This document shows, piece by piece, positions 1 to 64,000 of a DNA stretch of 64,000 bases. The translations under genes and the position numbers were made by a program. Under the pieces are notes generated by a model, which was not told where the DNA came from, searched no databases, and saw nothing but the letters and a program-made list of their open reading frames with translations. The stretch's first letter is position 1, and each line of letters opens with the position of its first letter. Source of the stretch: an uncultured Brevundimonas sp. (lineage in GTDB: Bacteria > Pseudomonadota > Alphaproteobacteria > Caulobacterales > Caulobacteraceae); NCBI GenBank assembly GCA_963522565.1, contig CAUQZC010000011.1, forward strand, positions 19,764-83,763, written 5' to 3'.

Positions 1-98
1 GAATTCGGCGCTGCTCTTGGCCCGCGCGTGCGGCGAAGGCAAGGCGCGCCGGGCATCGTGATTTGCGGGCCGCCCGGGCTTGGGACAAGGATCGCGGC

Positions 99-1391
99 AT
101 GGATGGTCGCCGCTTCCTGAGGGTTACAAGCCTGCTGCCGTTGGCCTTGATGCTGGCGGCGGGGGAGGCGTGGGCGTCGCCGCAGATGACGGCGGACGAG
201 GCGCGGCCCTTGCGCTTCTCCGACATCGTTCAGCCCCCGCCTGACCGCGCACGCACCCGCATGAACGAACGCGTGTTCGACCGGGTCTGGAGCGAGGTGC
301 AGCGCGGCTATTACGACCCCGGTCTGCATGGGGTGGACTGGGATGGGGCCAAGGCGCGGTTCCGGCCCACGGCGGTCGCGGCGACGGATGACCGGACGCT
401 GTACCGGGTGATCAACGACATGCTGGACCTGCTGCATGACAGCCACGCCGCCGCCAGTCCACCGGCTGCTGTCAGGCGCCAGGACGCCATGTTCGAGCGT
501 CGCGCGGTCATGGGTCTGACCCTGATGGCGGGCGCGGATCGCAATGTCTGGACGGTTGAGCGGGTGCGGACGGGATCACCTGCGGAGACGGCCGGGGTCG
601 AGGTCGGCTGGACCCTGAACACTGTCGACGGGCGCCCTTGGGGGCCGGATGTCGAGGTGTTTGACGGACGCCCGGTGCAGCTGGTCTTGACCGATGAGAC
701 GGGCGCGCGGCGCGAAACAATCCTGACGCCGCGCTTGATGGACGGGCCGCAGCCCTTCGTCGCCGACCATTCCCGATCCGGCGTTCTGGTATTGAGGATT
801 GAACAGTTTGATCCGGGGCTGGGCCGCTGGATCGGGCAGGAGTTGGACGGCCTGCCCGCCAACGTGAACGTGGTGCTGGACTTGCGGGCCAATCCGGGCG
901 GGCGCCTGTGGGAGGCGGAATCTGTGCTGACGTGCTTTCTGCCGCGCGGTCAGATCTGGGCGACACGGACAGGACGGCGCGGGCGGGCTGTGGCGTTGAA
1001 GGCGGCGGGCGACTGCGGCGATCACGACGCCCCCGTTGCGAACCCCGTGGCTGTTCTGGTGGACAAGGGCAGCCGAAGCGCCGCCGAACTGACGCCTGCC
1101 GCGCTTCAGGAGGCGGGAAGGGGAATCGTGGTCGGGGAGCAGACGGTGGGTTCTGTCCTGATCGCGCAGGACACCAACCTGCCGGACGGCGGGCGGCTGA
1201 CGCTGAGCCGCTCGGACTATGTGACCGCCGGCGGCGTTCGGCTGGAGAAACGCGGCGTCACGCCCGACATTCTGGCGCCCCGCAGCGTCGCTGAACGCAG
1301 GGCAGGCCAAGACCCGACGCTGGAGGCGGCGATTGCCGCGCTGCAGTCGACGGATCGGGCGCGCGCCGAAGGCCCGACGTCAGGCCTTTAA
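99..1391 (+). CDS. S41 family (C-terminal processing) peptidase with PDZ domain, secreted
   Basis: Signal peptide, PDZ-like GSPAETAG, VLDLRANPGG and SRSAAE motifs; ATG at 99 preferred over TTG at 63. Confidence 0.88.
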   Translation: MDGRRFLRVTSLLPLALMLAAGEAWASPQMTADEARPLRFSDIVQPPPDRARTRMNERVFDRVWSEVQRGYYDPGLHGVDWDGAKARFRPTAVAATDDRTLYRVINDMLDLLHDSHAAASPPAAVRRQDAMFERRAVMGLTLMAGADRNVWTVERVRTGSPAETAGVEVGWTLNTVDGRPWGPDVEVFDGRPVQLVLTDETGARRETILTPRLMDGPQPFVADHSRSGVLVLRIEQFDPGLGRWIGQELDGLPANVNVVLDLRANPGGRLWEAESVLTCFLPRGQIWATRTGRRGRAVALKAAGDCGDHDAPVANPVAVLVDKGSRSAAELTPAALQEAGRGIVVGEQTVGSVLIAQDTNLPDGGRLTLSRSDYVTAGGVRLEKRGVTPDILAPRSVAERRAGQDPTLEAAIAALQSTDRARAEGPTSGL

Positions 1392-1392
1392 A

Positions 1393-1638
1393 TCAGCAGC
1401 ATTTGAACGAGCCGGAACCGCCGAAACGGCGCTGCTCGTGCAGGCGGAAGAAGGCGACCTTGTCCAGCGGGGGTTGGTCTGGATGGTTGACCGACGTGTG
1501 GGCGACATAGGCGTCATAGTCGGGCTGGCCGATCATGGCGCTGGCGGTCTGGCGGATGCCGCGACCCCAGCGCAGAGCCGTGTCGCGGCACAGACACAGC
1601 AGGTCTTCCTGCGCCGGGATTTGTACGGGATCAGGCAC
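1393..1638 (-). CDS. YbdD/YjiX family small protein (CstA-associated)
   Basis: MIGQPDYDAYVAH...HP...FF...RF...CC pattern; overlaps the 3' end of cstA. Confidence 0.88.
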   Translation of the reverse strand: MPDPVQIPAQEDLLCLCRDTALRWGRGIRQTASAMIGQPDYDAYVAHTSVNHPDQPPLDKVAFFRLHEQRRFGGSGSFKCC

Positions 1639-3718
1639 GGGCGATGTCCGCCGCCTCGTCTGCCGGGGTCAGGTCATGAGCCTCGGGATACTCACGCGCG
1701 GTGGGCCGGTTGTTGCGATAGGCCTTGCGGCACGCCAGAACCCCATAGACGACCATGGTGATGACCACGAACAGGAAGCCGGCGGTCAGGGTGGAGTTGA
1801 CGTAGTCGTTGACGACGATGCGGTGCATATCCACAGCCGACTTGGCCGGGGCGATCAGTTCGCCGGCGCCCAGGGCCTCCTGATACTTCCTGGCGTGGGC
1901 CAGGAAGCCGATGCGGACATCCGGGTGGAACAGCTTCTGGAAGCCGGCCGTCAGGGTGCAGATCAGGAGCCACGTGGCGGGCAGGATCATGACCCAGGCG
2001 AACTTCTCGCGCTTCATCTTGAACAGGACGACCGTGCCCAGGATCAAGGCGACGGCGGCCAGCATCTGGTTGGCGATGCCGAAAAGGGGCCACAGGCTGT
2101 TGATGCCGCCCAGCGGATCGACCACGCCGGTGTAGAGGAAGTAGCCCCACAGGCCGACGGTCAGGGCGGTGGCCACGACATTGGCGCCCCACGACTTGGT
2201 CTCGCGCATCTTGGGCACGGCGACGCCCAGCAGGTCCTGGATCATGAAGCGGCAGACGCGCGTGCCGGCGTCGACCGTCGTCAGGATGAACAGGGCCTCG
2301 AACAGGATGGCGAAGTGATACCAGAAGCCCATCATCGCCTTGCCGCCGATGACGTTGGACAGGATGTGGGCCATGCCGACGGCCAGCGTCGGGGCGCCGC
2401 CCGCGCGCGACAGGATCGAATGCTCGCCGACGTCTCGGGCCAACTGCTCAAGCTCTCCCGGCGTGATGTGGAAGCCCCACTGGGCGACGGCGGCGGCGGC
2501 GGACACCGCGTCTGTGCCGATGATCGAGGCCGGGCTGTTCATGGCGAAATAGACCGCCGGGTCCAGAACCGTGGCGGCGATCAGGGCCATGACCGCGACG
2601 AAGCTTTCACAAAGCATTGCGCCATACCCGATCAGCGGGATCTGGGCTTCGTTCTCCAGCAGCTTGGGCGTGGTGCCCGAGGAGATCAGGGCGTGGAAGC
2701 CCGACACCGCTCCACAAGCAATGGTGATGAACAGGAAGGGGAACAGGGCGCCGGCGAACACGGGACCGGTGCCGTCGATGAAGGGGGTGATGGCCGGCAT
2801 CTGCAGATGCGGACGCACGATCAGAATGCCGATGGCCAGGGCCACGATGGCGCCGATCTTCAGGAAGGTCGACAGATAGTCGCGGGGCGCCAGGAGCAGC
2901 CAGACCGGAATGACCGAGGCGACGAAGCCATAGACCATCATCAGGATGGCCAGGGTCGGCCCGGTCAGGGTGAAGGCCGGACCCCAGTAGGGATCGGCCG
3001 CGACATGGCCGCCGCCGATGATGGCCAGGATCAGCAGGACGACGCCGATGACCGACACCTCGCCCACGCGGCCGGGTCGCAGGAAGCGGGTGTACAGGCC
3101 CATGAAGATGGCGATGGGGATGGTGGCGGCGACGGTGAAGGTTCCCCACGGGCTTTCGGCCAGGGCCTTGACGACGACAAGGGCCAGGACGGCCAGGATG
3201 ATGACCATGATCATCAGCACGCCGACCTGGGCGATGATGCCGGGGATGTTGCCCATCTCGGTGCGGATCATGTCGCCCAGCGACTTGCCGTCGCGACGGG
3301 TGGACATGAACAGGACCATCATGTCCTGCACCGCCCCCGCCAGCACCGCGCCGACCAGGATCCACAGCACGCCGGGCAGATAGCCCATCTGCGCGGCCAG
3401 CACCGGCCCGACCAGCGGTCCGGCCCCTGCAATGGCGGCGAAGTGGTGGCCGAACAGGACGTTCCTGGGCGTGGGCACATAGTCCAGCCCGTCGTTGCGC
3501 CGCACGGCCGGCGTCAGGCGCGCGGGGTTCAGCTGCATGACCTTGTTGGCCAGGTAGCGGCTATAGAACCGATAGGCGATGGCGTAGGTGCAGACGGCCG
3601 CGACCACCATCCAGACGGCGCTGATGCTCTCGCCCTGATGTAACGCGATAATGCCCAGAGACACCGCGCCCAGTACGGCGATGGCCCCGAAGATGAGGGG
3701 TGTTTTCAACTTGCCCAC
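1631..3718 (-). CDS. cstA: Carbon starvation protein A family transporter (peptide/pyruvate:H+ symporter)
   Basis: 695 aa polytopic protein; DGLDYVPT, FGHHFAAIAGAGPLVGP, IACGAVSGFHAL motifs; GGAGG RBS. Confidence 0.96.
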   Translation of the reverse strand: MGKLKTPLIFGAIAVLGAVSLGIIALHQGESISAVWMVVAAVCTYAIAYRFYSRYLANKVMQLNPARLTPAVRRNDGLDYVPTPRNVLFGHHFAAIAGAGPLVGPVLAAQMGYLPGVLWILVGAVLAGAVQDMMVLFMSTRRDGKSLGDMIRTEMGNIPGIIAQVGVLMIMVIILAVLALVVVKALAESPWGTFTVAATIPIAIFMGLYTRFLRPGRVGEVSVIGVVLLILAIIGGGHVAADPYWGPAFTLTGPTLAILMMVYGFVASVIPVWLLLAPRDYLSTFLKIGAIVALAIGILIVRPHLQMPAITPFIDGTGPVFAGALFPFLFITIACGAVSGFHALISSGTTPKLLENEAQIPLIGYGAMLCESFVAVMALIAATVLDPAVYFAMNSPASIIGTDAVSAAAAVAQWGFHITPGELEQLARDVGEHSILSRAGGAPTLAVGMAHILSNVIGGKAMMGFWYHFAILFEALFILTTVDAGTRVCRFMIQDLLGVAVPKMRETKSWGANVVATALTVGLWGYFLYTGVVDPLGGINSLWPLFGIANQMLAAVALILGTVVLFKMKREKFAWVMILPATWLLICTLTAGFQKLFHPDVRIGFLAHARKYQEALGAGELIAPAKSAVDMHRIVVNDYVNSTLTAGFLFVVITMVVYGVLACRKAYRNNRPTAREYPEAHDLTPADEAADIARA

Positions 3719-3789
3719 GTCAGTTCCTCCCGGCCGTCTGGCTGGCGGCTCTGACTGACTGTGTGAACCATAAGCGGTCGCAAGGCCAA

Positions 3790-3803
3790 TCGACTAAAGT
3801 CGA
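3790..3803. promoter_or_regulatory. Palindromic operator candidate upstream of cstA
   Basis: TCGACT-AA-AGTCGA (GAC-N4-GTC), with a related GAC-TAG-GTC at 3837-3845. Confidence 0.45.
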
Positions 3804-3848
3804 AAAACCGCACAGAATCGCCCTTCGATGCTCATAGACTAGGTCGAA

Positions 3849-4044
3849 TAGGGCCAATCGACATTCAATCTCGAACCGTCATTCCGGGGCGTCCAAAGGA
3901 CGAACCCGGAAGCCAGAAGGCTTGCATCCGGCGTCGAACGCCTTCAGCCAAGTGGTTGCAACCCTGGGTTCCGGGTTCTTCGCTCCGCTCAGCCCCGGAA
4001 TGACGAATTAGGAAGTCGGTGTGCTGAATGTCGATTGGGCCTAG
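3849..4044. mobile_element. ~195-bp nested MITE/REP element (family A), copy 1, at purT stop
   Basis: 19-bp terminal IR TAGGGCCAATCGACATTCA...TGAATGTCGATTGGGCCTA (18/19); internal 14-bp IR CGTCATTCCGGGGC...GCCCCGGAATGACG; TAG at both ends. Confidence 0.85.
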
Positions 4045-5237
4045 CCCCTGACCACCTTCACGCGGCCCGCTGCTTCCCGCGCACGTTCGCGGGCCTGGTC
4101 GGTGTCGGCGCCGCGGGCGGTGGCGACACCCATGCGGCGGCGCTCGAAGGCTTCGGGCTTGCCGAACAGGCGCAGGTCGGCGGTGGGGACCGACAGGGCC
4201 TCGGCGACGCCGTCGAAGGCCACGCCCTGCGCCTCCATGCCGCCGTAGATGACGGCGCTGGCGGCCGGTTCGCGCTGGGTCACGTCGACCGGAAGGCCAA
4301 GGATGGCGCGGGCGTGCAGGGCGAATTCGCTCAGGGTCTGGCTGGCCAGGGTGACCAGGCCGGTGTCGTGCGGACGGGGCGAGACCTCGGAGAACCAGAC
4401 CTGGTCGCCCTTGACGAACAGTTCGACGCCGAAGACGCCGTAACCGCCCAGGGCCGCCGTGACCTTGCCGGCGATGTCCTGCGCGGCGGCCAGGGCGGCG
4501 GGGCTCATGGCCTGGGGCTGCCAGCTCTCGACATAGTCGCCCTTGACCTGACGGTGGCCGATGGGGGCGCAGAAGGACGTCGCGGTCTCGCCGTCGGCGC
4601 CGCGCGAGCGGACGGTCAGAAGCGTGATCTCGTAGTCGAAGTCGATCCGGCCCTCGACGATGACGCGGGCGCCCGCGACCCGGCCGCTGTCCTGAGCATA
4701 GGTCCAGGCGTCGGCGATCTGATCGGCGCCTTCGACGAAGGATTGCCCCTTGCCGGACGACGACATGACCGGCTTGACGAAGCAGGGATAGCCGACGGCT
4801 TCGGCCCCCGCCGCCAATTCTTCGGCCGAGCCGGCGAAGGCGTAGGGACTGGTGGGCAGGCCCAGGTCCTCGGCCGCCAGTTTGCGGATGCCCTCGCGGT
4901 TCATGGTCAGTTGCACGGCGCGGGCGGTGGGGACCACGCGCGCCAGGCCCGCCGCCTCGATGTCGGCCAGAACCTCGGTGGCGATGGCCTCGATCTCGGG
5001 CACGATGATGTGCGGCGCCTCGGCCAGGATGACGCCGTTCAGCACCTGGGCGTCGGTCATGGGGATGACGTGGCTGCGGTGCGCGACCTGCATGGCCGGG
5101 GCGTTCGGATAGCGGTCCACGGCGATCACCTCGCAGCCCAGCCGCTGAAGCTCGATCGCGACCTCCTTGCCCAGTTCGCCCGCGCCCAGCAGCATGACGC
5201 GGACGGCGGTGTCGGAAAGCGGGGTGCCGAGTTTCAT
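4041..5237 (-). CDS. purT: Formate-dependent phosphoribosylglycinamide formyltransferase
   Basis: [38 protein letters not shown] motifs. Confidence 0.97.
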
Positions 5238-5251
5238 CGAAGGCTCCTGAA

Positions 5252-5275
5252 ATCCTCCCCCGCAAGGAGGAGGAT
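5252..5275. repeat. Short REP-like hairpin between tkt and purT
   Basis: ATCCTCCCCC-GCAA-GGAGGAGGAT; resembles the hairpin at 58546-58569. Confidence 0.5.
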
Positions 5276-5282
5276 ATGGGTT

Positions 5283-7274
5283 TTACAGCCGCGCCTTGAC
5301 CGCCGCGACGACAGCGTCGGCGGTGATGCCGAACTTTTCGTAGAGGATTTCGGCCGGGGCCGAGGCGCCGAAGCCGGTCATGCCGATGAAGGCGCCGTCC
5401 TCGCCGATGAAGCGTTCCCAGCCCTGTTTGATGGCGGCCTCGACGGCGACGCGCACCGTGCCGCGCCCGATGACGGCGGCCTGATAGGCGGCGTCCTGCT
5501 GTTCGAACAGTTCGAAGCTGGGGACGGAGACGACGCGGGTGGGCGTGCCTTCGGCCTCCAGAACCTTGGCGGCGTCCAGCGCCAGGGCCAGTTCCGTGCC
5601 GGTGCCGAACAGCGTGACCTTGGCCTCGCCGTCTGCGGCCTTGATCTCATAGGCCCCCTTGGCCGACAGGTTCTCGGTCGACGGGGTGGTGCGGACCGCC
5701 GGGGTCTTCTGGCGCGACAGGGCCAGGGCCGAAGGTGCGGTCCTGGTCTGAAGCGCGACCTGCCAGCACTCCATCGCCTCGACCGTGTCGGCGGGGCGGA
5801 AGACCAGCAGATTGGGGATGGCGCGCAGGGCGGCCAGATGTTCGACCGGCTGGTGCGTCGGGCCGTCCTCGCCCAGGCCGATGGAGTCGTGGGTCAGGAC
5901 GTGGATGGCGCGCACGCCCATCAGGGCGCCCAGACGGATCGCCGGGCGGCTGTAGTCCGAAAACACCATGAAGGTGCCGCCGTAGGGGATGACCCCGCCG
6001 TGCAAAGCGAGGCCGTTCATGGCCGCCGCCATGCCGAACTCGCGGATGCCCCAGTTGACGTAGCGGCCTTCATAGGTCGGGGCGTCCAGGATCGGCGTGC
6101 CCTTGACGAAGGTGTTGTTCGAGCCGGTCAGGTCGGCCGAGCCGCCGACCAGTTCGGGGATGGCGGCGAACAGTTCGTCCAGCGCGGCGCCCGACGACTG
6201 GCGCGTGGCCTGGGCCGGTTGCGTCTCGACCAGTTCGGCGATCTTGGCGTTCAGGGCGTCGAAGGCGGCCTCGGGCAGGTCGCCCTTCATGGCGCGGGTG
6301 AAGTCTGCGGCCTGGGCCGAGGCGGCGAGGCGGGCCTCCCACTTCTTGCGGTCCTTCGATCCACGACGGCCGACCTTATGCCAGGCCGACAGGATGGTCT
6401 CGGGCATTTCGAACGGGTCGTGATCCCAGGCCAGGCCCAGGCGGGTGGCGGCGATCTCGGCGGCGCCCAGGGCCGCGCCGTGGGTCTTGTGGCTGCCCTC
6501 CATGGTGGCGGCGCCCTTGCCGATCTTGGTCTTGCAGGCCAGCAGGACGGGCTTGTCCTGGCGGATCGCCCACTGCATCGCCGACTTGATCGCCTTCATG
6601 TCGTGGCCGTCGACGGCCTTGACCGCCCAGCCGGCGGCCTTGAAGCGGGCCTTCTGGTCCACGGCGTCGGACAGGGAGACCTTGCCGTCGATGGTGATCT
6701 CGTTGTCGTCCCACAGGACCGTCAGCTTGTTCAGCCTGTAGCGGCCGGCCAGGGCGATGGCTTCCTGCGACACGCCCTCCATCAGGCAGCCGTCGCCGGC
6801 GATGACCCAGGTGCGGTGATCGACCAGATCGTCGCCGTATTTCGCCGCCAGATGCCGCTCGGCCATGGCGAAGCCCACCGAAGTGGCCAGACCCTGGCCC
6901 AGCGGGCCGGTGGTGACCTCGACGCCGGGCATATGGCCGTACTCGGGGTGGCCGGCGGTCTTGGAGCCCCACTGGCGGAAGTTGGACAGCTCCTGCTTGG
7001 TCGCGGCCTTGTAGCCGGTCAGGTGCAGCAGGGCGTAGATCAGCATCGAGCCGTGACCGGCCGACAGGATGAAGCGGTCGCGGTCGGCCCAGTCGGGGCG
7101 CGAGGCGTCGAACTTCAGGAATTTGGAGAACAACACCGTCGCCACGTCGGCCATGCCCATCGGCATGCCGGGGTGGCCGGACTTGGCCTTTTCGACGCCG
7201 TCCATGGCGAGGACGCGGATGGCGTTGGCCATCTGCTCGGGAGTGGCCTTGGGTGCGGATTTGGCGTCGGTCAC
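5283..7274 (-). CDS. tkt: Transketolase
   Basis: SGHPGMPMG, TTGPLGQG, GDGCLMEG, GEDGPTHQP motifs. Confidence 0.98.
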   Translation of the reverse strand: MTDAKSAPKATPEQMANAIRVLAMDGVEKAKSGHPGMPMGMADVATVLFSKFLKFDASRPDWADRDRFILSAGHGSMLIYALLHLTGYKAATKQELSNFRQWGSKTAGHPEYGHMPGVEVTTGPLGQGLATSVGFAMAERHLAAKYGDDLVDHRTWVIAGDGCLMEGVSQEAIALAGRYRLNKLTVLWDDNEITIDGKVSLSDAVDQKARFKAAGWAVKAVDGHDMKAIKSAMQWAIRQDKPVLLACKTKIGKGAATMEGSHKTHGAALGAAEIAATRLGLAWDHDPFEMPETILSAWHKVGRRGSKDRKKWEARLAASAQAADFTRAMKGDLPEAAFDALNAKIAELVETQPAQATRQSSGAALDELFAAIPELVGGSADLTGSNNTFVKGTPILDAPTYEGRYVNWGIREFGMAAAMNGLALHGGVIPYGGTFMVFSDYSRPAIRLGALMGVRAIHVLTHDSIGLGEDGPTHQPVEHLAALRAIPNLLVFRPADTVEAMECWQVALQTRTAPSALALSRQKTPAVRTTPSTENLSAKGAYEIKAADGEAKVTLFGTGTELALALDAAKVLEAEGTPTRVVSVPSFELFEQQDAAYQAAVIGRGTVRVAVEAAIKQGWERFIGEDGAFIGMTGFGASAPAEILYEKFGITADAVVAAVKARL

Positions 7275-7370
7275 GGCGGAGACCTTTCGGGCGATGCGGA
7301 ATTTAAGAGGCGGCGCCGCTTTACCCCGGCGCGTCCTCGGGTTCTATACGCAATTTGTAAGGAGCGACCG

Positions 7371-7625
7371 ATGGCAGACGCCACAACGGCCGCACGGGCC
7401 CGTATAGATCGGGCTCTGGCCGACCTTGAACGCAAGATTATGGAGTTGAAGGCCCGACCGGCCTCGGCGCCGCCCGTCAGCGACGACGACCTGTTCGCGC
7501 CCCGCCCGGACGCTGCGCGTGTCGCTGCGCTTGAGGCTGCGGGCCGCGAGGCGTCCGAAGCCCTGGGACGCGCCGCCGACGCCGTGCGTGAAGTTCTGGC
7601 CGAAACCGAGAGCGAGGACGACTGA
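7371..7625 (+). CDS. zauP: Coiled-coil cell-division protein ZauP-like (DUF4164)
   Basis: 84 aa helical ORF (MADATTAARARIDRALADLE...), AAGGAG RBS, TGATG overlap with zapA; not listed separately in the ORF track. Confidence 0.72.
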   Translation: MADATTAARARIDRALADLERKIMELKARPASAPPVSDDDLFAPRPDAARVAALEAAGREASEALGRAADAVREVLAETESEDD

Positions 7626-7945
7626 TGGCGACCGTGACGGTGGACGTGAACGGCCGCCCCTATGCCGTGGGGTGCGCCGACGGGCAGGAAGAGCGGGTCC
7701 GCATCCTGGCCAAACAGTTCGACAATCAGGTGCGTCAGGTGGCCCAGGACGTGGGCCATGTCGGCGATCTGCGCCTGTTTCTGATGTCGGCGCTGATCCT
7801 GGCGGACGAACTGCATGAGGCGCGCCTGAACAGCGGCAAGCCGGGCCTTGTCTCGCCCGCCCAACCTGCGCCCTCGACCGACGGCGTGGCCGAAGCCCTG
7901 AACGCCGTCGCCGCGCGGATCGAGAAGATCGTTCAGGGAATCTGA
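7625..7945 (+). CDS. zapA: Cell division protein ZapA
   Basis: VTVDVNGRPYAVGCADGQEER...LFLMSALILADEL. Confidence 0.93.
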   Translation: MATVTVDVNGRPYAVGCADGQEERVRILAKQFDNQVRQVAQDVGHVGDLRLFLMSALILADELHEARLNSGKPGLVSPAQPAPSTDGVAEALNAVAARIEKIVQGI

Positions 7946-8031
7946 CCCCCTGCTGATCCCGGATTGGGCGCAAGCGTGAAACTTGTCATGACGGCGCTGG
8001 CGAAAACCGTCGCGACGCCCTATCTTGCGCA

Positions 8032-8198
8032 GCGGCGGGTCATGCTGCGGCTCACGTCGAAGACAACATATCCTTCTGACCTTAATTCACTCTACGGGAT
8101 CTGTCCCTGTCCGGGCTTGAGGGCCTGGGCATATGGAGCCCACCTGGCTACCCAGGTCGAGAGGATTTAAACGTTCCTCACGGTTCGCGCGGCGCCGC
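8032..8198 (+). ncRNA. ssrS: 6S RNA
   Basis: Canonical position between zapA and 5-formyl-THF cyclo-ligase; ~165 nt; 5' GCGGCG pairs with 3' CGCCGC; A/T-rich central bubble; TATCTT -10 at 8021; ends approximate. Confidence 0.85.
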
Positions 8199-8210
8199 CA
8201 CCTTCTTCTG

Positions 8211-8334
8211 TTTTAGTGCGCTAAATGCTCGCGACGCGGTCGCTCGCGGTCTGAGCGCGGCGCGCCATGCGCGCGTTCTTTTAGCGCGATGAGGCTCGCG
8301 ACACCGTCGCGCGTTGCTTGAGCGTGGCGCGTCA
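8211..8334. repeat. Two degenerate ~56-bp REP-like units (68-bp period)
   Basis: TTTTAG(T/C)GCG..GCTCGCGAC..GTCGC..TGAGCG(C/T)GGCGCG at 8211 and 8279. Confidence 0.65.
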
Positions 8335-8385
8335 GGACGTGCGCGGCTGCTCGTCGGGATGGCGTCGGGAGTGTAAGACGCGGGC

Positions 8386-8934
8386 ATGAGCCTGGATAGA
8401 CGCGAACTCCGATCCGAGATGCGGGCGCTGCGCAAGCGGTTGGCGCAAGCTAATCCGTCCGCCGCCGGGCGCGCCGCCGATCATGCGGGCCAGTTGCCGG
8501 AGACGGCGTTCGTCGCCCTGTACCGCGCGATGGGATCGGAGCTGGACACCGACGCCCTGGCCGTGGCGCTGGAAGCGGCAGGGCGCCGCCTGTGCCTGCC
8601 GGTGGTGCTTGAGCGGGATGCGGCGATGATCTTTCGCGCCTGGTCGCCGGGCGAGCCGCTGGAGCTGGACGCCGCCGGATGCCCCGCGCCTCTGCCGTTG
8701 GCCGAGACGGTCGATCCCGATCTGATCCTGACGCCGCTCCTGGCGTTTGATCATTTCGGCGGGCGGCTGGGGCAGGGCGGCGGCTATTATGACCGCACCT
8801 TCGCCGCGCGCCCGGACGCGATCCGCGTCGGATACGCCTATGCCGGGCAGGCGGTGGAACGGCTGGCGCTGGAAGATCATGACATCCGACTGCATGGCGT
8901 TCTGACCGAGACCGGCTATACGGCGTTCCCATGA
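8386..8934 (+). CDS. ygfA: 5-formyltetrahydrofolate cyclo-ligase
   Basis: PLLAFD..GGRLGQGGGYYDRT motif; follows 6S RNA. Confidence 0.95.
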   Translation: MSLDRRELRSEMRALRKRLAQANPSAAGRAADHAGQLPETAFVALYRAMGSELDTDALAVALEAAGRRLCLPVVLERDAAMIFRAWSPGEPLELDAAGCPAPLPLAETVDPDLILTPLLAFDHFGGRLGQGGGYYDRTFAARPDAIRVGYAYAGQAVERLALEDHDIRLHGVLTETGYTAFP

Positions 8935-8944
8935 GAGATTTTGC

Positions 8945-9766
8945 ATGAGACTGGCGTTTTTCGGCGATGTCATCGGCAAGTCCGGCCGTGACGGCGTCAG
9001 CGACTATCTTCCGGGCCTGAAACGCGACCTGAAGCTCGACTTCGTCGTGGTGAACGCCGAAAACGCGGCAGGCGGTTTCGGCATCACCGAGAACACGGCG
9101 CGCGAGCTGTTCATGGCGGGCGCAGACTGTCTGACGCTGGGCAACCATTCGTGGGACCAGCGCGAGGCCCTGACCTATATCGTGCGCGAACCGCGCCTGA
9201 TCCGCCCGGCCAACTATCCACGCCTGATGGACGCGCCGGGCGCGGGCGCCAATCTGTTCGAAACCCATTCGGGGCGCACAGTCCTGGTCATGAACGTGCT
9301 GGGCCGCGTGCATATGGACCCGATGGATGATCCATTCGGCGCGGTCGAGCGTGAGCTGGCCGCCGCTCCGCTGGGCGCCGTCGCCGACGCCGTGATTGTC
9401 GACGTCCACGCCGAGGCGACCTCGGAGAAGATGGCGATGGGCCATTTCTGCGACGGACGCGCGTCTCTGGTGGTAGGCACCCACACCCACGTCCCGACCG
9501 CCGACTGCCAGATTCTGCCCGGCGGCACCGCCTATCAGACCGATGCAGGCGGCTGCTGCGACTATGACAGCGTCATCGGCAACGAGAAGGACGAGCCGCT
9601 GCGCCGCTTCACCACCCGCATCTCGGGCGGACGCTACACCCCGGCGTCCGGCCCCGCGACCATCTGCGGCGTCTTCGTCGAGACGGACGATCGGACGGGC
9701 CTGGCCACGCGGGTGGAGCCGATCCGCGTCGGCGGGCGCCTATCTCAGGCTGTTCCTGTCGTGTGA
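8945..9766 (+). CDS. ymdB: YmdB/TIGR00282 family metallophosphoesterase
   Basis: GDVIG, NAENAAGG, TLGNH, DVHAEATSEK, GTHTHVPTAD. Confidence 0.93.
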   Translation: MRLAFFGDVIGKSGRDGVSDYLPGLKRDLKLDFVVVNAENAAGGFGITENTARELFMAGADCLTLGNHSWDQREALTYIVREPRLIRPANYPRLMDAPGAGANLFETHSGRTVLVMNVLGRVHMDPMDDPFGAVERELAAAPLGAVADAVIVDVHAEATSEKMAMGHFCDGRASLVVGTHTHVPTADCQILPGGTAYQTDAGGCCDYDSVIGNEKDEPLRRFTTRISGGRYTPASGPATICGVFVETDDRTGLATRVEPIRVGGRLSQAVPVV

Positions 9767-11139
9767 CGCCGCGCCCGAAGTCTTAACCGCATCGGTTCGC
9801 TGCTGCGCAGGGTGATCTGGTGCACAGGGCGGGGTTCGACGGTGGTTACGGCCTCGATTTCTGCGACGCGCAGGATGGCGGCCAGGGCGATCATGGCTTC
9901 CTGCATGGCGAAGGCGGCGCCGATGCAGACGCGGGGACCGGCGCTGAAGGGGATATAGGCGTAACGGTCCACGGCCTTGCGGTTTTCGGGCAGGAACCGT
10001 TCGGGCCGGAAGGCGTCGGGGGCGTCCCACAGCCGTTTGTGCCGCTGGAGAATCCACGGCGAGATGATGACCGTGGCCCCCGCCTTGATCTTCTGCCCGC
10101 CGATCTCGTCTTCGGCCCGTGCCGTGCGGGCCATGGTGGGGGCGGGCGGGAACAGACGCATCGTCTCCTCCAGCACGGCGCGGGTCCACGGCAGGCTGTC
10201 GGCCCATCTGGCCTGGCTGACGTCGAAGGCGTCGGCCTCGGCCTGCAGTCGGGCCAGATATCCCGGCTGGCGTGACAACAGATGCAGGGTCCAGCCCAGA
10301 GCGCGGGCGGTCGTCTCATGGCCCGCCAGGATGAAGGTCAGGATGTTGGCGGCGACTTCTTGATCCGACAGGCCGGGGCCGCCGTTTTCATCGCGGGCCA
10401 GCAGCAGGGCGCTGAGCAGATCGTCGTGGGCCGCGCCGTCCGCCTCGATATGGGCGCGGCGGGCCTCGACCAGACGGGTCACTCGCTGCTCGAAGAAGCG
10501 GGCGGAACGGAAGCTGGCCAGCCGTCCCAGACGCGGCGCCCAGTTCGGCGCGCCCAGCACGTCCAGCGGATCGATCCGCGCTCCATTGGCCAGGAACTGG
10601 TTCAGCGCGCGCTCAAACCCGCGCGCCTCGCCGCCCAGTTCGTCAGAGAACAGGGTCGCCGACAGGATGTCGAAGGTCAGGCCCGACATCTCGCTGTCGA
10701 TATCCAGCACCCGGCCATGCGCCGACAGGGCCCACGAGGCGACTCGGGCGTTGGAGACCTCGGCCATGCGGGCGTTCAGGGTGGCCATTTTCGCGGGGGT
10801 GAACAGCGGGGCCAGGATGCGGCGTGCCCGGCGCCACGCATCGCCCTCGGTCAGAAGCAGCCCCTCGGCCAGCATCGGCCCCAGCACCCGGCGCTGCAGG
10901 TCGCCCTTCACATAGTTTGATGCATTCTCGGTCAGGACGTGGCGTACGCCTGCGGGGTGACTGACGACCAGGATCTCACCCAGGACGCTGTGGCCGTGCA
11001 GTTGGGGCTCGTCGAAATGCCGTTCCGACCACATGCGGATCGGGTCACGCCAACTGATCCACAGGAAGGGCAGCAGCGACAGGGGCCTGGTCCGGCGCTT
11101 CGGGGTCCGGGGAACGAAAGGCGTGTCGACGACCGTCAT
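9745..11139 (-). CDS. Cytochrome P450
   Basis: AGHETT I-helix, ETMR, PERF, heme loop FSAGPRVCIG; ATG at 11139 chosen as start. Confidence 0.93.
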   Translation of the reverse strand: MTVVDTPFVPRTPKRRTRPLSLLPFLWISWRDPIRMWSERHFDEPQLHGHSVLGEILVVSHPAGVRHVLTENASNYVKGDLQRRVLGPMLAEGLLLTEGDAWRRARRILAPLFTPAKMATLNARMAEVSNARVASWALSAHGRVLDIDSEMSGLTFDILSATLFSDELGGEARGFERALNQFLANGARIDPLDVLGAPNWAPRLGRLASFRSARFFEQRVTRLVEARRAHIEADGAAHDDLLSALLLARDENGGPGLSDQEVAANILTFILAGHETTARALGWTLHLLSRQPGYLARLQAEADAFDVSQARWADSLPWTRAVLEETMRLFPPAPTMARTARAEDEIGGQKIKAGATVIISPWILQRHKRLWDAPDAFRPERFLPENRKAVDRYAYIPFSAGPRVCIGAAFAMQEAMIALAAILRVAEIEAVTTVEPRPVHQITLRSSEPMRLRLRARRHTTGTA

Positions 11140-11203
11140 CAGCGTATCTGCTCCGCATCTCCCCAAACCAAACATAGGGCCGCAGGCAGGGATGCGCCAT
11201 GTT

Positions 11204-12289
11204 TCAGGTCCTGGCGCGGGTCTTTCTCGCCTCGACCAGACGGGCGCGCAGGGCATCCAGCTGGGCTGCACGCCGTTGGGGCGTGTGCTCCGTCCGGACG
11301 TGCTTCTGACCGCCGACCGCCATCGCCAGCCGCCTTTCAGGATCGGCGATCAGCTGTTCGATCCGATCCGCAAGCGTGGGCGCATCCAGCGGGTCGACAT
11401 AGAGGGCGTGCAGGCCGCTGCCTTCGCGCAGGCCCCCGCGACCGGACGAGATGACCGCCGCGCCCGCCGCGTGGGCCTCAAGCGCCGCCAGGGGAAAGGG
11501 ATCGGGAAAGGCGGATGGGACCAGGGCGATGGCGGCGCTCTGCAGGGTGTCGCGCACCACGGCCCAGGGCTGCTGTTTGCGCAGGGAAACGCGGTCGCCG
11601 AACCGGGCCAGCCGGTCGATCTGGAACTGCGCCCAGTCGGCGTGGGTGCGCCAGTCGATGACCAGCAGGTCCGCGCGCCAGTCGGGATGGCGCTCCAGCA
11701 CCGGCTCCAGCGCGGCGCAGATCAGGTCGAAGCCCTTTTCCGGCACGGCGCGGCCCGTATAGGCGATGACAGGCCCGCGCCCCTCGACCGGTGCGGCCCA
11801 GAGGTCGGCGTCAATCGGATTGCGGATGGTGAAGCCGCGCGCGGCCAGGGCGGGAAAGCTGTCGGCGAAGGCGCCGCGCAGATAGTCGCTGACGAAGATG
11901 TGGGCGTCGAAGGCGCGGAAACGGTGTTCATAACGCATCCGCGCCAGTGGGTTGCGTCCGCCGCTGGCCTTATTGTGACGGTACAGGACGCTGGGGATGT
12001 GCGGAAAGGCGCGGGCGATGGCGGCGGCGCTGGGCCCGTGCTGGTGCAGTTCCAGAAACTGCGGCGGATCACGTCGCAGGGCGCGGATGATGCGCCCTGT
12101 CCGACCCAATCCCGGCGCGACCGCATGGCTGGCCAGATCGCCACGATCCCCGGCGCCCGCGTCGCAATAGACGGTGACCTGATCCCGGTTCGCGCTGCAG
12201 CGCGACAGGGTGCGCGCCACCGTCTCGATCGAGTTCGGTCGGGTGCTGCAGAATATCGAGCCTGGGCCCATGAGGACGGCGGTTTTCAT
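11204..12289 (-). CDS. Glycosyltransferase family 4
   Basis: YTGRAVPEKG, PSAFPDPFPLAALEA, GGLRE GT-B motifs. Confidence 0.88.
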   Translation of the reverse strand: MKTAVLMGPGSIFCSTRPNSIETVARTLSRCSANRDQVTVYCDAGAGDRGDLASHAVAPGLGRTGRIIRALRRDPPQFLELHQHGPSAAAIARAFPHIPSVLYRHNKASGGRNPLARMRYEHRFRAFDAHIFVSDYLRGAFADSFPALAARGFTIRNPIDADLWAAPVEGRGPVIAYTGRAVPEKGFDLICAALEPVLERHPDWRADLLVIDWRTHADWAQFQIDRLARFGDRVSLRKQQPWAVVRDTLQSAAIALVPSAFPDPFPLAALEAHAAGAAVISSGRGGLREGSGLHALYVDPLDAPTLADRIEQLIADPERRLAMAVGGQKHVRTEHTPQRRAAQLDALRARLVEARKTRART

Positions 12290-12328
12290 GCCTGCAGTCT
12301 GCTCACGAGCCTTCGGTTTGGAAAATAT

Positions 12329-14557
12329 TCAGGCCGCGCCTTCGATCCAGTTCGGCATCCAGCCTTCGTGCCATTCGCGCAGATGGGCGACCGGGATGCG
12401 GAACAGTTCGCCCTTGTCGCCCCTGGAGGCGAAGACGTCGCCGCCCGCGTGGCCGACGACCGAGGCGTGCAGGCCGGCGGCCTCTGCCTTGGCGATCAGG
12501 GCCTCGGCGTCGGTAACGGCGACCAGATAACGGGCCTGATCCTCGCCGAACAGGAAGATGTGGGCGTGGGCGGCGCTGGAGGCGTCCAGCGTCACGCCGA
12601 CGTCAGACGCCAGCACCAGATCGGCGGCGGCGCCGATCAGGCCGCCGTCGGACAGGTCGTGAACCACGGTCAGTTCGCCGCCCTCGATCAGGCCGCGCAC
12701 GAAGTCGCCGGTCTGTTTTTCCAGCTTCAGATCGACGGGCGGCGGGGTGCCGTCCTCGCGGCCCAGGACCTCGCGCAGATAGATCGACGCGCCCAGTTCG
12801 CCGTGGGTCTGGCCGATCAGGACCAGCGTGTCGCCCTCGGCCATGCCGGAGAAGCCGGTCACGACATCGTAGTTGGGCAACAGGCCCACCGCGCCCACGG
12901 TCGGGGTCGGCGGAATGGCGACGCCGTTCGTCTCGTTATACAGCGACACATTGCCCGAAACGACCGGGAAGACCAGTTCGCGGCAAGCCTCGGCCATGCC
13001 GTCGATGGCGCGCACGATCTGGCCCATGATCTCGGGCCGTTGCGGATTGCCGAAGTTCAGATTGTCGGTGATGGCGATGGGGCGGCTGCCCACGGCGGTC
13101 AGGTTGCGCCACGCCTCGGCCACCGCCTGTTTGCCGCCCTCGTAGGGGTCGTTCTGGACATAGCGGGGGGTGCAGTCCGAGGTGACGGCCAGGCCCTTGT
13201 CCGTGCCATGCACCCGCACCACGCCCGCATCGGCGCCGGTGGAGGAATCCTGGAGCGTATCGGCCATGACGTGGCGGTCGTACTGTTCCCAGATCCAGCG
13301 TTTGGAAGCCATGTCGGGGCAGGCGACGACCTTCATCACCGCGTCGGCCCAGTTGTCGGGCGCGGGGACGTCGGCGGGGCTCAGTTTCGGCTGCAGCTCG
13401 GGCTGGACCCAGGGGCGGTCGTACAGGGGGGCGTCGTCGAACAGGGGCGCCAGGGGCACGTCGCAGACGGTCTCGCCGTGATGCGTCAGCACCAGATGGC
13501 CGGTGTTCGTGGTGTTGCCGATGACGGCGAAGTCCAGACCCCACTTCTGGAAGATGCGATAGCCGACGTCTTCGTAACCGGGCTTCAGCACCGCCAGCAT
13601 CCGCTCCTGGCTTTCCGACAGCATCATCTCATAGGCCGTCATGCCCGTTTCGCGCTGGGGAACCTTGTCGAGGTTCAGTTCGATCCCGACGCCGCCCTTG
13701 CCCGCCATTTCGACGGAGGAGGAGGTCAGGCCCGCCGCGCCCATGTCCTGAATGGCGGCCACGGCCCCGGACGCCATCAGCTCCAGCGTGGCCTCGATCA
13801 ACAGCTTCTCGGCGAAGGGATCGCCGACCTGGACCGTGGGGCGTTTGGCCTCCGACTCGTCGTCGAACTCGGTCGAGGACATGGTGGCGCCGTGGATGCC
13901 GTCGCGGCCGGTCTTGGAGCCGAAATAGACCACGTCATGGCCGGCTTCCGGCGCGGCCGAATAGTAGATTTCGTCGGCGCGGGCCAGGCCGACGCACATG
14001 GCGTTGACCAGGATGTTGCCGTTGTAGCCCTTGTGGAAGTTGGTCTCGCCCGCGACGGTCGGTACGCCGACGCAGTTGCCGTAACCGCCGATGCCGGCGA
14101 CCACGCCCTTGACCAGACGTTTCGACTTCTCGTGCGAGGGATCGCCGAACCGCAGGGCGTTCAACAGGGCCACCGGGCGCGCGCCCATGGTGAAGACGTC
14201 GCGCATGATGCCGCCCACGCCCGTCGCCGCGCCCTGATAGGGTTCGATGTAGGAAGGGTGGTTGTGGCTCTCCATCTTGAAGATGCAGGCGTCGCCGTCG
14301 TCGATGTCGATGACCCCCGCATTCTCGCCCGGCCCGCAGATGACGCGATCGCCCGTGGTGGGGAACTTGCCCAGATGGATCTTGGAGGACTTGTAAGAGC
14401 AGTGCTCGGACCACATCACCGAGAAGACGCCCAGTTCGACATGGTTCGGCTCGCGCCCAAGCCGGTCCAGGACGACGGCGTACTCGTTGGGGGCCAGGCC
14501 GTATTCGGCGGCCAGTTCAGCCATGGTTTTGGCGGGAGTCTTTTCAGGAGCGCTCAT
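12329..14557 (-). CDS. purL: FGAM synthase subunit PurL
   Basis: [35 protein letters not shown]. Confidence 0.98.
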
Positions 14558-14614
14558 GGGCGGCGCTTCTAGCCGCAGATGGGCCGAATGTCAGCCCGCA
14601 CGGCGCAAGATCGG

Positions 14615-14639
14615 GGAACATCGGGGAGGCCGGGCGGTT
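14615..14639 (+). promoter_or_regulatory. SigT/EcfG-type general stress promoter
   Basis: GGAAC-N16-GGTT ~30 bp upstream of a small ORF. Confidence 0.6.
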
Positions 14640-14668
14640 GATTCCGGTGAAAGCCGCAGGAGCATCCC

Positions 14669-14809
14669 ATGACCGACCGCCCAATCGACCCCGCCGCCAC
14701 GCCGCAGAACGAGGATCTGCCCGAGATCGCCGCCGATGACGCGGGCGCATCGGCTCTGGCCGAGCAGCCGCAACCCTACGCCGACGACGCCGATGAGGAG
14801 GACAAGTGA
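14669..14809 (+). CDS. Small acidic protein (46 aa)
   Basis: CAGGAG RBS; MTDRPIDPAATPQNEDLPEIAADD...DDADEEDK; TGATG coupling to the next ORF; below the ORF-track cutoff. Confidence 0.65.
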   Translation: MTDRPIDPAATPQNEDLPEIAADDAGASALAEQPQPYADDADEEDK

Positions 14810-15054
14810 TGACCGACAAGACCCGCCTGCCTGCCGCCGAACATCAGCAGATGGATCGCTCCAATGACCCAAAGACCACCAGGGCGCTGGACGAGGCGGC
14901 GCCGGAGATGGCCCTGCACAGCCGTCAGCGGCTGACCGGCTCAGCCGTTGGCGTGGGCAGCATCGGCTTTGACGACAGCGGCGCCTTTGACGTCGGCGCC
15001 GACGATCATGATCCACAGGATGACGCGATCACCGACGATCCGCCCAAGCCCTGA
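14809..15054 (+). CDS. Small acidic protein (81 aa)
   Basis: GAGGAGG RBS, translationally coupled, Asp-rich. Confidence 0.65.
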   Translation: MTDKTRLPAAEHQQMDRSNDPKTTRALDEAAPEMALHSRQRLTGSAVGVGSIGFDDSGAFDVGADDHDPQDDAITDDPPKP

Positions 15055-15068
15055 CGTCGGCTCTAACT

Positions 15069-15863
15069 TCACCCGCGCTCGACGCCCGGCCGCAGACGGA
15101 AGGTCAGCAGAACGCCCGCCAACAAAACCAGTATGGCGGCGGCCAGAGCCGTGAAGCCCAGGGCCGGGTTGTCGGGCTGTTCCGCCACAAAGGCGCCCAG
15201 CAGGCCCCAGGCGACGGGCAGGGGATAGGCCAGCGTCCGCAGGCGGGCGGTGACCCCTATCGCGATCAAGGCTGTGCACACGACCGCCGCCACGGCCCAT
15301 CCGGTTGGCGTAAGCGCCGTAGGCAAGGCGTTGAAGGCCGTCGCCGTGGTGATCAGGTTCAGCGGCGCCGCCACCGTCAGCCAACCCGCCAAGCCTGCCA
15401 GCGGCCAGACCGTCAGCAGCCGATCTCGATCAAGCCGACCCAAGAGGCGGATCGCGCCGCCAAACGCCAGCAGCGGGATCAGAAGCGCAAACAGGCTGGC
15501 GAAAATGATGACGACGCTGGCCGCCTTCAGGTTCATGGCCGCCACGATGATCCAGAGACCGATGCCGAACAGGGTCACGGCTGATGGCCAGCCCAGACGA
15601 TTGATCAAGATGCTTTCGCCTGTCTGAGGCAGAACCTGGCGCACCGCATAGGCCAGCAGGCCCAGGTACAGCAGCCCCCAGATCGAGAAGGCATAGCCAG
15701 CGACCCGCAGGGTGGTGTCGCCCTCGGCCGCAAACTCGGCCTGGGTCAGGCCCAACCCCGCCAGGTTCTGAACAATGGGCGCGACGACGGCGAAGACAGC
15801 CGCCGCCAGCACCACCAGTCGTCGGGTGCGTTGGGGGGGCGTGGGGCGGACGATCGAGGACAT
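15069..15863 (-). CDS. Integral membrane protein (tryptophan-rich sensory/TspO-like)
   Basis: About 8 hydrophobic segments, AGYAFSIWGLLY motif; ATG at 15863 with GGAG RBS. Confidence 0.72.
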   Translation of the reverse strand: MSSIVRPTPPQRTRRLVVLAAAVFAVVAPIVQNLAGLGLTQAEFAAEGDTTLRVAGYAFSIWGLLYLGLLAYAVRQVLPQTGESILINRLGWPSAVTLFGIGLWIIVAAMNLKAASVVIIFASLFALLIPLLAFGGAIRLLGRLDRDRLLTVWPLAGLAGWLTVAAPLNLITTATAFNALPTALTPTGWAVAAVVCTALIAIGVTARLRTLAYPLPVAWGLLGAFVAEQPDNPALGFTALAAAILVLLAGVLLTFRLRPGVERG

Positions 15864-16017
15864 GACGGCTCCAACAGTGAAGGTCGAGCCATGATTACGC
15901 ATCGAACGGGCGGATGGTTCATTCGTCCGTTCGACACCTGTGTCGCACTGTTCTTTCAGGCGGTGTAGTAGAGGGCGCGTTCCGGTTCTGGGGCGCCGTC
16001 CTGTCGAGCTTGAGCGA

Positions 16018-16404
16018 GTGTCCGTCAGATCCGCCATCATGAGCCTCATTCTGGCTGCCGGTCTGGCCTCGCCGTCCCTGGCGCAGGAGCAGACGGCGCC
16101 GTCCCTTGGCGTCAACGTCCAACAGCTCCAGACGGCCTGGTCGCGGCTGCAGCAGGCCTTTACCCCTGAGCAGCAGGCCCATGAGGCTCGCAGCACTGCC
16201 CGGCTTCTGGCCACGTCCGGCGTGCGGATTGGATCGTTGGAGATGGACATCAAGAACATCGCCACTGGACGCATTGTGCCGCGCGACGACCCGTCCATCC
16301 TGCAACGCCCTCAGGCGCACGAGGTCACGTTGGTTGTCGATGGCCGTTTCTACACCTTCCGCCCCCTGTCCCGCGCCAGCCTTGAGGCGTTCACGACGCG
16401 TTGA
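16018..16404 (+). CDS. Hypothetical exported protein
   Basis: Signal peptide (SLILAAGLASPSLA-QE); start uncertain (GTG 16018 or ATG 16039). Confidence 0.6.
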   Translation: MSVRSAIMSLILAAGLASPSLAQEQTAPSLGVNVQQLQTAWSRLQQAFTPEQQAHEARSTARLLATSGVRIGSLEMDIKNIATGRIVPRDDPSILQRPQAHEVTLVVDGRFYTFRPLSRASLEAFTTR

Positions 16405-16405
16405 G

Positions 16406-16430
16406 GGAACCGGCGCAGCGGCTGTCCGCT
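16406..16430 (+). promoter_or_regulatory. SigT/EcfG-like promoter
   Basis: GGAAC-N16-CGCT, one mismatch to CGTT. Confidence 0.45.
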
Positions 16431-16461
16431 ACAGAGCTGTCTGACCACAGGAGACACCCAC

Positions 16462-16668
16462 ATGGCTGAACGCCCTGAAGACAACGCTTTGCAAGAAGAC
16501 AACGCTTTGCAATTCGAGACGGACGAAGTCGAAGCCAACCGCGCCATTGAAAACGGTCAAGGGGTCGGAGCTCGCGAACTGGCCGCCCAGCGCGAACCTG
16601 GCGGCGTCATTACGCCGGATGAAGACGAGGCGTCGGAAGACGGCGTGTCGAAGAGAAAAGACGACTGA
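16462..16668 (+). CDS. Small acidic protein (68 aa) with EDNALQ duplication
   Basis: CAGGAGA RBS; perfect 18-bp tandem repeat at 16477-16512. Confidence 0.68.
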   Translation: MAERPEDNALQEDNALQFETDEVEANRAIENGQGVGARELAAQREPGGVITPDEDEASEDGVSKRKDD

Positions 16669-16684
16669 AGCGTCGGCGCAGGCG

Positions 16685-17347
16685 TCAAGCCGCCGCGTAG
16701 ATGCTCCGGAACAGGATGGCGCCGTCTGCCGAACCCAGCTCGGCCTCGAAGGCGCGGTCGGGGTGGGGCATCATGCCCAGCACATTGCCGCGCGCGTTCT
16801 GCAGGCCGGCGATATCGTTCGCCGAGCCGTTGGGATTGTCGACATAGCGAAACACGACCTGACCCTCGCCCTCGATGCGGGCCAGGGTTTCGGCGTCGGC
16901 GAAGAAGTTTCCGTCGGCGTTGCCCTGGGTCATGACGACCTCGGCCTGATCGGCATAGCCCGTGGTGAAGCGCGTCTGGGTGTTGGCCACCGTCAGGGCG
17001 ATGGGCTTGCAGATGTATTTCAGGCCCTTGTTGCGCAGCAGGGCCCCCGGCAGCATTCCGGCTTCGCACAGGATCTGGAAGCCGTTGCAGATGCCGACCA
17101 CCGTGACGCCGTCGTCGGCGGCCTTCTTGACCGCCTGCATCACCGGCGACTGGGCCGCCATGGAGCCGCAGCGCAGATAATCACCATAGGAGAAGCCGCC
17201 GGGAATGACGATCAGGTCCAGCCCCTGGGGCAGTTCCGTCTCGGCGTGCCAGACCATGCTGACGGGCTCGCCGGTCGAGCGTTCAACGGCGACCTTGCAG
17301 TCGCGATCACAGTTGGAACCGGGGAAGACGATGACGGCGGCGCTCAT
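16685..17347 (-). CDS. purQ: FGAM synthase glutaminase subunit PurQ
   Basis: [33 protein letters not shown]. Confidence 0.97.
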
Positions 17348-17380
17348 GGCGCGGGCCTTTAGCAGGCTTCTTTCGACTTG

Positions 17381-18595
17381 TCAGGCCGTCGTTCGCTTGC
17401 GGCCCGTCACCCAGGCGATCGCGAAGACGACGAAGCCGCCCAGCGACAGGGCCACGCCCACCCAGGCGGTCGAGGTCCAGCCGTATCCCGCCGCGATGGC
17501 CATGCCGCCCAGCAGCGGGCCGATGGCGTTGGCGGTGTTGAAGGCCGAATGGTTCAGGGCTGCAGCCAAGGTCTGGGCGTCGCCCGCCACATCCATCAGG
17601 CGTGTCTGCAAAATGGAGCCCAGGCCGCCGCCCCCGCCGATCAGAAAGATCACCAGCATCAGCGCCCACAGATTAGCCGCCGCGAAAGGATAGAGGGCCA
17701 GTGCAATGGCGCTCCAGATCAAAAGGCCGCCTGCTGCGGGAAAACCGATGCGGTCGGCGGCCCAGGCGCCCAGGATGTTGCCCAAGAACATGCCTACGCC
17801 GAATACGGCGAAGACCCAGGGCAGAACTTCAGGCCCAATGCCCGTGACCGCCTGAAGGGTCGAGGCCAGATAGGCGTACACCGCGAACATGCCGCCGAAA
17901 CCGATGGCGCCGACGCCCAGCGTCAGCCAGACCTGGCCGCGCTTCAGGGCGCCAAGCTCGCGCAATGGGCTGGCGTCGGGATGGGCCGGGTCACGCGGGG
18001 CGAACAGGGCGACCAGGGCCATGGTGATGACCGCCAGCACGCCCACGATGGCGAAGGTCCAGCGCCAGCCGTAGGTGTGGCTGATGATGTTGGCGAAGGG
18101 CACGCCGATGACGGTGGCGACGGTCAGGCCCATCAGGATCGTCGATACGGCGCGTGTTCTGTAGGCCAGCGGCACGACAGAGGCCGCAACCAGCGCCGCC
18201 ACCCCGAAGTAGGCGCCGTGCGGCAGGCCGCTGAGGAAGCGGAACGCCAGCATCCAGTGATAACTGGGGGCCAGGGCGCTGGCGACATTGCCGACGGCGA
18301 ACAGGGCCATGAAGCCGATCAGCAGCAGCCAGCGCGGCAGGCGTGCGCCCAGCACCGCCAAGATCGGGGCCCCGACGACGACGCCGGCGGCATAGGCGCT
18401 GATGACATGACCCGCGGTCGGGGCGTCAACGCCCAAGCCTGCGGCGAAGTCGGGCAGGATGCTCATCGCCGCGAACTCGGTCACGCCAATGGCGAACCCG
18501 CCCATGGACAGGGCGATCAGCACAAGGGCCACCTGTCTTCCGGCCAGGGGCGGGCAGAGGGTGTCACGCCTCGTCGCGACGTCGCAGATGGTCAT
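17381..18595 (-). CDS. MFS transporter (DHA1/AraJ-like)
   Basis: About 12 TM; GFAIGVTEF, RFLSGLPHGAYFG. Confidence 0.92.
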   Translation of the reverse strand: MTICDVATRRDTLCPPLAGRQVALVLIALSMGGFAIGVTEFAAMSILPDFAAGLGVDAPTAGHVISAYAAGVVVGAPILAVLGARLPRWLLLIGFMALFAVGNVASALAPSYHWMLAFRFLSGLPHGAYFGVAALVAASVVPLAYRTRAVSTILMGLTVATVIGVPFANIISHTYGWRWTFAIVGVLAVITMALVALFAPRDPAHPDASPLRELGALKRGQVWLTLGVGAIGFGGMFAVYAYLASTLQAVTGIGPEVLPWVFAVFGVGMFLGNILGAWAADRIGFPAAGGLLIWSAIALALYPFAAANLWALMLVIFLIGGGGGLGSILQTRLMDVAGDAQTLAAALNHSAFNTANAIGPLLGGMAIAAGYGWTSTAWVGVALSLGGFVVFAIAWVTGRKRTTA

Positions 18596-18616
18596 GAAGA
18601 TCGTCCGGGGGAGGGA

Positions 18617-18633
18617 ATGTTGCGCTGCAACAT
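18617..18633. promoter_or_regulatory. Perfect 7-3-7 palindrome (PhaR-box-like) upstream of the MFS gene
   Basis: ATGTTGC-GCT-GCAACAT containing TGC-N3-GCA. Confidence 0.5.
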
Positions 18634-18662
18634 AAGTCGGCGCCGCCGGCGATCAAGCCTCG

Positions 18663-19142
18663 TCAGCCCTTGTTTTCGTAGGTCGCGGTTATGCTGGCCG
18701 TGGCCAGGGTGTGGAAGTGCAGGTTGAAGCCGAACACCGCGCCCGAATTGTCGGCCGTCACGTCCAGGCGCTCCACATCCACCGCGAAGACGGTGAAGAT
18801 GTAGCGATGCGGGCCGTGGCCTGGGGGCGGGGCGGCGCCGCCGAAGCCGGCCTGGCCATAGTCGGTGCGGCCCTGGATGGCGCTGTGGGGCAGCTGTCCA
18901 CCCGGTGAACCGGCGCCGGCCTCAAGCTCGGTCACATCGGCAGGGATGTTGGCCACGGTCCAGTGCCAGAAGCCCGACCCCGTCGGGGCGTCGGGGTCGT
19001 AGCAGGTGATGGCGTAGCTCTTGGTCCCCTCGGGCGCGCCTGACCACGCCAGTTGCGGCGAGATGTTTCCCTTGGCGTGAACCTGGGCGTCCGGCAGCAC
19101 GCCGCCGTCCTGGATATCGGTGGAGGTAAGGGTGAAGGTCAT
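18663..19142 (-). CDS. YbhB/YbcL family Raf kinase inhibitor-like (PEBP) protein
   Basis: YDPDAPTGSGFWHW, GAAPPPGHGPHRYIFTVFA. Confidence 0.93.
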   Translation of the reverse strand: MTFTLTSTDIQDGGVLPDAQVHAKGNISPQLAWSGAPEGTKSYAITCYDPDAPTGSGFWHWTVANIPADVTELEAGAGSPGGQLPHSAIQGRTDYGQAGFGGAAPPPGHGPHRYIFTVFAVDVERLDVTADNSGAVFGFNLHFHTLATASITATYENKG

Positions 19143-19170
19143 CTGAGGGGCTTTCTCGGCGATGCAGAAA

Positions 19171-19575
19171 TCAGGCGGCGGACAGGAGACGCGCTTTCAC
19201 GCCGTTGCGATCCAGAAGCCGCACCGCCTGAACGTCGAAGGAGACGAAGGTTTCCCCGCCCAGCCATTGGCCGTCATGGGCGATGACACCGTCCGCGAAA
19301 TCGCCGCCCGCTTCGAGAACGGCGAGACCGGCCTCTGCGGCCGGGCGATCAACCGAAACATTGCGCATGTCCAGCAGGTGGCGAATGGCGGTGGCGATGT
19401 CCTCGCGAGAGGCGCGATAACCGCGAGCCAGAACCCAAGCGAACTCGCACAGGGATTGGGTGCTGACCGCGACACGATCTGCCGCCTCCAGGGCCTCGAC
19501 CGCCAGACGCTGCTGATCCTCGTCGTCGCCGACGACGGCCCGCAACAGGACATTGGTGTCGGCGGTGACGTTCAC
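19171..19575 (-). CDS. vapC: Type II TA toxin, PIN domain (VapC family)
   Basis: DTNVLLR, LCEFAWVL, DFADGVIA, SFD motifs; GTGA overlap with the antitoxin. Confidence 0.88.
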   Translation of the reverse strand: MNVTADTNVLLRAVVGDDEDQQRLAVEALEAADRVAVSTQSLCEFAWVLARGYRASREDIATAIRHLLDMRNVSVDRPAAEAGLAVLEAGGDFADGVIAHDGQWLGGETFVSFDVQAVRLLDRNGVKARLLSAA

Positions 19576-19832
19576 GTCTGTTCGGAATCCGAGCCGGCCT
19601 GCGCGGTCAGGGCGCCGATCTCTTCGATCGACAGGCGCGCGCCGTTGGTCCGCCCCTTCAGGAAGCCGGACAGGTCGGACCAGGAGCCCTTCATCTGTTC
19701 GGCGCTGAGTTCCGCCCGGCCGTCAGGCAGCAGGTCCAGGCGAATCTTCTGCCCTGGCTGGATGCCGAGATGCTGCAACACCTCCTTGCGGAAGGTGACC
19801 TGGCCTCGGCTCGTGACGGTCAACGTGGTCAT
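19572..19832 (-). CDS. AbrB/MazE/SpoVT family antitoxin
   Basis: TLTVTSRGQVTFRKEVLQHLGIQPGQKI swapped-hairpin motif. Confidence 0.88.
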   Translation of the reverse strand: MTTLTVTSRGQVTFRKEVLQHLGIQPGQKIRLDLLPDGRAELSAEQMKGSWSDLSGFLKGRTNGARLSIEEIGALTAQAGSDSEQT

Positions 19833-19838
19833 TCCGCC

Positions 19839-19864
19839 AATGTAATGCGATCATGCATTACATT
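19839..19864. promoter_or_regulatory. TA operator palindrome
   Basis: AATGTAATGC-GATCAT-GCATTACATT, a perfect 10-bp IR immediately upstream of the antitoxin ATG. Confidence 0.75.
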
Positions 19865-19876
19865 CAATGACCGGCG

Positions 19877-20128
19877 TCAGGCCACCTCGATGCGGTAGCT
19901 TTCGATCACCGTGTTGGCCAGAAGCTGTTCGCACATCTGCTTGGCCTCGGCCTGGGGGTCTTCGACCCCGGCGAGGTCGAACTCGATCAGCTTGCCGACG
20001 CGGGCGTTCGACACGCCGGGCCAGCCCAGGCCCTGCAGGGCGCCTTCGACGGCCTTGCCCTGAACGTCCAGCACGCCGGGCTTGAGGAAGACGTGAACCT
20101 TGACCTTGCTTGAGGAGACGGGGGCCAT
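19877..20128 (-). CDS. purS: FGAM synthase subunit PurS
   Basis: LKPGVLDVQGKAV...LLANTVIESY; start could be slightly downstream. Confidence 0.95.
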   Translation of the reverse strand: MAPVSSSKVKVHVFLKPGVLDVQGKAVEGALQGLGWPGVSNARVGKLIEFDLAGVEDPQAEAKQMCEQLLANTVIESYRIEVA

Positions 20129-20886
20129 CAGTGCAGTCCTCCCTGGATCACCGTCGGCATGCCCTTCATGATGCCCAGACGGCGCGCGACTTCGGTATAG
20201 CTTTCAATGACGTCGCCCAGATCGCGGCGGAAGCGGTCCTTGTCCAGCTTCTCGCCGGAGGCGGTGTCCCACAGGCGGCAGCTGTCGGGGCTGATCTCGT
20301 CGGCCAGGATCACACGGCTGAAGTCGTTTTCCCAGATGCGGCCGAACTCGATCTTGAAATCGACCAGAGTGATGCCGACGGCGCCGAACATGCCCGACAG
20401 GTAGTCGTTCACCCGGACAGTCATCGCCAGGATGTCGTCCAGTTCCTGGGTCGAGGCCCAGTTGAAGGCGGTGATGTGCTCCTCGGTGACCATCGGGTCG
20501 TTGAGCTCGTCCTTCTTGTAGTAGAATTCGATGATCGAGCGGGGCAGGGGCGTGCCTTCCTCGATGCCCAGGCGCTGGCTCATCGACCCGGCGACGATGT
20601 TGCGGCAGACGACTTCCAGCGGAATGATCTCGACTTCGCGGATCAACTGCTCGCGCAGGTTCAGACGCTTGATGAAGTGGTTGGTCACGCCGATGCCGTT
20701 CAGGCGCGACATGATGAACTCGCTGATCTGGTTGTTGACCACGCCCTTGCCTTCCAGCACGGCCTTCTTCTGCGCGTTGAAGGCGGTGGCGTCGTCCTTG
20801 AAATACTGGATCAGGGTGCCGGGCTCGGGTCCTTCGTAGAGGATCTTGGCCTTGCCTTCGTAGATTTTCTTGCGCTTGCTGTTCAT
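20128..20886 (-). CDS. purC: SAICAR synthetase
   Basis: [40 protein letters not shown] at 20886. Confidence 0.97.
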
Positions 20887-21181
20887 CGTCCGGTCCCGCT
20901 TACGGGCGCCTTTCAGAAACAAAAATCGCGCGGCCATTGGTGGAGGGGAAGACCCGGTCCTGGCGGCGCGTTTCGGAATCGTTCGGGCAGTCAATCTCGT
21001 TCGGCGTCTCCTTAGCCGAACGCGGCCCTCTATACAAATGAGGATGGCCCGCAACGGTGCAGGCAAAAGCATGGGGGCATCGCCGCTCTGTGACGCAAGT
21101 CTGGTTGCGTTCGGGCGCGGTGGGGCTATAGACGGCTCATGCCCCGAGGTCATCGGGGTTCACGGAGCTATGCTGAGCGAG

Positions 21182-21505
21182 ATGACGACCTTCGACGATC
21201 GGGAAAAGGCCTATGAGGCCAAGTTCGCACTCGATCAGGAGCAGGAGTTCAAGGCCATCGCCCGCCGCAACAAGATGCTGGGCCTGTGGGCGGCCGAGAA
21301 GATGGGCCTGTCGTCGGAAAGCGCGGATCAGTATGCGCAGGCCGTCGTGCGCGCCGACTTCGAACAGCCGGGCGACGAGGACGTGTTCCGCAAGGTCGCG
21401 GGTGACCTGAAGGGCTCGGGCCTGACCGTCGCAGACAGCGAAATCTACTCCAAGATGGACGAACTGGCCTCCATCGCGCGTGAGCAGATCCGCGCGGGCG
21501 AATAA
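21182..21505 (+). CDS. DUF1476 protein (F1Fo-ATPase zeta inhibitor family)
   Basis: MTTFDDREKAYEAKF...FKAIARRNKMLGLWAAEKMG. Confidence 0.9.
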   Translation: MTTFDDREKAYEAKFALDQEQEFKAIARRNKMLGLWAAEKMGLSSESADQYAQAVVRADFEQPGDEDVFRKVAGDLKGSGLTVADSEIYSKMDELASIAREQIRAGE

Positions 21506-21529
21506 GTCTTCGGTCTTAGGACCAATCAG

Positions 21530-21632
21530 AGAATCGAAAGGGCCGCATCCGGGGGAAAATGCGGCCCTTTCTTTTTGCCGGGGACGTTGGGGGAAAGTCT
21601 CGCCCGGCGTAGTGTGCGTCTCTCGCGCCCCT
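21530..21632 (-). ncRNA. Candidate sigmaT-dependent sRNA with two C-rich loops (GsrN-like)
   Basis: Minus-strand GAAAC-N16-TGTT at 21661-21637; two hairpins each with a UUUCCCCC loop; ~100 nt. Confidence 0.55.
21536..21576 (+). terminator. Rho-independent terminator (possibly bidirectional)
   Basis: GAAAGGGCCGCAT-loop-ATGCGGCCCTTTC followed by TTTTT. Confidence 0.8.
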
Positions 21633-21754
21633 GAAGAACACGGCTCGCGCCTTTTGGTTTCACGCCGAGGTGTCGGCGGCGAAATTATTTTTCGGACCTC
21701 AGTTTCGCCGCGTCTGACCTCAACCGCCATGCCTCAGGACAGGCGTCCCGGTTC

Positions 21755-21822
21755 GTCATTCCAGGGCGTCCGAAGGACGAACCCGCAATGACGTCATCAG
21801 GCTGAATGTCGATTCACCCTAG
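21755..21822. mobile_element. Family A element, internally deleted copy at purU stop
   Basis: CGTCATTCC...CAATGACG then TGAATGTCGATTCACCCTAG ending on the purU TAG. Confidence 0.75.
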
Positions 21823-22670
21823 TCCTCGAACACCACTGTTTTTGCGCCGTGCAGCAGGACGCGATCCTCCAGATGGCGACGCACGGCGCGGGCCAGAACC
21901 CGACGCTCGATGTCGCGGCCCTTGCGGATCAGGTCTTCGGGGGTGTCGCGGTGGCTGATCCGCTCCACGTCCTGTTCGATGATCGGGCCTTCGTCCAGGT
22001 CGGGCGTGACATAGTGGGCCGTGGCGCCGATCACCTTCACGCCCCGCGCATGGGCCTGATGATAGGGTTTGGCGCCCTTGAACCCCGGCAGGAAGGAATG
22101 GTGGATGTTGATGCATCGCCCCGCCAGCGCCCGGCTGAGGTCGTCCGACAGAATCTGCATATAGCGCGCCAGCACGACCAGTTCCGTGCCGGTCTCCTCG
22201 ATCAGGCGCAGCAGGGTCTTTTCCTGTTCGGCCTTGGCGGCGGCGTCGCCCGCCTTCAACGGCAGGTGATGGAACGGCAGGTCGCCCAGATCGACATGGC
22301 CGATCAGTTCGCGCGGATGGTTCGATACAATGGCCGTCATCTGCATCGGCAGTTCGTCGATGCGCCAGCGGTACAGCAGGTCCGCCAGGCAATGGTCGAA
22401 CCGCGACGTCAGGATCATCACCCTGCGCAGTTCGCCGCCGCGCAGGGTCCAGGCCATCTCGAACCGTTCGGCCAGAGGCGCGAAGGCGTCGCGGATCGTG
22501 GCCTCGACGTCGCCCTCGGCGGGCTCGAACACCACGCGCATGAAGAAGGTGGCGCTGGAGGCGTCGCCGAACTGCTGGGCGTCCGAGATATTGGCGTCGC
22601 GCGCCAGCAGAAATGAGGAAACCGCCGCGACAATGCCGTGGCGGTCAGGGCAGGAAAGGGTCAGGATCAT
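21819..22670 (-). CDS. purU: Formyltetrahydrofolate deformylase
   Basis: ACT domain, [35 protein letters not shown]. Confidence 0.96.
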
Positions 22671-23194
22671 CAGTCGGCAGGCTTATCTGGGAGAAACGTC
22701 CTGAGTATGGCCCAGGTTTGCGACTTTGCCGACAAGGATATTGCATGGGCGGGGCTTGATGACGGCAGATCGACCAGTTCGACCCCATCCAGGCCGCTCA
22801 GAATGCGCCGCCCAAGCTTGGCCGCCAACCCGCCATTGAAGGCGACCGCCCGCAATTCGGGCAGGTTTGCGATCAATCCACGCAGGTCGGCGGCCTCCGG
22901 CGAGCGGATGGCCGCATCCAGACTGCCCGACCGTTCCGCCGAGGCGATCACGTCCCACAGGCCGACGCCTCGCGCCTTCAACCGCGCCAAACGCAGGTCG
23001 TAGGGCAGGGCGTGCAGGTCTTCGCCCAGCACCCCGCCGATCAGCCGCCAGAAGCCGTTGCGCGGATGGCCGTAATACTGCGCCGCCTTGAGAGACGCGT
23101 CTCCCGGCAGACTGCCGAGGATCAGCAGGCGCGTGTCCGCATCGACAACGGGGGCGAAACCCTGGCTGCGGTCGCCGGTCTGACGATCTGTCAC
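22670..23194 (-). CDS. UDG-superfamily DNA-deoxyinosine glycosylase (family 6-like)
   Basis: [10 protein letters not shown]...[23 protein letters not shown]. Confidence 0.88.
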
Positions 23195-23922
23195 TTGGCT
23201 GGCGGGTCGTCGCGCAACCAGCCGGTGATCGATCGACGCTTGCCTCCGGCATAGGCGGCGACCGGCGCGACCGAATGCATTCGCGGCGTCCTGAACACGG
23301 TCCAGACGTTGAAGCCGGGCTTGAACCCGCGCTCGATGTCGCCGTTGGCGTCGTGGAACATCAACTGGCCGCCCCAGTCCGGCCGCCAGTCGCGCGTCAG
23401 GCCCAGCGTATAGGCCGCGCGCCGCTCGCCGACGCCCGTATCGTCATGCTGGGTCAGGAAGTCGCCGGGCCGGAACCACGTCGCCTGGGCGTCGATCTTG
23501 GTGATGCTCGGCTCGCCCGTCACCGCCCTGGCGAAGGTGGCGAAGGGCGTGTCGTTGAAGAACTGCAGCAGGATGTGGGTGGCGTGGCCTTCGTCCTCGC
23601 CGGTCATCAGGGCGGTGACGACCGGATAGGCCAGATAGACGAAGGAAAAGCCGTCGCGGGCCTCCGCCACGGCGTTCTGGATACGGGCGCCGACCTCGTC
23701 GCGACCCATCGCCTGCATTTCTTGGGGCGAGAACAGCTTGCCGCCTTCGGGCGTCTTCAGCGACAGCCGCCAGGCCGTGTCGTGCTCCAGCGCGAGGTCC
23801 AGCCACTCGGCGCTGGCCTCGTCCAGCAGGTCGGGCACCTGCACCATGCCGTCGCGCGCATAGGCGGGCGCATAGTCGCGCGGATCGAGCCGGGGGTTCA
23901 GCCGGATCGTGCGCTCGGCCAT
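23191..23922 (-). CDS. 2OG-Fe(II) oxygenase (prolyl-hydroxylase/SM-20-like)
   Basis: FLTQHDD (HxD), WRPDWGG, HSV, RRSITGW. Confidence 0.88.
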   Translation of the reverse strand: MAERTIRLNPRLDPRDYAPAYARDGMVQVPDLLDEASAEWLDLALEHDTAWRLSLKTPEGGKLFSPQEMQAMGRDEVGARIQNAVAEARDGFSFVYLAYPVVTALMTGEDEGHATHILLQFFNDTPFATFARAVTGEPSITKIDAQATWFRPGDFLTQHDDTGVGERRAAYTLGLTRDWRPDWGGQLMFHDANGDIERGFKPGFNVWTVFRTPRMHSVAPVAAYAGGKRRSITGWLRDDPPAK

Positions 23923-23926
23923 GCGA

Positions 23927-25225
23927 TCAGTCTCCGAACACCCGCTTGAACACCACGTCCACGTTCTTGGTGTGGTAGCCGAGGTCGAACAGGGCTTCCA
24001 GCTGATCGTCGGGCAGGGTGACGCGGGCGTCGGCTTTCAGGAAGTCGATGAAGGCCCCTTCGCCGCGCCACACCTTCATGGCGTTCTCCTGAACCGCCGC
24101 ATAGGCGTCCTCGCGGCTGATCCCGGCCTGGGTCAGGGCCAGCATGACGCGCTGCGAATGCACCAGGCCGCCCAGGCGGTCGATGTTCTTCTGCATGTTC
24201 TCGGGATAGACGTTCAGCCGCTCCACCACGTTCGCCAGACGGTGCAGGGCGAAGTCCAGGTGGATGGTGGCGTCGGGGCCGATGCCGCGCTCGACCGACG
24301 AATGGCTGATGTCCCGCTCATGCCACAGGGCGACGTTCTCCATAGCGGGGGTCACGGCCGAACGGACCAGACGGGCCAGGCCGGTCAGGTTTTCGGTCAG
24401 GATGGGGTTGCGCTTGTGCGGCATGGCCGACGAGCCCTTCTGGCCCTTGTCGAAGAATTCCTCGGCTTCGAGGACTTCGGTGCGCTGAAGGTGGCGGATC
24501 TCGACGGCGAGGCGTTCGACCGATGAAGCAACGACGCCCAGGGCGGCGAAGAAGGCGGCGTGGCGGTCGCGCGGGATGACCTGGGTCGAGACCGGCTCGA
24601 CCTGCAGGCCCATCTTTTCGGCCACATAGGCCTCGACGGCCGGATCAACGTTGGCGAAGGTGCCGACGGCGCCGGAGATGGCGCAGGTGGCGATCTCTTC
24701 CTTGGCCGTGATCAGGCGGCGTTTGGCGCGCTGGAACTCGGCGTGATAGCCGGCCAGCTTCAGGCCGAAGGTGACGGGCTCGGCATGGATGCCGTGCGAG
24801 CGGCCCACGGTCGGGGTGTATTTATGCTCCTTGGCGCGCGTCTCCAGCGCGGCCAGAACCCGGTCCACGCCGTCGATCAGCAGGTCCGACGAGCGGGCCA
24901 GCTGAACCGCGAAACAGGTGTCCAGCACGTCCGAGGAGGTCATGCCCTGGTGCAGGAAGCGGGCCTCGTCGCCGACGATTTCGGCCACGTGGGTCAGGAA
25001 GGCGATGACGTCGTGCTTGGTGGTGCGTTCGATCTCGTCGATGCGGTCGGCGTCGAATGTCGCGTCCTTGCCCTTGGCCCATATGGCGTCGGCGGCCTCG
25101 GTCGGAATGACGCCCAGCTCGGCCATCTTGGTCGCGGCGTGAGCCTCGATCTCGAACCAGATCCTGTACTTGGTCTCTTGCGACCAGAGGGCGGCGGCGA
25201 CGGGGCGGGAATAGCGCGTGATCAT
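23927..25225 (-). CDS. purB: Adenylosuccinate lyase
   Basis: [34 protein letters not shown]. Confidence 0.98.
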
Positions 25226-25325
25226 GGGCGGGTCGTGTCGGTCTCAAGGGGACGCGAGTCAAGGTTTGCACGCGCCCCAAGGTTGACTTTGGGGACCAAT
25301 GTCCCAGATTAGGCGCGCTTTCAGT

Positions 25326-25392
25326 GAGGACGACCTCCCCCCTTCGTATCCATTCGGGGTCCGTACGGGAATGAACGCCGGGACGACCCGGC
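25326..25392 (+). promoter_or_regulatory. Guanidine-II (mini-ykkC) riboswitch
   Basis: Two hairpins with ACGA loops (GAGG-ACGA-CCTC; GCCGGG-ACGA-CCCGGC) just upstream of the SMR gene RBS. Confidence 0.85.
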
Positions 25393-25415
25393 TGTCATGT
25401 CAGGGAGTCAACGTC

Positions 25416-25736
25416 ATGGCCTGGGTTTATCTGCTCGCCGCCGGGCTTCTCGAAATCGTCTGGGCCTATCTGATGAAAGCCTCCGCAGGCTTTACAAAGC
25501 CTTGGCCGACGATCGGGATGGTGGTCTTCATGATTGGGTCGTTCGGCCTGCTGTCGCTCGCGATGAAGACCCTGCCGCTGGGTACGGCATACGCCATCTG
25601 GACCGGCGTCGGCGCTGTCGGCGCCTTTGCAGTCGGAGCCTTCATTCTGGGCGAGCCGCTGACGCCGCTCAGGATCGCGGGCGTGACGCTGGTCTTGTCG
25701 GGGTTGGTTGTGCTGAAGCTCGCCTCCAGCCATTGA
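25416..25736 (+). CDS. sugE: SMR family guanidinium exporter (Gdx/SugE)
   Basis: MAWVYLLAAGLLEIVWA, LPLGTAYAIWTG; 106 aa; riboswitch upstream. Confidence 0.92.
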   Translation: MAWVYLLAAGLLEIVWAYLMKASAGFTKPWPTIGMVVFMIGSFGLLSLAMKTLPLGTAYAIWTGVGAVGAFAVGAFILGEPLTPLRIAGVTLVLSGLVVLKLASSH

Positions 25737-25765
25737 TCGCTTCGACGAAACACAAGGCGCGTGTC

Positions 25766-25882
25766 ATGGAACTGCTGATCGGACCCCAGGCCTATTCGAC
25801 ATGGTCGCTGCGCGGCTGGCTGGTGATGAAGGCGACAGGCGCGGATTTCGCTGGCTTAACGGCGATCAACCAAGGCCGCTGA
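25766..25882 (+). pseudogene. Truncated glutathione S-transferase N-terminal fragment
   Basis: MELLIGPQAYSTWSLRGWLVMKATGADF matches a GST N-terminus (YSSWSLRPWL type), then stops at 38 aa. Confidence 0.65.
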
Positions 25883-25949
25883 CGGTCGTTTAAGCGCTGG
25901 CTGCTATTGGAGGACGGCGCACGAAGCTGTCGCCTCGTGGGAGATTGCG

Positions 25950-26099
25950 ATGACGGCTTCGCCTTTGCAGACCAATGTGACGTCGCTGGATGCGTCGCGC
26001 CCGCCGCCGGGGCGGCGGTTGGGCGTGATGAGCGGCTATATGCTGCTGGTCCTCGTCAGCGGCGCCTTCTGGGCCTTGTTGCTGACAGCGATCTTCTAG
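25950..26099 (+). CDS. Small single-pass membrane protein (49 aa)
   Basis: GGGAG RBS; C-terminal TM YMLLVLVSGAFWALLLTAIF; TAG at the element boundary. Confidence 0.6.
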   Translation: MTASPLQTNVTSLDASRPPPGRRLGVMSGYMLLVLVSGAFWALLLTAIF

Positions 26100-26289
26100 G
26101 CCCAAACGACATTCACTACGCCGACCTCTTAGTTCGTCATTCCGGGCTAAGCGGAGCGAACAACCCGGAACCCAGGGGTGCAATCGCTGCGCCGAGGGCG
26201 TTCGACGCCGGATGCACGCCTCCTGGTTCCGGGTTTTCCTTCGGACGCCCCGGAATGACGGTTTGAGGCCGATTATCGATTGGCCCTAG
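26096..26289. mobile_element. Family A element, full copy with CTAG at both ends
   Basis: Aligns end to end with the reverse complement of 3849-4044; CTAG at 26096 and 26286. Confidence 0.85.
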
Positions 26290-27977
26290 CGGTCGTCGCT
26301 GACGGACGCCGTCTGAGCCACCATGATCCCGTCCGCCACGGGCGGGGGAGGCACATAGTCCAGCGAGATGGGCACCAGTGTGGCGCCAGAGGCCACGGCG
26401 TCCAGCGTGTTCAGCGGGCCGCCGAACATGCGCTGATAGATCCAGTAGGCGGCGACGACCTTTTCGACATATTCCCGCGCCTGGGGCACGTCGATCGTCT
26501 CGATCAGCAACAGGGGGTCGGCGTCCGGCCCCAGCTTGCGCACCGCCGCCAGCATCGGTCCCGGCCCGGCGTTGTAGCTGGCCACGGCCCGCAGAATGTC
26601 GCCCTGGAACTCGGCGCGTTGCAGCATCCGGTTCACATAGGTCTGGCCCAGGCGCATGTTGACCGCTGGCGTCAGCAGCTTGTTCGGGGTCGAGACGAAG
26701 CTGCGGTCGCCGGAAAGCTCGGCCGCCGTGGTCGGCATCACCTGCATGATGCCGTAGGCGCCGACGCTGGAGCGGGCGTTGGGGTTGAAGTCGCTTTCCT
26801 TGCGCGCGACCGCATAGACCAGGGCGCGTTCGATGGTGAAACCGCCCTCGGGCTGCAGGTCCGGGATCGGATAGCGTGTGGCGTCGATGCGCGAGGCGTC
26901 CGTCTCACGGCTTGGCGAAACAATGCGCGCCAGCGCCGCCCACATGCGCGAGGCGTCACCTGCGGCTGTGCGAAGGCCCGAACGCATTTCGTTGTCGCCG
27001 TCGGCGCGGCGGCCGACTTCATAATAGGCCAGGGCGCGGCGGGCGCGGGGGTCGTTCTGGACGAAGGCCTCCAGCGAGGCGGCGTCCACGGCGGCGTCGG
27101 GCGTATAGAAGGCGCGGCGCACGCGCGGCTCGGCGGCATAGGGGCGCGGCCCGATGTTCTCGATGACCGGCTCTTCGCCCAGCTGGCGCAGGGCGATCTG
27201 GCCGTAGAAGGTGGAGGGCCACTGGGCGGCGAGGCGCAGATAGTCGCTGACGACATTCTGACGGGCGGACTTGGCGGCGGCGCGGGCGGCCCACAGGGCG
27301 CCCCCAGAACGGACCCAGGGGTCCTCGGTCGGATCCTGCGCCACGCGGTCGAAGGCGTGGAAGGCCTCGTTGAACTCGCCCAGGCGCCATTCGGCCAGAC
27401 CGACCGTCCACCAGTCCCCTATCTCGCGACCCATGGCCGAGGCGCCGGTCAGGTCGTCGTTATTGTAGGCGATCCGCGCCGTCTTCATCGGGTCGGCGGC
27501 CGCCCCGCCGCCAGATACGGCGTTGACGACGCTGTTCCATGTCCGGCCCAGAAACCCTGCGGGCCGGATCGGCTCGAGGGCGCCGTCGGGGCGGCGACGC
27601 ATCGCCAATTCATAGACGCGGCTGGCGTTCGGCAGGTCGGAATAATCCTGCAGCCAGGCGGTCAGCTCTTCATAGGTGGCGTTGTAGTTCGGGTGGAACA
27701 GGCGTTCGAACTCCACCTGGCCCAGCAGCACATGGTCCTGGGCCTGACGGGCGGCGATGCGTGCGGCCTCCAGATCGCCGCGTCTCAGGGCGTCAAAGGC
27801 CGTCGTATAGGACAGGCGGTCCGCTGAACTGAGCGCCGTCGGGCGCGTCCCCGTGATGGAACCGGCGGCGGCGTCCGCCGTTTCGGCATAGGGCGTCTCA
27901 GCCTGCGCCGCGACTGCGAGTGCGGACAAGGCGACAGCCAGCGTCGGCGCGATGATCACGCGGCGGATATTGAGCAA
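26286..27977 (-). CDS. Soluble lytic murein transglycosylase (SLT domain)
   Basis: Signal peptide; ARKESDF, GAYGIMQVMPTTA, ASYNAGPG, AREYV. Confidence 0.92.
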   Translation of the reverse strand: MLNIRRVIIAPTLAVALSALAVAAQAETPYAETADAAAGSITGTRPTALSSADRLSYTTAFDALRRGDLEAARIAARQAQDHVLLGQVEFERLFHPNYNATYEELTAWLQDYSDLPNASRVYELAMRRRPDGALEPIRPAGFLGRTWNSVVNAVSGGGAAADPMKTARIAYNNDDLTGASAMGREIGDWWTVGLAEWRLGEFNEAFHAFDRVAQDPTEDPWVRSGGALWAARAAAKSARQNVVSDYLRLAAQWPSTFYGQIALRQLGEEPVIENIGPRPYAAEPRVRRAFYTPDAAVDAASLEAFVQNDPRARRALAYYEVGRRADGDNEMRSGLRTAAGDASRMWAALARIVSPSRETDASRIDATRYPIPDLQPEGGFTIERALVYAVARKESDFNPNARSSVGAYGIMQVMPTTAAELSGDRSFVSTPNKLLTPAVNMRLGQTYVNRMLQRAEFQGDILRAVASYNAGPGPMLAAVRKLGPDADPLLLIETIDVPQAREYVEKVVAAYWIYQRMFGGPLNTLDAVASGATLVPISLDYVPPPPVADGIMVAQTASVSDDR

Positions 27978-28070
27978 TGCGGCGGCCCCCTCGTTGGCGG
28001 CGGCCCCGTCCGTCTCGACTCAGGCGGGGTCCGTGTGGCGATCGGTCGTCAGCATGGAAACATGCCGCAA

Positions 28071-28883
28071 TCAGTCGTGATCCTCAACCGAGTCCGTTTC
28101 AAGGCGAACCGCCAGCGAAAGCATGTCGGCCCAGACCTGACGCTTGGCCTGGGGCTGACGCAGCAGAAAGGCCGGATGCAGGGTAGGCATGACGGGGGCC
28201 GACATCCCGCCTTCCGCCAGCCGCCATTCCTGCCAGCGCCCTCGCAGCTTCATGATTCCCTCCTCGGCCCCGAGCACGGACTTGGCCGAGGCCGCGCCCA
28301 GCAGCAGGACGGCCTTGGGCTGCAGCAGGGCGAAGGCGCGCTCGACGAAGGGGGCGCAGACCGCCTGTTCCTGAGGACTGGGCGTGCGATTGCCGGGCGG
28401 GCGCCAAAAGACGGTGTTGGTGATGAAGACCTTGTTGGTCAGGCCCGCCGCCGCCAGCATCCGGTCCAGCAACCGGCCCGCCTTGCCCACGAAGGGCTGG
28501 CCGATCCGGTCCTCGTCCGCGCCGGGGCCTTCGCCGATGACCAGAACCGGAGCGTTGGGATTGCCGCGCCCGAACACCGACTGGGTCGCCCCCATGCCGC
28601 GCAACGGACAGCCATGGAAGGCGGCGACGGCGGCGGCCAGATCCTGCAAGGTCGCAGCGCCCGCCGCCAGATGACGCGCCTCGGCCAGGGCGTCGGCGCC
28701 CGCAGCCCCGGCCTGCGGCGCGACCACCGATGCGGTGGCGCGCTGAACCGCCTTGACCGCTGGCGGCGGGGCGATGTGGGTGCGGTCGATCGGCGCATCC
28801 AGATAGCAGGAATCGACGCCCGCATCCCGCCAGAAGGCGAGAAGGCTTTCCGTTGCAGCGATGTCGTGGGGTTGCGCGTTCAT
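28071..28883 (-). CDS. Uracil-DNA glycosylase family 4
   Basis: IGEGPGADED..GQPFVGKAG, WRPPGNRTP, TLHPAFLLR. Confidence 0.93.
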   Translation of the reverse strand: MNAQPHDIAATESLLAFWRDAGVDSCYLDAPIDRTHIAPPPAVKAVQRATASVVAPQAGAAGADALAEARHLAAGAATLQDLAAAVAAFHGCPLRGMGATQSVFGRGNPNAPVLVIGEGPGADEDRIGQPFVGKAGRLLDRMLAAAGLTNKVFITNTVFWRPPGNRTPSPQEQAVCAPFVERAFALLQPKAVLLLGAASAKSVLGAEEGIMKLRGRWQEWRLAEGGMSAPVMPTLHPAFLLRQPQAKRQVWADMLSLAVRLETDSVEDHD

Positions 28884-28974
28884 GTTCAGCGACACCGATA
28901 AGCCTTGACCGCCCCCGCGTCACCTTCCGATAAGCGGCATAACCATACCAAGAACCGGGATTTCAGGGGAAACC

Positions 28975-30732
28975 ATGGCCGAAGACGCCATCGAAGGCGG
29001 TGCGGAAAACGCCCGCCAGGAAGCCATCATCGACAATCTGCCGCCGATCGAGGCGCTGCAGTCGGTCGAACGCGAGGTCATGGAGTATGATGTCGTCATC
29101 GTCGGCGGCGGCCCTGCGGGTCTGTCGGCCGCCATCCGCCTGAAACAGCGGGCGGAAAAAGACGGCAAGGAAATCAACGTCGCCGTGCTGGAAAAGGCGG
29201 CGGAAATCGGCGGCCACATCCTGTCGGGCGCCGTGATCGACCCCAAGGCGCTGAACGAGCTGTTCCCCGACTGGAAGGACCGCGGCGCGCCGCTGGAGAC
29301 CCCGGTCACGAAGGACAGGTTCCTGCTGCTGGGTCCGCAGGGAGAGGTGTCCCTGCCCATGCCGCTGATGCCGCCCTTCATGCACAATCACGGCTGCTAT
29401 ATCGCCTCGCTGGGAAATGTGACTCGCTGGCTGGGCGAACAGGCCGAGGCGCTGGGCGTCGAGGTCTATCCCGGCATGGCCGCCAGCCACGTCGTCTGGG
29501 ACGATGAGACGGGCCGTGTGAAGGGCGTCGTCGCTGGCGTCTTCGGCATCGACCGCGAGGGCAAGCCGACCGATGACTTCCAGCCGGGCATCGAACTGCA
29601 CGGCAAATATGTCTTCATCGCTGAAGGCGTGCGCGGTTCATTGGCCAAGACCATCATCGCCCGTCACAAGCTTCAGGACGGCAGGTCGCCCCAGAAATAC
29701 GGCATCGGCCTGAAGGAGCTGTGGCAGGTGCCCGCTGAACAGCACCAGCCCGGTCTGGCCCAGCACTCGACCGGCTGGCCGCTGGACGAGCACACCGGCG
29801 GCGGCAGCTTCCTGTATCATTTCGGCGACCGCTACGTGGCTGTCGGCTATGTGGTCCACCTGAACTACAAGAACCCGTTCCTGTCGCCGTTCGACGAGTT
29901 CCAGCGCTTCAAGCACCATCCCTCGGTCGCCCCGCATCTGGAAGGCGGCACGCGCATTTCGTATGGCGCGCGCGCCATCACCGAGGGCGGCCTGCAGTCG
30001 ATCCCCAAGCTGGCCTTCCCCGGCGGCGCGTTGATCGGCTGTTCGGCGGGCTTTGTGAACGTGCCGCGCATCAAGGGCAGCCATAACGCGATGAAGACCG
30101 GGATGCTGGCCGCCGACGCCGCCTATGAAGCGGTCCAGGCCGGGCGCGAGGGCGACGTGCTGAACGAATATCAGACCGCCTTCGAACGCAGCTGGGTCTA
30201 TAAGGAGCTGGCGCTGGTGCGGAACGCCAAACCGCTGCTCAGCAAGTTCGGCACCACCCTGGGCGGGGCGCTGGGCATGTTCGACATGTGGTGCCGCACC
30301 CTGCTGGGCGGCTGGTCGCCCATCCCGACGCTGAAGCACGAGAAGACGGACGCCGCCTCGACCGAGCTGGCGGCCAAGCACAAACCGATCGCCTATCCAA
30401 AGCCGGACGGCAAGCTGTCGTTCGACAAGCTGTCGTCGGTGTTCATCTCGAACACCAACCACGCCGAGGAACAGCCCGCGCACCTGAAGCTGCTGGACCC
30501 GTCCAAGCCGATCAAGGTCAACCTGCCCAAATACGGAGAACCGGCGCGGCTGTACTGCCCGGCGGGTGTCTATGAGGTGCTGTACGACGAGGACGGCCGG
30601 TCCAACCCGCGCTTCCAGATCAACGCCCAGAACTGCGTCCACTGCAAAACCTGCGACATCAAGGATCCGTCGCAGAACATCGTCTGGACCACGCCCGAAG
30701 GCGGCGGCGGCCCGAACTATCCGAATATGTGA
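28975..30732 (+). CDS. Electron transfer flavoprotein-ubiquinone oxidoreductase
   Basis: GGGPAGL, GHILSGA, YCPAGVYE, NCVHCKTCDIKD. Confidence 0.97.
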   Translation: MAEDAIEGGAENARQEAIIDNLPPIEALQSVEREVMEYDVVIVGGGPAGLSAAIRLKQRAEKDGKEINVAVLEKAAEIGGHILSGAVIDPKALNELFPDWKDRGAPLETPVTKDRFLLLGPQGEVSLPMPLMPPFMHNHGCYIASLGNVTRWLGEQAEALGVEVYPGMAASHVVWDDETGRVKGVVAGVFGIDREGKPTDDFQPGIELHGKYVFIAEGVRGSLAKTIIARHKLQDGRSPQKYGIGLKELWQVPAEQHQPGLAQHSTGWPLDEHTGGGSFLYHFGDRYVAVGYVVHLNYKNPFLSPFDEFQRFKHHPSVAPHLEGGTRISYGARAITEGGLQSIPKLAFPGGALIGCSAGFVNVPRIKGSHNAMKTGMLAADAAYEAVQAGREGDVLNEYQTAFERSWVYKELALVRNAKPLLSKFGTTLGGALGMFDMWCRTLLGGWSPIPTLKHEKTDAASTELAAKHKPIAYPKPDGKLSFDKLSSVFISNTNHAEEQPAHLKLLDPSKPIKVNLPKYGEPARLYCPAGVYEVLYDEDGRSNPRFQINAQNCVHCKTCDIKDPSQNIVWTTPEGGGGPNYPNM

Positions 30733-30800
30733 GACAAACCGGGCAGGGGGCGAACGATCCGCCCCTTGCCCGGCGCATGAAAACCGTGAAGGGTCGGCGG

Positions 30801-32636
30801 ATGACCACCTGCCGTTCGCGCCTGTTCGCCGCCTCTCTCACCGTTCTCGCCCTGGCGCTCGCCGGGCAGGCCGTGGCGCAGGAAGCCCCTGCCGTCCCTG
30901 CGCAAGCTGAGCCGGCGCAAGCCGAACCCTTTGATCCGGCTGTCGCTCCGACGGACGAGGAAGAGCCGGTCCCTCACATCATCATCGCCGAAACCAGGCC
31001 GCCGATCCCTGAGGTCTGGGCGCCGATCCCGACGGATGCGATGGGCCGCAGCGCCTATGGTCTGTATCTGGCTGGTCGTCTGGCCTTGATGCGGGGGGAC
31101 GGGGACATCGGGGCTGGCTTGCTGGCGCGCGCCAACGAACTGGCGCCGGAGCAACCGCGGGTGCGCGAGCAGGCCTTCACCTCCGCCCTTCTGACCGGCG
31201 ACATGGATGTGGCGGCCCGTCTGGCCCCCGCTGCTGGGTCGGCGTCCCCCGCCTTTGTCGAGGGCGGGCGTCTGGTGCGGGCGGTGCAGGATTTCGTCCA
31301 TGGCCATCCGGCGGCGGCCAATGCGGCCCTGGAGATGCAGCCCATCGGCGTGCCGCACGCGCGGGCTGGACTGATGGTGTCGCCCTGGATCGCTGCGGCG
31401 GCGGGCGACTGGGCCCGCGCCCTGGCGCCGGTCCCGACCGCTGGCGACGCCCTGACCCTGTCCTTCGCCCGTCAGAACCGGGCCATGCTGCTGGAGCGCC
31501 GTCGCGACTACGCCGAGGCCGAGGTCGAGCTGAAGACCCTGTCGGAAATCCCCTCGGTCGGCATTCTGTTCAAACGCCCCTATGGCGAGTTCCTTGAGCG
31601 GCGCGGGCGGGCGGACGAGGCCAAGGCGGTCTATGAAGCCGCCGCCACCGGCCCAAACGCCGATTTCGGCGCGTTGCGGGCGCTGGAGCGGATGCGCAAT
31701 CGGGGGCGTCCGCCTGCCTTGCCGACGTTGCGTGAAGGCGCCGCCGAAGCCCTGACCTCAGCTGCAGCCCAGGCGGCGGCCGAGCGCGGCGCCGAGTTCG
31801 CCGCCGTTTATCTGCGTCTGGCGTTGAACCTGAGCGACAGCGGCTCGACGCGGCTTCAACTGGCCGGGGTGCTGGACCGAGCGGGACTGAAGGCGGCTTC
31901 GCGCGCCGCCCTGTCGCAGGTGGGGCCTAAGGATCCAGCCCTTTACGCCGCCGCCCGCGCGCAACTGGCCCTGAATCTGGAAGACAACAACCAGCCCGAC
32001 GAAGCCTTGGCCGCCCTGCGTCAGGCCGCCGCCGCCGCGCCGGAGGACCCTCGGATCGCTCTGATTCTTTCCAGTCAGCTGACGCAGTTGAAACAGTATG
32101 ACGCGGCGCTGGCCCTGCTGAACGGCCCCTTGCTGAACACGGCGGATCAGGGCGCGCAGATCCATTTCCTGCGCGGCGCGGTGTTTGAGGCGCTGAACCG
32201 TGTCCCGGAAGCCGAGGCCGAGCTCTGGGCCGCGCTTCAGCAGGATCCCGAAAACGCCAATACGCTGAATTATCTGGGCTACCTCTGGGTGGACAAGGGG
32301 CTGCGTGTCGAACAGGGGGCCGAGATGATCGCCCGCGCCCATGCGCTGGAGCCCGAGAACGGCAATATCCAGGACAGCCTGGGCTGGGCTCAGTTCAAGC
32401 AAGGGCAGTTCACGGTCGCCGTCGAAACCCTGGAGCAGGCGGTCGACAAGGAGCCCGCAAACGCCGAGATCAATGATCATCTGGGCGACGCCTACTGGCG
32501 CGTAGGGCGCGAGCGCGAGGCCCGCTGGCTGTGGAGCCGTGTCCTCACCCTTGATCCCGACGCCGAGCGCAAGGCCGAGGTCGAGCGCAAACTTGAGGAC
32601 GGTCTGAACGCCGCTGTCAGCGGCGCGTCGCAGTAG
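30801..32636 (+). CDS. Exported tetratricopeptide repeat protein
   Basis: Signal peptide; LNYLGY, DSLGW, INDHLGDAYW; conserved position between etfQO and ispE. Confidence 0.9.
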   Translation: MTTCRSRLFAASLTVLALALAGQAVAQEAPAVPAQAEPAQAEPFDPAVAPTDEEEPVPHIIIAETRPPIPEVWAPIPTDAMGRSAYGLYLAGRLALMRGDGDIGAGLLARANELAPEQPRVREQAFTSALLTGDMDVAARLAPAAGSASPAFVEGGRLVRAVQDFVHGHPAAANAALEMQPIGVPHARAGLMVSPWIAAAAGDWARALAPVPTAGDALTLSFARQNRAMLLERRRDYAEAEVELKTLSEIPSVGILFKRPYGEFLERRGRADEAKAVYEAAATGPNADFGALRALERMRNRGRPPALPTLREGAAEALTSAAAQAAAERGAEFAAVYLRLALNLSDSGSTRLQLAGVLDRAGLKAASRAALSQVGPKDPALYAAARAQLALNLEDNNQPDEALAALRQAAAAAPEDPRIALILSSQLTQLKQYDAALALLNGPLLNTADQGAQIHFLRGAVFEALNRVPEAEAELWAALQQDPENANTLNYLGYLWVDKGLRVEQGAEMIARAHALEPENGNIQDSLGWAQFKQGQFTVAVETLEQAVDKEPANAEINDHLGDAYWRVGREREARWLWSRVLTLDPDAERKAEVERKLEDGLNAAVSGASQ

Positions 32637-32640
32637 ACCC

Positions 32641-33510
32641 ATGTCGATCCAGGCCCTGGCTCCAGCCAAGATCAATCTGTTCCTGCATGTGGGGGCGGTG
32701 GACGCCGAGAACTATCATCCGTTGTCCAGTCTGGTCGCCTTCGCCGATGTCGGCGACCTGGTGACGGTGGAGCGGGCGGACCGGCTGTCGCTGACCGTCA
32801 CCGGCCGGTTCGGCGCAGGCCTGGCGGCGGAGCCTGACAACCTGATCCTGCGCGCCCTGCGTCGTTTGGGGCAGGCGACCGGCATGGGCGAACCGCCTCT
32901 GAAGGTCACGCTGGACAAGCGCCTGCCCATCGCGGCCGGACTGGGCGGCGGGTCGTCCGACGCCGGGGCCGCTCTCAAGCTGGCCCGGCAAGCCCTGTCG
33001 CTGGACGTGTCGGACGAAGCGCTGGAGGCCGTTGCGGGCGTCATCGGCGCCGACGGCCCCATGTGTCTGCGCGCCCGCACCGCCTGGGCCGAGGGCAGGG
33101 GAGAGGTTCTGACCGGCGAGCCGCGCCTGCCGCCGCTGCCCGTAGTGCTGTTCAATCCGGGCGTTCCTTCCCCGACGGGCGCCGTCTATCGCGCCTATGA
33201 CGCGGGGCCGGTTCAGAATGCGGATCGTCCGGTGCGGCCGTTGGAATGGTCGGTGGAGGGGGTGATCGACTGGCTGGCGGGGTTGAGGAACGACCTGCAG
33301 CCGCCCGCCATCGTTTTGACGCCCGCCATCGGGGACGCGCTGGATGCGGTCGCCAAGACGCCCGGCGTGGCCCTGGCGCGCATGTCTGGTTCCGGCGCCA
33401 CCATCTTCGGCCTTTGCCGCACTCAGGGCGATGCGGATGCAGCCGCGGCGGCTCTGTCGGAAGCACGTCCCGACGCATGGGTCCAGTCCACCCGTCTAGC
33501 CTCACAGTAA
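32641..33510 (+). CDS. ispE: 4-diphosphocytidyl-2-C-methyl-D-erythritol kinase
   Basis: APAKINLFLHV, PIAAGLGGGSSD, RMSGSGAT. Confidence 0.96.
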   Translation: MSIQALAPAKINLFLHVGAVDAENYHPLSSLVAFADVGDLVTVERADRLSLTVTGRFGAGLAAEPDNLILRALRRLGQATGMGEPPLKVTLDKRLPIAAGLGGGSSDAGAALKLARQALSLDVSDEALEAVAGVIGADGPMCLRARTAWAEGRGEVLTGEPRLPPLPVVLFNPGVPSPTGAVYRAYDAGPVQNADRPVRPLEWSVEGVIDWLAGLRNDLQPPAIVLTPAIGDALDAVAKTPGVALARMSGSGATIFGLCRTQGDADAAAAALSEARPDAWVQSTRLASQ

Positions 33511-33721
33511 GCTGTAAGATTTGTGGCTGAATACGGGCCGCATCCCAGCTTTGCAGGGCCGTTTCGCCCCCTTCTCGCCTAGATCATCACAAAAGTTTCA
33601 GGTTGTTTCAATTTTTCGGAACCGTATCGCCGGCGACCGATTGGATGGGGCAGTTCCGATGACTGGAACGGCTCGTCTCCTCCCCGGCAACGATCCTCAA
33701 ACAGAAAAAGGATACCCAGCC

Positions 33722-34438
33722 ATGCTACGTGCAAAACTGCTTGCCGCAACTGCTGTCGCCACCTTGATTGCTGCTCCGGCCTTCGCTCAGGAAGCCGCAC
33801 AACCCGCTCCGACAGAAGCCGCCGCCGCGACCCAGGCTGCTGAAGCCGCCGCAACCCCTGCCGCAGAAGGCACCGTCGTGGACGTGCTGAAGTCCAGCGG
33901 CCAGTTCACCACCCTGCTGTCCGCGCTGGATCAGGCGCAACTGACCGACACCCTGCAATCGCGCCCGGCCATTTCGATTTTCGCCCCGACTGACGCCGCC
34001 TTCGCCGCCATGCCGGAGGCCGAGCGCACCCGCCTGCTGGATCCGGCCAACGCCAATGAGCTGCGTCAGGTTCTGCTGTATCACGTGATCGTCGCCGATG
34101 TTTCGCCCGACCAGATCGAAGGCAAGAAGGGCGGCGTTCCGACCGCTTCGGAAGCCCAGATCCTGCTGGACGGCACGGGCTCGGCCATCAAGGCGGACAA
34201 CGCCACCGTGGTCAGCGCTGAACTTGACGCCTCCAACGGCGCCGTCTTCCCGATCGATACGGTGCTGAACCCGGCCAACTCGATGGCCGCCATGGGTGAT
34301 GAGGAAGCCGTTCCCGCTGCTGACGCCGCCCCGGCCGAAGCGGCTCCTGCCGCGACCGAGGCGACCGATCCGTCGGCCACGCCGCCCGTCGAATCCCCTG
34401 ACCCCGCCACGGAACAGACCGATCCCACGCCGCAATAA
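33722..34438 (+). CDS. Fasciclin (FAS1) domain exported protein
   Basis: Signal peptide; FAPTDAAF, LLYHV, ASNGAVFPIDTVL. Confidence 0.9.
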   Translation: MLRAKLLAATAVATLIAAPAFAQEAAQPAPTEAAAATQAAEAAATPAAEGTVVDVLKSSGQFTTLLSALDQAQLTDTLQSRPAISIFAPTDAAFAAMPEAERTRLLDPANANELRQVLLYHVIVADVSPDQIEGKKGGVPTASEAQILLDGTGSAIKADNATVVSAELDASNGAVFPIDTVLNPANSMAAMGDEEAVPAADAAPAEAAPAATEATDPSATPPVESPDPATEQTDPTPQ

Positions 34439-34481
34439 TCGCGGTTGAATGAAACACGCTCGCTTGGGTGTGTTGAAGCGG

Positions 34482-34515
34482 AAGGCGGCGGGCCCTATGG
34501 TCCGCCGTCTTTTTT
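34482..34515 (+). terminator. Rho-independent terminator
   Basis: GC hairpin with CTAT loop followed by a T-tract. Confidence 0.7.
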
Positions 34516-34536
34516 ACAGCCCCTTCCGAGCCCGAT

Positions 34537-35430
34537 TTGAGCACCTCGACTGAACCGCTCGCGTTTCAGGACCTGATCCTGACGCTCCACCGCTATTGGA
34601 GCGAGCAGGGCTGCGCCATCCTGCAACCCTATGACATCGAGGTCGGAGCCGGCACGCTCCACCCCGCCACCGTGCTGCGCGCGCTTGGGCCAAAGCCGTG
34701 GAAGGCCGCCTATGTCCAGCCTAGCCGCCGCCCCGGCGACGGCCGCTATGGCGAGAACCCCAACCGGCTGCAGCATTATTATCAGTATCAGGTGATCCTG
34801 AAGCCGAACCCGGACAACCTTCAGGAACTGTATCTGGGGTCGCTGGCCGCCATCGGCATCGATCCGAAGCTGCACGACATCCGCTTCGTCGAGGACGACT
34901 GGGAAAACCCCACCGTCGGCGCCTGGGGCCTGGGCTGGGAGGTCTGGTGCGACGGGATGGAGGTGACGCAGTTCACCTATTTCCAGGGCGTCGGCGGCAT
35001 CGAGGTGGACGTGGTCTCGGGCGAACTGACCTACGGGCTGGAGCGTCTGGCCATGTACGTCCAGGGCGTCGACAATGTGTACGACCTGAAGTTCACCAAG
35101 GAGGGCCTGACCTATGGCGAGGTCTTCCTGGAGAACGAGCGGCAACAGTCCGAGGCCAACTTCCACGGCTATGATGTCGACGGTCTGAAGCGCCGGTTCG
35201 AGGATATGGTCGCCGAGGTGTCGCGCCTGTTGGCCATGACCGGACCGCAGGGCCAGCCGCTGGTCCTGCCCGCCTATGACCAGGTGCTGAAGGCCAGCCA
35301 CCTGTTCAACCTGATGGATGCGCGCGGCGCCATCGCCGTGGCCGAACGCCAAAGCTATATCGGCCGCATCCGCGAACTCTGCAAAGCCTGCGCCCTCGCT
35401 TACGTTGAACAAGAGCGGAAAACCGCCTGA
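34537..35430 (+). CDS. glyQ: Glycyl-tRNA synthetase alpha subunit
   Basis: [40 protein letters not shown] start. Confidence 0.98.
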
Positions 35431-37682
35431 TGCCCCAACTCCTCCTCGAAATCTTCTCCGAAGAAATCCCCGCCCGGATGCAGCAGGGCGCCGCGCGCGA
35501 TCTGGAGCGTATGGCGACCGAGCGTCTGAAGGCGGCGGGCCTGACCTGGGACGCGCTGACCACCTATGCGGGGCCGCGCCGCCTGACGCTGGTGGTGGAC
35601 GGCCTGCCCGCCGCCACGCCCGACCGCGAGGACGAGATGAAGGGGCCGAAAGCCTCGGCGCCCGAACAGGCGCTGGAAGGATTCCTGCGAAAGACCGGCC
35701 TGACCCGCGATCAACTGGTCGAGCGTGACGGCGTCCTGTTCGCGGTCATCAGCCAGCAGGGCCAGGCCACGCCAGGTCTGATCCCCGGCATGGTCGATCA
35801 GATCATCCGCAGCTTCCCCTGGCCCAAGTCGATGCGCTGGGGTTCCGGCACGCTGCGCTGGGTGCGGCCGATCAAGCGCATCCTGTGCATCTTCGACGGG
35901 GCGGTGGTTCCGTTCGAGGTCGACGGCATTCCGTCCGACGCCCTGACCGAGGGGCATCGTTTCCTGGGATCGGGCGCGCCCTTCGCGGTCAGCGACTTCG
36001 TCGATTACCGCCACAAGCTGGAGCGCGAGCACGTCCTGATCGACGTGGCGGACCGCAAGCTGCGTATTCTGGAACAGGCCAGGGGCGCCTGCGCCGCCAA
36101 GGGGCTGTCGCTGGTCGACGACGACGGCCTGCTGGACGAGGTGGCGGGTCTGGCCGAATGGCCGACGCCGATCCTGGGCGACATGGACCCGCAGTTCCTG
36201 GCCCTGCCGCCGGAAGTCGTGCGTCTGTCGATGAAGGTGCACCAGAAGTATTTCGCCGTGCGCGATCCGGCGCGCGAGGGCCCAGATTCTTCAGGAAAAT
36301 TGGCGCCCAACTTCCTGGTCGTCGCCAATGTCGAGGCGACCGACGGCGGCAAGGCCCTGGCCGCCGGCAACAGCCGCGTGCTGAGCGCCCGCCTGAACGA
36401 CGCCCGCTTCTTCTGGGACGAGGATCAGAAGGTCGGCTTCGACGCCTGGAACGCCAAATTGTCCGGCGTCACATTCCACGCCAAACTGGGCACATTGGCC
36501 GAGCGTGTGGATCGCATCGCCGCCCTGGCCCGCGAGATCGCCCCTCTGGTCGGCGCCGACGCCGATCAGGCGGAAACCGCCGCCCGCCTGTCCAAGGCCG
36601 ATCTGGCCAGCGGCATGGTGGGCGAGTTCCCGGAACTGCAGGGCGTCATGGGCGGATACTACGCCCGTCTGGCGGGCCAGCCCGACGCCGTCGCCGACGC
36701 CATCCGCGATCACTACAAGCCGCAAGGCCCCGCCGACACGGTCCCGACCGCGCCGGTCACGGTCGCGGTGGCCTTGGCCGACAAGTTGGACACCCTGGTC
36801 GGCTTCTTCGCCATCGACGAAAAGCCCACGGGTTCGAAGGACCCGTTCGCGCTGCGCCGCGCGGCGCTGGGCGTGATCCGGTTGGTGTTGGAGAATGGAG
36901 TTCGCATACGCCTGAACGCGACGGTCCAGGGTGCCTACCGTGGCATCTGGGAAACTGCGATGAGTAGGGGCTACGTCGCGCAAGTATGGCGTCGCTATAC
37001 CGAGCAATATTCAGGTGTGAACACGGTTTGGCTCTTCAAGGAAGAAAAGGCGCGTGGAGATCACAGTTTCACAACGCTTAGTGCTCAACCGCTCTTGGTT
37101 CAGGAGGTGGCTTCTGGGAATTATGGGCGGGCACGACTGGAGTTGGAAGATGAGGTCGAAGATGATTTTTCGGCTTTCATTTCCGACCGCCTGACCGTCC
37201 TCCTGCGGGACCAAGGCCAACGTCACGACCTCGTCGCCGCCGTCTTCGCTCTGGGCGACGACGATCTGGTCCGCATTGTGCGTCGGGTGGAGGCGCTGGC
37301 CGCTTTCCTCGCCACCGACGACGGGGTCAATCTGTTGGCGGGGTACAAGCGCGCCTCCAACATCCTGCGCGCCGAAGAGAAGAAGGGGCCTGTGCCGACG
37401 GGCATGGTCCAGACGGGCCTGCCGAACCAGCCCGAGCCGGAGACGGCCCTGGCCTTCGCCGTCGGCGCGGCCCGGACCGCCGTGGACGCCGCGCTGGAGA
37501 CCGAGGACTTCGCCGCCGCCATGACGGCGCTGGCGCAGTTGCGCGCGCCGGTGGACGCCTTCTTCACGCACGTTCTGGTCAACTCTGACGTCGCCGAAGA
37601 GCGCGACAACCGCCTGAAGCTGCTGGGTCAGGTCCGTGACGTGATGGGCAAGGTCGCCGATTTCGGCCAGATCGCGGGGTAG
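35430..37682 (+). CDS. glyS: Glycyl-tRNA synthetase beta subunit with a low-GC in-frame insertion
   Basis: LLEIFSEEIPA, KSMRW, MVGEFPELQG, TGSKDPFALRR, NRLKLL; 750 aa. Confidence 0.97.
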   Translation: MPQLLLEIFSEEIPARMQQGAARDLERMATERLKAAGLTWDALTTYAGPRRLTLVVDGLPAATPDREDEMKGPKASAPEQALEGFLRKTGLTRDQLVERDGVLFAVISQQGQATPGLIPGMVDQIIRSFPWPKSMRWGSGTLRWVRPIKRILCIFDGAVVPFEVDGIPSDALTEGHRFLGSGAPFAVSDFVDYRHKLEREHVLIDVADRKLRILEQARGACAAKGLSLVDDDGLLDEVAGLAEWPTPILGDMDPQFLALPPEVVRLSMKVHQKYFAVRDPAREGPDSSGKLAPNFLVVANVEATDGGKALAAGNSRVLSARLNDARFFWDEDQKVGFDAWNAKLSGVTFHAKLGTLAERVDRIAALAREIAPLVGADADQAETAARLSKADLASGMVGEFPELQGVMGGYYARLAGQPDAVADAIRDHYKPQGPADTVPTAPVTVAVALADKLDTLVGFFAIDEKPTGSKDPFALRRAALGVIRLVLENGVRIRLNATVQGAYRGIWETAMSRGYVAQVWRRYTEQYSGVNTVWLFKEEKARGDHSFTTLSAQPLLVQEVASGNYGRARLELEDEVEDDFSAFISDRLTVLLRDQGQRHDLVAAVFALGDDDLVRIVRRVEALAAFLATDDGVNLLAGYKRASNILRAEEKKGPVPTGMVQTGLPNQPEPETALAFAVGAARTAVDAALETEDFAAAMTALAQLRAPVDAFFTHVLVNSDVAEERDNRLKLLGQVRDVMGKVADFGQIAG

Positions 37683-37847
37683 GTCTATTCCAACACCGTC
37701 ATTCCGGGGCGCCCGTAGGGCGAACCCGGAACCCAGGAGGCGGGCGTCCAGCATCGAGTGCGTCAAACAGCGCGAATGTAGTCCTGGGTTCCGGGTTCTT
37801 CGCTGCGCTCAGCCCCGGAATGACGAAAGAGTTCGGGGCGTTGAATG
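37680..37847. mobile_element. Family A element at glyS stop (right end truncated)
   Basis: Begins at the glyS TAG; CGTCATTCCGGGGC...GCCCCGGAATGACG core; ends at TGAATG. Confidence 0.8.
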
Positions 37848-37961
37848 CACGTTCTGGTCAACTCCGACGTCGCCGAAGAGCGTGACAACCGCCTGAAGCT
37901 GCTGGGTCAGGTCCGCGAAGTGATGGGCAAGGTCGCCGACTTCGGCCAGATCGCGGGGTAG
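37847..37961 (+). pseudogene. Duplicated 3' end of glyS (37 codons plus TAG)
   Basis: Copy of 37568-37682 at a 279-bp period with 5 third-position differences. Confidence 0.9.
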
Positions 37962-38130
37962 GTCTATTCCAACACCGTCATTCCGGGGCGCCCGTAGGGC
38001 GAACCCGGAACCCAGGAGGCGGGCGTCCAGCGTCGAGTGCGTCAAACAGCGCGAATGTAGTCCTGGGTTGGCTGCTACGCGCCGCCCTTCGGGTCCGGGT
38101 TCTTCGCTCTGCTCAGCCCCGGAATGACGA
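37959..38130. mobile_element. Family A element, second post-glyS copy with a 25-nt insert
   Basis: Near-identical to 37680-37826 plus an insert at 38070-38094. Confidence 0.8.
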
Positions 38131-38193
38131 GCTGAGACGTTAACATGGGGCGTTTTGCTTCCCCTTCCTTACCGCCAGGCCTAAAGCCCGGCC

Positions 38194-39150
38194 ATGTCTT
38201 CCAGCCTGTTCACCACCCGCAGTTCAGTTTTCGCGCTGGCGACCCTGTGCTGCGCCCTGTGGGGCAGCGCCTTCCCGGCGATAAAGGCGGGGTTCGCCCT
38301 GCTGGCCGTGGCGCCGTCCGACATCGCCAGCCAGATGTTGTTCGCCGGATGGCGGTTCGCGCTGGCGGGGCTGATCCTGCTGGCGCTGGCGGCGGCGATG
38401 AAGAAGACAGTGTTGCGCCTGTCGATGGCCCAGTTCCGGCAGGTGGGCCTGTTGGGCCTGACCCAGACCACGATCCAGTATGTCTTCTTCTATACGGGCG
38501 TGGCCCATGCGACGGGCGCCAAGGCGTCGATCACCAATGCGACCACGACCTTCTTCAGCGTGCTGCTGGCCCATTTCATCTATGCCGACGACCGGCTGAG
38601 CGGGCGCAAGGCGCTGGGCTGCCTGACCGGTTTCGCCGGGGTCATGCTGGTCAATCTGGATCGGGCGGGGCCGAACGGTCTGGGTCTGGATTTCACCCTG
38701 CTGGGCGAAGGTTTCATCATCATCGCCGCCTTCGTGCTGGCCGCCGCCTCCATCTATGGCAAGCGGGTGTCGCGCACCCTGGACCCGATGGTGATGACCG
38801 GCTGGCAACTGACCATCGGCGGGGTTCTGCTGACGGCGATCGGTCTGGCGGGGGGCGGGCATCTGGCGGCGTTCGGCTGGGAGGCGATGCTGCTGTTGGC
38901 CTATATGGCGCTGCTGTCCTCGGCTGCATTTGCGATCTGGAGCCTGCTGTTGAAGCATAATCCGGTGGGGATGATCGCGGCCTTCAACTTCCAGATCCCG
39001 GTGTTCGGGGTGGCGCTGTCGGGCCTGTTCCTGGGCGAGAGCGTCCTGAAATGGAGCTATCTGGGCGCGCTGATTCTGGTGTGCGCGGGCATCTGGCTGG
39101 TGACCCGGACGCCGCGCGATGGGCCGTTAGCGCTCTCAAAGGCCGGATGA
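38194..39150 (+). CDS. DMT/EamA family transporter
   Basis: LWGSAFPAIK, about 10 TM segments. Confidence 0.9.
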   Translation: MSSSLFTTRSSVFALATLCCALWGSAFPAIKAGFALLAVAPSDIASQMLFAGWRFALAGLILLALAAAMKKTVLRLSMAQFRQVGLLGLTQTTIQYVFFYTGVAHATGAKASITNATTTFFSVLLAHFIYADDRLSGRKALGCLTGFAGVMLVNLDRAGPNGLGLDFTLLGEGFIIIAAFVLAAASIYGKRVSRTLDPMVMTGWQLTIGGVLLTAIGLAGGGHLAAFGWEAMLLLAYMALLSSAAFAIWSLLLKHNPVGMIAAFNFQIPVFGVALSGLFLGESVLKWSYLGALILVCAGIWLVTRTPRDGPLALSKAG

Positions 39151-39315
39151 ATTTCGCCCTGCGACGGAATGGCGGAGTTTGGTCACGTTTTGTTACGCGC
39201 GGCCTCGCCTTCGCGCTCGCAGCATTGTAGTCAGGGCGACCGCGCGCGGGACCATCCCGCCGCATCTTTACACGCGGGCTAACGGCCCGTCTGACCACGG
39301 CTCAGGGACTGCAAG

Positions 39316-41994
<2,679 letters not shown>

Positions 41995-42007
41995 GACTAT
42001 TGAAGCG

Positions 42008-42039
42008 CCCTCATCCTTGGGCAAGCTCATGGATGAGGG
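42008..42039. repeat. REP-like hairpin after ppdK
   Basis: CCCTCATCC...GGATGAGGG. Confidence 0.5.
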
Positions 42040-42052
42040 TTGGGAAATGAAG

Positions 42053-42084
42053 AAAGGGCGGTCTCCGGCGAGGCCGCCCTTTTT
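42053..42084 (+). terminator. Rho-independent terminator
   Basis: AAAGGGCGGTCTC-CGGC-GAGGCCGCCCTTT followed by TT. Confidence 0.8.
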
Positions 42085-42259
42085 CGCATCTGTCACAAAT
42101 TCGCCTCTCTTAGCAAAACGCCGTGTGTGTCTTCACTTCAACAGGCATTGATTGCTTTCTCGAGGCTCTGGAACAGATCAAGTCGCCACCTATTTAAGCA
42201 CTCGCTGGATGGGGCTGATGTTCCTTCGGTTCATCACATCTAGGAGTTAATAAGAAACA

Positions 42260-42787
42260 ATGCGTAACATTCTTCTTGCCGCTGTCGCCGTTTCCGCAAT
42301 CGCAGCACCTGCCTTTGCTCAAACCAATCCTGAGCCGCGTGGTTACGGATCGTTGGGCTATACTTATCTTGATGGTGATGCCGCAACGACTGGCGCCGTT
42401 ACGGGCCGCCTGGGCGTGAACATCAACCGTTACATCGGCGTCGAGACCGAAGCCTCGGTCGGCGTCAAAAAGGACGATGTGACGATCAACGGCGTCGATG
42501 GAAAGATCAAGCAGAGCTGGGACGCTGCAGGCTATGTGGTTGGCCGTGTGCCGGTGTCCAATAACCTGGAGCTGTTTGCGCGGGGTGGTTACGGCCATAC
42601 CGAACTGAAGCAGGACGTGCTGGGCGCCAAGTCCGACATTGGCGGCGACAGCTGGAACTATGGCGCTGGCGCCAACTATTTCGTGGATGGGGTGAACGGC
42701 GTCCGCGCCGACTGGACCCGTCGCGACTACCGCGATGATGGCGGCAAGGCCGACGCCTATTCGGTCAGCTACATCCGTCGCTTCTGA
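42260..42787 (+). CDS. Small outer-membrane beta-barrel protein (OmpA-like TM/porin family)
   Basis: AGGAG RBS, signal peptide, alternating beta strands, C-terminal YIRRF. Confidence 0.88.
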   Translation: MRNILLAAVAVSAIAAPAFAQTNPEPRGYGSLGYTYLDGDAATTGAVTGRLGVNINRYIGVETEASVGVKKDDVTINGVDGKIKQSWDAAGYVVGRVPVSNNLELFARGGYGHTELKQDVLGAKSDIGGDSWNYGAGANYFVDGVNGVRADWTRRDYRDDGGKADAYSVSYIRRF

Positions 42788-42808
42788 TTTTCAGCATCCG
42801 CTGACCAG

Positions 42809-42842
42809 AAAAAGGGCGCGCTCCGAAAGGGGCGCGCCTTTT
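42809..42842. terminator. Bidirectional terminator
   Basis: A-tract, GGCGCGCTCC-GAAA-GGGGCGCGCC, T-tract, between convergent genes. Confidence 0.85.
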
Positions 42843-42857
42843 GCATTCTGATGGATG

Positions 42858-43118
42858 TCACACCATCCCGCCTGCCAGGGCCCAGCGCTGCGAGCCTTCG
42901 CCGAACGGACGCACGAACATGTCGCGATACTGTTCGAAGGCCTCGATGATCTTCTGGCGCAGGTCCGTGGGATTCACAGCCTCGCCCCGTTGGCGCTTCA
43001 TGGCGGTGACGCAGTCAACCACCATATTCTGATGCGCCGACCCGCCCATGCTTTTCAGCACGGCGGCGATGTCCCGAGCCAGGCTTTCCAGGACGTATTT
43101 GGGCGTTGTCTGAGTCAT
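42858..43118 (-). CDS. Hypothetical small protein (possible winged helix)
   Basis: AAGGGAG RBS; 86 aa; helical with C-terminal GSQRWAL. Confidence 0.65.
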   Translation of the reverse strand: MTQTTPKYVLESLARDIAAVLKSMGGSAHQNMVVDCVTAMKRQRGEAVNPTDLRQKIIEAFEQYRDMFVRPFGEGSQRWALAGGMV

Positions 43119-43264
43119 GCGGGCGCTCCCCTTGTTCTCGACAGCGAAAGCCGTCGCAAAAACAGAACGCAGATTCAAGCTGCGCTGTGCATTTGTGATC
43201 ATGAAAGCGAATTAACCTGACATAACGACGGTCACAGGTTCTGGTTCTCTGGAGGGAGGACGAC

Positions 43265-44458
43265 ATGAACAATTTTGATCCGGCGGCGGCGACGGCCCAG
43301 TGGCTGGCGACCCTGTCGCCGCAGGAGACGGCACGGGCCGTGGCCTATACTCAAGGGTCGCACTGGCTGATCTTATGGAGTTTTCTGGTCGCCGCCCTTG
43401 TCGCCTGGATCATCGTGCGAACCAACTGGCTGGTGGTGATCCGCCGCCGGATCGAACGCAGCAAGCCCCGGCCCAATCTGGCGACCCTGGCGGTCGCGGC
43501 CGCCTATTTCGCCCTCGCCACGGTTCTGACCCTGCCGTGGTCCATCTATGAGAGTTGGTGGCGCGAGAAAGCCTATGGCCTGACCAGTCAGGCGTTTGGC
43601 GGCTGGCTGAGCGAGGCCCTTATCGGTGCAGTGATTTCCGTGCTGCTGTCGTCCCTGTTGCTGGTCGTGATCTATGCGCTGATCCGGCGGGCGCGGCGGT
43701 TGTGGTGGGCGTGGGGCGCGATGGTCACGGCCGTCTTCATCATCATCGGCCTGATCGCGTCGCCGATCCTGATCGAGCCGATCTTCAACACCTATACGCC
43801 TGCGCCGAATGGCCCAGTGCGTGACGCGGTGGTCGAACTGGCCAAGCAGACGGGCACGCCGTCGGACAAGATCTATATCTACAACGGCTCCAAACAGTCG
43901 GATCGCTACACCGCCAATGTGTCGGGACTGTTCGGCACTGCGCGCGTGGCCATGAGCGACACCATGTTCAAACAGGGCGCCGATCTGTCAGAGGTGCGCG
44001 GGGTGGTGGGCCATGAGATGGGCCATTACGTCCATGCCCATGTGCTGTGGATGGTCGGGGTTCTGGTCATCCTGGCCGGGCTGGCCTTCTGGCTGACCGA
44101 CCGGCTGTACCCGTTCGCACGGCGTCTTCTGGGCGCGCAGCGGGTGGGGGACATCTCCGATCCGGCGGGCCTGCCTGTGCTGGGTCTGGTGCTGGCCTTC
44201 CTGGGCGTTCTGGCCACGCCGGTCTTCGCGACCATGACCCGCACGATCGAGGAGGACGCCGACCATTTCTCGCTGGTTCACGCCAATGAGCCGGATGGTC
44301 TGGCCAAGGCGCTGGTGAAGACGGCGGAATATCGCGCGCCGTCGCCCTCGGCCATCGAGGAGTTTCTGTTCTACGATCACCCCAGCGTCGAGAACCGCGT
44401 GCGCCGGGCGATGGAGTGGAAGAAGGCCCACCCCGAGACGGGCAAGCCTGTTTCCTAG
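43265..44458 (+). CDS. M48 family metalloprotease (Ste24-like)
   Basis: HEMGH, EEDAD, YDHPS motifs; multiple TM segments. Confidence 0.93.
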   Translation: MNNFDPAAATAQWLATLSPQETARAVAYTQGSHWLILWSFLVAALVAWIIVRTNWLVVIRRRIERSKPRPNLATLAVAAAYFALATVLTLPWSIYESWWREKAYGLTSQAFGGWLSEALIGAVISVLLSSLLLVVIYALIRRARRLWWAWGAMVTAVFIIIGLIASPILIEPIFNTYTPAPNGPVRDAVVELAKQTGTPSDKIYIYNGSKQSDRYTANVSGLFGTARVAMSDTMFKQGADLSEVRGVVGHEMGHYVHAHVLWMVGVLVILAGLAFWLTDRLYPFARRLLGAQRVGDISDPAGLPVLGLVLAFLGVLATPVFATMTRTIEEDADHFSLVHANEPDGLAKALVKTAEYRAPSPSAIEEFLFYDHPSVENRVRRAMEWKKAHPETGKPVS

Positions 44459-44650
44459 GTTCAATCGACATTCAGCCGGTCGAACTGACCGTCATTCCGG
44501 GGCTGAGCGAAGCGAAGAACCTGAAACGCAGGGCTGCGGCGCCGGATTGCGAGCCTGCTGGGTTGGCTGCTACGCGCCGCCCTTCGGGTCCGGGTTCGTC
44601 CTGCGGACGCCCCGGAATGACGGTTTGGGGTGAATGTCGATCGCCCCTGG
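44455..44650. mobile_element. Family A element at M48 protease stop
   Basis: CTAGGTTCAATCGACATTCA...TGAATGTCGATCGCCCCTGG; CGTCATTCCGGGGC core; 25-nt insert. Confidence 0.85.
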
Positions 44651-44668
44651 CCCCTCTGGCGCAGTCGC

Positions 44669-45820
44669 TTAAGCGCGCTTGCGAACGAAGACGGCGCCGG
44701 CGGAATAGCCGGCGCCGAAGCTGCAGATCAGCCCCGTGTCGCCCGCCTCGAACCCGTCATTGTGCAGGTGGAAGGCGATGATCGATCCTGCCGACGAGGT
44801 GTTGGCGTAGTCGTCCAGGATGATGACGTTCTCATTCGTCGACGGTTCGCGACCCAGCACCTTCTTGCCGATCATGGTGTTCATGTTGATGTTGGCCTGG
44901 TGCAGCCACAGGCGCTTCAGACCCTTCGGGTCCAGCCCCAGTTCGTCGGCGTAGTCGACGATCATGTCCGACACCATCGGCACCACGTCGCGGAAGACCT
45001 TGCGGCCCTGCTGGATGAACAGCTTGTCGTTCTGAACGCTGTCGTCGGCGACAGTCGCGTCCAGATGTTCGGTGTCGCGCGCGGCCCGGTTCAGGAAGCC
45101 GAAATTGTTGCGGATGTTGTTGGAGAAGACCGTCTTAAGCCGCGCGCCCAATATGTCCCAGCCGCCCGGACCGGCGGCATCCGACGATTCCACGATTACA
45201 GCCGTCGCCACGTCGCCGAAGATGAAATGGCTGTCGCGGTCGGTGAAGTTCAGGTGGGCCGAGCAGACCTCGGGATTGACCATCAGCACCGCCTTGGCCG
45301 ATCCTGAGGCGATGAAGTCCGCCGCCGTCTTGATGCCGAAGGTCGCCGACGAACAGGCCACATTCATGTCGAAGGCGAAGCCCTCGATGCCCAAGGCCTG
45401 CTGCACCTCGATCGACAGGGCGGGATAGGCGCGCTCCATGTTGGAGGCGGCGCAAAGGACGGCGCCGATCTCGCTGACCGGCTTGCCCCAGGCGGCGATG
45501 GCTTCCTGTGCGGCCTTGACCGCGATCTCCGCTAGGATCGACAACTCCTCGTTGGCGCGTTCCGGCAGGTGCGGGGCCATGCGCTGCGGGTCGATGATGC
45601 CGGTCTTGTCCAGCACGAACCGGCTCTTGATGCCCGACGCCTTTTCGATGAAGGCGGATGAGGAATGGGTCTTGGCCTCAAGCTGGCCTGCCTCGATCTC
45701 ATCGGCGTGGCGTGCGTTCCACCCGTCGGCCCAGGCGTTGTAGCTGGCGACCAGTTCGTCGTTCGAGACGGATTGCTCTGGGGTGAAGAGGCCGGTGGCG
45801 GCGATGACGGCGTGGGGCAT
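44669..45820 (-). CDS. Beta-ketoacyl-ACP synthase III (FabH-like, long form)
   Basis: VACSSATF, FIFGD, HQAN, ANTSSAG, FGAG. Confidence 0.92.
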   Translation of the reverse strand: MPHAVIAATGLFTPEQSVSNDELVASYNAWADGWNARHADEIEAGQLEAKTHSSSAFIEKASGIKSRFVLDKTGIIDPQRMAPHLPERANEELSILAEIAVKAAQEAIAAWGKPVSEIGAVLCAASNMERAYPALSIEVQQALGIEGFAFDMNVACSSATFGIKTAADFIASGSAKAVLMVNPEVCSAHLNFTDRDSHFIFGDVATAVIVESSDAAGPGGWDILGARLKTVFSNNIRNNFGFLNRAARDTEHLDATVADDSVQNDKLFIQQGRKVFRDVVPMVSDMIVDYADELGLDPKGLKRLWLHQANINMNTMIGKKVLGREPSTNENVIILDDYANTSSAGSIIAFHLHNDGFEAGDTGLICSFGAGYSAGAVFVRKRA

Positions 45821-45930
45821 CTTTGTCTCTTGTTCCTATGGCGCGACCCGCTGGGCCTCGCTGCTTGAAGAGCCTGTTCGTGTCGCCCGGCCTCGGCGGT
45901 TTGAAGCAGAGCGTTTCCTATCTAAACCCG

Positions 45931-47985
<2,055 letters not shown>

Positions 47986-48037
47986 GGACGATCCGACGTG
48001 GTGGACGGCCAGCTTTAGGCCTGTTGGCGAAAGGCGG

Positions 48038-48176
48038 CTAGAGCCTGATGGTCTTAGTTGGAGCCGCTTCGCCGTTCCGACTGAAAGCTGAATCAGGCTC
48101 TCGCCAATACCTGGCGCCTGATTCACCGCTTCGATGAAATCGCGTAGCGGTTCCAGCTCAACGGATCAGGCTCCAG
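48038..48176. repeat. Inverted pair of 66-bp CIR-like palindromic elements (family B)
   Basis: CTAGAGCCTGAT...TGAATCAGGCTCTCG (48038-48103) and an inverted copy at 48111-48176; GANTC at 48090 and 48120. Confidence 0.7.
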
Positions 48177-48181
48177 GGGCT

Positions 48182-49012
48182 TCAGCCTGCGCGCGTCAGC
48201 AGGGTCTGCGCCTGTTCCAGATGCAGCCTTTCCGCCATCGCGCCATTGACGCGGATGGCGCCCAGTCTCTCGGCCTCTGGCGCTGCGAAGGCGGCGATGA
48301 TCGCGCGGGCCTGTTCGATCTCGGCCTCGGAGGGCGAGAAGGCGGCGTTGGCCGGGGCGATCTGCGACGGATGGATCAGGCTCTTGCCGTCGAACCCGTA
48401 CAACCGCCCTTGCGCCGCTTCCGCCGCCAGACCGTCGGCGTCCGCGATCTGGTTGAACACCCCGTCGATGGCCAGCAGGCCGTGGGTGCGGGCCGCGGCG
48501 ACCAGCAGGGCCAGCCAGGGCTTGAACGGCTCGCGATCCGGCGACGGGCCGGTCCCCAGCGCCTTGGCCAGATCATTGACCCCCAGCATCAGCCCGTCCA
48601 GCGCCCCGCCCGCCTCAGCGATCTCGGTCAGGGACAGCAGGGCGCGCGGCGTCTCGATCATGGCCCACAGGCGTGCGCCTTTGTCGATCTGGGCGGTGAT
48701 GGCGTGGACGGTCTCGGGCGTCTCGACCTTGGGCGCGACGATCAGGGATGCGCCTGCCGCCTTCAGGGCGCTCAGATCATCCAGGCCCCACGGCGTATCC
48801 AGTCCATTGATCCGCACGCCCAGACGCGGGCCGAAACCGCCTGACTGAACGGCGGCGACAGCGGCGGCGCGGGCTTCGCTTTTGGCCTCGGGCGCAACAG
48901 CGTCCTCAAGGTCCAGAATGGCGACGTCGCAGGTCAGGCTGCGGGCCTTCTCGACCGCACGGGCGTTGGAGGCGGGCAGGTACAGGACGCTGCGGACGCG
49001 GTCGGCGCGCAT
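48182..49012 (-). CDS. CitE/HpcH family CoA ester lyase
   Basis: RSVLYLPASN, ILDLEDAV, MIETP, GVNDL, GKSLIHPSQ. Confidence 0.92.
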   Translation of the reverse strand: MRADRVRSVLYLPASNARAVEKARSLTCDVAILDLEDAVAPEAKSEARAAAVAAVQSGGFGPRLGVRINGLDTPWGLDDLSALKAAGASLIVAPKVETPETVHAITAQIDKGARLWAMIETPRALLSLTEIAEAGGALDGLMLGVNDLAKALGTGPSPDREPFKPWLALLVAAARTHGLLAIDGVFNQIADADGLAAEAAQGRLYGFDGKSLIHPSQIAPANAAFSPSEAEIEQARAIIAAFAAPEAERLGAIRVNGAMAERLHLEQAQTLLTRAG

Positions 49013-49689
49013 CAGACCCGCCCCGTCACGGGCACCAGGGCGCCGGTCATGGCCCGGCTCTCGGGCGAGGCCAGGAACAGGATGACCGCCGCCAGATCGG
49101 CGGGCGCCACCCATGCGGTGCGATCAGCCTCGGGCATATCCTTGCGGTTCGCCGGCGTGTCGATGATCGAGGGCAGGACGGCGTTGACGGTGACGCGGGT
49201 GGGTTTCAACTCTTCGGCCAAGGCCTGGGTCAGGGCGTGGACTCCGGCCTTGGACGCGCCATAGGCCCCCATGCCCGCCCCGGCCTTCAGAGCCGCCGCC
49301 GACCCGATGTTGACGATGCGGCCTTCGTCAGACGCCTTCAGATAGGGCAAGGCGGCGCGGCTGGCGTTCAGGGCGGTGGAGACGTTCAGCGCCTGCATCC
49401 GGTCCCAGGCGGGGGCCGGATCATCGACGGTCTGCCAGACGAAGCCGCCAGCGATGTTCAAAAGGGCGTCCAGCCGGCCAAAGCGGCTGATGACGCCCGT
49501 CATGGCCGCCTCTGCCTGTCTGGCGTCGGTCAGGTCGACGCCGCCCAGGGCCAGCACGCCCTGCGGCGCGGGATGGCCCTGACCCCGGTCGATGACGGCG
49601 ATCCGCAGTCCGGCCTCACGGGCGGCGCTCAGAACCGCCTGGCCCAGCGCGCCGCGCGCGCCTGTGATCGCAATCACCCGTTCCGACAT
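49012..49689 (-). CDS. Short-chain dehydrogenase/reductase
   Basis: ITGARGALG, YGASK, NAVLPSIIDT. Confidence 0.9.
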   Translation of the reverse strand: MSERVIAITGARGALGQAVLSAAREAGLRIAVIDRGQGHPAPQGVLALGGVDLTDARQAEAAMTGVISRFGRLDALLNIAGGFVWQTVDDPAPAWDRMQALNVSTALNASRAALPYLKASDEGRIVNIGSAAALKAGAGMGAYGASKAGVHALTQALAEELKPTRVTVNAVLPSIIDTPANRKDMPEADRTAWVAPADLAAVILFLASPESRAMTGALVPVTGRV

Positions 49690-49724
49690 TTCGTTCTCCA
49701 TCATCGCACGACCATAGAGCCGGA

Positions 49725-50222
49725 TCAGCTGGCGGCGAAGACCCTCGACATCAGACGCTCCAGCGCGGCCTGATCCTGTGCGTCGAAGGCGGCCCTTGAC
49801 GTGGCGTCCACGTCGAACACGCCGATCAGGGCGCCTGACGCATTGCGCACCGGCACGACGATCTCGCTTTCGGAGCGGCTGTCGCAGGCGATATGGCCGG
49901 GGAAGGCATGGACGTCCTCGACGATCTGGGTCGCGCCCGTCGCCGCCGCCGCGCCGCACACGCCGCGTCCGAAGGCGATCCGCAGGCAGCCCAGCGTGCC
50001 CTGATACGGCCCGACAACCAGTTCATCCGTCTTGTGAGGATCGACGACATAGAAGCCGGTCCAGAAGAAATGCTCAAAGGCGTCCGCCAGCATGGACGAC
50101 ACCGTGGCCATCCGCGCCGTCACATTCGTCTCGCCCTCCAGGACGGCGAGGATCTCGTCCTCGACCTCGGCATAGCGGGCGGCCTTGTCGGCTGGGCGGT
50201 CGTCACGGGCGACATAGGCCAT
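49725..50222 (-). CDS. msrC: GAF-domain free methionine-R-sulfoxide reductase
   Basis: WTGFY, GPYQG..GCLRI.FGRGVCG, HAFPGHIACD, SEIVVP. Confidence 0.85.
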   Translation of the reverse strand: MAYVARDDRPADKAARYAEVEDEILAVLEGETNVTARMATVSSMLADAFEHFFWTGFYVVDPHKTDELVVGPYQGTLGCLRIAFGRGVCGAAAATGATQIVEDVHAFPGHIACDSRSESEIVVPVRNASGALIGVFDVDATSRAAFDAQDQAALERLMSRVFAAS

Positions 50223-50336
50223 CGAAAACTCCTTCAACGCGCGGCGATATAGGCCGGACGCACAGACGAAGCGAGAGGCGACGCGACCCGATGCGTGGCG
50301 CTGGGCCCGCAACGGTCAGTGAGGTCGCGGGGGGCT

Positions 50337-50489
50337 CTAGAACCGGCCCTCGGCCTTGGAGCGGGCGCGGTTGGCGGCGCGTTCCTTGCGGCGCTGGCGG
50401 CGAGCGGACAGTTTCAGGCGGTCGTCAATCAGCAGGAAGGCGAGAACCGCGCTGGCCGTTACGACAAATCCGATCGCCAAAATAAGCAC
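50337..50489 (-). CDS. Small single-pass membrane protein with basic tail (50 aa)
   Basis: GGAG RBS and GTG start; LILAIGFVVTASAVLAFLL then RRQRRKER. Confidence 0.55.
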   Translation of the reverse strand: MLILAIGFVVTASAVLAFLLIDDRLKLSARRQRRKERAANRARSKAEGRF

Positions 50490-50813
50490 GCACGCTCCGA
50501 AGACGGTTTCTTTGAACAGGGTGGCGCGATCCGAGAACCGACAGAGATTTCGCTGTTTGCGACAACGCGCCAGAGACTGGGCGCGGGTGTTAACCACTCG
50601 TGAGATGAAACTCAACTTCGCGGTTGGGTAGTGGCGGCGGGCAAGGATGGCAAGCGCATGATCCGCCTGTGTTCGGACAATCGTGCATGGTCTTAGGCGG
50701 GCGGGCTTCAGGTCAGTTGCCGGGGGGAGGGCGTCAGGCCCACATCCCGCCGTTCTTCGCTTCTATGCGGCAAATTGACGCGCAATCATGCGCGACCGCT
50801 CTGTAGATGCCGC

Positions 50814-53800
50814 ATGTCTGATCCCTCGCGTTCTGATCATCAGGAACCATCCGTTTTTCTTGATGCGACGGGGCGGCGCGCGCGGCGGCTGCGGTGGACG
50901 GCGGTGGCGGCGGCTTGTCTGGCCACCCTGGTGCTGGTCAGCTTCATCGCCAGTCTGGTGATTCTGCCGCGTCTGACGGGGATGTCGTTCACCGCCCCGG
51001 CGCAGACCGCCTTTGCGCGGCACCTGCATGGGGCCGAACACGCCCTGTTGCGCCACATCGCCGTTGAGGATCGCCGCAAAGCGCCGGCCGCAGCAGGGCC
51101 GGACGCCGCGATCGCGGGCGCCTGGTTCGCGCCGTGGGAGGACGGGGCGCTGGATTCCTTCGTGCGCCACGCCAAGAGCCTGACCCACGTCTATCCCACC
51201 TGGATTCAGGTTCGGCCGGATGGGCAGGACATCCTGACGACGGACTGGAATCCCCGGACCAGCCCCACCACCAACGCCCTGGTCGCGGCGGCCCGCAAGA
51301 ACGGGGTCCGCATCGTCCCCGTCGTCAGCAACGCCACGGAAGGCAGGTTCGACAGCGACCGGATCGAACAGATGCTGGCCCCCGGCAACAGCCAGCGCGT
51401 CATGGATCGCCTGGTCAGCTTTGTGCAGACCAATCAGTTCGCAGGCCTCCAGATCGACTTCGAACTGATGACGCCCAGCCAGATCGCGCGCCTGACGCCG
51501 TGGCTGGCCCAGTTGCGCAGACGCCTGAACGACCAGGGTGGAGAGCTGTCCATCACGCTGGAGGTCGGCATGAGCGATCATGACATCAAGGTGCTGGCCG
51601 ATGTCGTCGATTACGCCGCCATCATGGCCTATGACGAGCATGGCGAGGACAGCCATCCGGGGCCGATCTCGTCCATCGGCTTTGTGGACGCGGCGCTGGA
51701 GCGGTTCACGCGCCTGGTTCCGGCGAATCGGCTGGTGCTGGGCGTCGGCGTCTATGCCTATGACTGGCGCGATGACGGGTCGGCGGCGGAATCCCTGACG
51801 ACCACCGCGGCCCTGGCGGCGGCCCGCGGCTATCGGCCCGACGACGATCCGGCCAAGGTCATGGATTTTGACGACAAGGCCCTGCAGCCGACCTTCCGCT
51901 ACACCGACGATCAGGGGATCAAGCACGAGGTCTGGCTGCAGGATGCGACATCCGTGGCCAACGCCATGACCATCAGCCGGGGCAGGGGGCTGCGCGGCGC
52001 CGCCCTGTGGGCCCTGGGCGAGGAAGACCCGGCCACCTGGCGGATATTCGGCCGCAGCGCCGCACCGCAGGGCCAGCTGTCATCGGCCCTGTCCGACGTG
52101 ACCCTGAAGCAGCAGATCACCTTTACCGGCAAGGGCGAGCTGTTGAACGTCATCGACACCCCGCACCCCGGCCAGCGCAGCGTCGAGGTCGATCCGACCA
52201 GCGGTCTGATCGTCGACGAGGTGTGGAAGCGCTGGCCCTCGGCCTGGACCGTGCGGCGCACCGGCGCGCCTGACCACACCCTGGCCCTGACCTTTGACGA
52301 CGGGCCCGATCCTGAGTGGACGCCCAAGGTTCTGGACATCCTGAAGGCCAAGGGCGTCAAGGCGACCTTCTTCATGATCGGCGGCAATGCGGCGGCCAAT
52401 CCCGGCCTGGTGCGGCGCGTCCGCGCCGAGGGGCACGAGATCGGCAACCACTCCTTCACCCACCCCAACATGGCCCATGTCGATGACAAGCGCGTGCAAC
52501 TGGAGCTGACGGCGACGGACCGGGCGCTGGAGAGCATCCTGCATCGCCAGATCACCCTGTTCCGCCCGCCCTATAATGCGGATTCGGAGCCGCAGTCGTA
52601 TGGCGAAATCCTGCCGATCGCTGTGGCGTCGCGGCTGGGCTACACCACGGCGGGCGAGTCCATCGACCCCAATGACTGGAACCTGACGCGCATCGGGCCG
52701 GACGGCGAACCGCGCCGTCTCCAGCCCCAGCAGATCATTGATGACGTTCTGGCCCAGGCGGACGCCGGGCACGCCGTGCTGCTGCACGATGCGGGCGGGG
52801 ATCGGTCGGCGACGGTCGCGGCCCTGCCTGCGCTGATCGACGCCCTGCGCGCGCGCGGCTATCAACTGACGACCATCGGCGGGCTGGTCGGGCGCACGCC
52901 GGATCAGACCATGCCGCCCCTGCCGGCGAACGAGAGGTCGCTGATCGCGGCGGACTCGGCGGCCTTCGGTTTCTCGCACTTCATGGGGGTGGTGCTGTTC
53001 TGGGGCTTCACCCTGGCGATTGCGCTGGGTCTGGCGCGGATCGTGCTGATGCTGGCCCTGGCCTCGCGCCGACGCCGCCGTCCGCCCGAACAGGTTGAGG
53101 GCGCCGTCCCGCCCCGGATCGACGTGCTGGTCGCCGCCTATAACGAAGAGACGGTCATCAACCGCACCCTGTCCAGCCTGTTGGCCTGCACAGGCGTGGA
53201 TGTGCGGGTCATCGTCATCGACGACGGATCGACGGACGGCACCCTGCAGGCGGTGGAATCCGCCTATGGCGCCGATCCGCGCGTGCTGATCCGCACCAAG
53301 CCGAACGGCGGCAAGGCCTCGGCCCTGAACCTGGCCCTGACGCAGGCGACGGCGCCGGTCGTGGTGGGGGTGGACGCCGACACCCAGCTGTCCATCGACG
53401 CCCTGGCGCGGCTGGCCGCCTGGTTCGTCGATCCCGCCATCGGCGCGGTGGCGGGCAATGTGAAGGTGGGCAACCGTCGCGGTCTGGTGACGCGTTGGCA
53501 GTCGATCGAATACATCACCAGCCAGAACATCGACCGCCGGGCGCTGGCCCTGCTGAACGCCGTCACCGTGGTGCCGGGCGCCATCGGCGCATGGCGCACC
53601 GAGGGGCTGAAGGCGCTGGGCGGCTATCGCTCCGACACCCTGGCCGAGGACATGGACCTGACGTGGCGGGTGCGCGAGGCGGGCTGGGTCATCGCCAATG
53701 AGCCGGAGGCCCTGGCCTTCACCGAGGCGCCGTCCGGGCTGAACGGCCTGCTTAAACAGCGTTTCCGCTGGAGCTTCGGCACCCTGCAATGCCTGTGGAA

Positions 53801-54236
53801 GCACCGTCGGTCCCTGTTCCGGCACGGCTGGTTCGGCAAGCTGGCCCTGCCCAGCCTGTGGCTGTTCCAGATCATGGGGCAGGTGCTGGCGCCTTTGATC
53901 GACCTGCAGATGCTTTTCGCGCTGGTCGTGCAGGGGCTGACATGGCTGTCGACGCTGCAGCATTCGGATGTCAGCGCCGCGCCCGATCCCATGCTGTGGT
54001 TCACCCTGGCCGTCTATGTGGCCTTCACCGGGCTGGAGCTGCTGGCGGGCTGGATCGCCTATGGGTTTGATCGTGAGAAGCGCGGCGACCTGTGGCTGCT
54101 GCCGACCCAGCGGTTCGTCTATCGCCAGATCATGTACATCGTCGTCTGGCGCGCCCTGACACGCGCGCTGTCAGGGCTGGGCCAGGCCTGGGGCAAGCTG
54201 CACCGCACCGGCGACGTGACCCTGCCGAACGGCTAG
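50814..54236 (+). CDS. GH18 + polysaccharide deacetylase (CE4) + GT2 fusion polysaccharide synthase
   Basis: GLQIDFE and MAYDEH (GH18); LTFDDGP, HEIGNHSFTH, FRPPY, LLHD (CE4); DDGS, DADT, EDMD, QRFRW (processive GT2). Confidence 0.92.
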   Translation: MSDPSRSDHQEPSVFLDATGRRARRLRWTAVAAACLATLVLVSFIASLVILPRLTGMSFTAPAQTAFARHLHGAEHALLRHIAVEDRRKAPAAAGPDAAIAGAWFAPWEDGALDSFVRHAKSLTHVYPTWIQVRPDGQDILTTDWNPRTSPTTNALVAAARKNGVRIVPVVSNATEGRFDSDRIEQMLAPGNSQRVMDRLVSFVQTNQFAGLQIDFELMTPSQIARLTPWLAQLRRRLNDQGGELSITLEVGMSDHDIKVLADVVDYAAIMAYDEHGEDSHPGPISSIGFVDAALERFTRLVPANRLVLGVGVYAYDWRDDGSAAESLTTTAALAAARGYRPDDDPAKVMDFDDKALQPTFRYTDDQGIKHEVWLQDATSVANAMTISRGRGLRGAALWALGEEDPATWRIFGRSAAPQGQLSSALSDVTLKQQITFTGKGELLNVIDTPHPGQRSVEVDPTSGLIVDEVWKRWPSAWTVRRTGAPDHTLALTFDDGPDPEWTPKVLDILKAKGVKATFFMIGGNAAANPGLVRRVRAEGHEIGNHSFTHPNMAHVDDKRVQLELTATDRALESILHRQITLFRPPYNADSEPQSYGEILPIAVASRLGYTTAGESIDPNDWNLTRIGPDGEPRRLQPQQIIDDVLAQADAGHAVLLHDAGGDRSATVAALPALIDALRARGYQLTTIGGLVGRTPDQTMPPLPANERSLIAADSAAFGFSHFMGVVLFWGFTLAIALGLARIVLMLALASRRRRRPPEQVEGAVPPRIDVLVAAYNEETVINRTLSSLLACTGVDVRVIVIDDGSTDGTLQAVESAYGADPRVLIRTKPNGGKASALNLALTQATAPVVVGVDADTQLSIDALARLAAWFVDPAIGAVAGNVKVGNRRGLVTRWQSIEYITSQNIDRRALALLNAVTVVPGAIGAWRTEGLKALGGYRSDTLAEDMDLTWRVREAGWVIANEPEALAFTEAPSGLNGLLKQRFRWSFGTLQCLWKHRRSLFRHGWFGKLALPSLWLFQIMGQVLAPLIDLQMLFALVVQGLTWLSTLQHSDVSAAPDPMLWFTLAVYVAFTGLELLAGWIAYGFDREKRGDLWLLPTQRFVYRQIMYIVVWRALTRALSGLGQAWGKLHRTGDVTLPNG

Positions 54237-54418
54237 GGCCAAGCATATCCTCCGTCATTCCGGGTCGTCCGCAGGACGAACCCGGAACCCAGGAGGCTCG
54301 CATCCGCCGTTGAATGCGTCTGGCGGCGCTGCCGTAGTCCTGGGTTCCGGGTTCCTCGCTCCGCTCAGCCCCGGAATGACGATCTGGGAGGTCGTCGCTG
54401 AATGCCGGTTGAACCGGG
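54233..54418. mobile_element. Family A element at GT2-fusion stop
   Basis: CTAGGGCCAA..CGTCATTCCGGG...CCCGGAATGACG..TGAATGCCGGTTGAACC. Confidence 0.8.
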
Positions 54419-54436
54419 GCGTCGTGCGGCGGCGGT

Positions 54437-55852
54437 TCAGCGCGTCTGGATCGCCGCCGTCGCCACGGTCTTGACCTTCAGGCCGGGAGCTTCGGTGAAG
54501 ACCAGATCGGTGACGCCGAAATATTCGGACTGGTTGTTGGCGCACCAGTCGGTGGTGACGATGCGCAGCGGACCTGTCGCGGGGCCGTCCAGCGTCGTCC
54601 CATAGACGAAGTCGCCCAGGCGGTCGGCGAAGGGGATGGGACGGTCCTGATTGGCGCGGCGCATCAACTGGGCCAGGCGTTCAGGCGTCACCTCGGCGAC
54701 CATCAGCTTGCCGTCGAAACGGACGACGGAATCGAAGGCGTAGCGCGTGACCGGACCCTCAGCCAGACCTGTGCCAAGCGTGGTGTGGCCGATGAAGCCG
54801 GCGTGCGCGTCTGCGGCCCGGGCCAGGGCGGCGGCGACGGCGCGGCCGGTGTCGCCCAGCGACAGGGCGGCGGGCGACACGCCCAGTACGGCGGTTTCCT
54901 CCGGCGTCAGGGTGGCGGCCAGGGTCGAGGCGATCAGGCCTGCAATGCGCGGCGAGGGCGCCGCTGTCGCAGAGACCGGCGTGGACACGACGTCCGCCGT
55001 GCCGTCGGTCCGCATCGTCAGGGTCGTATAGGCCGCCGCCCAGGAGCCGGTGTGGGCATACAGGCTGCGGCCCTGGCGGTGCTGGAACAGCAGGTGGTTA
55101 TGGCCGCCGATCATGTGCGCGCCGTCCGGCAGCAGGGGCAGGATCTCGCGGTCCTTGGACACGCCTGAGTGGCTGAGCACCAGAACGGGGTCTGCGTTAT
55201 GGATCGCCTCGGCCAGATGGGCCCGCGCCCATTCGCCGGGGACCGGCACGTTCAGGCTGGGGCGGCTGGCGGCGGGATAGGTGTTGATCGAGTTCGTGCC
55301 CACGCCGACGACACGCAGGGCGCGGTTCGGACCAAACGGGATGTCGGCGGTCGAGGGCGCGAACAGCGCGCCGGTTCGGTTGTCGGTGATGTTCGTGACG
55401 ACCGTAACGCCCAGCGCCCGCAGGCGGGCGACGACTTCTGACAGGTCGGTCGTGATGTCGTTGTCGTGGTTGCCGATGTTGAAGACGGTCGGCGCAAGCT
55501 TCGGCAGCTCCGCCAGAAACGCCCAGTCGATGACGCCGCCGGAGCGGACCGCAACGACATTGCCGTGTTCGAAACAGTCGCCGTCGATCGCGATGACATG
55601 AGGAACGGGCTGGGACGCGACCTCGGCCTCCAGCGCCGCCAGCAGCGGGCCCAGGCGGTCATAGGCGGAGTGAATGTCCGACATCGCCAGAATGCGGCCC
55701 ATGACGGGGGCGGCGTTGACGGCGGGCGAATCCGCTTGAGCTGTGCGGACGAAGACGGGCACGGCGAAGGCGGCTGCAGCCAGCCCCTGCAGCAGGCGTC
55801 GGCGGTGGGGCAGGGGGGTGAAGCTTGGCACGGCCGAGTTTAATTCCACCAA
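54437..55852 (-). CDS. Tat-exported metallophosphoesterase/5'-nucleotidase
   Basis: RRRLL signal; SDIH, DGD, GNHD, SH, GGHNH motifs; start uncertain. Confidence 0.85.
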   Translation of the reverse strand: MVELNSAVPSFTPLPHRRRLLQGLAAAAFAVPVFVRTAQADSPAVNAAPVMGRILAMSDIHSAYDRLGPLLAALEAEVASQPVPHVIAIDGDCFEHGNVVAVRSGGVIDWAFLAELPKLAPTVFNIGNHDNDITTDLSEVVARLRALGVTVVTNITDNRTGALFAPSTADIPFGPNRALRVVGVGTNSINTYPAASRPSLNVPVPGEWARAHLAEAIHNADPVLVLSHSGVSKDREILPLLPDGAHMIGGHNHLLFQHRQGRSLYAHTGSWAAAYTTLTMRTDGTADVVSTPVSATAAPSPRIAGLIASTLAATLTPEETAVLGVSPAALSLGDTGRAVAAALARAADAHAGFIGHTTLGTGLAEGPVTRYAFDSVVRFDGKLMVAEVTPERLAQLMRRANQDRPIPFADRLGDFVYGTTLDGPATGPLRIVTTDWCANNQSEYFGVTDLVFTEAPGLKVKTVATAAIQTR

Positions 55853-56021
55853 ATTCCATGCGGCGCAACGTCTGGGGGCTGGATTGCACGGCTGAGGCGG
55901 CTGTTTTCCGCGGCCTGTGGTCGCGTCTTCAAATCTTCATAGAAGAACAGTGTTCATAGATGGAGGTTCGTCTGCGTCGCGCCTAGAGGGAGCCGCTTCT
56001 TCCCCGGGGATACTCACTTTC

Positions 56022-58262
56022 ATGACACATCGTCTCATCGCGCTGGCCGTATCGGTCAGCGGCCTCGCGCTTCTTCTGGCTGCACCCGCCATGGCCCAGT
56101 CGGCCGATGCGCCGTCGAACGCCGCCAACATCGACGACATCGTCGTCACCGCCCAGCGCCGCAGCGAGAACATCCGTGAAGTGCCGTTTGCGGTCACGGC
56201 GATGAACCAGGAAACCCTGTCGACGGTCGCCGCGGGCGGCGCCGACATCCTGTCGCTGTCGGGGCGCGTTCCCAGCCTGCAGGTCGAAAGCTCGAACGGC
56301 CGTTACGCCCCGCGCTTCTATATCCGCGGCCTGGGCAATGTGGACTTTGACTTCACCGCCTCGCAGCCGGTGTCGGTCGTGCTGGACGATGTGGTTCTGG
56401 AAAGCGTCTATCTGAAGGGGTTTCCCCTGTTCGACGTGCAGCAGCTGGAAGTGCTGCGCGGTCCGCAGGGCACCCTGTTCGGCCGCAACACCCCGGCGGG
56501 CGTGGTCAAGATCGACACCGTCAAGCCGTCGGACGACCTGACGGGCTTTGGCTCGGTCGCCTATGGCAATCTGGGTTCGACCCGCGCCGAGGGCGGCGTC
56601 ACCCTGCCGCTGTCGGACACGCTGTCGATGCGCGTGTCGGGTCTGTGGAACCACCGCGATGACTGGGTCAACAACGCCTATGACGCGCCCTTCGCCAAGA
56701 AGGACGGCAAGGACCTGGGCAATTTCGACGACATCGCAGGCCGTGTTCACGTCGCCTGGACGCCGACCGAACGTCTGTCCGCCCTGCTGACCCTGCAGGC
56801 CCGCGACTATGACGGCACCGGCACGATGAACCGAGCCAATGTCCTGACCAAGGGCTCCAACAAGCTGAACGACAACTTCGACCGCGAGACGGTCTGGTAC
56901 GACGGCGGCCGCAACAACTTCCAGCGTCAGAAGACGACCTCGGAAACCCTGCAGGTCCACTATGACTTCGGCGCCGCGACCCTGACGGGCGTGGTCGGTT
57001 CGTACCAGGGTTCGTCGGCGGGCGATGGCGACATCGACGGCGGCGTGGCCTCGGCCCCGGCCGGGTCGTCCTACAAGACGCCGTACAATGTCGAGAGCGG
57101 CACCCTGTCCAGCAAGCTGCAGCAGAACACCTATGAGCTGCGCCTGGCCTCGAACGGCGACAACCGCCTGGGCTGGCAGGTCGGCGCCTTCTACTGGCAG
57201 GAGCGGATCAACCTGGTCTCGGGCACCTTCAACGGCGTGGGCGGTCTGCAGCCGACCAAGGTCACCGACATCGTTCAGAAGTCGGATTCCTGGTCCGTGT
57301 TCGGCCAGGCCAACTACCGTGTGACCGACGCCCTGAAGGTGACGGCGGGTGTTCGCTACACCGAGGACAACCGCGACTATCTGGGCCGCATCACCATCGG
57401 CGCCCCCGTGAACGGCCAGGGCGCGATCTCGGTCGGCGACGAGCAGGTCAGCTGGGACGTCAGCGCCCTGTACGAAGTCAACGACGCGCTGAACCTGTTC
57501 GCCCGCGTGGCCAAGGGCTATCGCGGTCCGTCGATCCAGGGCCGCAACCTGCCGGTCCTGACCACGGCCAACTCGGAAACCGTGATGTCCTATGAAGCCG
57601 GCTTCAAGAGCCGTCTGTGGGATGGACGCGCGCGTCTGAACGGCACGGCCTACATCTATGAAGTCGACGACATGCAGTTCACCGCCATCGGCGGCGCCGA
57701 CAACTCCAACCGCCTGATCAACGCCGACAAGGGCGAAGGCTATGGCGTCGAATTCGACGGCGACGTCTATCTGGGCGCGGGTTTCAGCCTGTCGGCAGGC
57801 GCGGCGTGGAACCACACCGAGATCAATGACAAGAACCTGCTGGTCGCCATCTGCACCGGCGGCTGCACGGTCATCGATCCGATCGTCAACGTCGCCGGCC
57901 AGAACCGCGCCCGGATCGACGGCAACCCGTTCCCGCAGGCGCCGGAATACACCGCCAACCTGACGCTGAATTACGTCCGGGCCCTGGGCAACGACACCGA
58001 GCTGTTCGCCTCGACCGACTGGGTTATGCAGAAGGACTACAACCTGTTCCTCTACCAATCGGTCGAGTTCCAGCAGGACACCAGCTTCGAAGGCGGCCTG
58101 CGCGCGGGCTGGCGTGACCTGAACCGGGGTCTGGAAGCCGCTGCCTATGTCCGCAACATCACCGATGAAGCCAATGTCATCGGCGGCATCGACTTCAACA
58201 ACCTGACGGCCTTCGTCAACGAACCCCGCACCTACGGCGTTCAACTGAGCAAGCGCTTCTAA
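56022..58262 (+). CDS. TonB-dependent receptor
   Basis: Signal peptide, DIVVTAQRR TonB box, EVLRGPQGTLFGRN, C-terminal PRTYGVQLSKRF. Confidence 0.96.
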   Translation: MTHRLIALAVSVSGLALLLAAPAMAQSADAPSNAANIDDIVVTAQRRSENIREVPFAVTAMNQETLSTVAAGGADILSLSGRVPSLQVESSNGRYAPRFYIRGLGNVDFDFTASQPVSVVLDDVVLESVYLKGFPLFDVQQLEVLRGPQGTLFGRNTPAGVVKIDTVKPSDDLTGFGSVAYGNLGSTRAEGGVTLPLSDTLSMRVSGLWNHRDDWVNNAYDAPFAKKDGKDLGNFDDIAGRVHVAWTPTERLSALLTLQARDYDGTGTMNRANVLTKGSNKLNDNFDRETVWYDGGRNNFQRQKTTSETLQVHYDFGAATLTGVVGSYQGSSAGDGDIDGGVASAPAGSSYKTPYNVESGTLSSKLQQNTYELRLASNGDNRLGWQVGAFYWQERINLVSGTFNGVGGLQPTKVTDIVQKSDSWSVFGQANYRVTDALKVTAGVRYTEDNRDYLGRITIGAPVNGQGAISVGDEQVSWDVSALYEVNDALNLFARVAKGYRGPSIQGRNLPVLTTANSETVMSYEAGFKSRLWDGRARLNGTAYIYEVDDMQFTAIGGADNSNRLINADKGEGYGVEFDGDVYLGAGFSLSAGAAWNHTEINDKNLLVAICTGGCTVIDPIVNVAGQNRARIDGNPFPQAPEYTANLTLNYVRALGNDTELFASTDWVMQKDYNLFLYQSVEFQQDTSFEGGLRAGWRDLNRGLEAAAYVRNITDEANVIGGIDFNNLTAFVNEPRTYGVQLSKRF

Positions 58263-58265
58263 GAC

Positions 58266-58355
58266 CAGGAGCCTGATCGGGCAGATGGAATCGCCTGGCG
58301 GCTTCACGCCGGCTTCCGGATCGCGATTTCGTCGACGCCATGGATCAGGCTCCAG
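58266..58355. repeat. Family B (CIR-like) palindromic element
   Basis: GGAGCCTGATC...GATCAGGCTCC terminal IR; GAATC at 58288. Confidence 0.65.
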
Positions 58356-58518
58356 ATTTAACGATCATGCTCCAGGTGTCGAAGCCATGAAGGTTTCTCA
58401 CCCGAGGGGCGTGCTTCGAATCTGGGGTTGTGACTCCCTGGTTTCGCAAGCCGCGCCTCGGGCGGGCGCATGGCTTTCCGCATCGCGCTGGCCTTTGCGA
58501 TCTTCGCCAGTCGGGCCG

Positions 58519-58570
58519 CCCCCACCCTGTCTCGCCGGGCTCGACCTCCCTCCCCGGAAGGGGAGGGAGA
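58519..58570. repeat. REP-like element
   Basis: CCCCCACCC followed by the hairpin CTCCCTCCCC-GGAA-GGGGAGGGAG. Confidence 0.6.
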
Positions 58571-58580
58571 TGGCACGAGG

Positions 58581-59003
58581 TCAGTCCGCCAGCGCCGCCT
58601 GTCCGCGCCCGATCGCCTCGTCCGTCGTCAGGGTGTCGGTGGGGGGATAGGCGGCGCAGGCCACGGCCAGCAGTTCGGCTGCATCGCCGCCGGGAGCGGC
58701 GGGATAGGCGGGGGCGGCGTCAGGGGTGGCGGGGCCTTCGGTTCCGTCGGCGCGCAGGGATGAGAAGTCCAGGCGGTCGGCCGTCATGGCCCGGCAGTCG
58801 AACGCCCACCGCGACCAGCCGCCGACATAGATGACGTCGCCGACCTTGAACCCCGTCTCGGCCACCTGAAGCTCGCGCATCCGGGCGATGTCGCCCTCGC
58901 GTGCGATGGAGTTCACATCCGCATAGATGGCGAAACGGCCGACGCCGACGGGCACGAGCGCGGGTGCGGGGTCGGCCAGAAGGGCCAGCATCAGGCTTAT
59001 CAT
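58581..59003 (-). CDS. Hypothetical exported protein (surface-adhesin-E-like fold possible)
   Basis: ATGA overlap with smc; YADVNSI..GD, FDC, VAC pattern. Confidence 0.65.
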
Positions 59004-62000
59004 GCGACCAGGGTCTCGGCTTGATTCAGGTCCACGCTGACCAGCTGGCTCATGCCGCGTTCGGGCATGGTGACGCCGTAGAGGCGGTCCATCCGGCTCA
59101 TGGTGACGGGGTTGTGGGTGATGACGATGAAGCGGGTGTCGGTGCGGCTGCGCATCTCGTGCAGCATCCGGCAGAAGCGGTCCACGTTGGCGTCGTCCAG
59201 CGGAGCGTCGACCTCGTCCAGAACGCAGACGGGCGCCGGGTTGGCCAGGAAGACGCCGAAGATCAGGGCCGCCGCCGTCAGGGCCTGTTCGCCGCCGCTC
59301 ATCAGGCTCATGACCGACAGCCGCTTGCCGGGCGGGCAGGCGTAGATCTCCAGCCCCGCCTCCAACGGGTCGTCGCTCTCGACCAGCTTCAGCTCGGCCT
59401 GACCGCCGCCGAACAGGGCCTCGAACAGGGTCTTGAAGTTGGTGTTGATGACGTCGAAGGCGGCGACCAGCCGCTCGCGCCCCTCGGCGTTCAGCTCGTC
59501 GATGCCGTCACGCAGCTTGGCGATGGCCTGGGTCAGGTCGATGCGCTCGGACTTCATGCTGTTCAACCGCTCGCCGTATTCGACCGCCTCATCCTCGGCG
59601 CGCAGGTTGACGGCGCCCAGGGCCTCGCGCTCGCGCTCCAGCCCGTAGAGCAGGCTCTCGGCCCCGGCGGCGTCGGGCGGGCGGGCGATGGCGTCGTCGG
59701 TCAGCTTCTGGCCCAGCTCCTGCGGCGACATTTGCGCCGTCTCGCGCAGGGTGGCCTCGGCTTCGGCCAGCTTCTCGGCGGCGGCTTCCGACCGGGCGGC
59801 CAGACCGGCGCGGGCCTCTCGGGCCTGAGCGGCGGCGGCGTCGGCGGCGCGGCTGGCGCGGTCGGCCTCGCCCGCCGCCGTGTCGGCCGTGGCCATGGCG
59901 TCGGACGCAGCCTGTTTGCGCTGTTCGGCGGCGGTCAAGGTGTCGAGCAATCTGCCGCGTTGTTCGGCGAAACCCTGGGGCGCGACCTCAGCCTGTTTCA
60001 GCAGGGCGGCGGTCTTGTCGGCGTCCCTGGCCAGGGCGGCGAGGCGGGCGGTGCTGTCCTTGGACCGGCTGACCCAGCCGTCGCGGGCGCGGGTCAGCCC
60101 GCCCAGCCGCTGCTCGCGCCCCTGACGGTCGCGGGCCTCGGCGTCGCGGTCGGAGCGGGCGGTCTGGGCGACGGTGCGGGCCGCGTCGGCGGCGGCGCGG
60201 GCGGCGGTCAGCTCCTCGCGCAGACCGGCGATGGTCTCGGACGGGGCGTCGGCGGTCAGGGCGGCGTCCAGAGCCGCCTTGGCCTCGGCCACCTCGGCCT
60301 CCAGCCGGGTCACGGTGTCGTCCAGAGCCTGGGCGCGGGCCTCGCGGCGGGCCTGTTCGCGGGCCAGATTCTCGACCCGGTCGCGGGCGCCCGTCACGGC
60401 CTTGTCGGCGGCGAAGGGTTTGAGGCGGGCGGCCTTCACGTCCTCCTCGGCGGCGCGGAAGGCGTCGGTGGCGGCCCTCTGGGCCGCCTGCGCCTGATCC
60501 AGGGCCGGTTTGCCCTTGTCGATCTCGGCTTCCAGCTCGGCCAGCCGCGTGCGCTGGGCCAGGCGGACGGCGGCGGGGCGGGGCGCCTCGGCGCGGCTGA
60601 CGAAACCGTCCCAGCGATAGAGGTCGCCCTCGGTCGTCACCAGGCGGGCGCCGGGGGGCAGGGCCTGGGCCAGGCGCGCGGCCTCGGCCCTGGGTGCGAC
60701 GCCGCACAGGGCCAGGCGGGCGGCCAGTTGATCCGGCGCCTGCACATGGGCCGACAGGGGTTCGATCCCGGCGGGCCAGGTCGGGTTCGGCGCATCGGCC
60801 CCGCCCCAATAGGCGGCGGCCTTCGCGTCCAGCGCCGCGTCCAGATCGTCGCCCAGGGCGGCGGCGAGAGCGGCCTCATACCCCTTGTCGGCGCGCACCT
60901 TGTCCAAGGCGGGCGGGTGGTCTCGCTTGCCGGAAACCAACAGCTGGGCCAGGCCGCGCGCCTCGGTCTGGAGCCGCCCCAGACGGTCCTCGGCGGTGCG
61001 GGCGGCGGTGCGGGCCTCCTGCTCAATGCGGGCAAGGTCCCCACGTTTGGCTTCTGCGGCCTCGACCGCTTCGCGGGCGGCGGCCAGTTCGGCCTGGGCG
61101 GCCTCCAGCGCCTGACGGGCGGCCTCCAGCTCCGGGGTCTCCAGCGGCCCCAAGGCCTCGCGTTCGCGCCTGGCCTGATCGTATTGGCCTGTCACGCGCG
61201 CAAGCCAGGCCTCGGCGTCGCGCTTGCGGGCCGTTTCGGCGGCGGCGCGAGCCTCCACGGCGGCGAGCGTCCCGGCCAGACGTTCGACCTCGGCGTCAGC
61301 GGCCTTGCGCGCGTCCTCGGCGGTCAGCAGCGCCTTGTCCAGTTCGGGGCCGCGTTCGGGGGCGGCGGCGATCTCGGCCGTCAGCCGGGTCAGTTCGTGA
61401 TCCAGCCGTTCCAGTTCGCGCCGGGCGTCGGCGGCCATGGCGTCCTCGCGCGCGGTGTCGGCGGCGATGCGGGCGGCCTCGGCCTTCAGGCGGTCCACCT
61501 CGGCGCGGGCGGCCTGTTCGGCCATGTCCAGCCGGTCGCGCTCCAGACTGGCGCGGTGCAGCAGGGCCGAGGCGACCGCGTCCTCCTCCCGCGCGGGCTT
61601 CAAAGCCTCCTGGGCGGTCAGGGCGGCGGTCTGGGCGGCGGCCGCGGCGGTCGTGGTTTCTGCGACGGCCCGGTCGGCCTCGCGCAGTTCGGCGGCGGCG
61701 GCCTCTGCGGCCAGACGCGCGTCATTCCAGCGGACATAGAGCAGGGCGGCCTGAAGGGCGCGAATCTCGGCGCTGATCTTCTTGTATTTTTCGGCCTGAC
61801 GGGCCTCGCGCTTCAGCCGGTTCAGCGCCGTCTCCAGCTCGCGGCCGATGTCGTCCAGCCGGTCCAGATTGGTCTCGGCCGCCTTCAGGCGCAACTCGGC
61901 CTCATGCCGGCGGGTGTGCAGGCCGGCGACGCCGCCCGCCTCTTCCAGAATCCGCCTGCGGTTCTGGGGCTTGGCGGCGATCAGTTCGCTGATCTGGCCC

Positions 62001-62437
62001 TGACGCACCAGGGCGGGGGAGTTGGCGCCGGTCGAGGCGTCGGCGAACAGCAGCTGGACGTCGCGCGCCCGCACCTCCTTGCCGTTGATGCGGTAGGTCG
62101 AGCCCTGGCCCCGGTCGATGCGGCGCGACACCTCCAGAATGGGGCTGTCGGTGAAGGGCTGGGGCGCGCGGCGGGCCGCGTTATCGATGGTCAGGCTGAC
62201 TTCGGCGTGGCTGCGCGGAGGGCGGCCGGCGGCGCCGGCGAAGATCACGTCGTCCATGCCCTGGCCGCGCATGGCCTTGGCCGAGTTGGCGCCCATGACC
62301 CAGCGCAGGCTTTCAAGGACGTTGGACTTGCCGCAGCCGTTCGGCCCGACAATGCCGGTCAGGCCGGATTCAATATGCACTTCCGCCGGGTCGACGAACG
62401 ACTTGAAGCCGACGAGCCGGAGGCGCTGGAACTGCAT
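59000..62437 (-). CDS. smc: Chromosome partition protein SMC
   Basis: GPNGCGKS Walker A, coiled coils and hinge, MSGGE signature, [10 protein letters not shown]. Confidence 0.97.
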
Positions 62438-62449
62438 GAACCTAGAGCG

Positions 62450-63070
62450 TCACCGACGCAGCAGGGGGTCGATGGCGGCGGACAGACCGGCAAGCGAAAT
62501 GTCCGTGACGCGGCGCCCGTTGACGAACAGCGAAGGCGTGCCTTCGACGCCCGCGGCGACCGCGCCTTCGATCTGGGCCTGAAGCGCAGCCAGGGTCGCC
62601 GGTTCGTTCAGGCAGGCGCCGATCTCGTCGCGGGTTCGGCCCGACGCCGTCACGCCGCGCTCGAAATAGGGGCCGGTTCCGGTGGTCGGAAGGGCGGATT
62701 GGGCGGCGAAGAAGGCGTCGATGGTGTCGAAGAACTTGCCCGGCGCCGCGCACTGGGCCACCCCCGCCGCCGCCTGGGCCACATTGGCAGGCGGGGTGGG
62801 CAGGGTGCGATAGACGAACCGCACCTTGCCCGTGTCGATGTAGCGGGTCTTCAGGGCGGGCAGGACGTCGTCGTGCCAGTCCTTGCAGTGCGAGCAGGTC
62901 AGGGAGGCGTATTCGATGAGGGTGACCTGGGCCGTGGACCGGCCCAGGACATGATCCGCCGTCGTCACCGGCGGCGGAGGCGCGTCGGCGGCAAGCGCAG
63001 GGGCCGCCACAAGGGCGAGAGCCAGGGCCAGGGCCAGGGGGGACAGTCCCGTCAACGCGCGCATCATCAT
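62450..63070 (-). CDS. DsbA family thioredoxin-fold protein
   Basis: Signal peptide, EYASLTCSHC, GTP. Confidence 0.9.
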   Translation of the reverse strand: MMMRALTGLSPLALALALALVAAPALAADAPPPPVTTADHVLGRSTAQVTLIEYASLTCSHCKDWHDDVLPALKTRYIDTGKVRFVYRTLPTPPANVAQAAAGVAQCAAPGKFFDTIDAFFAAQSALPTTGTGPYFERGVTASGRTRDEIGACLNEPATLAALQAQIEGAVAAGVEGTPSLFVNGRRVTDISLAGLSAAIDPLLRR

Positions 63071-63071
63071 C

Positions 63072-63716
63072 CTATTTGGCCAGGGCGGCGTCGATGGCGG
63101 CTGACAGGTCGGCCAGGCTGGCGCCCTCGCCGCCGGGCGAGATCACCTGGGTGTCGTTGACGTAGAAGGCCGGGGTGCCGGTCACGCCCTGGGCGCGGGC
63201 GGCCTGGACGCGCTTCTCCATGGCCGCGACGGCGTCCTTGTCGGTGACGCACTGGTTGAACTGTTCTTCCGACAGACCGGCGGCCTGGGCGGTGCGCAGC
63301 AGCCAGTCGCGCGGCGAGGTGGTGATCATCTCCTGCTGGGTCTTCATCAGCTGGTGGACGACGTCGAAATACTTGTCCGGGCCGGCGCAGCGCGCGACCA
63401 GGAAACCGGCGGTGGCGGCGTCGACCGGCGGGGTCGGCAGTTCGCGGAAGACGTAGCGGACCTTGCCCGTATCGACATATTTGGCCTTGAACGCCGGATA
63501 GGTGTTCTCCTGCCACAGGGCGCAGTGCGGGCAGGTGACAGAGGCGTATTCGACCACGGTGACCTTGGCGCCTTCGGCGGCGCCCAGGGCCATGTCGCCT
63601 TCGGCCGCGCCCTTGGCGCCGCCGCCGCAGGCGGCCAGGGCCATGGTCGCCATGGCGGCGCCGGTGATGGCCGCACGTCGGCTCATGCGGGCGAAGCGGG
63701 ATTCAGTCTGGGCCAT
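63072..63716 (-). CDS. DsbA family lipoprotein
   Basis: RR...LAAC lipobox, EYASVTCPHC, GTP; ATG at 63716. Confidence 0.9.
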   Translation of the reverse strand: MAQTESRFARMSRRAAITGAAMATMALAACGGGAKGAAEGDMALGAAEGAKVTVVEYASVTCPHCALWQENTYPAFKAKYVDTGKVRYVFRELPTPPVDAATAGFLVARCAGPDKYFDVVHQLMKTQQEMITTSPRDWLLRTAQAAGLSEEQFNQCVTDKDAVAAMEKRVQAARAQGVTGTPAFYVNDTQVISPGGEGASLADLSAAIDAALAK

Positions 63717-63812
63717 GGGACTTCCTTGATCGGAGCGTTGCCGGATGATCGCGCGATTCCCCTGGAACAACGCAATCCATGATTAGTCGAGAACAGGTGC
63801 GGCGAAGTTTTG

Positions 63813-64000
63813 TCAATCCGGACTGTTCTGGCGCGACATCGCCACGCGGCCCAACCGGGCCAGCGCGGCCTTGAGTTCGTCGGGGGCGGAGGCGATGGAG
63901 GCGGCGAGGTCGGCCTCTGCGGCGGCGGACAGGGGCGGGGGCTTCGGGGCGCGTTTGGGGCGTTCGACGGCCTTGACCGGCGGTTTGACCGGCCCCTGGG
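63813..64000 (-). CDS. DUF721/DciA-like protein, C-terminal part (truncated by window)
   Basis: QGPVKPP...ELKAALARLG; usual position upstream of dsbA-smc. Confidence 0.65.
   Translation of the reverse strand, partial: QGPVKPPVKAVERPKRAPKPPPLSAAAEADLAASIASAPDELKAALARLGRVAMSRQNSPD

Follow-up and report, generated by a model that had tools for sequence, protein, structure and literature searches.

The window, i.e., the whole 64,000-nt stretch of Brevundimonas DNA analyzed here, carries on its plus strand two adjacent genes for glycyl-tRNA synthetase (GlyRS): glyQ, encoding the alpha subunit (34537..35430, an ORF matching PF02091 with an E value of 1.5e-140), and glyS, encoding the beta subunit (35430..37682, an ORF matching PF02092 and PF05746), with the glyQ stop overlapping the glyS start. 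The glyS product belongs to the heterotetrameric type of GlyRS beta, as it combines PF02092 with a DALR anticodon domain, lies next to glyQ, and retains the tRNA-contacting residues. As an established essential housekeeping gene, glyS is presumably also essential here, since the window's copy is the only full one found in the genome. Inside it, on the same strand, lies a variable segment of 94 aa (residues 489-582; 36894..37175), delimited by a GC3 and codon scan, alignments, and a fragment model, which we call the cassette. It is bordered on the left by a conserved flank with the loop and helix of the ATL/HD region that read the acceptor stem, including D471, R476, and R477 (36834..36893, plus strand), and on the right by a conserved flank containing R587 (37176..37260, plus strand). 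Based on the alignment to E. coli, the synonymous divergence (raised near both edges), and contig joints, we take these two flanks to be the left and right crossover zones.

The cassette differs from its host gene in composition, with a GC3 of 0.55 compared to 0.88 for the remaining glyS, and a CAI of 0.33 in the segment versus 0.71 in the rest of the gene. The original prediction, made from the letters of the window, had counted a GC content of about 54% over 36901-37180 and about 51% over 36961-37180, and both counts hold (150/280 or 53.6%, and 51.4%, in a genome of 65.6% GC). At third positions, GC is 54/98 over 36891-37184 against 575/652 elsewhere in glyS (Fisher p 1.7e-13, for an interval picked after the fact), and all eight codons that had been named as rare are present in the segment, with 10 uses in 98 codons compared to 5 in 652 elsewhere in glyS. 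The reading frame is intact across the segment, as had been stated, and yields a protein of 750 aa. In contrast, the claimed abrupt return to high-GC coding on both sides was not borne out, as rare codons persist for a few codons in the conserved flank on either side. Among 1499 genes scanned across the genome for internal stretches of poor codons, glyS came 3rd. Independent contigs span the cassette junctions, one from run X17 covering 36131-37683 and one from run X2 covering 36851-37219, in a check of 4 of the 24 listed runs, so these junctions are not an assembly artefact.

When aligned to E. coli GlyS, the window's D471, R476, and R477 correspond to D476, R481, and R482, and its R587 to R531. 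These four E. coli residues contact the tRNA acceptor stem, R531 through the tRNA backbone, according to the available part of the structural work (PMC9908026). The acceptor-stem-binding part is named the ATL domain, common to AlaRS, in the accessible text of bioRxiv 2023.05.29.542759, and the cassette site would belong to this domain. Measured from anchor to anchor, the 94-aa cassette takes the place of a 33-residue hairpin (E. coli residues 494-526, from the alignment) between the tRNA-contacting residues, in agreement with the roughly 95 versus 30 residues first proposed. The full-length GlyS model was too weak for use (mean pLDDT 65); the fragment model reached a mean pLDDT of 84, with a good core, a poor tip at residues 531-554, and both flanking helices extended. 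Within the cassette, helices are predicted at 495-512 and 516-527, followed by the low-confidence tip, which is probably exposed, and by a helix that runs from 563 into the conserved core. A Foldseek search with this fragment model matched only GlyRS in the PDB. The cassette would extend the helical hairpin located after the tRNA-reading helix and give it a variable tip; on both sides, the tRNA-contacting residues would remain fixed.

A search of the genus found a glyS match in 141 of 151 genomes, and 130 loci including the window's were analyzed, with 11 of the 141 matching genomes left out. In the extraction of segments, L148, L155, L156, L163, L120, and P0099 were dropped as unparsed and L123 as mis-parsed. 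Aligning GlyS from many strains had been put forward as a check, and the alignment indeed contains conserved flanks around unrelated, length-variable, low-GC3 segments at a fixed site. The cassettes range from 28 to 152 aa, with at least 60 aa in 85/130 loci and short forms of 28-45 aa being common, and their GC3 is below that of the rest of glyS in 128/130 loci (median 0.64 vs 0.90). BLAST clustering, for which shuffled controls gave one match, places the 130 segments in 84 families, 60 of them singletons, and the Chao1 estimate of the number of families is about 195. The window's segment is one of many mutually unalignable versions and not a one-off foreign insert. Its own clade consists of 16 proteins, partly labelled Brevundimonas nasdae by their sources, with backbones 94-99.7% alike and 11 cassette families, a diversity inflated by the collapse of the protein database at 90% identity. 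Several families of this clade recur in other clades at 67-91% identity, and the window's own family was found in two other proteins only. Among 60 loci outside the genus, 21 have a segment of at least 50 aa, with a GC3 drop of more than 0.1 in 16 of the 21, compared to 14/36 for short segments. Several families cross genus boundaries: L072 and L085 group with L158, a locus from Hyphomicrobiales, and the Caulobacter locus L106 groups with L044 and L061. At L008, L009, and P0099, the replacement extends into the conserved anchor helices.

Cassette families do not follow the rest of the gene. Among pairs with at least 95% backbone identity, 5/170 share a family, compared to 110/8086 pairs below 95%, and the nearest neighbour carries the same family in 2/62 cases. 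On a backbone tree, built with FastTree from glyS minus the insert and flanks (69 rows, 24 shared families, one partial gene excluded) and thus not a species tree, 53 changes of family were observed versus 54.8 +/- 1.3 for shuffled labels, and 15% of shuffles do as well; the tree incongruence that the original prediction had looked for is therefore present. For instance, P0002 carries the window's family (75.5% insert identity) on a backbone 88.3% like the window's, while that backbone is 98.6% identical to the one of L006, which bears a different insert. Different inserts are found in backbones that are as much as 98.6% identical, which is not the whole-gene divergence that characterizes homeoalleles.

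Several observations point to the conserved flanks as the places where alleles are exchanged. L208 and L230 are identical over a tract of 302 bp that runs from the left anchor to the right anchor and includes 255/255 insert bases, with 48 mismatches in 526 flanking bases by hand count (probability about 3e-13); the tract may nevertheless be a chimera because the genome of L208 is in 320 contigs and has 4% contamination. An earlier probability of 1.6e-25 for this pair was dropped, as its background had been inflated by a misaligned repeat site. In one wastewater metagenome, three contig joints leave the window's sequence at 36887-36899 and rejoin it at 37183. Over 199 close pairs with different inserts, pS is 0.29-0.37 in the flanks versus 0.15-0.24 elsewhere, in pairs that are non-independent and in a region where codon bias slackens as well. 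The near-identical long inserts all sit in backbones at least 93% identical (28/28 pairs), which places exchange mostly among close kin. That alleles are exchanged by recombination in the flanks is, in our judgement, very probable, and the proposal of an exchangeable hypervariable module at a fixed glyS site, discordant with the backbone tree, stands.

With regard to selection, dN/dS was computed on the first 87 loci, and among the 22 estimable same-family pairs, which are non-independent, it is at most 0.27 in 18 and 0.45-0.65 in the other four, which are short; five further pairs were not estimable. Within families, dN/dS is about as low as in the backbone, and selection there is mostly purifying, a pattern that could serve folding alone. 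The suggestion of a surface under diversifying selection consequently fails for substitutions within families, and the diversity sits between alleles. Alleles are common to several clades, and their divergence tracks clade divergence, as insert identity rises with backbone identity (Spearman 0.42 over 75 pairs, again non-independent), and members of a family from different clades and genera diverge about as much as their backbones do. Taken together with the 28 near-identical pairs, this correlation argues for old alleles shared across clades and recent exchange among close kin. Shared families and singletons have the same GC3 (medians 0.64 and 0.63), so low GC3 is not a mark of recent arrival. 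A comparison of insert GC3 with the host clade gave 7/10 (p 0.34).

We are inclined, with little more than even confidence, to regard the cassette as one member of an old pool of folded surface modules, recombined through the flanks among close kin and kept under balancing selection by a protein antagonist. Alleles would pass between close relatives through a homologous double crossover, one in each conserved flank, would be older than the clades that carry them, and would be retained in the pool by an advantage of rare alleles. The most likely driver would be a phage- or competitor-encoded protein, such as a binder, a kinase, or a tRNA-modifying toxin, that docks on or beside the cassette surface; an antagonist of this kind is somewhat likelier than not to lie behind the cassette's diversity. 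The low GC3 may be a permanent condition of DNA that rarely finds a homologous copy to pair with, rather than the signature of a donor. Attackers of synthetases do exist in related bacteria: Caulobacter HipA kinases phosphorylate GltX and TrpS, according to the consulted portion of PMC7029023, and the tiarins of Rhizobium are synthetase-directed, with GlyRS not mentioned in the part of that report available (10.64898/2025.12.02.691738). Against an antagonist, the attackers described in these portions target other synthetases or the active site, and neither the HipA kinases nor the tiarins are tied to the GlyS cassette site. The downstream neighbours among the loci listed include no visible toxin, partner gene, or allele-tracking gene.

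A bolder form of the same idea, which we hold only tentatively and consider rather unlikely, is that synthetases such as GlyS and SerS carry MHC-like polymorphic surface modules, i.e., allele-specific shields, decoys, or sensors against phage or toxin proteins that attack translation, drawn from trans-species pools of hundreds of alleles. If true, this would amount to bacterial defence of an unrecognised kind, housed within a gene. The allele structure resembles that of an arms race, more typical of hosts and parasites than of housekeeping genes, and it lies inside a textbook housekeeping enzyme, at a hairpin beside the acceptor-stem contacts. What attacks synthetases in the wild thereby becomes a question that can be addressed by swapping alleles of about 300 bp, and the cassette is usable as a strain-level marker and as a natural library of tolerated fusions.

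An explanation without any special function is improbable. The hairpin may be a permissive loop under drift that tolerates extra residues, in which foreign DNA is trapped by homology-facilitated illegitimate recombination, is selected only to fold, and spreads by ordinary recombination. Such trapping is described in the accessible part of PMC2884548, the loop lies outside the tRNA contacts listed in the available part of PMC9908026, codon bias in the cassette is weak, short forms are common, and GlyS tolerates other in-frame inserts near residues 285 and 415. Drift should, however, lose alleles, yet one tight clade holds 11 families, and the same families occur in other clades and genera. Nor does drift fit well with within-family dN/dS about as low as the backbone's, with the predominance of long alleles (at least 60 aa) despite the existence of short ones, or with the failure to find source DNA for the inserts searched. 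Less probable still is an added physiological function, in which alleles would tune tRNA binding, stability, localisation, or interaction with a host protein and would be exchanged as a locally adaptive module. The position between tRNA-contacting elements, the partly folded prediction, and purifying selection within families all suit this reading, and synthetase variability is ascribed to tRNA recognition in the portion of PMC387263 consulted. Nevertheless, dozens of unalignable solutions on near-identical backbones fit one host partner poorly, several cassette alleles co-occur in a single wastewater sample, and no shared motif or domain was found among the inserts.

The idea of foreign DNA recently brought in from a low-GC donor is not supported, and we consider a recent import from phage or other mobile DNA, whether single or serial, very unlikely. 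Low GC3, rare codons, and the singletons (60/130 alleles) are what such an import would leave. Searching the window's insert against 1.84 billion protein representatives, however, retrieved no homolog outside GlyS apart from two repetitive matches judged to be chance, and the 57 long inserts yielded no credible Pfam or PHROG domain (best PHROG E value 0.0013). In the ESM Atlas, the window's insert matched GlyS clusters plus one unnamed cluster at 0.87, scans of metagenome and viral contigs gave no match to the window's insert, and Foldseek matched nothing viral. Furthermore, the families are old, and those that are widely shared stay at low GC3, which is a caution against reading low GC as proof of recent transfer, as the cassette itself is for synthetase phylogenies.

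The hallmark of an intein is a C-terminal His-Asn followed by Cys, Ser, or Thr. This motif (HN[CST]) occurs in 0/130 segments, and no HINT or homing endonuclease domain was found in the 57 inserts of at least 50 aa (of 87 loci), in line with the earlier remark that intein hallmarks are absent. The cassette is single-copy in the genome, where a palindromic multi-copy repeat would recur, and of the 33 inverted-repeat pairs, the 25 longest include none with its arms inside the cassette. Silent copies were sought with 310 inserts (tblastn) and with the two flanks (blastn), which matched only glyS in the genome, the sole exceptions being four matches of 22-37 nt. Selfish or programmed origins, whether as an intein, as a palindromic repeat in frame, through conversion by silent gene copies, or as the target of a diversity-generating retroelement, are thus scarcely credible despite the fixed site in an essential gene and the abundance of palindromic repeats that enter GlyS elsewhere in relatives, and the intein, the palindromic repeat, and the silent-cassette or retroelement system are rejected for this genome by these motif, domain, and copy-number tests.

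The palindromic repeat in question is about 135 nt long with 14-nt terminal arms, occurs at 37693-37830 and 37972-38130, and has 77 loci of at least 100 nt in the genome and no Rfam match; an Rfam search of 34400-39400 found nothing. A 223-nt tandem duplication (37568-37790 and 37847-38069, plus strand, 97% identity), comprising the last ~115 nt of glyS and most of the palindromic repeat, was scored only at the window's locus among the loci listed and probably has nothing to do with the cassette. Pro/Gly-rich inserts that keep the frame and add 10-47 aa are present near GlyS residue 285 in L023, L034, L067, L080, L081, and L090, and near residue 415 in L085-L089, and by eye these resemble palindromic repeats that have been translated. 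At the residue-285 site, the window shows 6 extra aa that look like a remnant (36270-36296). Small ORFs follow glyS, in either orientation, at L029, L035, L036, L040, L083, L087, L090, L225, L226, L228, L230, L231, and L242, and we take them to resemble DUF559 nucleases.

Another gene of the window's genome has a similar variable loop. The serS gene (L171:275-1723; G000:C6:149574-151022), rank 5 in the scan, has a 64-aa insert with a GC3 of 0.48 vs 0.87. Across relatives (28 loci parsed of the 30 best-scoring, with L189 and L191 left out and no clustering), this loop has 5 residues in 5/28 loci and 18-82 residues with low GC3 in 23/28. No cassette was found in the twelve other synthetase genes located by motif in this genome (scan ranks 190-1464), and six further synthetase motifs matched nothing there. 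In particular, alaS carries no segment of this kind at the corresponding site. The top-ranked gene encodes a biotin-dependent carboxylase subunit (L172:211-2235; G000:C4:307310-309334, minus strand) with a domain of about 160 aa at a GC3 of 0.59 vs 0.87, variable among the 17 loci listed of 25 and low in GC3 in some, normal in others; the pattern is consequently not confined to synthetases. A uvrB-like gene (G000:C1:423035-425395, minus strand) has a conserved 45-codon stretch at a GC3 of 0.49 and is adjoined by a methyltransferase-like ORF with atypical codons. In ileS (G000:C8:9026-12010, minus strand), a short peptide near residue 480 is duplicated internally.

Alleles of the MHC and of self-incompatibility systems, and the specificity domains of restriction-modification systems, are numerous and old, extend across species, raise linked synonymous diversity, and have conserved flanks. 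The glyS cassette is like them in its many old cross-species alleles and conserved flanks and differs in belonging to a cytoplasmic translation enzyme with a putative selecting ligand. In mosaic genes, which include the essential gene penA, the blocks that are exchanged align as homologs and are equal in length. As in these genes, the glyS tracts disagree with the backbone and have their ends in conserved DNA. In contrast, the glyS blocks are non-homologous modules of 28-152 aa confined to one hairpin and very many in number, with 84 families among 130 segments. Pneumococcal mosaic genes and hot spots (Pbp2x, PheS, ValS) are likewise core genes, synthetases among them, reshuffled by homologous recombination among kin, per the available portion of PMC5400400. 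No description of the glyS cassette was found in the literature searched, mainly non-subscription papers without their supplements, and the supplements of GlyRS structure papers may show long alphaproteobacterial loops. Polymorphic microdiversity loci likewise are short variable segments at fixed core-genome positions replaced by recombination, and PMC2884548 leaves them without detailed study and makes no mention of synthetases. The homeoalleles of synthetases (Andam and Gogarten 2011, PMC3191353) are similarly ancient, divergent forms passed preferentially among close kin, although, in the text accessible, these are whole genes with few forms, and the glyS cassette is a sub-domain segment with more than 80. 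In layout, the cassette also resembles segmentally variable genes (Zheng, Roberts and Kasif 2004, PMC387263), in which, as in glyS, a variable block with biased codons is bracketed by conserved regions and which include synthetases among their examples. The synthetase example in the consulted part of that paper is the YbaK-like insertion of ProRS, with no general GC shift and glyS not mentioned, whereas glyS has near-identical backbones with unalignable alleles, a strong GC3 drop, and recombination tracts. The glyS cassette fits the definition of segmentally variable genes and operates as recombined mosaic genes do, not like a homeoallele.
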